Source: a virus
Taxonomy: Duplodnaviria > Caudoviricetes
Length of the DNA stretch: 34,082 bases
IMG/VR virus record: IMGVR_UViG_3300046705_000076
Location: 1 to 34,082 of that record
Direction: 5' to 3' (one strand)
Program-made: the position numbers and the translations under genes
The notes under the pieces: model-generated
The model's database searches: none
Seen by the model: only the letters and a program-made list of their open reading frames with translations
What the model was told of the DNA's origin: nothing
In this document: in pieces, positions 1-34,082 of the stretch
Position numbering within the stretch: the stretch's first letter is position 1
Layout: the number at the start of each line of letters is the position of its first letter

Positions 1-178
1 ACCCGCCCAGGAACGTCAGGATGGGCGGCAGAGACGCGATCAGCACGAACTGCACGATGTCCGGCAGGCCGCTGATCACCGTCGGATCCGACTGCACAGC
101 GGTCAACACCGCCAGCAACACACCCGCCACCAGCGACAGGAGCGTCGCCACGGTCACCTTCGTTTCGATCTTCTGCAT
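1..178 (-). CDS. Holin, 3' truncated by window edge (MQKIETKVTVATLLSLVAGVLLAVLTAVQSDPTVISGLPDIVQFVLIASLPPILTFLGG...)
   Basis: Translated by hand (not in ORF track). AAGGAG RBS before ATG at 178, two hydrophobic helices, actinophage holin style, downstream of the endolysin. An alternative in-frame ATG lies at 205. Confidence 0.8.
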   Translation of the reverse strand, partial: MQKIETKVTVATLLSLVAGVLLAVLTAVQSDPTVISGLPDIVQFVLIASLPPILTFLGG

Positions 179-204
179 GGGCTCTCCTTGTGCTCGGTGG
201 GCCA

Positions 205-381
205 TCACGACCCCGCTTCTTCGTGTGCTTCACGACCGTCCAGCGAATGGTGCGTGACCACCCACCCGACGGACCCGTCATCGGCTTGCACGGGCTCCGT
301 GGTGGGACCGCAGGGGCATTCCCCGCCATCGCTGTCGTGCTCGATCAGGTCGTCTACCGGGACGACGTGTACGGTGCTCAC
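205..381 (-). CDS. Small His/Cys-containing phage protein, 58 aa (MSTVHVVPVDDLIEHDSDGGECPCGPTTEPVQADDGSVGWVVTHHSLDGREAHEEAGS)
   Basis: Hand-translated, below the ORF-track cut-off. Fills the gap between endolysin and holin. The DLIEH..CxCGP..HHSLDGRE pattern resembles a small protein recurrent in actinophages. Confidence 0.75.
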   Translation of the reverse strand: MSTVHVVPVDDLIEHDSDGGECPCGPTTEPVQADDGSVGWVVTHHSLDGREAHEEAGS

Positions 382-403
382 TGCCAGGACCAGCCGTCAC
401 CGT

Positions 404-1285
404 TCACGGCTCGCCCGCCACGAGGCGGTCGGTGACCACGCTCTTCGCGGTCAGCGAGTCCACCACCAGATCCATGTGCGCACCAACGGTGCCGCCTCCA
501 CCGGCCCGCTCCGCGGTACGCTTCGCCACCGCCTCGTACAGCTGCGCGTAACCCCACCCGGTGATCTCGTCGCCGTAGCCCTCCAGGGCCTTCGACCCGA
601 CGTAAGCGCGCACCAGCCGCACCCCCTCGGCGGTCTTGGCCCCGTAGTCGCCATCCACCGCGCCCGCCACGTCGGCGAACCCCGCCGCGTGCACCAGAGC
701 CTGCACGGCCTTGACGGCCTCGCCTGAGTCGCCCTTCTTCAACCCGATCAACGGGTCACTCCCCACTGGTATGGCCCCGGGTGGGGCGGTGAATGTGCCG
801 TCCTTGACGAGCGCATAGGCGCGGTCGCCGGGGCACGAGGTTGAGATGAAGTCGCGGTGACCGAGCACGGTCCCGCTGACGCCGTGGTCGTCCATGAGCC
901 ATGCGCGCAACTGGCGGACCGCGCTGACCTGATCGGCGGTGATGGTGTCCGTGGGTCCGGTCGCCAGGGTGCACGAGTAGTGCGAGGAGTTCCCGCCGGG
1001 CTGTGCGGCCTGTGCCTTGAACAGGCCACGCCCCTCGATCACGTACCCGTGGGCGCACGCGAACCACGCGTACCCCACGTCCGCCCACCCGCGGGACGGT
1101 CCGGTGTGGAACGCGCGGGTGCGTTTCCAGTAGTCAACGCAGGCGCTATGCGGCTTGTCGTACAACCGCATGTCGGTGGAGTCGTAGTGGATCACCAGGC
1201 CCGACTGCGGATTCGCGTAAGCAGCCGGAGAGGTAGCCGACCAGCCGAGATCGGACCTGGACACGAACTTCGATGGTCGGGGCAT
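404..1285 (-). CDS. Endolysin: N-acetylmuramoyl-L-alanine amidase (Amidase_2/PGRP-like) with C-terminal peptidoglycan-binding domain
   Basis: LVIHY, GWADVGY, EGRG and GHRDFISTSCPG zinc-amidase motifs. LKKGDSGEAVKAVQ..VDGDYGAKTAEGV is a PG_binding_1 motif. AGGAG RBS. Confidence 0.93.
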   Translation of the reverse strand: MPRPSKFVSRSDLGWSATSPAAYANPQSGLVIHYDSTDMRLYDKPHSACVDYWKRTRAFHTGPSRGWADVGYAWFACAHGYVIEGRGLFKAQAAQPGGNSSHYSCTLATGPTDTITADQVSAVRQLRAWLMDDHGVSGTVLGHRDFISTSCPGDRAYALVKDGTFTAPPGAIPVGSDPLIGLKKGDSGEAVKAVQALVHAAGFADVAGAVDGDYGAKTAEGVRLVRAYVGSKALEGYGDEITGWGYAQLYEAVAKRTAERAGGGGTVGAHMDLVVDSLTAKSVVTDRLVAGEP

Positions 1286-1289
1286 CGGG

Positions 1290-1703
1290 TCACTCCTGCG
1301 CGCTGGGTGGGTCGGGCCGGTCGGTGTCGCCGGACGTGGTGAGCGTCTGCCCCTCGATGCGGTCCACCGCGTCCCTTAGTGATCCGCCCCGGTTGGGGTG
1401 CATCTCGTGGACGACGTTTTGCACCTGCGCGTCTACCTGAGACACCCGCTCACACATGCGTCCCATGTGGCCCTCCACCGCGCCCAGACGCTCCGGGATA
1501 CCCGGCTTACGAGGACGTCCAGCCTGCTCGTCGGCGGGCTCCCCGAACCACTCACGGAAGAACCGGTCCAAGATGCGGGCGGTGCGGGTCGCCCACCGTG
1601 CGACCTTCCCGATCCCGATCGCTGCGGCGGCCAGACCGCCGAGGAGGAGCACGGCCCCGCCCCACCCGTCGATGATCGGCGAGAGCTCGATGTTCGGACT
1701 CAT
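1290..1703 (-). CDS. Lysis-cassette membrane protein (single TM plus coiled coil)
   Basis: Start re-placed to ATG 1703 (AGGTG RBS). N-terminal TM helix, RFFREWFGEP..RPG and HPNRGGSLRDAVDRIE motifs, typical of genes beside actinophage endolysins. Confidence 0.75.
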   Translation of the reverse strand: MSPNIELSPIIDGWGGAVLLLGGLAAAAIGIGKVARWATRTARILDRFFREWFGEPADEQAGRPRKPGIPERLGAVEGHMGRMCERVSQVDAQVQNVVHEMHPNRGGSLRDAVDRIEGQTLTTSGDTDRPDPPSAQE

Positions 1704-1880
1704 AGGCGGCACCTGTTGTGGCTGGTCAAGTGGTCCCCTTTCCCCCGAAAAGGTTCCTTCATGACCCCAAGTATGCATCACCATCATGAATGGGCGCAGA
1801 TTGATGCGTTTCAGATATGATTCCTGGTATGGGGTGGTCCCTGAGAGGGGGCGCTTCGGCACTGGGGGTCGCCGAAGCCA

Positions 1881-1912
1881 CGAAGGCCCGCACCGGTTGG
1901 TGCGGGCCTTCG
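1881..1912. terminator. Intrinsic terminator-like hairpin
   Basis: Perfect 14-bp stem CGAAGGCCCGCACC-ggtt-GGTGCGGGCCTTCG just downstream of the minus-strand gene ending at 1936. A second hairpin GCTTCGGC..GCCGAAGC lies at 1853-1878. Confidence 0.75.
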
Positions 1913-1935
1913 ACGTGGACGGGATCAGCGTGCGG

Positions 1936-2430
1936 TCACGGAGTCGATCCCTGCCGGGCGAGGGTGGCGTTCGCGCACGGGCCGCACACCGGGATCTCCA
2001 CGCGCCCCAACGACTCGGACTCGCGCACCAGGGTGCGGGTCGCCTCCCCTGCGCACACCCCGAGGTTGCCGTGCGCGACCTGGCACAGGCAGTTGCACGA
2101 CTGGACCCGCGCCAGCTCCTCGCGCTCACGCTTCCACTCTGCGAGCTGCGCCTGCCCCTCCTCCGTCTGCGACCACTCCAGCACCGGAGCCCACGCCTCC
2201 TTGATGGTCGCCCACCGGGACCGGGCCTGTTCGAGGATCGGTGCGAACCCGGTCTTGATCGCGTCCATGCGCTCGCGGGCGGGCGCCATCACGTCGTCGT
2301 AGTGCGGCGACTCCTTGCCGTGGCGGTGCACGTCGTTGACCGCGTCCAGGGCGGTATGACGGTCCACCTGGTGGCGTTCGGCGTACTCGTTGGCGAGCCA
2401 GATGCGGTGCTGGATGCTCAGGTGCTTCAC
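1936..2430 (-). CDS. Hypothetical protein with C-terminal Cys-rich (putative zinc-binding) domain
   Basis: GTG at 2430 overlaps the HNH stop (GTGA) and has a GGAGG RBS. C-terminal CNCLC..H..C..CGPC. Confidence 0.7.
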   Translation of the reverse strand: MKHLSIQHRIWLANEYAERHQVDRHTALDAVNDVHRHGKESPHYDDVMAPARERMDAIKTGFAPILEQARSRWATIKEAWAPVLEWSQTEEGQAQLAEWKREREELARVQSCNCLCQVAHGNLGVCAGEATRTLVRESESLGRVEIPVCGPCANATLARQGSTP

Positions 2431-2930
2431 GTGCCTGTCCTCCATGCGGGGTTGTAGTTGGGGCGGTATCGGTTGCATGCCTTGCAGTACCGACGACCTT
2501 GGTAGAGGCGCGTATTCGCCTCGTCGTAAGGGTGCCCCTGCGGACAATGAGTCTTCCGTTTGTTGTGGTCTGACCCATGAGCCACACGGTCGTAGTTGTT
2601 CTCAGACCGAGTTCCGTAGGCGAGGTTTTCCAGTCGTGCGTTCAACGGATCGCCGTCGAGGTGTCGAACCTCTGTACCTTCCGGTCGGTCCTCCAGGAAC
2701 GCAGAAGCTACCAGTCGATGCACTTCGTGGGTGGACTGAACGCCGCCCATCACGAGAGTTATCGCCGGATATCCGCGCTTGCTGATCTTCTGCTTAAGAA
2801 CTCCGCCCTTCGTTCGCGGGCGTGGGATGCTGCGTATGCGGCCGAGCGACGATACTTCGTAGCACTGTCCGTAACCGGGGACGCTGCGCCACTCTTCCAC
2901 GCGGCCGTTCAGGGACTCCACGGTCGTCAC
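2427..2930 (-). CDS. NUMOD4-HNH homing endonuclease
   Basis: EEWRSVPGY..YEVSSLGRIRS (NUMOD4); VHRLVASAF..RHLDGDPLNARLENLAYGTRSEN (HNH_3); C-terminal KTHCPQGHPY..CKAC zinc domain. Confidence 0.92.
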   Translation of the reverse strand: MTTVESLNGRVEEWRSVPGYGQCYEVSSLGRIRSIPRPRTKGGVLKQKISKRGYPAITLVMGGVQSTHEVHRLVASAFLEDRPEGTEVRHLDGDPLNARLENLAYGTRSENNYDRVAHGSDHNKRKTHCPQGHPYDEANTRLYQGRRYCKACNRYRPNYNPAWRTGT

Positions 2931-3232
2931 GGCTGCACCTCGTACACCTGGCCGACCGTGCCGTCAGCGCGAGTTTCCTGCCGATCGGCCAGTACAGCAG
3001 GGTGGCCCATGACGCTCGCTTTCTGCGAGTCGAAGCCGTAGTCCTGGGTGAGCTGTGCGACGTCCACCCACATGCCGTCGAACTCGGCGGGCACGGCATC
3101 CTCGGGCAGGTCCGGGGCGAACCGGATCACCACATAGTCCGGGGTGTCCTGAGCCGTGCTGAACACCCCACACCCGTCACGGTGCCACGGCCCTCCGCCG
3201 TCACACGTACATCCCCTCGTCGGTGCGCTCAT
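2927..3232 (-). CDS. Hypothetical protein
   Basis: ATGA/GTGA overlaps with both neighbours. N-terminal CTC..H..C motif. Confidence 0.65.
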   Translation of the reverse strand: MSAPTRGCTCDGGGPWHRDGCGVFSTAQDTPDYVVIRFAPDLPEDAVPAEFDGMWVDVAQLTQDYGFDSQKASVMGHPAVLADRQETRADGTVGQVYEVQP

Positions 3233-3477
3233 GATCCGGTCTCCTTCTTCTTCGCGGCGCGGCGGGCGGATACCTGCATCCTGCGCACGTACTCGCGGGT
3301 CTTCTCCACCTCTGCTGCGACGTCTTCCTGCATGACGTACCGGTTGTGGACGATCTCGTTGACGATGGCCCCGAAGTTGTCGCGGGCCTCTTGCCGGATT
3401 CGCTTGGCTTCGGCGTCAGCTTCTTCGATGGCGTCGTGGGCGGCTTTGGCTTTGGCGAGGGCGGTCTCTCTGTCCAT
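3229..3477 (-). CDS. Small HTH DNA-binding protein, probably leaderless
   Basis: MDRETALAKA.. helix followed by MQEDVAAEVEKTREYVRRMQ HTH-like segment. ATG lies 6 nt after a -10-like hexamer. Confidence 0.7.
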   Translation of the reverse strand: MDRETALAKAKAAHDAIEEADAEAKRIRQEARDNFGAIVNEIVHNRYVMQEDVAAEVEKTREYVRRMQVSARRAAKKKETGS

Positions 3478-3483
3478 GCACTC

Positions 3484-3512
3484 ATGATGCCACAGGATTG
3501 TTGGCCTATCTA
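3484..3512 (-). promoter_or_regulatory. Leftward promoter for the leaderless HTH operon
   Basis: Minus strand TAGATA-N17-CATCAT with TGn extension, 6 nt before ATG 3477. No SD sequence is present. Confidence 0.5.
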
Positions 3513-3533
3513 GAAAAAGTTGCCGCCTACTAC

Positions 3534-3563
3534 TTGCATGCCTACAACACGTTGGCATAGTAT
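3534..3563 (+). promoter_or_regulatory. Rightward housekeeping-sigma (HrdB/SigA-like) promoter
   Basis: TTGCAT-N18-TAGTAT in an AT-rich gap, 30 nt upstream of the ATG at 3594, which has an AAGGAG RBS. Confidence 0.7.
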
Positions 3564-3593
3564 GGAGACATCAGCACGACGAAGGAGAACCAC

Positions 3594-3947
3594 ATGAGCC
3601 GCCCCACCCCCGCCCAGTCCCGCACCAACCGGCTCGTCCGCCAGCTCAACCGCCGCGCCCTGGTCGCCAAGCGCACCGCCGCCAAGGCCGCGCACCGCGC
3701 CGAGCGCCACACCATCGCCTCCCACCTCCGCACCATGGGTGTCGACGACACCACCGCCACCGGCATGGCCGCCACGCTCCGCAAGAAGGTCACCAAGGGC
3801 CGCAAGGGCTTCGCGCTCAAGGACGGCCACCGCCGCCCCTGCACCCGCTACACCCGCACCCAGGTACTGGCCGCCCTCACCACCTACAAGCCGCGCAAGG
3901 CCGACTACAAGGCCGCCCGCGCCCACCTGCTCGACCTCGCCGCCTGA
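3594..3947 (+). CDS. Highly basic hypothetical protein (possible nucleic-acid binding)
   Basis: AAGGAG RBS, strong C-ending codon bias, Arg/Lys rich, ends LDLAA. Confidence 0.85.
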   Translation: MSRPTPAQSRTNRLVRQLNRRALVAKRTAAKAAHRAERHTIASHLRTMGVDDTTATGMAATLRKKVTKGRKGFALKDGHRRPCTRYTRTQVLAALTTYKPRKADYKAARAHLLDLAA

Positions 3948-3973
3948 CCACCCACACGCACCAAGGAGACACC

Positions 3974-4273
3974 GTGAACCTCAACCGCCACCACATCGAC
4001 CGCGTCACCGACTACCTCGGCACCCTGCCCGAAAGGAACGACTCGGGGATGCCCTGGTTCAACCCCAACAGCGACTACAGCCGCCTGCTGGAAGCGCTGT
4101 GCCTGGCCGCGAACCTGCACGACCCGGACCTGATCACCGCGCTGACCAAGACCCGGACGGTCACCGCCTCCGCTGACGACCTCGACCGCATCGCCGGGCG
4201 TGACCGGGTCGACGGACCCACCGCCCAGTCGATGCGCCGCGTCGCCCGGATGCTCCGCGCCTACACCGCCTAA
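3974..4273 (+). CDS. Hypothetical protein
   Basis: AAGGAG RBS before GTG; high GC3. Confidence 0.8.
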   Translation: MNLNRHHIDRVTDYLGTLPERNDSGMPWFNPNSDYSRLLEALCLAANLHDPDLITALTKTRTVTASADDLDRIAGRDRVDGPTAQSMRRVARMLRAYTA

Positions 4274-4282
4274 GGAGACCCG

Positions 4283-4501
4283 ATGACCCCCATCACCGCA
4301 CCCCCAACCCTGCGCGTCAGCCTCTTCACCGTCATCCCCGCCGCCGCCTGGACCACCGATGACGGCTACGCCGTTGCCCGGGTGGACGCCGGGGGGATGC
4401 GTGGCTACTGGGTGCGAGACAAGACCGACCGGTGGTCGCTGCACAACACCCTCGCTGAGGTCGACGAAGACCTCGCGTGGCTTCGCGCCAACAACCGATA
4501 G
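4283..4501 (+). CDS. Hypothetical protein
   Basis: TAAGGAG RBS overlapping the previous stop. Confidence 0.75.
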   Translation: MTPITAPPTLRVSLFTVIPAAAWTTDDGYAVARVDAGGMRGYWVRDKTDRWSLHNTLAEVDEDLAWLRANNR

Positions 4502-4509
4502 GAGGCACC

Positions 4510-4692
4510 GTGACCACGATCGAGGACCGCTACTACACGCCGCCCGACCCCGACACCGAAAAGAGGTGCGTCCACACCAGCGACGGCGAGGAATGCGGGG
4601 AGCCCACCGACGTCGGCCCGCTGTGCGACGCACACCCCGCCCAGACCCCCGAGGAGTACGACGCCTACGCGCGGCAGGCACAGGCCGCATGA
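4510..4692 (+). CDS. Small Cys/His protein (putative zinc finger)
   Basis: AGGAGG RBS before GTG 4510; RCVHTSDGEECG..LCDAH. Confidence 0.7.
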   Translation: MTTIEDRYYTPPDPDTEKRCVHTSDGEECGEPTDVGPLCDAHPAQTPEEYDAYARQAQAA

Positions 4693-4695
4693 GAC

Positions 4696-4728
4696 GGCCC
4701 GGCAGGAGGGGGCAACCTCCGCCGGGCC
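4696..4728 (+). promoter_or_regulatory. Intergenic stem-loop (mRNA stability element or partial terminator)
   Basis: GGCCCGGC-a-GGAGG-gggcaa-CCTCC-GCCGGGCC; no U-tract. Confidence 0.5.
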
Positions 4729-4759
4729 TACGGAACCCAACCCTGAGAGAGAAGGAACC

Positions 4760-5152
4760 ATGTCCAACGCTACCGTCCTCGCGCCGCCCCGCCGCGGCCT
4801 GCCCGAGGTGAACGCCGCCCTCGACCTGGTCGTCAGCGAGACCGAGCACCTCGCCCCCGGTGAGCTCGCCGAACTCCTCGCCATCGACTCGGTGGTGGGC
4901 TACCCCGACACCCCGGAAACCCCGTCCGCCGGACCCGTCGGCCGGTGGATCATCGGCCAACTCCAGTCCATGGGCCACCCCGCCGTCGCGTACTCGTGGG
5001 TCGGAACCCAGCTCGCCGTGTACGACGCCGCTCTGCGCCTGATCGGCGAAGTGTGCACCCAAGAGGGATCGACGCTGTGGGACCTCGACTGCGAGGTCAA
5101 CGACCTGGAGCGCCCCGAACTCACTGTGCAGGGCGAGGGGGACCCCCGATGA
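4760..5152 (+). CDS. Hypothetical protein
   Basis: GAAGGA RBS, high GC3, ATGA-coupled to the next gene. Confidence 0.75.
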   Translation: MSNATVLAPPRRGLPEVNAALDLVVSETEHLAPGELAELLAIDSVVGYPDTPETPSAGPVGRWIIGQLQSMGHPAVAYSWVGTQLAVYDAALRLIGEVCTQEGSTLWDLDCEVNDLERPELTVQGEGDPR

Positions 5153-5265
5153 TCCGCCACATCCTCAACTTCCTCATCATGTGCGAGTGGTGCTACAAGC
5201 AGTTCGACTCGCACAACGGACGCTGCCCGACCTGCAAGAGGGAGGTGTACACCCCGCGCGCCTGA
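5149..5265 (+). CDS. 38-aa CxxC-CxxC zinc-ribbon microprotein (MIRHILNFLIMCEWCYKQFDSHNGRCPTCKREVYTPRA)
   Basis: ATGA overlap, GAGGGGG RBS, two CxxC pairs, followed directly by a terminator. Confidence 0.65.
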   Translation: MIRHILNFLIMCEWCYKQFDSHNGRCPTCKREVYTPRA

Positions 5266-5269
5266 CCTC

Positions 5270-5319
5270 GCACACACGACAGCGCCCCGGACCACACGGC
5301 CCGGGGCGTTTCGTGTGCG
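5270..5319. terminator. Bidirectional terminator between convergent genes
   Basis: CGCCCCGG..CCGGGGCG stem followed by TTT, extended by CACACGA/TCGTGTG, between stops at 5265 (+) and 5320 (-). Confidence 0.75.
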
Positions 5320-5679
5320 CTAACCGCCGCACTTGTCCCGCACGAAATCCTCCGCGACCTCCCGAGACACCTCCAACTCCTCACCCTCAAGCGCCGCCCG
5401 CTCCTGAAACACCTCCACCAGCATCGTCACCACCAGGTCCTCACTGGTCTCCCTTAGCCCACACAACTCCAGCCGGTCATCCCGGTCCAGGTCCTCCCAC
5501 CGCTGCTCCATGTCCGCGCGGGCACGCGCGTCGTCGCTGCCAGAGGAAAGAACGAACGCGAGGACAACCGACAGGACAACGATCACACCGACGACGACGC
5601 CGATCGCGACGATGTGCCACGCCTGCAAACCACGCCTAGGAGGCTGGGGCGGGTAAGGGGTGTTCGGGGGATAAGCCAT
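5320..5679 (-). CDS. Membrane protein: Pro-rich N-terminus, single TM, acidic C-terminal domain
   Basis: MAYPPNTPYPPQPPRRGL followed by a long hydrophobic stretch; GGAG RBS before ATG 5679. Confidence 0.75.
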   Translation of the reverse strand: MAYPPNTPYPPQPPRRGLQAWHIVAIGVVVGVIVVLSVVLAFVLSSGSDDARARADMEQRWEDLDRDDRLELCGLRETSEDLVVTMLVEVFQERAALEGEELEVSREVAEDFVRDKCGG

Positions 5680-5742
5680 CGAGGCTCCAATCCGTTCGGG
5701 GGACATCGACGTTAGACGCCCCACATACGGCTACGGTTGAGT

Positions 5743-6063
5743 ATGCACATCATCGGCTTCCTGAACGCCCGCTACGACGAGGAAGCGCGGGAGGCACGGG
5801 CTCTCGACCACGGGCACTGGAACGCGGTTGCGGAGAGTGGGGCTCGGGATCAGACAACCGAGAATTTCCTCCTCCGCCACGACCCCGCCCGCGTGCTGCG
5901 GGAGATCGCGGCCAAGCGGGCGCTCGTAGAGCAGTGGGCGGACCGGTACGACGACAACCCGTACTCGGCGTCGCACGAGATCGCGGATGCACGCGATGTG
6001 CTGCACACGCTCGCATCCGTGTACACCAACCACCCCGATTACCAGCAGAAGTGGGCGCCGTGA
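5743..6063 (+). CDS. DUF6221-like actinophage protein
   Basis: FLNARYDEE..RHDPARVLREIAAKRALV..LASVYTNHPDYQQKW matches the DUF6221 pattern. Probably leaderless (TACGGT 5 nt before ATG). Confidence 0.8.
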   Translation: MHIIGFLNARYDEEAREARALDHGHWNAVAESGARDQTTENFLLRHDPARVLREIAAKRALVEQWADRYDDNPYSASHEIADARDVLHTLASVYTNHPDYQQKWAP

Positions 6064-6350
6064 GTGGCCACGAACTCCGCGCCCGCACCCTCGTCGCCAA
6101 AGACGACCCGCGAATCCGCCGCGCGCTCTGGGGTATCCCACCCAAGGAGCGGCCCGTGTCCCCTGACGCCGCGTACTGGCAGGCCGCCCTAGTCGTCGCC
6201 CACCGCGACGCCCGCGAAGAGATAGCCCGCAAGCAAAGCCCCGGCTGCTACCGGGCCGGGTACGCGCTTGGGATCCTCCTCGTGCTCTCCACCATCGCAG
6301 GAGCCGTGTGGACGATCGTGTGGCTATGGAGCCTCACCCCCTGGGGTTAG
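6060..6350 (+). CDS. Small membrane protein (C-terminal TM)
   Basis: GTGA overlap with the DUF6221-like gene; hydrophobic C-terminus. Confidence 0.6.
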   Translation: MSGHELRARTLVAKDDPRIRRALWGIPPKERPVSPDAAYWQAALVVAHRDAREEIARKQSPGCYRAGYALGILLVLSTIAGAVWTIVWLWSLTPWG

Positions 6351-7363
6351 CCCCGAACCCGGGGCCGGTGCTGCAACACCCGCGGATCCACACGCCCCAC
6401 CTGCGGAACATCACCCGCGTCCAACCCGGCGAGGAACTCCGCCCACCGCTTCCCGCCAACCCCACGCAACTCCGGCGGGATGATCGTCTCGGCGAACTCC
6501 CGCTCCCGCCTACCGATCCCCTCGCCCGCAGCGCGCCGCACCATGTCGGCCAGCTCGCCGGGAGCATCCGCTTGCAACCCGAGCCGTTGCTGGTACACGT
6601 GTGCCTCCAGCGTCCGTCCGCCGTCACGGGACTCGTTGCGCTCCCGGGTGAGCCACGCAGGCATCACCACGGGGATGCCCAGACACCAGGATTCGTAGAT
6701 CGTGGAGCCGCCGTCAGCGATCACCACGTCAGCGTTCATGTACTGGCCGAAGGTGGCCTTGCGGCCAGGAGCGTGCCGCGGGTGCGGTGCCAACACCACG
6801 TCGAACACCTCCGGATCCAGCAGCGCCTGGACTTCATCGCGTCGCCACCACGACGTCGCACCCGCGCCCGGCGCGTTCGGATTGCCCTCCGGCCAGCGCT
6901 CCGAGCCGCCCCCATGGGTGGGCGCGTACACCACACGGATCCGCTCATCGCGCTCCGGCGCCGCCACCTCACCGTTGAACAGCGGATCCAACTTCGGATA
7001 CCCGGCGATGTGCAGCTTGCGCTCCGGGAACCGGCCCCGGCGCAGCACGTCGTAGAACGCCGGCCCGGGTAGGAGCACATGCCGGTGGAACCGGTAGTGC
7101 TGCCGGTACGACTTGTCCGCCAACCCGTGGGACACCCCGACGGATTCGCGGTCGAACCGCTGCGATCCCCGCACATAGGCGCGCCGGTTGTTCGGGTAGA
7201 CGTTCACCGCACCATGCGCAGGCTGGCGACCCACCGTGTACGCGACACCCATGCTGTCGAGAGCCCGCCATACCGGACGAAGGTATACATCGAGCTGTCC
7301 TCCGACGATCATCCGGTCCGTGGTCTCGTCCCACGAGGTCGAGTTCATGCAGAAGTGGATCAC
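6347..7363 (-). CDS. CDP-glycerol glycerophosphotransferase (TagF/TagB-like, GT-B fold) family protein
   Basis: SHG, AGYPKLDPLF, VVYAPTHGGG, HPRH and ADVVIADGGSTIYE match the Glyphos_transf family motifs. GTG at 7363 lies 2 nt after the upstream stop. Confidence 0.75.
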   Translation of the reverse strand: MIHFCMNSTSWDETTDRMIVGGQLDVYLRPVWRALDSMGVAYTVGRQPAHGAVNVYPNNRRAYVRGSQRFDRESVGVSHGLADKSYRQHYRFHRHVLLPGPAFYDVLRRGRFPERKLHIAGYPKLDPLFNGEVAAPERDERIRVVYAPTHGGGSERWPEGNPNAPGAGATSWWRRDEVQALLDPEVFDVVLAPHPRHAPGRKATFGQYMNADVVIADGGSTIYESWCLGIPVVMPAWLTRERNESRDGGRTLEAHVYQQRLGLQADAPGELADMVRRAAGEGIGRREREFAETIIPPELRGVGGKRWAEFLAGLDAGDVPQVGRVDPRVLQHRPRVRG

Positions 7364-7365
7364 GC

Positions 7366-8037
7366 CTAGTCGCCCTTCCAGTGCGGGATACGAACGAACC
7401 CTCGGTTCCACCGCTGACGCAACGCAGACGCGTTCGCGCCGATGAACCGGTAGGCATGCCGCGACTTGGCACTGGAACGCCCCGGTACCAGCGACGGGGA
7501 ATGCCGATGGTCCACCAGGCTGGGCCACGGATACCACACCGTGATGCCCTGATCCTGGCACCACTGGCCCATCCTCAAGTCATAATTCGCGACCTCAGGA
7601 TGCTCATCCCCCCACGCCACCAGATCGGGGATCAGCTTCACCGGCATCACGACGCCGACACCCCAGTAGATGGACGGCATCGCCAACCACGACGGGCGCC
7701 GAGCCCCTACATGGCGGCGCACCGCCTGCCGGAACCTTTTGACACGCCCGGTGTACAAGCACAGAGGCGTCGGCGTACCGACCGGCGCCGGGACATGGGC
7801 TAGGGCTCGCTCGACACCTGCGACCAGATCGCGGGGCACGACGCTGTCGTCTTGCAGCACCAAGTGGTGGGTGGCCTTCGGATCGTAGGCGAGCAGCGCC
7901 CGCCTACCGGTATCCCACCGGTCGTTGCGCTGATCCCATACCACCTGGGCGGGCCGATCGAGGGCAGCCAGCAGGCTGGGGATGAACGCCTCGCGTTTGC
8001 GGTGGGCCATGATCGCCACCGACACCTTCGGCCTCAC
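7366..8037 (-). CDS. GT-A fold glycosyltransferase, actinophage type
   Basis: VAIMAH..R, HHLVLQDD, LYTG and WYPWPSLVDHRHSPSL resemble mycobacteriophage-encoded glycosyltransferases. GTGA coupling. Confidence 0.8.
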   Translation of the reverse strand: MRPKVSVAIMAHRKREAFIPSLLAALDRPAQVVWDQRNDRWDTGRRALLAYDPKATHHLVLQDDSVVPRDLVAGVERALAHVPAPVGTPTPLCLYTGRVKRFRQAVRRHVGARRPSWLAMPSIYWGVGVVMPVKLIPDLVAWGDEHPEVANYDLRMGQWCQDQGITVWYPWPSLVDHRHSPSLVPGRSSAKSRHAYRFIGANASALRQRWNRGFVRIPHWKGD

Positions 8038-8774
8038 CGCACCCCCTCCGTGCAATCCCACCGCCCCATCTGTGTAGCGCCCCCCGAGCGGAACCGCTTA
8101 GTCCTGGCGTACCCCCATGGTTCGAGTACGGCGGCGATCGCATCATGCTCGGGCTGACCCCACTCCTCCGCGAAAATGACGGGCCGATCACGGCGGATCG
8201 TCCGCTCGCCACCACGCAACACTTCTGGCTCCATGCCTTCGACGTCGATCTTGATGACAGACACGTCGATCAGGTGGTAGTCGTCAAGCGAGCGCACTTT
8301 GATCGGACCAGAGCCGACGTGCAACCGCCCCTTCCCAGCATGCCCAGCGAGGGCGGAATCGGCGCCCAGAGCGACCGGATGCACGGTGACCCGGTCGCCC
8401 AGGTCGTTGCGCGCGACATTGGCGTGCAGTTGCTCCAGGCAGTGCGGAAGGGGCTCGAATGCCTCTACCCTCAGCCCGCACATGACGGCGAACCACACGC
8501 TGTGGTTACCCAGGTTTGCGCCCGCGTCCACGACCGTGCCCGCGAACCCCTGCTCGCGGATATGCTCCAGCAGCGGTTCCTCGTATGGCTTGCCCGCCCG
8601 CATGCAGGCCGCGATCTTGCCAGGCCACACCCACATCGAGTAGGCGCGGCCGTGCCGCTCAAGCGTCAGGATCTCGCCGGTGGAACGGTGCGCCTCGCGT
8701 TCAGCCGCGCGGCGGCGCACACGCTCACGTCGGGCCTTCCGCTCAGCAGGCGACAACAAGCGCCGGTCAACCAC
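8034..8774 (-). CDS. FkbM-family (Methyltransf_21) methyltransferase
   Basis: VVDAGANLGNHS, EAFEP, IKIDVEGMEPEVLRGG..TIRRDRPVIFAE. GGAGGTGG RBS before GTG 8774. Confidence 0.9.
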   Translation of the reverse strand: MVDRRLLSPAERKARRERVRRRAAEREAHRSTGEILTLERHGRAYSMWVWPGKIAACMRAGKPYEEPLLEHIREQGFAGTVVDAGANLGNHSVWFAVMCGLRVEAFEPLPHCLEQLHANVARNDLGDRVTVHPVALGADSALAGHAGKGRLHVGSGPIKVRSLDDYHLIDVSVIKIDVEGMEPEVLRGGERTIRRDRPVIFAEEWGQPEHDAIAAVLEPWGYARTKRFRSGGATQMGRWDCTEGVR

Positions 8775-9699
8775 TGATCTCCACCTCCACCGTGACCTGA
8801 TCACCATCGGCCACACCCAGACGCTCCCGCAGATTCACCGGAGCCCACCCCTCCAGCGTGCCCTGGTGCTGCTTCTTGGCCGTGGGTATCATCACGTGCC
8901 CGGCGACATCCCCGTACCAGGCCCGCCAGGCGTCATAGGCCCTGCGGTTCCGGCCGATCTTGCGCTCCCACCGCACGTGCGGCTCACCCAGGTCGAGCGC
9001 GTCGACCCGCAGGTTCAACGACCCCGGGTACGGCTCGTAGCCGAGCTGGGCCGACAGCCGGTCATCGGCGTACTTGCGCAGGCTCCGGGCGTTGTTGCCC
9101 GACCCGCTGAACACGATCCCTGTGACCGGAGCCGGGTGTCCCTGGATCTGGAGCATCGGCCGTCGCCAGATCCGTCCGTCCTTCGGCGAGGTACGTTCGA
9201 ACACGCCCAGCTCACGCGCAGCAGCCGCGTGGGTCGCGTCGTGGATCGCACGCAGTTCGCGGCGCGCAGCGGCCCGACGCATCCAGTCCTCGTCCGGGTG
9301 GGGCACCTCAGCGATGATCTGGCAGCGGCGCGCCATCAGATCCGCCAGCGCCGACCGCCAGTCGGCCAGGTGATGCAGCACGCTCAACGCCAGCACAACA
9401 TCGACGTGTGGCAGCCTGCGAAGATCCGCGGCGGCCACCCGCCGGTTGATGACCGTGATCCGCGATGAGGAGATCTCCGGCAGCCGCGGGTTATCGTCGA
9501 TGGCGATCACCCGGCAGTCGAAGTCGGAAGCCGCCCGTACAGCGAAGTAGCCCGTGTAGGCGCCCAGGTCGAGCAGTGTGAACGGCTGCTGGATCGTGGC
9601 GAGCACCTCGCGGATTGCCTCGTAGCGGTCGGCGCACTCGCGCTCGCCCGAAGCCACTGTCTGTCCGTTAACCCACCTGGGCTGGTACGACTTGCTCAA
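8767..9699 (-). CDS. Fusion: WbdD-like class I SAM methyltransferase plus CTP-dependent riboflavin kinase-like (DUF120) domain
   Basis: N-terminal YQ..RECADR..LLDLGAYTGYF..DVVLALSVLHH. C-terminal GIVFSGSG..LGYEPYPGSLNL..APVNLRERLGVADGDQV. TTG start in a TTGA overlap with AGGAGG RBS. Confidence 0.8.
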   Translation of the reverse strand: MSKSYQPRWVNGQTVASGERECADRYEAIREVLATIQQPFTLLDLGAYTGYFAVRAASDFDCRVIAIDDNPRLPEISSSRITVINRRVAAADLRRLPHVDVVLALSVLHHLADWRSALADLMARRCQIIAEVPHPDEDWMRRAAARRELRAIHDATHAAAARELGVFERTSPKDGRIWRRPMLQIQGHPAPVTGIVFSGSGNNARSLRKYADDRLSAQLGYEPYPGSLNLRVDALDLGEPHVRWERKIGRNRRAYDAWRAWYGDVAGHVMIPTAKKQHQGTLEGWAPVNLRERLGVADGDQVTVEVEISG

Positions 9700-10394
9700 T
9701 GCTCCTCCTGTTCGGCTCGGGCTGACGCCCGCAGCACCAGATCGCCTAGCTCATGGTCCAGCAGTTCGGACCCCATCAACACGCAGTGGCCTCCGACCGG
9801 ACCGGACATGTGCTCCAGCACGGGGCGGGTGAGGTGCTCCAGCCCGAGATAGGCGTACCCCCGGTTGTAGGTTCGGGCGAACCCGGCGTACACCAGGCCG
9901 AAATCCAGCCCAGCCCTGGAGCAGTACGCGTGGATGGCCTTCTCCACCGCGACCTGCACCCCGTACTGGGTGAGTTCCCACAGCTTTCCGGCTTCGGTGG
10001 TGGCCGCCAGCTCAGTGGCCTGCACCGGGACGCCCAACTCCTTGAACTGCTGGGCCGCCTGGTCGGCGCGGGCCCCTCCGAAGAACTTCACGAACAGGCG
10101 CAGCGACTCGACCAGGTTGGGATGGCGGCCCCGGACCGGTGAGTGCACCCAACCGTTCGGGTCGCACGTGCCCACCGGGACGGTGGAGTGCACGATGACC
10201 AGCCGCGCCCCGTAGGCGCGCTCGTAATCACGGACGTGGTCGACGAATCCGATCCCGCAGGGGAAGCAGATGTGCAGCACATCGGCAGTGTCCGGGCCTG
10301 TGGGTTCGATGTCGCGCAGGTGGGCATCGCCGAGCACCGCGGCGAGGGCTTCGCCGACCTCGCCAGCGCCGATGATGACGTGTTGGTTCATCAT
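9696..10394 (-). CDS. Minimal UDP-glucose/GDP-mannose dehydrogenase family protein
   Basis: Rossmann IIGAGEVG, STVPVGT, EAGKL (catalytic Lys region), GGHC (catalytic Cys). Lacks the C-terminal domain. Confidence 0.82.
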   Translation of the reverse strand: MMNQHVIIGAGEVGEALAAVLGDAHLRDIEPTGPDTADVLHICFPCGIGFVDHVRDYERAYGARLVIVHSTVPVGTCDPNGWVHSPVRGRHPNLVESLRLFVKFFGGARADQAAQQFKELGVPVQATELAATTEAGKLWELTQYGVQVAVEKAIHAYCSRAGLDFGLVYAGFARTYNRGYAYLGLEHLTRPVLEHMSGPVGGHCVLMGSELLDHELGDLVLRASARAEQEEH

Positions 10395-11716
10395 CCCAAC
10401 CCCTTGCCCTGCTTACGGAGCGTGTTGTTCCACTTGTGATGGCAGTATGCGCCGTCCAGGTCGGGAGTCTGCCCGGTGTCGCGCTCGCTGTTGGACTGCG
10501 GGTAGAACACCTTCGCCTCCAGCGGGACCACCCCGGCCGGGTCGCACCGCCAGACACGGGTGATGTGGTGCGGGCCGATCATCTGCGCCAACGGCTTGCC
10601 TGCGTACCGCTTGACCGCATCGGGGAGTGCGTCGATGCACGCCCGGATCCACGGGTGTCCGGGCACCGACCCCAGCACGGCCTGGGTGAGCAGGCGCCGG
10701 TTGGACCGGTCGCGGTGCGGGGAGTAGGCCACCAGCACCTTCCGGTCCAGCAGGGGATCGAACGCCTTGAGGGGTTCGACGTCGGTGTCCACGTACACGC
10801 CGCCGAACTGGTGCAGCAGTTCCAGGCGCAACAGGTCGGCCTGGAACCGCTTCCAGTCCTTCGGGCAGATTTCGCGCGCGGCATCGAACAGGTCCTGGTT
10901 GATCAGCGGCGGCAGGTCGGCGGTGGACCGCCACTCGCGGATCTCCCAGTCGGGGTGCAACTCGCGCCACCGCTGCCCGTACTGCTCGAACTCGGCGGGC
11001 ATCGGGTCGTCCAACCAGATCCGGTGCAGGATCCGCGGAACCCCGGAAGTCTCGTCTTCCGTGTCTGCCTGCTGGGCCACGACCGGGATTGGCTCACCGG
11101 TCGTGTTCACCACCGTCTGCGGACCAGGGGGGAGGACGTAGGTGCTCTTCTGTGCGACCAGCAGTCCGCGCGTCCGGCGCACCTGGCCCTTGTACACCCA
11201 CGGGATGATCTGATCATCCCAGTCGGACCCCAGTACCTGCCGCACCGTGTCGGCCACACCAGGGTCCGCGGCCTCGTGCACCACTACGACCGCCCCGTCG
11301 GCCAGATGCGGCAACCACGCGGACAGGTCGGAGGTGACATCACCGTGGCCGCTGTGCCGCAACAACCCCACCGGTGGCCCGCTCCATGAGGCGGCGGCCT
11401 TGGCCGGGGTGGTGTAGGCGATGGTGTGCTCAGCGGAGGTGGCCCCGACCCTGGCCATGTACGCGCCGAGCCGCTGCCGGTCATCGTCGGATTCGACCCG
11501 CGCGACCGTGGTGACGTGCGCCCTGTAGCCTTCACCAGCACCGAGCAGCAGCCACCCGGTGGCCCTGCCGGTGCAGGTGCCCAGATCCACGACCGCCTGA
11601 TCGGCGGGCACTTGGGCGGCCAAGGCACGCAGGCGTCGGCACGCCGACAACTCCACCCGGCCCGAGTGGCGGTAAGACTTGCGCCACTCGGTGACGACAG
11701 CAGCATCGATGGTCAT
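10391..11716 (-). CDS. Fusion: degenerate Methyltransf_24-like domain plus DXD glycosyltransferase (GT32/OCH1-like)
   Basis: N-terminal VVDLGTCTGRAT..DLSAWLPHLADGAVVVVHE. C-terminal PRILHRIW, ADLLRLELLHQFGGVYVDTDVEPLK, IGP, HHKW. Confidence 0.85.
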   Translation of the reverse strand: MTIDAAVVTEWRKSYRHSGRVELSACRRLRALAAQVPADQAVVDLGTCTGRATGWLLLGAGEGYRAHVTTVARVESDDDRQRLGAYMARVGATSAEHTIAYTTPAKAAASWSGPPVGLLRHSGHGDVTSDLSAWLPHLADGAVVVVHEAADPGVADTVRQVLGSDWDDQIIPWVYKGQVRRTRGLLVAQKSTYVLPPGPQTVVNTTGEPIPVVAQQADTEDETSGVPRILHRIWLDDPMPAEFEQYGQRWRELHPDWEIREWRSTADLPPLINQDLFDAAREICPKDWKRFQADLLRLELLHQFGGVYVDTDVEPLKAFDPLLDRKVLVAYSPHRDRSNRRLLTQAVLGSVPGHPWIRACIDALPDAVKRYAGKPLAQMIGPHHITRVWRCDPAGVVPLEAKVFYPQSNSERDTGQTPDLDGAYCHHKWNNTLRKQGKGLG

Positions 11717-11985
11717 GACTCCCCCTCAGGTGCGGGCTCAACATCCGGCCACGGATCACCCTGGACCGTGCCGTGGTAGGTGCGGATCAGGCTTGGTGAG
11801 GCGTCCGGGAACTCCCCGGCCAGGAATGCGACCATCGCATCCGCCGCCGCCTCGAACGCCGCGTGCCGGTAGTTCGGGTTCGGACCCGTCAATTCACCGA
11901 CGAACCGGATGATCAGCTCCGGGTTATCGCCCTCGTATCCGACGTAGTACTCCACGCTCTTAGCGCCCTCAGGAGCAGACATCAC
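11713..11985 (-). CDS. Hypothetical protein (possible tail-fibre partner)
   Basis: Overlap-coupled on both sides; acidic; follows the small tail gene. Confidence 0.65.
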   Translation of the reverse strand: MMSAPEGAKSVEYYVGYEGDNPELIIRFVGELTGPNPNYRHAAFEAAADAMVAFLAGEFPDASPSLIRTYHGTVQGDPWPDVEPAPEGES

Positions 11986-12524
11986 AGGATCCTCTCGAAG
12001 AAGGAGCGGGTCTGGTTGCCGCCCCGCAGGATGGTGTCGGTCGCGCTGGCAGAGCGCTGGGCCACCTGCAAGATGACGTTGCCGGACACTCCCCCGACCG
12101 CGATGGTGCCCCGGTCGTAGGCACTATGGAAGTTCGAGGGCGGGTCGGTGCCGTCACTGCCGCCAGCAGGGATGCGGGTGGTGTTGGCGGGGCGGCGCTG
12201 GATGATCAGGGCTCCGCTGTTGGCCCCGGTGCTGGCGGGGTCCTCGATGTAGGACTGGCTGAACCGGGCCAACGCGGTGCCGGTGGGCGCCGACCAAGCG
12301 AAATCCAGGGCCGATCCCCCGTCGGTCGGACGAACCGCCGAATACGAGATCAGACACTGGTACCAGTAGGTCGCCCCAGCCTCGACCGGGATCACGATCT
12401 CGGTGTCGACCAGCGTCGTCGAGTTGTTGATGGTCTGGTCGGCGGTTTGCACGACCAGCCGTTTACGCGGCAGGTTGAGCACGTCGGTGGTCAGTAGCTG
12501 ACCGGCGAACACTTCAATGGACAC
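11982..12524 (-). CDS. Minor tail / receptor-binding-like protein
   Basis: FAGQLLTTDVLN N-terminal anchor motif and beta-rich body typical of actinophage tail-fibre genes. AAGGAGG RBS. Confidence 0.72.
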   Translation of the reverse strand: MSIEVFAGQLLTTDVLNLPRKRLVVQTADQTINNSTTLVDTEIVIPVEAGATYWYQCLISYSAVRPTDGGSALDFAWSAPTGTALARFSQSYIEDPASTGANSGALIIQRRPANTTRIPAGGSDGTDPPSNFHSAYDRGTIAVGGVSGNVILQVAQRSASATDTILRGGNQTRSFFERIL

Positions 12525-12539
12525 GCGTCCTCCTTCTTC

Positions 12540-15500
12540 TCACAGTCCCGGGGTGGCCGGGCGGGTCAGGGCGATCTCGGTTCCCGCCTCGTGCGGTTTG
12601 ACGATGCCGTTGATGGACCGCTGGACCTGCATCCGCTGGGGTGTGGTCATGGCCTCCATCCGGTACCGCAACTCCGGGTTCACGTTGGTGTTGGTAGCGA
12701 ACGCGGAGGCGGTGAACCCGACCTGACCAGAGTCGATCGTGTCCGCGGTGACGGTGCGGTCGATCATCCAGTGGGCGGGCTCCAGCAGGGCAGCCCCGGT
12801 GATGTCGGCGGATGCGCGCCCGACTGGCCATGCCCGCATCAGCACCCGGTGGCCGATCAGCCGCACCCGCACCATCAGCCGGTCGGCCAAGTCGGCGGAC
12901 GCCGAGTACGCGATGTTCGGGAACGGGGTCTCTGTGGCCCCGATCTGGGTGACTCCCCGGGTGACGCTCAGGCTGATGGTGCTGTCGGTGTTCAAGTGGA
13001 CTCGGGCTCGGTAGAAATCAGCGGCATCCGACCGGCGCAACAGCAGGCTGGGCAGCAGCGAAGCCCCGGTGGCGACCTGGTCGGTACGGATCGACCACAA
13101 GATCTCGCAATCGGCCACGTCTCCGAAGTCCAGCCGCTGCTCGCGGATCGTCCCCGGGCTGGCGTTCAACTGCACGAACCCGTACTGGTCGGCCTCCGAG
13201 GTGCCGATGGTGGTGTCAGCCGCAGTGGTGTCGATCCAGTCCACACCCGAGTCCGAGGTCCCCCATGTGTCCGTCTCGTCCGGGCGGCGGAACAGGTCCC
13301 ACGCCCCGTCCTCGGCTCCGACCACCCGCACGGTCTCACCGGCCATTTTGACGTCGAACGGGAACTGGTGCGCGTGCGTGATCCCCGGCCCCGAACTGTT
13401 GATCCAGCGCGCGATCGGACCCGTGTCCAGGTCGGTGTCGACCCGCAGCGTGGTGTCACTGTCGGTGACGGTTCGGGCCAGATGGGAGCCCCGGGTGCTG
13501 GCACGGTTGGGCCGGTCGGTACCCGGATCGAACCCGTCAGTGAAGATGACTTCATCGATCCACAGCAGCTCAGTGTCCGGGATGGGGGCGGTGTCGCGCT
13601 GGTTGATGCTGACCTGCATGCGGAACGCACCCTCGGGCGCCACCACCGACCCCACCAGCTGGGTCCACACCCCGGCGGGCACGAACGTCGCAGGCACCGC
13701 GAACGGGAACGAGATCTGGTTGTTGGCCTGGTCGCGCCACAGGACCGACACGTCCACGTTGTGGCCGTTGGCTGTGCGCACCCAACACCGCACGGTGTAC
13801 TGGACTCCAGCGAACACCCGGGGCGAATCAGTTGTGGTGGTCAAGGTGCGCGCCAGGTCATCGACACCGGTCGGGGTCTGCCGGGCCGACCCCTGGCCAC
13901 GGAATGACACCTCCAGGTCATGGTCCAGAGTCGATTGGAACGCGAACCAGCCCTGGGTTCCCGTCTCGAAGTCGTGGTTGTGCAACAGCGACACGGGCGG
14001 AACAGCCTGGGCGACCTCCCACGCGCTGGCCGGGGAGGCGTTGTACTCCACCCGCCAATCGTGCGTGGTGATGGACTCCTTATAGCCCTCGACCACCGCC
14101 GCGATGGGTTCGGGCGGCAGCCACGCGGGCGGGTTGTCGATGGTGATGGCGTCCCCGCCGTCCAACGCGGCCACGTCGCGGCGCAGATCCTGCATGCGCG
14201 GGTTGGTCAGGATCTGGCTGATGTTGGGGTAGCGGGCCTCATCCACGGTGCCCTGATGGAGCAGCCACCCCGCCTGGTCGCCCAGCTCATCATCGGCGCG
14301 GACGTTGACCGTGGTCGAGTCGGTGTACCGGCCCACCGTGTCCACGCCCAGCGGACCGTCGTCGTCCTGCACACGGGTGTCGCCGCCGTCACGGCGCTGG
14401 GCGGTGATGTCGTTGGCCAACAGTTGGTCGTCGTCGGTGGGCTCCAGCGGCTCGAACGTCTGGCCTTGGGCGTAGTCCAGCGCGACAACGTGCGGTTCCA
14501 CGTGCGCGTACCCGGTGTAGGTACGCCACACCTGGTCGTTGACGTACCCGGTGCCGTGCAGGGCGATCGTGTGCCCGCTGTCCTCAACCCGCAGCGTGCC
14601 ATACCGCTGCCGCCCCGGGGACTGGCCGCGGTCGTACTGCAACTCCGGGCTAGCCGAGAACGACGAGTCCATCGACGCGAACATGAACACCGGGAAGTGA
14701 CCCCACGGGTTGGCCGGGCCGGAACTGATCGACAACGCGTGCTTGTCAGCGTTGAGCATGATCATGCGCTGAAGCCACCCGTGATCACCCAGCATCTGCA
14801 TGAGCTCTTCACGCTCAGTACGGAACCGGCCCCACGCGTCCGCCGAGTCATCACCCCCCGCCTGATCCGAAAGCCAGATCGATGGAGAGATCAGCACTAG
14901 CGCCTCGGACATCGAGTTGCGCAGGACCTGCTCCATCCACCTTTTCTGCTCCGAGCCGAGCATGGTCTTGGTGCGGTCAGTGTCCAAGTCGTCGTTGGGG
15001 TCCCGGTCCCACCTGGAATCCAGGGCGATGAACTGCACCCGACCGATCTGCCACGCCTGGAAGATCGGGGCGTTGGTCGCGCTCAGCCCCTCGGCAGGCA
15101 GCGGGTAGTGCGGCACCGACTCCCGGTACACCTGGGAAGCAGCCGGACGGCTCACGGACGTGCTATCGGAATTGTTGTCCGAAAAGTCGTGATCGTCCCA
15201 CACATACGCCATGTTGACGTTGCGGAAGAAACTTCCCTGGCGGGCATTGACGCCGAGCCCGTTGAACGTCAGATTGTCGTCGTAAGCGTCCCGGTACAAC
15301 TGCGGGTCATTGGTGGTGATGTTCCGGTAATGCATATCGCCAAGGTGGGCCACGAGCAGCCAATCCTCGGCTAATGCTCGCTCGCGCATGGTGTCGAACA
15401 CGGGATTGTTGGACACTTGGTCGGTGATGAACGAATCATCGCCAGCACCCACTAGTCCTGCGTCCCCAGCGGCGCCGATAATGAAGCTCTGCGGGGTGCC

Positions 15501-15788
15501 GTCCTGGGGTGGGGCGGTCAGGAACTGCCCTTGTCCGATGGTGAGCTGGGGGGTGCCGTCGATTACCCACTGGTAGAAGTACCGGGTGGACGGGTCCAGC
15601 CCGGCCACTTCGATGCTGGCCATATCAACGCCGTCGACGGCTACCGGCCCGAACGTCACCGGGTTGGTGATGTCTGGGTCGGTGTCGACCCGAAGCTCAG
15701 CCTCGACGTCGCCCGGTTCCACCCTGGCGCGCACCCACACCTCGAACGGTGTCACCGCCCCGTGCAACGTCCAAATGACAGCCATCAC
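12540..15788 (-). CDS. Minor tail protein with N-terminal PhoD-like metallophosphodiesterase and internal CBM4/9-like domain
   Basis: HLGDMHY, WDDHDFSDNN, LDSRWDRDP, MLGSEQKRW and ADKH (PhoD); EPTDDDQ..ND..GWLLHQGTVDEARYP tail domain; NHDFETGTQGW..WIDEV carbohydrate-binding module; QRSINGIVKPHEAG end. Confidence 0.85.
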   Translation of the reverse strand: MMAVIWTLHGAVTPFEVWVRARVEPGDVEAELRVDTDPDITNPVTFGPVAVDGVDMASIEVAGLDPSTRYFYQWVIDGTPQLTIGQGQFLTAPPQDGTPQSFIIGAAGDAGLVGAGDDSFITDQVSNNPVFDTMRERALAEDWLLVAHLGDMHYRNITTNDPQLYRDAYDDNLTFNGLGVNARQGSFFRNVNMAYVWDDHDFSDNNSDSTSVSRPAASQVYRESVPHYPLPAEGLSATNAPIFQAWQIGRVQFIALDSRWDRDPNDDLDTDRTKTMLGSEQKRWMEQVLRNSMSEALVLISPSIWLSDQAGGDDSADAWGRFRTEREELMQMLGDHGWLQRMIMLNADKHALSISSGPANPWGHFPVFMFASMDSSFSASPELQYDRGQSPGRQRYGTLRVEDSGHTIALHGTGYVNDQVWRTYTGYAHVEPHVVALDYAQGQTFEPLEPTDDDQLLANDITAQRRDGGDTRVQDDDGPLGVDTVGRYTDSTTVNVRADDELGDQAGWLLHQGTVDEARYPNISQILTNPRMQDLRRDVAALDGGDAITIDNPPAWLPPEPIAAVVEGYKESITTHDWRVEYNASPASAWEVAQAVPPVSLLHNHDFETGTQGWFAFQSTLDHDLEVSFRGQGSARQTPTGVDDLARTLTTTTDSPRVFAGVQYTVRCWVRTANGHNVDVSVLWRDQANNQISFPFAVPATFVPAGVWTQLVGSVVAPEGAFRMQVSINQRDTAPIPDTELLWIDEVIFTDGFDPGTDRPNRASTRGSHLARTVTDSDTTLRVDTDLDTGPIARWINSSGPGITHAHQFPFDVKMAGETVRVVGAEDGAWDLFRRPDETDTWGTSDSGVDWIDTTAADTTIGTSEADQYGFVQLNASPGTIREQRLDFGDVADCEILWSIRTDQVATGASLLPSLLLRRSDAADFYRARVHLNTDSTISLSVTRGVTQIGATETPFPNIAYSASADLADRLMVRVRLIGHRVLMRAWPVGRASADITGAALLEPAHWMIDRTVTADTIDSGQVGFTASAFATNTNVNPELRYRMEAMTTPQRMQVQRSINGIVKPHEAGTEIALTRPATPGL

Positions 15789-17806
15789 GAACCCCCGTTC
15801 AGATGTTGATTAAACCTTGAACGATTAGTTCGGTACACGAGGGCGGGCTCGTCACGCGCCTCAAACAAGGTGCCGTGATCGACCGCCTCAGCGTCGCGCA
15901 TGACCTCCAGTGCCGACTCGGCGTACTGGGGACCACATGCGGGTGTCTGCTCCAGGTCACCCACCACACGCAACGTGATGCCCTCCTCCTCAGCGATCCG
16001 GGCAATGCGCACCCCGGCGCGCTCCCCGGCGTGGCCGTTCAGGGCCTGGAACACGTCCACAGCCGAGGGCACCACGAGGTCGTCGGCGCCGTCCCACAGC
16101 GCGATATGCCCGACACTGACCTGCTCGGCGTCGTCGGGGATGCCCCCGGCCAGGAACGACCAGCTGTAGGACACCTGGGCTGCTGGCCGGGCCTGAAACC
16201 CTGCGGCGGTGCCCGAGTCGATCAACCGGCCGTCGATGAACACCTGCCAGTCGGTGTCAGACCCGTTTTCCTCGGTCGACAGCCGCAGGTGCCGCATCTG
16301 GTCGTCGAAAAACGCGGGCTGGTCCATCACGGACAGCTCGGTGAACGTGCCCGACGGCGACCCGTCGAACTCGCGCACGAAAAGGCGGATGTCCGGCACC
16401 GCGAAGTCCATCCGGATGCGCCACTGCACCCCGGTGCCGTCCGCGTCCAGGTGCGAGATCACGGTGAACCGGTCCTCACCACCGCTGCGCGCCCGGACCA
16501 CGTCAGCGGACCACGCCACTGGGCTGGTATCCACCCGGTCGATGAGCCCGGTGATGGCGCCCCGGTCGGTGCGGGTCTGAGCCACCGGCTCCATCCACGG
16601 TTCGAGATTGCCTTGGGCCCAGTCCAGAAAGTCGAGCTTGCGGGTGATGGCGCCGCTGGGCCTGCGGATCAGGTCGGTGACACTCATCGCGTGCGGCCCC
16701 ACATCGGGGCTGGCCGTCACAGCCGACCCGCCGTCGGTGAGCGGCCAGTACGCCAAGGGCTCCGACGCGCGGATGAACCGGCGCACCGCCGACCGCTCGG
16801 GTCCGGCGCCTTGGGCGAACCGGCGCAGCAACCCGGCGGCGCGCAGGGTGACCCACACGTCGTTGCCGGACAGGTCCCACCGGACCGGCCACTCCGACAC
16901 CTCGCCGGCGAACCGAAACAGCTGATCGCCGTTGACCACCAGCGACAGCCGGATGGGAGTGTTCCGGCGCAACACCCCGAAGTGCGGGCTGTCGGGGTTA
17001 CGGGGCGAGTACTGGCCGCCCCGGTTGTTGAGGATCAGGGTCATGCTGGCTGGGTCGGTCGCACCAGCCCAATCCGAGCGGCCCCGGGTGATGGTGACGT
17101 CGTCGGTGTCGCGCACATCGCCGCTGATGTCCACCCAGTCCTCACCCAGCTGGATCTCGGTGCGGATGGTGAGCGGGAACTCGATATCGGCCGGGGGTTC
17201 GGGGTCGGGCACCAGCAGCACAGCGGTCGCCGACATCAACCCCACGGTGGTCGGGCTGGTCTCCAGGGTGAACACTGGGGACGGGCCCTCGTCCAGGTCT
17301 GCTAGCCAAGCCGAGTGCCAAGATCGGGGCAGGTCATCGATGGTGGTCAGACCGGCCGGGATCCAGACCTTGCCGACCTCGTCCGGGTGGAAGCCCCCGG
17401 CGACTAGGGCGTCGCCCTCCTGGGCCTGGAGCGAGGGCAGGTCGATCTCGGACAGGCCACCGCCGGAGTTGGTGGACTGGGTACGGATCCGCTGCACGCC
17501 GCGGAACGCCACCACGTCTAGGAAGTGCCAGTGGTCCCCGCCCCATTCCACGGTGTAGTCGAGCGGCTCGTCCTCGATGTCCTCGGTGATCTCCTTGGAC
17601 AGCACCCATATGGTGGCGTCAGCGCCCGGGTCTAGAAGCTCCTCGGACAGCACCGCCCAGTCCTCGGGCACGCTGACCAGGTCGGGCTCTTCGTTGGCGG
17701 ACGCGAACATGACCATGCGGTCGCCGGTCTGGACGCCCTCGGGCCGGTCCACGGTGACGCTGGCTTGGAAACCCCCGGCGAACGCCGATCCGACGAAGGT
17801 GATCAT
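15785..17806 (-). CDS. Minor tail protein (with LamG-like region)
   Basis: WVDISGDVR..ITRGR..LNNRGGQYSPRNP..RNTPIR and PLAYWPL motifs of actinophage tail proteins; directly after the tape measure. Confidence 0.85.
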   Translation of the reverse strand: MITFVGSAFAGGFQASVTVDRPEGVQTGDRMVMFASANEEPDLVSVPEDWAVLSEELLDPGADATIWVLSKEITEDIEDEPLDYTVEWGGDHWHFLDVVAFRGVQRIRTQSTNSGGGLSEIDLPSLQAQEGDALVAGGFHPDEVGKVWIPAGLTTIDDLPRSWHSAWLADLDEGPSPVFTLETSPTTVGLMSATAVLLVPDPEPPADIEFPLTIRTEIQLGEDWVDISGDVRDTDDVTITRGRSDWAGATDPASMTLILNNRGGQYSPRNPDSPHFGVLRRNTPIRLSLVVNGDQLFRFAGEVSEWPVRWDLSGNDVWVTLRAAGLLRRFAQGAGPERSAVRRFIRASEPLAYWPLTDGGSAVTASPDVGPHAMSVTDLIRRPSGAITRKLDFLDWAQGNLEPWMEPVAQTRTDRGAITGLIDRVDTSPVAWSADVVRARSGGEDRFTVISHLDADGTGVQWRIRMDFAVPDIRLFVREFDGSPSGTFTELSVMDQPAFFDDQMRHLRLSTEENGSDTDWQVFIDGRLIDSGTAAGFQARPAAQVSYSWSFLAGGIPDDAEQVSVGHIALWDGADDLVVPSAVDVFQALNGHAGERAGVRIARIAEEEGITLRVVGDLEQTPACGPQYAESALEVMRDAEAVDHGTLFEARDEPALVYRTNRSRFNQHLNGGS

Positions 17807-20800
17807 CGGCCACCCCCACCGAGGACGACTTGGACGTTCCCGCCGCCGCGCACCTTGATCTGCTTGCGCAGCCGTCGGATCATCTCGTCGTCGTCGCCCT
17901 TGAGGTTGATCTCAACGACGATGGGTTCAGCGCCGATCGGCTCCGGGGATCCGGTGTTGTTGTAGGCGAGGGTGTAGCCGGGTGGCAGATACCCGCCCTG
18001 GTCGTAGGTTTGAGCGTTGCTGAAGATGTCGCGGAGTGCAGCCATCGGCTCTGACGGTGCGGGCTCCCAGCCTTTGTCCTGCATGACGAACTCGCGGGGG
18101 TCGACCATGCCGCCGCGGGCGAACGACGGCCGGAACAGAGCCCCGCCCGACTTCGTGCCCTTGCCGACGTTGTTGCCCTCGTTACCGCCAACCCCCATGC
18201 CGCCCTTTTCGGTCGCCAACCGGACGTGGTCGGTTCCGAAAACCTGCACGTCAGCGGGGCGCCGCTGCGACCCCGGGACCCGCTTCATGCCGGACGTGTA
18301 GTAGTCGCCCGTCCACGCCGTCCTGGACGCGCCCTTGAGCGCGCTGCTGTTCTTGGTCTTGGCGAACAGCCAAGAGATGAACTGAGCACACCAGGGGGCG
18401 CCCGGCATCCCATACCAGGACGTGATCGCATTCCTGTTGCTGCCGTTGGGGACCTCTGGGTAACGCCCCACACTCTTCTCAGCGAGCTTGACGACGCCCT
18501 TGGCGCCCTTCCCGATCTCCAGGTCGTCCTTGTGCTTGCGGATCGTGTCCTTGATCGCCCCGTTGGCGGCACGCACCTCGTGGTAGCCCGCACCAGGAAC
18601 GTCGTTGCCGCGACCGGTGCGGGCGGCGGTCGCTGCGAGGATGCCGTTCAACGCCTGGTTACCGGCGGCGACCACACCGCCGGGGCCGTCGAAGTCGTTC
18701 TTGCCCTGGGTACGGAACGCGTCGGCGAGACCGACGATGCCTCCCCCGGCGAACCCCTCCAGCAGTAGCTCGCCCGCACGCGATTTCAGCCGGTTGGCGG
18801 CGTCGATGAACGCCTTGCCGCCCAGCGCGCTTGTGGTCTGAGGGGTGAGCACACCCTCGCCGTCACGGACCGCAGCGAGCCGGTTGTCCTTCTCGGAGTA
18901 CCCGGACAGCTTCCCGCCCTTGCGCAGATCAACCATGCCGCCGCGCTCGAACCCGCGCACCGCAGGCATCTTGCTCAGCCCCGGGACCTTACCCGCCACG
19001 GTGTTCCACACCCCGCGCAAACCCTTATTCACCACCGGGTTGATCAGGAACCGCACGGGACCTGCTACGGCTTGGCGCAGACCAGCCCAGGCGGTCGCCA
19101 CACCGCGCACTGTCTGCGCGAACCCGCGGACGATGCTGGTACCCATCCGCTTGAACGTCTCTGACAGGACGGTAGCCAGGCTCTTGGAGTCCGCACCCAG
19201 CCGGGTCGACATGGCCGCGAACACCTGCACCGCGATCTGCGACATCGACACCATCTGCTGGATGGCAGCGGCGTTCATCGCGGCCGCCTGCTTCACCGCT
19301 TCAGTGCTCATCCCAGTGAACCCGGCACCCACACCAGCGGGGAGTTTCCCGGTTTCGGCGATGATCCCGGACACCATGTCCGGGATGATCGAGTTCCCCC
19401 ACAGCCGGTCGGACAGGTCCTGGACGGTGTCGCCGATCCCGCTACTGACGGTTTCCACCGTCTCCTTGGCTGTGTTCCACGCCTCGTTCATTGTCTGGAT
19501 GGCACCAACGACGATCTTGATCGCCCCGACCACGATCCTGGCCATGGTGCCGATGGCCTTGACCGTGAACACGACGACGGCGATGACGGTGTCGCCGTGG
19601 TCGTCCCACCACTCCATGGCGTTTTCCAACATCACGATGACGCCCCGGAAGAAGTTCCGGATCGTCTCGGTGACCGTGGGGCCGTTTTCATCCCACCACG
19701 CGCGCACTTCGTCGAACGCAGCGACCATCCGCGCGAACACCTCGTCGCCGTTTTCATCCCACCACGCTTTGACCTGCTGGAACGCGTCGATGATCTGCCG
19801 ACGGATTTCCGGCCAATTCTCCTGGACCCAGTCCAGCAAATCCTGGAAGCCCGGTTTGATGCCGTTGTTCCACACGTCCAACCAGATATCGCGGATGGTT
19901 TTGAAAGCGACCACCGCGATTTTCTGTATCTTCGGCCAGGTTTCCCCCCACCAGGCACTGAGGGCATCCAGGCCGGGGCGAAGGTTTCCTTCCCAGAAAT
20001 CAGCCCAGGCTTGTTTGACGCGCTCCAACACACCAATGATGGTGCCGCGGAAGGTTTCGGCATTCTCCCAAGCGTGTTTGAGAGCCACCGCCAGAACGGC
20101 GACCACGGCCACGACAGCGCCCACGGGGGTGGCCACGAGGCTGAATACGGCGGACAGGCCCGCGATCACACCGGCGCCCAAAGCCAGACCGGCCAGCACC
20201 ACACCCAGAGTCTTGATGGCGGTGATGACCGGGCCGATGATCTTCGGGTTCTCCTTGGCCCAGTCCAGGAACCCGTTGATGACCGGCATCACTTTGTTCT
20301 CGATGAAGTCCACCACAGCGGATTTCATCGTGCGTTTGAGTTGCTCCAGACGCATCCCGAACGTTTGTTCTAGTGTGTTCCCGGCCCGTTCGGCCGCGCC
20401 CCCGACGTCGCCTAGCGCTGCGACCGCTTCGGACGGGTCCAGCGCGAACAGGGCGTCGCCCATGTCCTCGGCCTTGGTGCCGAACAGCTCCACCGCTATG
20501 GCGTTGCGGGTGGCTTCGTCCTCGATGCCGCGCAGCTGGTCGAGTACCCCGTCGAACGCGGCAGCCGCCTCCGGTCCGCCCTTGGCGAAGGTGGACACCA
20601 TCTGGTCGGCGTTCAGGCCCAGCGACTCGAACCCGCCCCGGGCGCGGTCGGAGCCCTGGACCGCTTCGATGGTGAATTCCTTGATGGCGTCGGCCACCAC
20701 GTCGGCGTCCCGGGCTCCGGCCTGGAGGCCCTGCGTGATCAGGCCCATGGCCTGCTCGCCGCCCAGCCCCAGGGTGCGGAACTGGGTGGAGTACTCCGAG

Positions 20801-21690
20801 AAGGTGTCCAGCAGGTCCTGGGCTTCGTTGCCTCCGGCCTGAGCTCCAGCGATCAGGAGGTCGAAAGCCTCGTCGGCACTGTCGACCAGGTCGGTTTTGA
20901 GGAGCTTGCCTACTGCCCGGGTGGTGCGGCCCACGTCCTCGCCCAGCACCTGGGACACCACCAGCGCGTTCCGGCTGATGTCCTCCAGTTCGGCGTTGGT
21001 GGCGTCGCCCAAACCCTCGATGTTCTGGACGGTGCCGCGCAAAGCCTCCGACACCTGGTCCAGGCTGTCCCCGTACCCCTGGACGTACAGCGAACCGGCC
21101 ACCTCGCCCAGACGCTCGGACTCGGCGCCGAACGCGCCCACCCGGGCGCTCAGCAGCGCGATGGTCTGTTCCTTGCCGATAGCGTCGGTGAACCCGTCGA
21201 TGAACAGGACTCCCGCCGCGACGCCGACGGCGGCCACGGGGCCAAGGGCCGCGCCGAGCCCGGCCAAGCCCGCACCGATCCCTTTGGTGAAGCCCAGGCC
21301 GCCCTTCTTGCCGCTGGACTCGAACCGGCCCTGGGCGCCGCGCAGCGCCGGGTCCACGACGCGGCGGGTCTGGTTACTCATCTGCTTGGACGCGGTTTTA
21401 CCGAACCCGTCAGCGAACGCGTTCCCGCCTCGACGGCCAGCAGACGCGAACTCGCGCTCGGCACGCTGAACCGGGACCATCGCGTGTTGAACGGTGCGGG
21501 TCATCTGCCGTGTGGCGGTCGTATCGAAACCCTTAACGAACCCGGCACCGCCGGTGCGTCCGGCGCGAGCGGCGGTCTTCTCGATACCCGCGAAGTCTCG
21601 GCGGATGGAACGTTGAGTGCGCTGCATCTGCCGGTCGAACTTGCGGATATCCGCGTCGAGGACAACGGTGAGTTCTTCGATCGCCGCCAC
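17803..21690 (-). CDS. Tape measure protein with C-terminal CHAP-like peptidoglycan hydrolase domain
   Basis: 1295 aa, Ala/Gly-rich, with DLLDTFSEYS..ADAIKEF..LFGTKAED minor-tail domain, Trp-periodic repeats and PWCAQF..DHV..GGNEGN. Confidence 0.95.
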   Translation of the reverse strand: MAAIEELTVVLDADIRKFDRQMQRTQRSIRRDFAGIEKTAARAGRTGGAGFVKGFDTTATRQMTRTVQHAMVPVQRAEREFASAGRRGGNAFADGFGKTASKQMSNQTRRVVDPALRGAQGRFESSGKKGGLGFTKGIGAGLAGLGAALGPVAAVGVAAGVLFIDGFTDAIGKEQTIALLSARVGAFGAESERLGEVAGSLYVQGYGDSLDQVSEALRGTVQNIEGLGDATNAELEDISRNALVVSQVLGEDVGRTTRAVGKLLKTDLVDSADEAFDLLIAGAQAGGNEAQDLLDTFSEYSTQFRTLGLGGEQAMGLITQGLQAGARDADVVADAIKEFTIEAVQGSDRARGGFESLGLNADQMVSTFAKGGPEAAAAFDGVLDQLRGIEDEATRNAIAVELFGTKAEDMGDALFALDPSEAVAALGDVGGAAERAGNTLEQTFGMRLEQLKRTMKSAVVDFIENKVMPVINGFLDWAKENPKIIGPVITAIKTLGVVLAGLALGAGVIAGLSAVFSLVATPVGAVVAVVAVLAVALKHAWENAETFRGTIIGVLERVKQAWADFWEGNLRPGLDALSAWWGETWPKIQKIAVVAFKTIRDIWLDVWNNGIKPGFQDLLDWVQENWPEIRRQIIDAFQQVKAWWDENGDEVFARMVAAFDEVRAWWDENGPTVTETIRNFFRGVIVMLENAMEWWDDHGDTVIAVVVFTVKAIGTMARIVVGAIKIVVGAIQTMNEAWNTAKETVETVSSGIGDTVQDLSDRLWGNSIIPDMVSGIIAETGKLPAGVGAGFTGMSTEAVKQAAAMNAAAIQQMVSMSQIAVQVFAAMSTRLGADSKSLATVLSETFKRMGTSIVRGFAQTVRGVATAWAGLRQAVAGPVRFLINPVVNKGLRGVWNTVAGKVPGLSKMPAVRGFERGGMVDLRKGGKLSGYSEKDNRLAAVRDGEGVLTPQTTSALGGKAFIDAANRLKSRAGELLLEGFAGGGIVGLADAFRTQGKNDFDGPGGVVAAGNQALNGILAATAARTGRGNDVPGAGYHEVRAANGAIKDTIRKHKDDLEIGKGAKGVVKLAEKSVGRYPEVPNGSNRNAITSWYGMPGAPWCAQFISWLFAKTKNSSALKGASRTAWTGDYYTSGMKRVPGSQRRPADVQVFGTDHVRLATEKGGMGVGGNEGNNVGKGTKSGGALFRPSFARGGMVDPREFVMQDKGWEPAPSEPMAALRDIFSNAQTYDQGGYLPPGYTLAYNNTGSPEPIGAEPIVVEINLKGDDDEMIRRLRKQIKVRGGGNVQVVLGGGGR
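19681..19767. repeat. 21-nt direct repeat (GCCGTTTTCATCCCACCACGC) spaced 66 bp, encoding AWWDENG tape-measure repeats
   Basis: Identical copies start at 19681 and 19747, giving a 22-aa period. Confidence 0.85.
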
Positions 21691-21699
21691 GCTTCCCCC

Positions 21700-22076
21700 T
21701 TATTCGTCGCGGTGTTTGACCGTGCCGCCGAACGCCTTCGTGAGCGCGATCAGTTTGTCCTTCATCCGCTCCGGTGCCATCCGCTCACGTTCACCGGAAG
21801 GCTTAGTCGCCCCCCACTTGGGGATGAAGTCAGAGATCTGCCACTGCTTGGTGCGCTTCCCCTTCTGCTTGCCTTGCAGCATGCTGGTGACGCGCTCAGC
21901 GACCATCGCCGCGAGAATGTCATCGCGTTCCTGCCCCAGGAATCCAGTGACCCGCTCATAGGCTTGCCAGTAGGTGAACTCCCGCGAGGACATGTGGGTG
22001 AGCATGTCCTCCACATTGCGGGCGCCCAGGTGTCCGGCTAGTCGAAAAGCGAATCGGAGCCCTGGGTGTCGTCGAA
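21700..22076 (-). CDS. Tail assembly chaperone, frameshift extension (gpT/GT-like)
   Basis: The -1 frame is open from the slippery site: RRHPGLRFAFRLAGHLGARNVEDMLTHMSSREFTYWQAYE.., a typical actinophage gpT segment. Confidence 0.8.
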
Positions 22077-22436
22077 ATCCTCCTCGGCCTCCTCGGTCGC
22101 GTCGTCGTCCATACCTGAGATGGACATGATCTTGTCGCGGATCCGCTGGATGGGCGCGGCGCTCTTGTTGCCGAGCTTGTCCACGTCACCAGGGGTGAAG
22201 ATGGGCTTGCCGTCCTCGTCGACCACGCACCACGCGATCATCTGGAGGTGGATCTTGCCGAGCCGGTTGAAGCCCTTCTTCGACTGGTAGATCTCCGCCA
22301 TATCCCCCTGGATGCGGGTGCGCTGCATCGCAGTCAGGGGCTTGATACGGACCATTCCTCCCCACTCGGATACGTCGACGTCGGTGTATGCGATGTCGTC
22401 GGCGCCGAGAATGTCATCGCGTCCCAGGAATGCCAC
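22038..22436 (-). CDS. Tail assembly chaperone (gpG-like)
   Basis: GTG at 22436 in a TAGTG overlap with GGAGG RBS. VDVSEWGG.V.IKPLT and CVVDEDGKPIF motifs; lies between tail tube and tape measure. Confidence 0.88.
   Translation of the reverse strand: MAFLGRDDILGADDIAYTDVDVSEWGGMVRIKPLTAMQRTRIQGDMAEIYQSKKGFNRLGKIHLQMIAWCVVDEDGKPIFTPGDVDKLGNKSAAPIQRIRDKIMSISGMDDDATEEAEEDFDDTQGSDSLFD
22074..22080 (-). promoter_or_regulatory. Programmed -1 ribosomal frameshift site G GAT TTC
   Basis: In frame near the 3' end of the chaperone gene. A -1 shift enters the open frame of 21700..22014. Confidence 0.7.
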
Positions 22437-22858
22437 TAGGAAACCTCCTCGAAGGCGGGCTTGCCGCTGATCTTGAACGTAAAGTCCGCGCCCATCGCGT
22501 CTTCCATGGGGAAGGTGAGCCCCATGTTGGTGATGAACGCGGCGAAGTTCCAAGTACCGCCGGGGGTGTCCGGGAGCCGGATCTGGTAGTTGCGGGTGAT
22601 CGGGTCATCGAAGTCGTCGATGAGGGCGTTGTGCAGGTCGGGGTCGTAGCGGACGGTGAACGTGACCTCGCCGCCGTCCTTGAGGCCGCCGACCCATTCC
22701 CGGAACGCGTCCGGGGAGTCATGCGAGGTGACCTCGATGGTGTCGCGCGACATTTCCGGGCCGGAAATGTCGGTGGCTTCTCCGACAAGGTCGAAACCTT
22801 CGGGGGAACCGCCGTCACCCCGGAAGAACTGTGAGCCGAAGGCATTGAAACCGGCCAT
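22436..22858 (-). CDS. Major tail (tube) protein
   Basis: ISGPEMSRDTIEVTSHDS..EWVGGLKDGGEV..FKISGKP, lambda gpV/TP901-like. Ends FEEVS. Confidence 0.92.
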   Translation of the reverse strand: MAGFNAFGSQFFRGDGGSPEGFDLVGEATDISGPEMSRDTIEVTSHDSPDAFREWVGGLKDGGEVTFTVRYDPDLHNALIDDFDDPITRNYQIRLPDTPGGTWNFAAFITNMGLTFPMEDAMGADFTFKISGKPAFEEVS

Positions 22859-22904
22859 TGTTCGTGGACCTCCACTGGTGTTGGTGTGGACGTCCCAGGT
22901 GAGC

Positions 22905-22965
22905 GGAGGCCCCCTGTGCCCCTGGGAAAGCCGGGGGCCTCCTACCTCCGGTGATCAGCCGGAGG
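22905..22965. promoter_or_regulatory. Tandem hairpins upstream of the tail tube gene
   Basis: GGAGGCCCCC/GGGGGCCTCC 10-bp stem (22905-22942) and CCTCCGG/CCGGAGG stem (22945-22965). Confidence 0.55.
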
Positions 22966-22985
22966 CGTCTATGGGCGGGGTTAGG

Positions 22986-23417
22986 TCATAGGGGCTCCTG
23001 CTCGGTGATCCACTCGAACGTCACCGGCACATGGCGGATGAGCGGGTCGGGGTCGCGCATCGGCCGGGCGTCAACCAGCCGGATCGCCTGCAAACGGTGG
23101 CCGTCAACAAGCGAGTCCACATCGTTCTCACGGTGGTCGAACAGTTGGGTGAGTTCGGCAGCGATCCGCATGGCGGGCCCGAACCCGTGACGGCCCTTGT
23201 CCCACACGTGCAGCGTGGTGCGCACCCGACGTCCGAACCGTCCGTGGACGTTGTCGGGGGTCTCGCTTGCCTCGCCGACGGTCACATAGGGGTAGGGCTC
23301 GTCCTCGGGTACGAAGTCCCACAGTGGCACCGACAGTCCGTCGTCCGCTCGGGTCACGATCGCGGCCTGTACCGGTTCCAGTGCGCTCGTAGCAACCGGA
23401 GTGACCTGGAAACTCAC
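22986..23417 (-). CDS. Tail terminator (DUF3168 / SPP1 gp17-like)
   Basis: WDFVPEDEPYPYVTVGE, TLHVW and RDPDPLIRHVPVTF motifs; position in the module. Confidence 0.85.
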   Translation of the reverse strand: MSFQVTPVATSALEPVQAAIVTRADDGLSVPLWDFVPEDEPYPYVTVGEASETPDNVHGRFGRRVRTTLHVWDKGRHGFGPAMRIAAELTQLFDHRENDVDSLVDGHRLQAIRLVDARPMRDPDPLIRHVPVTFEWITEQEPL

Positions 23418-23791
23418 CGACGCCCACCCCGCTTCAGTTCGGCGTCTAGGTGCTGACGCACCAACGCAGGGAACAGGAGGGTGACGGCCTGCACGGTCGG
23501 GCGGATGTAGGGCTGTGCGGCCATCCGGGAGGTACCGAACTCCACGAAGATCGCATAGTCGACCTCCAGCCCCGGTCCGGCTTTGGCGGTAGTGCCTTCG
23601 ACCTCGTGGCGGATGCTGTCGCGCAGCCGTCCGGTGTCGACGGGGACGAGGGACTTCATGCCGGTTTCGAGGGCCTGACCGGCGTCCTTCACCGCGGCTT
23701 CGGTGGCACGGCGCACACGCGGCCGGAGCATGCGGATCCTGTCGACCAGCGAGTCCACACCGCGCACCTCCACACTCAACGCACCGGGCAT
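23414..23791 (-). CDS. HK97 gp10-family neck protein
   Basis: PVDTGRLRDSI and YAIFVEFGTSRMAAQPYIRP. Confidence 0.9.
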   Translation of the reverse strand: MPGALSVEVRGVDSLVDRIRMLRPRVRRATEAAVKDAGQALETGMKSLVPVDTGRLRDSIRHEVEGTTAKAGPGLEVDYAIFVEFGTSRMAAQPYIRPTVQAVTLLFPALVRQHLDAELKRGGRR

Positions 23792-24159
23792 CAGGACGCC
23801 TCCTCAGTGATCTCGACCTGGAACACCTCGGTGTCCAACCTCAAGTAGGTGTCCGCCTTGGAGGGGTGGATCGCGTCCTTGACCCGAAACCCCTCACCCG
23901 TGGCCGCATCCTCCAGTTCGTCGCCGCGGCGGATGTCGGCGTCCGGTTCCGCGTACACCGGGTAGGTCAGCTCCGCGGCCCCCTGCTGCGGCCCGACCTG
24001 TGTGCGCGCCATCACCCGCTCTGTGGCGGACGGCTGGGACACACGCACGTCCACCTGCCCCTGGAGCACACGGGTCTCATCCAAACCGCCAGTGGAGTTG
24101 CGGACGGTCTCGACCCGAAAGTGGTCCAGGGTGCGGTTCAGCAGGTGCTGGATGCTCAT
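23791..24159 (-). CDS. Head closure (head-tail joining) protein
   Basis: ATG 24159 with AAGGAGG RBS; DADIRRGDEL motif; position. Ends TEEAS. Confidence 0.8.
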   Translation of the reverse strand: MSIQHLLNRTLDHFRVETVRNSTGGLDETRVLQGQVDVRVSQPSATERVMARTQVGPQQGAAELTYPVYAEPDADIRRGDELEDAATGEGFRVKDAIHPSKADTYLRLDTEVFQVEITEEAS

Positions 24160-24187
24160 GCGGTGCTGCCTCCTTTCGATGTGCAGG

Positions 24188-24751
24188 TCAGAAGAGGAAC
24201 CCGGCTTCTTGTGGGTCTTTGGCAAGCAATTCGTGATGCTCTCGCCACACCTCGAAGATCTGCCGGTCGACCTCGAACGCTTCGGGCGCCATCACGCCCT
24301 TCTTGCGGTTGCATGTCTGACAGCACCACTTGGTGTTGGTTCGGTAGTAGGGCGGCTTGTTCCGATCAACGACGTCGAGGGTGATGTCGCCCAGCCCGTG
24401 GCCCATCTCGCTGTACTGGTGACCGCAGTAGTTGCAGCCGTTGCCGTACTGGAATTCGGCGTCATGGGCGAGGCGTTCGGGCTCCCAGCCGTAGCGCTGG
24501 ATCAGATGGTCTTTGGCGATCTCAAAGCGCACGGCATGGCGGCGGATCACGTCGCGGGCTTTGACCGCCCACCGGTTGCTGATCTTCTTGGAGTCCCGCG
24601 CGGTCTGCTCGCAGGGGCGGCAGGTATACCGAGTGCGCCGCGAGACTTGGTGGCGAGATGCATCCTGCCACCGGCCCGTCCGGAACGCGCCCTCGACGAG
24701 GTGCGACGGGTACGTGGTGCCGCACCGGTTACAGCGGCGGCCATCAAGCAT
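24188..24751 (-). CDS. HNH-like zinc-binding protein, atypical catalytic motif
   Basis: CNRC..CRPC N-terminus; CNYCG..ITLDVVD..N..CCQTCNRKKG. Confidence 0.65.
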   Translation of the reverse strand: MLDGRRCNRCGTTYPSHLVEGAFRTGRWQDASRHQVSRRTRYTCRPCEQTARDSKKISNRWAVKARDVIRRHAVRFEIAKDHLIQRYGWEPERLAHDAEFQYGNGCNYCGHQYSEMGHGLGDITLDVVDRNKPPYYRTNTKWCCQTCNRKKGVMAPEAFEVDRQIFEVWREHHELLAKDPQEAGFLF

Positions 24752-25175
24752 CTTCACCGCCACCCTCGTTGTGAGCCTGCTTGTAGGCGTCGATGACTTC
24801 CTGAGGCAGACGGCCACGGGCGGACACCTCGATGCCGGACTCGCGAGCCCAGGCGCGCACCACGGCCAGGGACGGCTCAGGTTCTGCCTGCACCGGACCT
24901 GTAGGTTCGGCGGGTTCATCGTGGCCCTGCGCCGCCTCAGTCACCGCAGGCACCTGCTCGCGCTGCACCGGCTGCTGCACCTGAGCGGGAGCCGGGCTCC
25001 ACTGTTCCGCAGCCTGATCGTTGCTCACCCACTTGGAGCACTCGTCCATCGCCTCCAGCAGCTTCTCCTGGCGGCGCCGGGCACGCTTGGGCTGGGAGGA
25101 CCGGGCAGCGGCCTCACCCGGAGTGGGCACCTTTGCGACGCGACCAGTGCGGGTATTGCGGTAGATGAGCGGCAT
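24744..25175 (-). CDS. Protein with C-terminal Lsr2 DNA-binding domain
   Basis: VRAWARESGIEVSARGRLPQEVIDAYKQAH matches the Lsr2 AT-hook domain. The N-terminus is not the Lsr2 dimerisation domain. AGGAG RBS before ATG 25175. Confidence 0.85.
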   Translation of the reverse strand: MPLIYRNTRTGRVAKVPTPGEAAARSSQPKRARRRQEKLLEAMDECSKWVSNDQAAEQWSPAPAQVQQPVQREQVPAVTEAAQGHDEPAEPTGPVQAEPEPSLAVVRAWARESGIEVSARGRLPQEVIDAYKQAHNEGGGEDA

Positions 25176-25177
25176 GA

Positions 25178-25606
25178 TCAATCTCCTGTATTTCCGCGGA
25201 AGGGGAACAAGTCGGCTTCGAGGAGAAGCCGCTCAGGCATGTCGCCTTCCAGCGTTATGGTGTCGATGAGAGTGCGGTCGACAGCGGCCAGAATCAGCCG
25301 CTCCTCTTCCGCTGTGGTGTAGATGGCCTGCCCTGCGGGGGCGGTGTAGGCGTAGTCAGCAATCCGCTCCGAGGACAGTCCGCGCGGGTTCTCGATGCCG
25401 CGGGTGACCATGGAGAACAGGACCGGGCGCAGCTCTGCGGGAAGATCCGCGCTGGTGTGATCCAAGTCGTCCAAGTCCGGGGCGGCGATACGGCGCACGA
25501 TCGCGGAGGCGTCGTCCAGATACGCCTCCACCTGCGCCTTCTTGACCCCGGTGAAGGATCGCCCCGCGCGGGCCTCGTATTGCTCTAGCGAAAGCAGGGA
25601 TGTCAT
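25178..25606 (-). CDS. Head-tail adaptor (connector) protein
   Basis: AYLDDASAIVR..V.RGIENPRGLSSERIADYAY..YTTAEE, actinophage adaptor pattern. Confidence 0.85.
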   Translation of the reverse strand: MTSLLSLEQYEARAGRSFTGVKKAQVEAYLDDASAIVRRIAAPDLDDLDHTSADLPAELRPVLFSMVTRGIENPRGLSSERIADYAYTAPAGQAIYTTAEEERLILAAVDRTLIDTITLEGDMPERLLLEADLFPFRGNTGD

Positions 25607-26091
25607 TTCGCTTGCTCACCCCACACCAATATGAAGTTGTACCGGTGGTCGGTGTCGCCGCCGCCAGCTTGCCGGAACACGATGCCTTCACCTTCGTCCA
25701 GGGTGAACAAACCCCAGTCGCGCATGATCTGCATTTCTTGCTGCGTCCCGGAAAAGCCGGTGACAGTCGATCCCTGGACCGGTGGCGCGTATCGGCCAAC
25801 CTCGGCACCCAAGGTGACGGACGGGTTCATAGTCCGCACTTCGGATGCAGAATCCGGATAGGACGTCTGGAACTTGTTGATTGCGCTCGCATTCTGGAGC
25901 GTTCCGTCGCTGGACGTGGTGATCCGGTTGACGCGGGTCGCCGTTGTCGATGTAGCTTCACCTGCCGCATACGGGATCACCTGAATGGAATGCAGCACGA
26001 GAACGACGCCGCTATCTTCAGGATTGAACAACGCGCAAAAGTTCCAAGCGGTGGTCTGCCCGGACGTGTCCGGCAGGGAGAAGCTGTACAT
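25603..26091 (-). CDS. Hypothetical virion protein (putative head decoration)
   Basis: GAGG RBS, ATGA-coupled to the adaptor, beta-rich. Confidence 0.6.
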   Translation of the reverse strand: MYSFSLPDTSGQTTAWNFCALFNPEDSGVVLVLHSIQVIPYAAGEATSTTATRVNRITTSSDGTLQNASAINKFQTSYPDSASEVRTMNPSVTLGAEVGRYAPPVQGSTVTGFSGTQQEMQIMRDWGLFTLDEGEGIVFRQAGGGDTDHRYNFILVWGEQAK

Positions 26092-26099
26092 GGCCTACC

Positions 26100-26501
26100 T
26101 CACGTGTGCGTCGCGGCGAGAAGAGCGGTCACGGTGGGGTCGGTGCCCCCTGTCAGGGCGGTCAGGTTGGCCCGGTAGAACCGGCCCCTGACCTCTGTGT
26201 TCGCGGCAGTGCCCGACACGGTGATGGCTGCCCCGGTGTCGAACCAGACCAAGCCGTCCACGGAGGTCTCCAAAGTGACGTCGAAAGACGTGGGCGATCC
26301 GGTCGTGGCGACCATTACCGTCGCCCCGCCAATCACTTGGCCTGCATCCAGTGCCGCTCCCGGCCCCGTGGCCGTGGCGGCATCCAGGCTGGTGGCCGGA
26401 TCGATTGACCTGGTCACCGACTGAGTCAGCATTTCTCCTGCTGCGGTGACTTCCAACCGGTTGAAACTCTCGCCTTCGATCCCAACCCATTGCCACATCA
26501 C
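26100..26501 (-). CDS. Thr/Ala/Gly-rich hypothetical virion protein (putative head decoration or fibre)
   Basis: GTGA coupling; LETSVDGLVWF and RFYRANLT beta-sandwich-like motifs. Confidence 0.65.
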   Translation of the reverse strand: MMWQWVGIEGESFNRLEVTAAGEMLTQSVTRSIDPATSLDAATATGPGAALDAGQVIGGATVMVATTGSPTSFDVTLETSVDGLVWFDTGAAITVSGTAANTEVRGRFYRANLTALTGGTDPTVTALLAATHT

Positions 26502-26881
26502 TTCACCCGGATCGCGCAGATGTAGCCGTTGTGGACAATTCCAGAACCCTCAGCCGCGACGATCTGCATCGATACAGTGTCAGTGCCGTTGAGATTGGCG
26601 TGAGTGATGATGTCAAACTGCTGGCCTTTTTCGGGCAGGGTGAACATACGTCCCATCGATGTTGCCCCGTGGAACAGTTCGACGTTGTTGAATCGAACTG
26701 CCGGTGCACCAGCGTTCGGCCCCATCCCATAGTTGAAGTCGATGCGGTAGTAGCCCGCCGGTAGCGGGCCGAGGCTCACCAGTTCCTGACCCGCCACCGC
26801 GTCCACAAGCGGGTTTGCGGAGATGACGCAGTCGTCACCGAAGAACTGCAAAATTCGCGTGAATCCGTCCTTCTGGGACAT
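26498..26881 (-). CDS. Hypothetical virion protein (putative head decoration)
   Basis: GGAGGTGG RBS before ATG 26881; directly after the capsid gene. Confidence 0.65.
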   Translation of the reverse strand: MSQKDGFTRILQFFGDDCVISANPLVDAVAGQELVSLGPLPAGYYRIDFNYGMGPNAGAPAVRFNNVELFHGATSMGRMFTLPEKGQQFDIITHANLNGTDTVSMQIVAAEGSGIVHNGYICAIRVK

Positions 26882-26935
26882 GCGGGCCACCTCCCTACTG
26901 CGGTCGACTTACGGAGCTACGGGGCAGATGCGGCC

Positions 26936-27799
26936 TTACGACTCGTCGTCCTGGCCGAGGACCACGACCCGGTCGGCGTCGACGAGCTCCGCGCCCACGA
27001 ACACCGACAGCACCGACTCGGTTTCGAGGTTGACTCCGGCCTGGAACACGTGGCGGACGCCGATTCCCTCCTCGCTGATGACCGCGGAGTCGATGGTGCC
27101 GGGGATCTCCACCGGGGTCAGGGACGCGAAAGCGAACGCGCTGGTGTGGTAGGCGAGCGCCTTGAACCCGGTCAGACGCGGGTTCTTGACGACGGTCAGG
27201 CCGCGGTACTCGCCGAGGATGCCCTGGCGTAGCGCCTCGGTGGCGACCTCGCCCTGGTAGTCGGTCAGGCTGGCGCCGTTGGGGCTGGTGAGCCGGGCCG
27301 CGAACTGCGGGGACACGGCCAGCCACCGTTCGTCCATCGGGTTCTCGGCCTCGTCCAGGTCCGCCACAGCGTTGGCGACCTCGTTGTCCAGGTCGGAGCC
27401 GTCCAGCGCCACGAGCCGGTCCACCGGCAGCGTGTTCATGACCTCGGCCAGCTGCAACTCGGCGCCGCCGACCACGGACCGCACCTGAGATCGGGTGACC
27501 TGCCGTCCGAAGTCCACGATGTCCAGGTTGAGTTCGTGAACGGTGATGCGGGTGGCGTCGTACACGTGATCGACGACGAACTCGACTTCGTTCTCCTCGA
27601 TGTCGTCGAACACCAGGGGGTCGCCGCGGCCCTGGATGCGGGCGGTACGCGGCACCGGGACGCGCAGCACGGTCGTACCGCCCGAGGGCGGCGCCAGGTC
27701 GGAGGTGGGGACCTGGGAGACGGTGCGGGTCAGGGACAGCTCAGCGGAGAGCAGATCGACCGCGAGGGTCGAGATCGTCTCCGAGGTCACGAATGCCAT
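26936..27799 (-). CDS. Major capsid protein (P22-coat-like actinophage type)
   Basis: 287 aa after the scaffold; RWLAVSP, LRQGILGEYRGL.V and AYHTSAFAFAS motifs. Ends GQDDES. Confidence 0.9.
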   Translation of the reverse strand: MAFVTSETISTLAVDLLSAELSLTRTVSQVPTSDLAPPSGGTTVLRVPVPRTARIQGRGDPLVFDDIEENEVEFVVDHVYDATRITVHELNLDIVDFGRQVTRSQVRSVVGGAELQLAEVMNTLPVDRLVALDGSDLDNEVANAVADLDEAENPMDERWLAVSPQFAARLTSPNGASLTDYQGEVATEALRQGILGEYRGLTVVKNPRLTGFKALAYHTSAFAFASLTPVEIPGTIDSAVISEEGIGVRHVFQAGVNLETESVLSVFVGAELVDADRVVVLGQDDES

Positions 27800-27843
27800 G
27801 GACCATTCCTCTATCTAGGCGCCCACGGCACGCGTGGGGCGGT

Positions 27844-28476
27844 TTACTTGCCGCGCCTGCTGAGGACAGCGGCCACAACGTCCTCGCGGGACATCCCGGA
27901 CTTGCCGTTCTCAGCGCCAGAGCGCAGCTTCTCCTTGGGTTTGGCCGGCGCGGGCTTGGCCGGGGCCTTGGGCTTGTGCTTTTCGGCTTCGGCGTCGGCC
28001 CATTCCTTGAGCGCTTCGGCCTGTGCGGTCAGGTCGTCGTCGGTGGTGGCGGTGAGCAGTTCGACGGGAACACCGGTGGTGCGAGCCACCTCGGAGCGCA
28101 TCGCGCGGAGCTTGGAGGTCTCGTTCTCGGCCTGGAGGTGCTTGACCTGCTCGGCGAGCTTTTCCAGCTCGGTTTTGCCGAGGTCTTCTGATTCCTGGAG
28201 CCGCTGGGCGGCTTCGGCGTTGCGGGCTGCTTCGGCGCGGACCTTCTTCAGCTGCTGTTCGGCTTCGCGCCGCGCCCGGCGTTCGGCTTCCAGGGCCCGC
28301 TTCCCGGCGTCACCGAGCGAGTCGGTGGGCTGGGGTTCTCCGGTCGGTGTCGCACCGTCGGGGCCACTGGTGTCGTCGCTGTCAGCGGCGCCGGTGTCGG
28401 TGGTGGGTTCGGTGACTTCGGTGTCGGCCTGTTCCTCGGGCGTCGCGCCCTCGATGCCGGTGGTGGTGTCGGCCAT
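27844..28476 (-). CDS. Capsid scaffolding protein
   Basis: AAGGAGG RBS; acidic N-terminus; LGDAGKRALEAERRARREAE coiled coil; KTELEK and GVPVELL motifs. Confidence 0.88.
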   Translation of the reverse strand: MADTTTGIEGATPEEQADTEVTEPTTDTGAADSDDTSGPDGATPTGEPQPTDSLGDAGKRALEAERRARREAEQQLKKVRAEAARNAEAAQRLQESEDLGKTELEKLAEQVKHLQAENETSKLRAMRSEVARTTGVPVELLTATTDDDLTAQAEALKEWADAEAEKHKPKAPAKPAPAKPKEKLRSGAENGKSGMSREDVVAAVLSRRGK

Positions 28477-28688
28477 CGCGGCCTCCTTCGTGTGGTGTGT
28501 GGCCCGCCATCGCGGCGGGTCCGTCCTATTAGCGTTCAACGGAGCGGGTGCAGTAAGGAATCAGTTTTGCCATTCGCAGAATACACCGGGAAAAGGCAGA
28601 GAAACCACTCTGGCCTGCTTTAACACGGCTGTCACTTTTGTTATGCGCGCGCGTCTCTTTTTCTCCGCAAAATGGTTATCCGCATGAA

Positions 28689-28724
28689 CACAAATGATGT
28701 TTGTGCCTCACATGCGCGTATCAT
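28689..28724 (+). promoter_or_regulatory. Putative operator (CACAAA-N5-TTTGTG) and -10 box (TATCAT) for the XRE gene
   Basis: Inverted repeat at 28689-28705 over the expected -35 position; TATCAT at 28719-28724, in an AT-rich gap. Confidence 0.5.
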
Positions 28725-28756
28725 CCGATCAAGGCTCGAACCACAGGGAGGCCACG

Positions 28757-29041
28757 GTGACCCACGGGGTACTCGACACGGCACAAGCCGCCACCGCGCT
28801 CGCCGACAAAGTGCGCGCCTCCAAACTCCCGCCACCCGAAGAGCGCGCCCGCATCCGCCGCGCCGCACGCGCCACACTGCGCGACTTCGCTGATGTGCTC
28901 GGCGTCAACGCCATGACCGTCTGCCGGTGGGAGGCAGGATCCGTACAGCCACGCCTGGAGCACGCCATCGCCTACCGTCGGCTGCTCGATCAGATCCGAG
29001 CAGCCACAGACGAATCTGCCTCGGGCAGTTCCGGCATCTGA
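28757..29041 (+). CDS. XRE-family HTH transcriptional regulator
   Basis: GGGAGG RBS before GTG 28757; RARIRRAARATLRDFADVLGVNAMTVCRWEAGSVQP. Confidence 0.85.
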   Translation: MTHGVLDTAQAATALADKVRASKLPPPEERARIRRAARATLRDFADVLGVNAMTVCRWEAGSVQPRLEHAIAYRRLLDQIRAATDESASGSSGI

Positions 29042-30381
29042 TCCTGCTCCGCTGCGCCTTCTGGTTCTGAGTCCAGATCAGGCTCTTGCTCCTCGGCGCC
29101 GGTGAGCCCGGAAGCGGACTTGATCTCCTCGATGTCAGCGGCGGTGAACGGCAGGTGCTCCCACAGGGCTTGTGGTGGCACGCTCAGCTTCTCGGCCATG
29201 GTGCCGAGCATGTCAACGAGCCGGATCGCACGCAGATCCATGGGCGGCTGCCAGCGCACGCGCGCCATCGGATCCAGCGGCACGTCTACGAGCGTCCCGG
29301 CCTGTCCGAGTAGCTGCTCGTGGGATTCGCCCACGACGATCTGGCGTTCCCTGAGTTTGCGCGCGTTGGACTCTCGGGATTCGACCAGTGCCTCAGCGGC
29401 CAGGTTCGCGACGATCCCTGTCAGCTCCTGCACGGGAGTCTGGCTGAGCGTGGACATCAGCCGGATGAGCGCGTCGGTGGACTGCATGAACCCGTCCAGC
29501 TGTGTTTGGGAGAACTCCTCCAGGTGGACGTCATCGGGGTGGGCGTTCAGCGTCATCATGGTGTTCGCGGAGTTCTTGACCAGTTTGGCTTCGAGCTCTT
29601 TGACCATCCTGGCGATGACCACCCGCCGCCCGTGCGCCCCGTAGTGCTGGGCGACGAGCAGGTGGAACGTGGTGAGGTTGAGCCTGTCCTGGAGCGGGAA
29701 CAGTGGTTCGACGTCCCCGCGGATCGGGTCGTCCAGGTCCTCGTCCGCCACATACCGGACCACGGGGGTGACGTCCTGGTCGTGGGGTGCGGTCGTGTCG
29801 GGGATCAGGTCGAAGACGACGTTGCGCCGCTGCCCGTCGACGCTGCGGGTCCGGCGTTTCCCGCGCTTGAGGTCATAGGTGTGCGTGTCGTCGTACAGCC
29901 GCCACACCCCGTCGTCGCGCTGTTCGAGGGCGAACCGCGGCCAGTCGGGGTCGTCGCCGAACGCGGAGGTCATCTTGTGCGGGGAGACGGGCCGAAGCAC
30001 CGGGACATCGTCCTGTCCGGGCATGATCGTGGCGTAGGCGACACCGAACTGCGCAGCGGACTTGTGGACGCCGATCTGCTTGCGGTCCCAGCGGTTGCGC
30101 TGCCAGATCCCGTTGAGGGCTTTGGTGTTGTCCTCATCGTCGGTGACGATGCCGTCCAAAAACATCTGCTGCGTGGTCGCCTTCACGACCAGGGGCAGGA
30201 TCGGCACCCGCGCCATCTGCGCGAGCGCCTGCAACTCGCGGGGAGCACCCAGCGGCAACCACACGAGCTTCTGTTCGTTGTTGAGGTAGTCGCGGATACG
30301 GTCGAGCCGTTTGCGGTCGCGGTTGGCCATCTCGTGCAGGTCGGACGCGGCTTCTTCGGCCTCGCTCGGGCTCAGTACCAC
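28990..30381 (-). CDS. Portal protein (SPP1 gp6-like)
   Basis: Follows terL. IWQRNRWDRKQ..H..A..FG.AY and TPVVRY..GDVEPLFPLQDRLN motifs. AGGAG RBS before GTG 30381. Confidence 0.92.
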   Translation of the reverse strand: MVLSPSEAEEAASDLHEMANRDRKRLDRIRDYLNNEQKLVWLPLGAPRELQALAQMARVPILPLVVKATTQQMFLDGIVTDDEDNTKALNGIWQRNRWDRKQIGVHKSAAQFGVAYATIMPGQDDVPVLRPVSPHKMTSAFGDDPDWPRFALEQRDDGVWRLYDDTHTYDLKRGKRRTRSVDGQRRNVVFDLIPDTTAPHDQDVTPVVRYVADEDLDDPIRGDVEPLFPLQDRLNLTTFHLLVAQHYGAHGRRVVIARMVKELEAKLVKNSANTMMTLNAHPDDVHLEEFSQTQLDGFMQSTDALIRLMSTLSQTPVQELTGIVANLAAEALVESRESNARKLRERQIVVGESHEQLLGQAGTLVDVPLDPMARVRWQPPMDLRAIRLVDMLGTMAEKLSVPPQALWEHLPFTAADIEEIKSASGLTGAEEQEPDLDSEPEGAAEQDQMPELPEADSSVAARI

Positions 30382-30563
30382 CGGTGACACTCCTGGAAGC
30401 GCGAAACGCCGAGCCAAGAAGACAAGGCCCGTCCGGCGGGTCTGGTCTGCTCGGTCGGCGTCGCGCTCTACCGTTCGCCCCTGCCTGCCCTCTCAGCCGT
30501 CGCGGCTGACAGAAGGCCCCTGGGGGTTAGCTGCCCGGTGTTCAGTTGATATGGCCAGCGTAC

Positions 30564-31895
30564 TCACCAGCCGATACCGCCCACATCCGTGATGCCCTGG
30601 GACTCACCTAGCCCGTCCACATGCGCGACGAGATACCTCGTCCCATCGCAACCATGGTCATTAGTCTTGAGCGGCTGCTCCTTGGCCTCCTTGCCGCGCC
30701 CGGTGTCCCAGATATAGCCGGGGATCTCCTCCACCGTGCACGTGGGTTTCTTCGCCGCGGCGAGTTCGGGGTCGCGTTCGATCAGCGCGCCGCGGAAGAA
30801 GAACATCCGCGGTTTTCCGTCCCCCGCAGGTTTGAGGCGACGCTGCACTGCCTGAATTCCGTCGGCGACAGTCTTGTGCGCCGCGGTGGTGTCCATTCCC
30901 AGGTCGCGTTCGAGGACGGCGCGGGCTTCGGCGTCGTGGTCGCAAACGATCGCCGTGGGTTTCGGTTCCGTCCACGCCCCGGCCCGGTCGGTCATCTGGG
31001 AGAGGATGACCCGTGCGTGTTCGTCCACGGTGCGTCGGGTGTGATACAGCTCCCGGAACATGTACAACCGGCCGTCCGGGTCCTGAGTCCACCACTGGGC
31101 CAAGAAAGGGTTTGTGAACCCCATGTCGATGGAGATGAACGTCGGCCAGGAGTCGGGGATCGGGAACGGGTCGATGACGTGGACGGCCTCGTCGAACTCG
31201 GTGTAGATGGCGCCCTCGGCGAGCGCCCATGCCCCGTCGATGAACCTGCGGTACCACAGGCCGGTGTACTGCTGCTTGAGCCGGGCCACGTACTCGGAGG
31301 TGAGCGAGGGGTTGTCGTCGAGGCGGAACTCCCAGTGGCGTAGTCCGACCTCGTGGGCGCGGAGGATGAAGTCCTTGCGAAGCCAGTGTTGGGGGCCGTC
31401 TGGGTTGGTGGTGGCGAACAGCCGCGCCCCGGGCACCCGCAACCGGCTAAGGAGCATCATCCAGAACGGTTGCGGCACGAGCGTGGCCTCATCGACGTAG
31501 GCCAATGCGATCGTGGACCCGCGGATACGCCCCTCGGAGCGGGCGTCGTGCGCGCCGATCAGGTGCACGGTACGCCCGTTGATGACCGCGGTGGACGACC
31601 CGGGAGTGTGGTGGATAGCGGCCCACCCGGCGAACAGGTGGTTCTCCTGCAACGGGTCGAGGACGTTGCGTTCGATGGTCTGCAACGTGCGGCCCACGAT
31701 GACAATGAGGCCGCGGTCGGGCGGGTTCGCGAGCCGGATCAGGAACGCGACCAGTGACGCGATGGTCTTCCCCGAAGAGACGGCACCTGACCACAACGCG
31801 ATCTGCGGAACGGTCTGCGCCTCGTGGATGGACCGGATCTGTTTGGCGCTGAACAGGCGCAGCGCCGCAGGCAGGTCCATGACGGGGGCTCTCAT
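30564..31895 (-). CDS. terL: Terminase large subunit (PBSX-like)
   Basis: Walker A GAVSSGKT, Walker B AYVDEA, TTNPDGPQHW, SIDMGFTNP nuclease, NDHGCDGTRY. Confidence 0.96.
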   Translation of the reverse strand: MRAPVMDLPAALRLFSAKQIRSIHEAQTVPQIALWSGAVSSGKTIASLVAFLIRLANPPDRGLIVIVGRTLQTIERNVLDPLQENHLFAGWAAIHHTPGSSTAVINGRTVHLIGAHDARSEGRIRGSTIALAYVDEATLVPQPFWMMLLSRLRVPGARLFATTNPDGPQHWLRKDFILRAHEVGLRHWEFRLDDNPSLTSEYVARLKQQYTGLWYRRFIDGAWALAEGAIYTEFDEAVHVIDPFPIPDSWPTFISIDMGFTNPFLAQWWTQDPDGRLYMFRELYHTRRTVDEHARVILSQMTDRAGAWTEPKPTAIVCDHDAEARAVLERDLGMDTTAAHKTVADGIQAVQRRLKPAGDGKPRMFFFRGALIERDPELAAAKKPTCTVEEIPGYIWDTGRGKEAKEQPLKTNDHGCDGTRYLVAHVDGLGESQGITDVGGIGW

Positions 31896-32425
31896 CCGCC
31901 CGCAGGAGTGTCGTGCTCAGAGCCCAACTGTTCCGCTGCCATACCGAGTGCGTGGCCGAGTTCGCTGAGGAGGGAGCGTGCGCGCACGGCGTCGCCATCG
32001 CCCTTGCCGTCGTGGCGTTCAGCGGCGAGGTGCTTGTCGAACGCGGTCGCTGCGGCCACGATCAGGTTCCGCTTCTCCGCTGGGGGCGGGGCACGGAGTT
32101 CGTGCTCGGCGTAGGTGTTGTCCTTGCCGCCGAAGTTGAACGCGATGTGCGGTCGGTGGAGTTCGTCGAGGAGATGGTTGGCCTCGTCGAGGAACCGCTG
32201 TGAGGTGGCGGCTCGGAGGGCGGCGCAGTCAGCGCGGCGGGCTATGGTCGCGTTTTCTGTGCGTGATCGTTCAAATGCGTCTGCGCTGTCGGTTTCTTTG
32301 GCGATGTTGGAGACGGTTCCGATGCTGACGCCGTGGTCGCGCGCGATGGCCCGTGCGCTCTTGTGGCCTGCGTGGATGTCTTCGAGGATGGCGGCGCGCA
32401 CGTGGTCTGGGATTCGTTTGGGCAT
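31892..32425 (-). CDS. terS: Terminase small subunit
   Basis: N-terminal HTH (SARAIARDHGVSIGTVSNIA); ATGA-coupled to terL; GGAGG RBS. Confidence 0.85.
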   Translation of the reverse strand: MPKRIPDHVRAAILEDIHAGHKSARAIARDHGVSIGTVSNIAKETDSADAFERSRTENATIARRADCAALRAATSQRFLDEANHLLDELHRPHIAFNFGGKDNTYAEHELRAPPPAEKRNLIVAAATAFDKHLAAERHDGKGDGDAVRARSLLSELGHALGMAAEQLGSEHDTPAGG

Positions 32426-32463
32426 GTGGGCCTCCGTCCTCTGGTGTTCAGTTTAACGTTTGG

Positions 32464-33216
32464 TTATCTGCGGAGTGCTCGTCCGATGGGTCCGGTTCTG
32501 ATGACCTCTGTGAAGCATCTGCACTGCCAGTGGGCTGGTGGTTGTCCTCCGGTGCCTTGCCATTCTGCGGTGTCGGATTCGAAGCCGCGTTGTGAGGCGA
32601 TCACTTGTCCGTTGAGGGGTCGGCAGATGGGGCACACCCTCTCGTCGGCTCTGGTGAACCACTTCAGGTCGTATTGGAACAACTGTGCGTACCAGCGGCG
32701 GCCTCGGTTGAACGCGTCGGTGATCCTCGTGGTGACGGTTCGCCATAGCCGTTCGGCGGTTTGGAGGACGCGTTCGAGCATGTTGGGTTCGGGTGGGCTG
32801 GTTTCTACTCGGAGGCCGCTGCTGGTGATGATGAAGCGGACGTCCTTCCTGAGGTCCATGTTGGCGGTGAGGTTCTGAACGTCGGTGTCGCCGATGTGGG
32901 GGTTGAAGCCGCCTCGTCCGTGGCGTGGGTCGTCTTCGCCTGGTGGTGGGGCTTCTTTGACGGCGTTGTCGACGCCGATGCGGACGGCGTCGTGTACGGC
33001 TCGGGTGGTGGTTTCGGTGAGGGCGGCGCGGGCTTCGCGGATCTTCTTGAGGACGCGGTTGTTGCGGCGGGTGGTGTCGGCGGGTGTGCGGGTGTTGCGT
33101 CGTGCTTCGCGGCGTGCGGGGTCGAGGTGGCGGTCGATGGCGGCGCGGGTTTGTGCTTCGAGCCGGTCGAGTTCGGGGGTGTCGCCTTCGGAGGGTTCGG
33201 GGAGCGGTGTGGTCAT
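32464..33216 (-). CDS. MuF / SPP1 gp7-like minor head protein
   Basis: KWFTRADERVCPIC..LNG..PPAHWQCRC signature. Confidence 0.8.
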   Translation of the reverse strand: MTTPLPEPSEGDTPELDRLEAQTRAAIDRHLDPARREARRNTRTPADTTRRNNRVLKKIREARAALTETTTRAVHDAVRIGVDNAVKEAPPPGEDDPRHGRGGFNPHIGDTDVQNLTANMDLRKDVRFIITSSGLRVETSPPEPNMLERVLQTAERLWRTVTTRITDAFNRGRRWYAQLFQYDLKWFTRADERVCPICRPLNGQVIASQRGFESDTAEWQGTGGQPPAHWQCRCFTEVIRTGPIGRALRR

Positions 33217-33437
33217 GTGTCCTCCGCTTCTCGGGTGGTCTCTCCGAGGTTGATGCCGCCGTTCCCGGGGCCGATGCTCCAGTGCCGTTCGCAGCGGTCA
33301 CAGCGGACGCTGATGGGTGCGTGGTCGCCGCCGAAGGTGCGGGTGTCGAGGAGTGTCAGGTCGTGGCCGTCGGCGCGGCACTCTTGGTGGGCGGGTTCTT
33401 CGCGGGCTTGATCGAGGATGTAGGTGGGTTCACTCAT
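33213..33437 (-). CDS. Small Cys/His hypothetical protein
   Basis: ATGA overlaps on both sides; ECRADGH..CDRC. Confidence 0.65.
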   Translation of the reverse strand: MSEPTYILDQAREEPAHQECRADGHDLTLLDTRTFGGDHAPISVRCDRCERHWSIGPGNGGINLGETTREAEDT

Positions 33438-33730
33438 CGCCGTGACCACCCTTCGACGCGGGAGGCTTTGCGGAGGGCCGCGACCATCGCGTGGTCGACG
33501 CCTGTCGTGTCGATGGTGACGCGTGTGCTGTCAGGGTCGGCCTGTGCGTCGGCGGTGTAGTCGGAGAGCGGCACGATGAGGCCGGTGTCGTCCATGACCA
33601 GGGGTTGGAGTCCGGTTCCGTTGGGGTGGGGGGTGATGCCGACCATGGTGATCTTGGCGACGTGGTGGTGGTCGTCGCGGGTGATGGCGAGGGTGATGGG
33701 GGTGGGTGTGCAGGTGCCGCTGATGTCCAT
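33434..33730 (-). CDS. Hypothetical protein
   Basis: GGAGG RBS; coupled to the downstream gene. Confidence 0.65.
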   Translation of the reverse strand: MDISGTCTPTPITLAITRDDHHHVAKITMVGITPHPNGTGLQPLVMDDTGLIVPLSDYTADAQADPDSTRVTIDTTGVDHAMVAALRKASRVEGWSRR

Positions 33731-33771
33731 GGCGTCCTCCGGTGGTGTCTACCTGTGAGGATAGCTTTCCG

Positions 33772-34082
33772 TTATGTGCCTTCCTGTGCGAGTTGGTGTG
33801 CCCGTGCGAGGGCGGTGTCGCGGTCGGTTGCGATGTCGAGGACTTCCCCGCCTTCCTTGGGCCACAGGGTCCAGATGCCGGAGGTGGGCCATCGTGGGCT
33901 GGGTTGGACGGTGATGGTCCCGGCGGGGCCGGTGTACTCGTAGCGGTTGGCGTGTTCGAGGACGTCTTCGAGGTGGCCGACCACCCGCATGGCGACGTCT
34001 GCGAGCTTCCCTGCGTCGTCTTCCAGCGCGCGCACGTCTCCGGTGCGGGAGTGCCCTACCTCGGGGTCGAACAGGGCCTCCA
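33772..34082 (-). CDS. Hypothetical protein, possibly 5' truncated
   Basis: The frame stays open to the window edge upstream of the GTG at 34035. Confidence 0.55.
   Translation of the reverse strand, partial: EALFDPEVGHSRTGDVRALEDDAGKLADVAMRVVGHLEDVLEHANRYEYTGPAGTITVQPSPRWPTSGIWTLWPKEGGEVLDIATDRDTALARAHQLAQEGT

What the first reader, a model, noticed from the sequence alone, without database searches (positions are those of the whole stretch)
8767..9699. WbdD-like methyltransferase fused to a CTP-dependent riboflavin-kinase fold: possible new methyl-phosphate glycan capping enzyme
Seen: the N-domain YQ..RECADR..I..PFTLLDLG..GYF..DVVLALSVLHH resembles, as I recall it, the methyltransferase of E. 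coli O9a WbdD (YQ..RDCNQR..PLNVLDLG..GFF..DLAIGLSVFHH). The C-domain carries archaeal RibK/DUF120 motifs (G.V.SG.G, PYPGSLN, LR..L...DGD.V). Known: WbdD ends O9a chains by phosphorylating then methylating the terminal sugar, using an ATP-dependent kinase of a different fold, while RibK phosphorylates a ribityl hydroxyl using CTP. Inference: the same MTase-plus-kinase logic with a non-homologous kinase, acting on a sugar or polyol rather than flavin.
Basis: partly seen in the sequence, partly recalled or inferred. Interest (0 to 1): 0.87.

Follow-up and report, generated by a model that had tools for sequence, protein, structure and literature searches.

The report
Phage sugar-capping enzyme with borrowed kinase
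A phage gene joins a methyltransferase related to the bacterial sugar-chain capper WbdD to a kinase fold so far characterised only as the archaeal riboflavin kinase, and the pair likely adds a phosphate and then a methyl group to sugars that probably coat the virus particle.

Summary
Confirmed. 8767-9699 (-) is one intact 310-aa gene in a six-gene glycan cluster behind the tail genes of a high-GC siphophage. The N-domain's best structural match is WbdD (Z 18.4, next 15.1). It keeps all four residues WbdD needs to methylate phosphate (Y5, H109, H110, R180). The C-domain has the archaeal CTP-dependent riboflavin-kinase fold (Z 11.2). It keeps the nucleotide/Mg residues and the base Glu, but two of six flavin-contact residues are lost and one is uncertain. 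Of 74 viral loci with this methyltransferase, 28 fuse it to the RibK fold, 23 to a WbdD-like kinase domain, 15 pair it with a 'Ser/Thr kinase' (cluster J/F mycobacteriophages), and 8 have no kinase. A GT32 gene accompanies 28 of 31 RibK loci and 0 of 47 others. Best reading: a phosphate-then-methyl modification of virion glycan by a swapped-in kinase. Acceptor, CTP use and virion location are inferred, not tested. There is no coiled-coil ruler, so it is not a WbdD-type length regulator. Nine literature searches found no description; this scan noted the fusion in six earlier reports on other DNA.

The parts
8767..9699 (-). Fusion gene, 310 aa: WbdD-type methyltransferase plus RibK-fold kinase domain
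   Evidence: (AlphaFold model, pLDDT 93.4, pTM 0.86)
9139..9699 (-). Methyltransferase domain, residues 1-187; Y5/H109/H110/R180 = WbdD Y16/H132/H133/R203; R20/C22/R25 = R31/C33/R36
   Evidence: (WbdD 4ax8 Z 18.4, rmsd 2.7, 180 aligned)
8770..9138 (-). RibK-fold (cradle-loop barrel) domain, residues 188-310; G199, G201, S227-L228-N229, E283, L290-R291 kept
   Evidence: 2vbu TM by target 0.75, rmsd 2.8; Mj0056 Z 11.2, rmsd 3.0, 123 aligned
9704..9709 (-). Ribosome-binding site AGGAGG before the TTG start; the start overlaps the upstream stop
10391..11716 (-). Methyltransf_24 domain fused to a GT32 (PF04488, DXD) glycosyltransferase; first gene of the glycan cluster
9696..10394 (-). Nucleotide-sugar dehydrogenase-like protein (weak match, below cut-off)
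   Evidence: E 0.07; TIGR03026 E 1.4e-4
8034..8816 (-). FkbM-family methyltransferase; the real start is probably the GTG overlapping the fusion gene's stop
7366..8061 (-). Glycosyltransferase of phrog_854, homologous to mycobacteriophage Che8 gp110 (29% over 137 aa, pairwise E 2e-14)
6347..7564 (-). TagF-like CDP-glycerol glycerophosphotransferase-like protein (PF04464 by language-model features, score 0.96, and predicted structure, TM 0.72-0.79; no Pfam hit by sequence)

Best explanation
The protein is a two-domain phage enzyme, a WbdD-type methyltransferase fused to a riboflavin-kinase-fold domain, that likely phosphorylates a hydroxyl of a phage-built glycan and then methylates that phosphate, probably on sugars attached to virion proteins. 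Proposed steps: (1) the Che8 gp110-like and GT32 glycosyltransferases build a glycan on capsid or tail proteins (homology shown, activity inferred); (2) the RibK-fold domain binds a nucleoside triphosphate, most likely CTP, with Mg, and E283 deprotonates a sugar or polyol hydroxyl for phosphoryl transfer (residues shown, chemistry inferred from RibK); (3) the methyltransferase holds the new phosphate with H109/H110/R180 and methylates it from SAM (residues shown, chemistry inferred from WbdD). The product would be a methyl-phosphodiester that ends or decorates the glycan. The RibK-fold domain likely fills the role that WbdD-like or 'Ser/Thr' kinases fill in sister phages, and its tight link to GT32 suggests that it recognises the GT32 product.
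For: METHYLTRANSFERASE: WbdD ranks first of 48,161 chains (Z 18.4, next 15.1) and first among methyltransferases by profile. The four residues whose mutation abolished WbdD methylation (PMC3482155 section 6) are kept in 67 family members: H109, H110 and R180 in 67 of 67; Y5 in 62 of 67, the other 5 being gaps. KINASE: against 22 RbkR-like archaeal proteins, 96 fused domains keep G199 96, G201 92, N229 95, E283 96, R291 95. They differ at flavin contacts named in PMC5397151: the Y109 column is Y/F in 22 of 22 RbkR but mostly K/H/N/S in fusions, and the F165 column is F/Y in 22 of 22 but aromatic in 6 of 97. They share their own conserved residues (R205, Y255, W258, H268, R275). KINASE SWAP: of 74 viral loci, 28 RibK fusions, 23 C-terminal kinase-like fusions, 15 adjacent or fused 'Ser/Thr kinase' genes, 8 none. 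A profile of 15 kinase-like fusions aligns to WbdD in both domains, including its catalytic loop. No PF01982 in 5 of 5 records of the other-kinase types. CONTEXT: GT32 in 28 of 31 RibK loci and 0 of 47 others; Che8 gp110 family in 19 of 31, one of them possibly profile carry-over. The cluster often sits directly behind the major capsid gene. RibK-fold domains are also fused to GT2, GT32 or gp110-like glycosyltransferases (P0219, P0220, P0214, L097, L077, L102). Che8 gp110 is described as essential for capsid glycosylation (PMC12363180, passage). PRECEDENT: Klebsiella O7 makes the same cap with a different kinase (PMC11231755).
Against: No activity was measured. The flavin pocket is only partly changed: P185, Y190 (His in 59 of 96 fusions; Q277/H278 here) and E195 columns are kept, and the Y115 column is H/Y/F in 61 of 96, with Y210 adjacent here. 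The third glycine of the phosphate loop is lost (0 of 96, against 22 of 22), so nucleotide binding may differ. L024 has both the RibK fusion and a 'Ser/Thr kinase' gene. Eight of 74 loci have the methyltransferase with no kinase; the five inspected in full sit between a PAPS-reductase-like gene and a ParB-like gene. Four Bacillaceae loci show no kinase hit either. So the WbdD-type site does not prove a phospho-glycan acceptor. WbdD's second pocket (N34, Q35, H197) is A23/D24/T172 here. H132/H133 also occur in NodS or RebM. The loci include near-copies and were found with RibK-biased patterns, so the counts are not independent events. An AU test did not reject one origin of the RibK-partnered methyltransferases (p 0.052). 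The kinase-like profile was built from 15 of the loci it labels, and its WbdD kinase match is weak (domain E 0.037). Che8, the proven glycosylated phage, has three glycosyltransferases and no annotated kinase or methyltransferase in that region.
Confidence: 0.58

Rival explanations
1. Same two reactions, but on a polyol or free precursor: the RibK-fold domain phosphorylates the terminal hydroxyl of a ribitol- or glycerol-phosphate unit (as RibK does on the ribityl chain), or a soluble sugar that is transferred afterwards.
For: RibK's natural acceptor is a ribityl primary hydroxyl, and P185/Y190/E195-column residues are kept. This window encodes a TagF-like polyol-phosphate transferase.
Against: The TagF-like gene was found in 1 of 31 RibK loci, by homology and by motif, whereas GT32 is in 28 of 31. 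WbdD did not methylate monosaccharide phosphates.
Confidence: 0.14
2. The cluster modifies a host envelope glycan (receptor masking or superinfection exclusion) rather than the virion.
For: WbdD and the O7 enzyme act on cell-surface polysaccharides. One carrier is a Streptomyces aidingensis prophage. The TagF-like and FkbM genes resemble envelope enzymes.
Against: The genes are co-oriented with the late structural genes and often directly follow the major capsid gene. The gp110-family glycosyltransferase is described as essential for capsid glycosylation in Che8 (second-hand).
Confidence: 0.1
3. The two domains are not coupled on one glycan: the RibK-fold domain is a non-catalytic nucleotide- or sugar-binding module or acts on another acceptor (protein, nucleic acid), and the methyltransferase takes a phosphate made elsewhere.
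For: L024 has a second kinase; 8 loci have none; the RibK domain also occurs without this methyltransferase (L099, L097, P0219); the third loop glycine is lost.
Against: E283, N229 and R291 are kept in 95-96 of 96 fused domains. The window has no other kinase hit, though it is only 57% complete. Where RibK lacks the methyltransferase it still sits with glycosyltransferases.
Confidence: 0.1
4. The C-domain is a true riboflavin kinase (auxiliary metabolic gene) that merely travels with a glycan methyltransferase.
For: Only riboflavin kinases match the fold at Z above 8; PF01982 is over its cut-off; three of six flavin-contact columns are kept.
Against: NCBIfam RibK equivalog scores are far under cut-off (33.6 vs 168; 30.8 vs 279). 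Y109 and F165 aromatics are lost; the PxxT-type motif is in 7 of 96 against 14 of 22. No flavin-pathway gene appeared among the 73 and 60 proteins scanned that came from these phage loci. The S. aidingensis host has its own RibF-type flavokinase.
Confidence: 0.08

Closest known systems
E. coli O9a / K. pneumoniae O3 WbdD (PDB 4AX8, 4AZS, 4AZW, 4UW0; PMC3482155)
   Same: Homologous N-terminal methyltransferase with the same phosphate-site residues; methyltransferase followed by a kinase domain; glycosyltransferase context.
   Different: The kinase is a RibK cradle-loop barrel, not protein-kinase-like. 310 aa, no coiled-coil ruler or membrane region, no ABC transporter seen. Second (sulphate) pocket altered. 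Phage late-gene context.
Archaeal CTP-dependent riboflavin kinase RibK (MJ0056) / RbkR kinase domain, PF01982 (PMC5397151; bioRxiv 2021.04.15.440061)
   Same: Same fold (Z 11.2); glycine loop start, G[ST]LN, catalytic Glu and LR motifs kept; part of the acceptor loop kept.
   Different: Lacks the third loop Gly and the Y109 and F165 aromatics; shorter by a median 7 residues between N and E (55 vs 62). Fused domains fall on one side of a branch apart from all 22 RbkR rows (FastTree support 91). Fused to methyl- and glycosyltransferases in phages.
K. pneumoniae O7 ORF6 methyltransferase-kinase terminator (PMC11231755)
   Same: Shows that a methyl-phosphate cap can be made by a different kinase paired with a methyltransferase.
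   Different: Its kinase is AmiN-like and uses ATP; it has a coiled coil and polymerase modules.
Mycobacteriophage virion glycosylation genes (Che8 gp108-110, Corndog gp38; Freeman et al. 2023, seen only through PMC12363180 and PMC11256854)
   Same: The window's 7366-8061 gene is a gp110 homolog. Cluster J phages and DeadP (F1) carry the same methyltransferase next to glycosyltransferases.
   Different: No phosphate or methyl-phosphate on phage glycans was found in the papers I could see; those phages use a protein-kinase-like gene; Che8 has neither gene in that region.

Membership tests
WbdD (O9a/O3 terminator) | Class I methyltransferase domain of the WbdD subfamily | tested here: met
   rank 1, Z 18.4, rmsd 2.7, 180 aligned; E 1e-12
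WbdD (O9a/O3 terminator) | Essential residues Y16, H132, H133, R203 | tested here: met
   Y5, H109, H110, R180
WbdD (O9a/O3 terminator) | Sulphate pocket R31, C33, N34, Q35, R36, H197 | tested here: inconclusive
   R20, C22, R25 kept; N34/Q35/H197 are A23/D24/T172
WbdD (O9a/O3 terminator) | Protein-kinase-like ATP-dependent kinase domain | tested here: not met
   Residues 188-310 are a RibK barrel and end the protein
WbdD (O9a/O3 terminator) | Coiled-coil ruler and membrane/polymerase-binding C-terminus | tested here: not met
   The protein ends at residue 310; the model has no long helix
WbdD (O9a/O3 terminator) | Methylates phosphate on a terminal sugar | not testable with these tools
   needs assay
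Archaeal CTP-dependent riboflavin kinase (PF01982, RibK/RbkR) | Cradle-loop barrel fold and PF01982 over cut-off | tested here: met
Archaeal CTP-dependent riboflavin kinase (PF01982, RibK/RbkR) | CTP/Mg residues G102, G104, G106, T131, L132, N133, L202, R203 and base E195 | tested here: inconclusive
   7 of 9 identical, T131 is Ser, G106 is Asn (Gly in 0 of 96 fusions)
Archaeal CTP-dependent riboflavin kinase (PF01982, RibK/RbkR) | Six FMN-contact residues Y109, Y115, F165, P185, Y190, E195 | tested here: not met
   Y109 is S206 and F165 is R252; Y115 uncertain (A211 or Y210); P272, H277/278 region and E283 kept (numbering carried over through P0190, sequence alignment only)
Archaeal CTP-dependent riboflavin kinase (PF01982, RibK/RbkR) | NCBIfam equivalog cut-offs (NF040694, NF010762) | tested here: not met
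   33.6 vs 168 and 30.8 vs 279 bits
Archaeal CTP-dependent riboflavin kinase (PF01982, RibK/RbkR) | Riboflavin + CTP gives FMN + CDP | not testable with these tools
   needs assay
Phage virion-glycosylation gene cluster (Che8 type) | Che8 gp110-family glycosyltransferase | tested here: met
Phage virion-glycosylation gene cluster (Che8 type) | Glycan on capsid or tail proteins | not testable with these tools
   needs virions

The most novel reading that the evidence does not exclude
[quoted passage not shown] Methyl-phosphate-modified virion glycans are then a widespread phage trait made by one methyltransferase family with three interchangeable kinases, among them the genes annotated 'serine/threonine kinase' in cluster J and some cluster F mycobacteriophages.
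Probability: 0.42. Interest if true: 0.86.

Novelty: new variant of a known kind. Interest (0 to 1): 0.7.

Why it matters
If right, it gives the archaeal riboflavin-kinase fold its first non-flavin substrate and possibly a CTP-dependent sugar kinase. It warns that 'riboflavin kinase' calls in phage genomes may be false auxiliary-metabolism annotations. It also predicts a specific chemical group, methyl-phosphate, on phage virion glycans, which are reported to alter antibody recognition (second-hand through PMC12363180 and PMC11256854). The prediction can be tested now in cultured M. smegmatis phages (Thibault, LittleE, DeadP) for the methyltransferase, and with the Streptomyces aidingensis prophage protein (P0013, 51% identical) for the RibK-fold kinase.

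Tried and rejected
Single-sequence PDB search did not find WbdD; the profile and structure searches did. Whole-model Foldseek ranked WbdD only 19th by E-value, although 4ax8 had the highest query TM-score (0.44) among the listed rows. No cultured phage in the GenBank collection has the full fusion: 45 hits, none covering 80%; the 40 listed cover only the methyltransferase. Two divergent RibK-domain queries found nothing there. A 2010 cyanophage paper lists 'DUF120' in 5 genomes (PMC3037559, one table line); PF01982 was absent from 5 of 5 cyanophage genomes I tested, of the 16 in that paper, so this mention is unresolved. A plasmid search with a bacterial relative gave one weak archaeal RibK hit. 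The metagenome scan with the bacterial clade gave 30 loci; I inspected only the three best (L115-L117), two of which are reverse-order RibK-methyltransferase fusions whose methyltransferase lacks the HH pair. The maximum-likelihood RibK tree did not finish; FastTree on 162 of 212 domains was used. The number of kinase swaps is unresolved (AU p 0.052 on 50 of 70 rows, near-copies dropped). My first mapping of the Y190 column was one column off and was corrected. Freeman et al. 2023 is not held. Literature searches found no description of the fusion; subscription papers and bioRxiv supplements are outside the library. No complex was predicted, and no ligand docking was possible.

Full report
Setting. 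The window is a linear virus record of 34,082 bases, estimated 57% complete, about 67% G+C. It carries a minus-strand siphophage operon: terminase, portal, tape measure, a PhoD-containing tail protein and an amidase, with a tail tube gene. Closest named relatives of its genes are actinobacterial (Streptomyces aidingensis prophage, Actinoplanes phiAsp2), so an actinobacterial host is inferred. Between the tail genes and the lysis region lie six overlapping or abutting genes: Methyltransf_24+GT32, a nucleotide-sugar-dehydrogenase-like gene, the finding, an FkbM methyltransferase, a Che8 gp110-like glycosyltransferase and a TagF-like gene.

Observation. The gene is intact, has a ribosome-binding site and normal codon-position GC in both halves. 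Pfam finds a class I methyltransferase and PF01982 over its cut-off. Of 82 homologs returned, 71 have both domains. The AlphaFold model from 67 sequences is confident (pLDDT 93.4).

Methyltransferase domain. WbdD is the top structural match among 48,161 chains (Z 18.4, rmsd 2.7, 180 residues; next Z 15.1) and the top methyltransferase by profile (E 1e-12, next 3e-6). In WbdD, mutation of Y16, H132, H133 or R203 abolished methylation of the phosphate (PMC3482155, section 6 read). The alignment places these on Y5, H109, H110 and R180, which are kept in 62 (5 gaps), 67, 67 and 67 of 67 sequences. R31, C33 and R36 are kept too; N34, Q35 and H197 are not. This supports a phosphate-methylating site with a different acceptor from O9a mannan.

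Kinase domain. Folded alone (pLDDT 90.6), it matches Mj0056 (Z 11.2) and T. acidophilum RbkR (Z 9.2); nothing else passes Z 5.6. I took the CTP- and FMN-contact residues from PMC5397151 (passages) and compared 96 methyltransferase-fused domains with 22 RbkR-like proteins, chosen by length and domain position from the 150 best hits. Nucleotide, metal and base residues are kept (G199, G201, N229, E283, R291 in 92-96 of 96), the third loop glycine is not (0 of 96). Of six FMN contacts, Y109 and F165 are lost, Y115 is uncertain, and P185, Y190 (as His) and E195 are kept. The fused domains have conserved residues of their own (R205 57, Y255 80, W258 85, H268 85, R275 70 of 96). In a FastTree of 162 domains the 47 fused rows and the 22 RbkR rows lie on opposite sides of one branch (support 91; few columns). 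So the domain probably still transfers phosphate, to a remodelled acceptor; riboflavin is disfavoured but not excluded.

Kinase exchange. A scan of IMG/VR gave 74 loci with this methyltransferase. With profiles built here: 28 RibK fusions, 23 fusions to a C-terminal domain with a protein-kinase-like catalytic loop, 15 with an upstream or N-terminally fused 'Ser/Thr kinase', 8 with no kinase. The alignment shows the loop, and a profile of 15 such proteins aligns to WbdD in both domains (kinase-domain E 0.037, weak on its own; one member has a weak APH hit). In GenBank, cluster J mycobacteriophages and DeadP have kinase, methyltransferase and glycosyltransferase genes in a row. One locus (L024, same contig as L105) has both a RibK fusion and the 'Ser/Thr kinase'. 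On methyltransferase trees the partners form patches; at least one exchange is needed, but an AU test did not reject one origin of the RibK group (p 0.052).

Context. GT32 lies in 28 of 31 RibK loci (the 28 above, L101, L102 and the window) and in 0 of 47 loci of the other types; the Che8 gp110 family lies in 19 of 31. These are not independent events and many loci are short. Pfam scans of selected neighbours (73 proteins near RibK loci, 99 near the others) show capsid or portal genes next to many RibK loci, and other glycosyltransferases (GT4, GT11, GT8, GT9) or GDP-mannose dehydratases next to most kinase-like fusions; a few of those (L047, L068, L072) showed no glycan gene among the ORFs scanned. 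RibK-fold domains also join glycosyltransferases directly: P0219 (gp110-like), P0220, P0214, L097 (GT2), L077, P0171 (methyltransferase and GT2), L102 (GT32). Against a glycan-only reading, the kinase-less clade sits between PAPS-reductase-like and ParB-like genes with all WbdD site residues kept ('ParB-like' is my recall, Pfam gave no hit).

Mechanism. Shown: domain identities, conserved residues, partner exchange, gene context. Inferred: phosphorylation of a glycan hydroxyl, CTP as donor, methylation of that phosphate, and the virion as carrier. I put this at 0.58; a polyol or precursor acceptor at 0.14; a host-envelope target at 0.10; uncoupled domains at 0.10; FMN synthesis at 0.08.

Known and new. 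It works like WbdD but is not a member (no protein-kinase-like domain, no ruler). It has RibK's fold but fails the flavin-contact and equivalog tests. A kinase change in methyl-phosphate capping has a precedent in Klebsiella O7 (PMC11231755, passages and part 1 of 2 of section 11), with an ATP-using AmiN-like kinase. One preprint mentions a WbdD-like gene in an Asgard virus (one passage). Nine searches (listings seen) found no account of the fusion. Also seen as passages only: bioRxiv 2021.04.15.440061, PMC12363180, PMC11256854, PMC3037559. Freeman et al. 2023, whose text and supplements may report phosphate or methyl groups on phage glycans, was not available. This scan's own index holds six earlier reports on other DNA with the same reading; they are repeats, not evidence, and I consulted them after forming mine.

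Verdict. A real, conserved fusion; a new variant of a known kind; interest 0.70.

Noticed in passing
L032:6709-9115, L045, L048, L065, L069 (also L046, L051, L073): A kinase-less clade of the same WbdD-type methyltransferase, with all phosphate-site residues kept, sits between a PAPS-reductase/DUF3440 gene and a ParB-like gene (IbrA/IbrB-like, recalled) in AT-rich phages; it may methylate a phosphate or thiophosphate on a non-glycan acceptor such as DNA.
   Followed up: partly
L001:7516-8537, L002:5508-7224, L003:4486-5531: Genes annotated 'serine/threonine kinase' in cluster J mycobacteriophages and DeadP sit directly before this methyltransferase and glycosyltransferases; they are more likely glycan kinases. 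L054/L056 fuse the two.
   Followed up: partly
L035, L037, L041, L052, L059, L062 and others (about 310 aa): Compact WbdD-like proteins (methyltransferase plus short kinase-like domain, no coiled coil) in 23 viral loci, mostly beside glycosyltransferases.
   Followed up: partly
L115:189-1526, L116:381-1547; P0161 (Halorhodospira halophila), P0092, P0199, P0220: A separate, probably bacterial clade of RibK-fold proteins with a C-terminal extension; two are fused in reverse order to a different methyltransferase, one to a GT2.
   Followed up: partly
L100:5974-7291; L099:5376-7103; L077:7818-10121: RibK - methyltransferase - RibK trio in a sugar cluster; a stand-alone RibK between GT32 and a gp110-like gene behind a capsid-like gene, with no methyltransferase in the 7.7-kb locus; a protein with two RibK domains.
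   Followed up: partly
window 12540-15788 (-): 1082-aa tail-region protein with a PhoD phosphatase domain and a CBM_4_9 module (phrog_24476), possibly for degrading host wall phosphodiesters.
   Followed up: no
window 24744-25181 (-): Lsr2 DNA-binding domain protein among the head genes; in L007 and L009 the same domain is fused to the gp110-like glycosyltransferase.
   Followed up: no
window 6347-7564 (-): TagF-like protein; similar proteins form virus-dominated clusters in the ESM Atlas, so polyol-phosphate transfer may be another phage glycan chemistry.
   Followed up: partly
window 2427-2930 and 24188-24919 (-): A NUMOD4-HNH endonuclease gene, and a weak HNH-like gene inserted among head-tail genes.
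   Followed up: no
L106-L109: Bacillaceae chromosomes carry the methyltransferase in sugar-modification clusters (NeuB, cytidylyltransferase, aminotransferase, pyruvyltransferase) with no kinase hit in the locus.
   Followed up: partly
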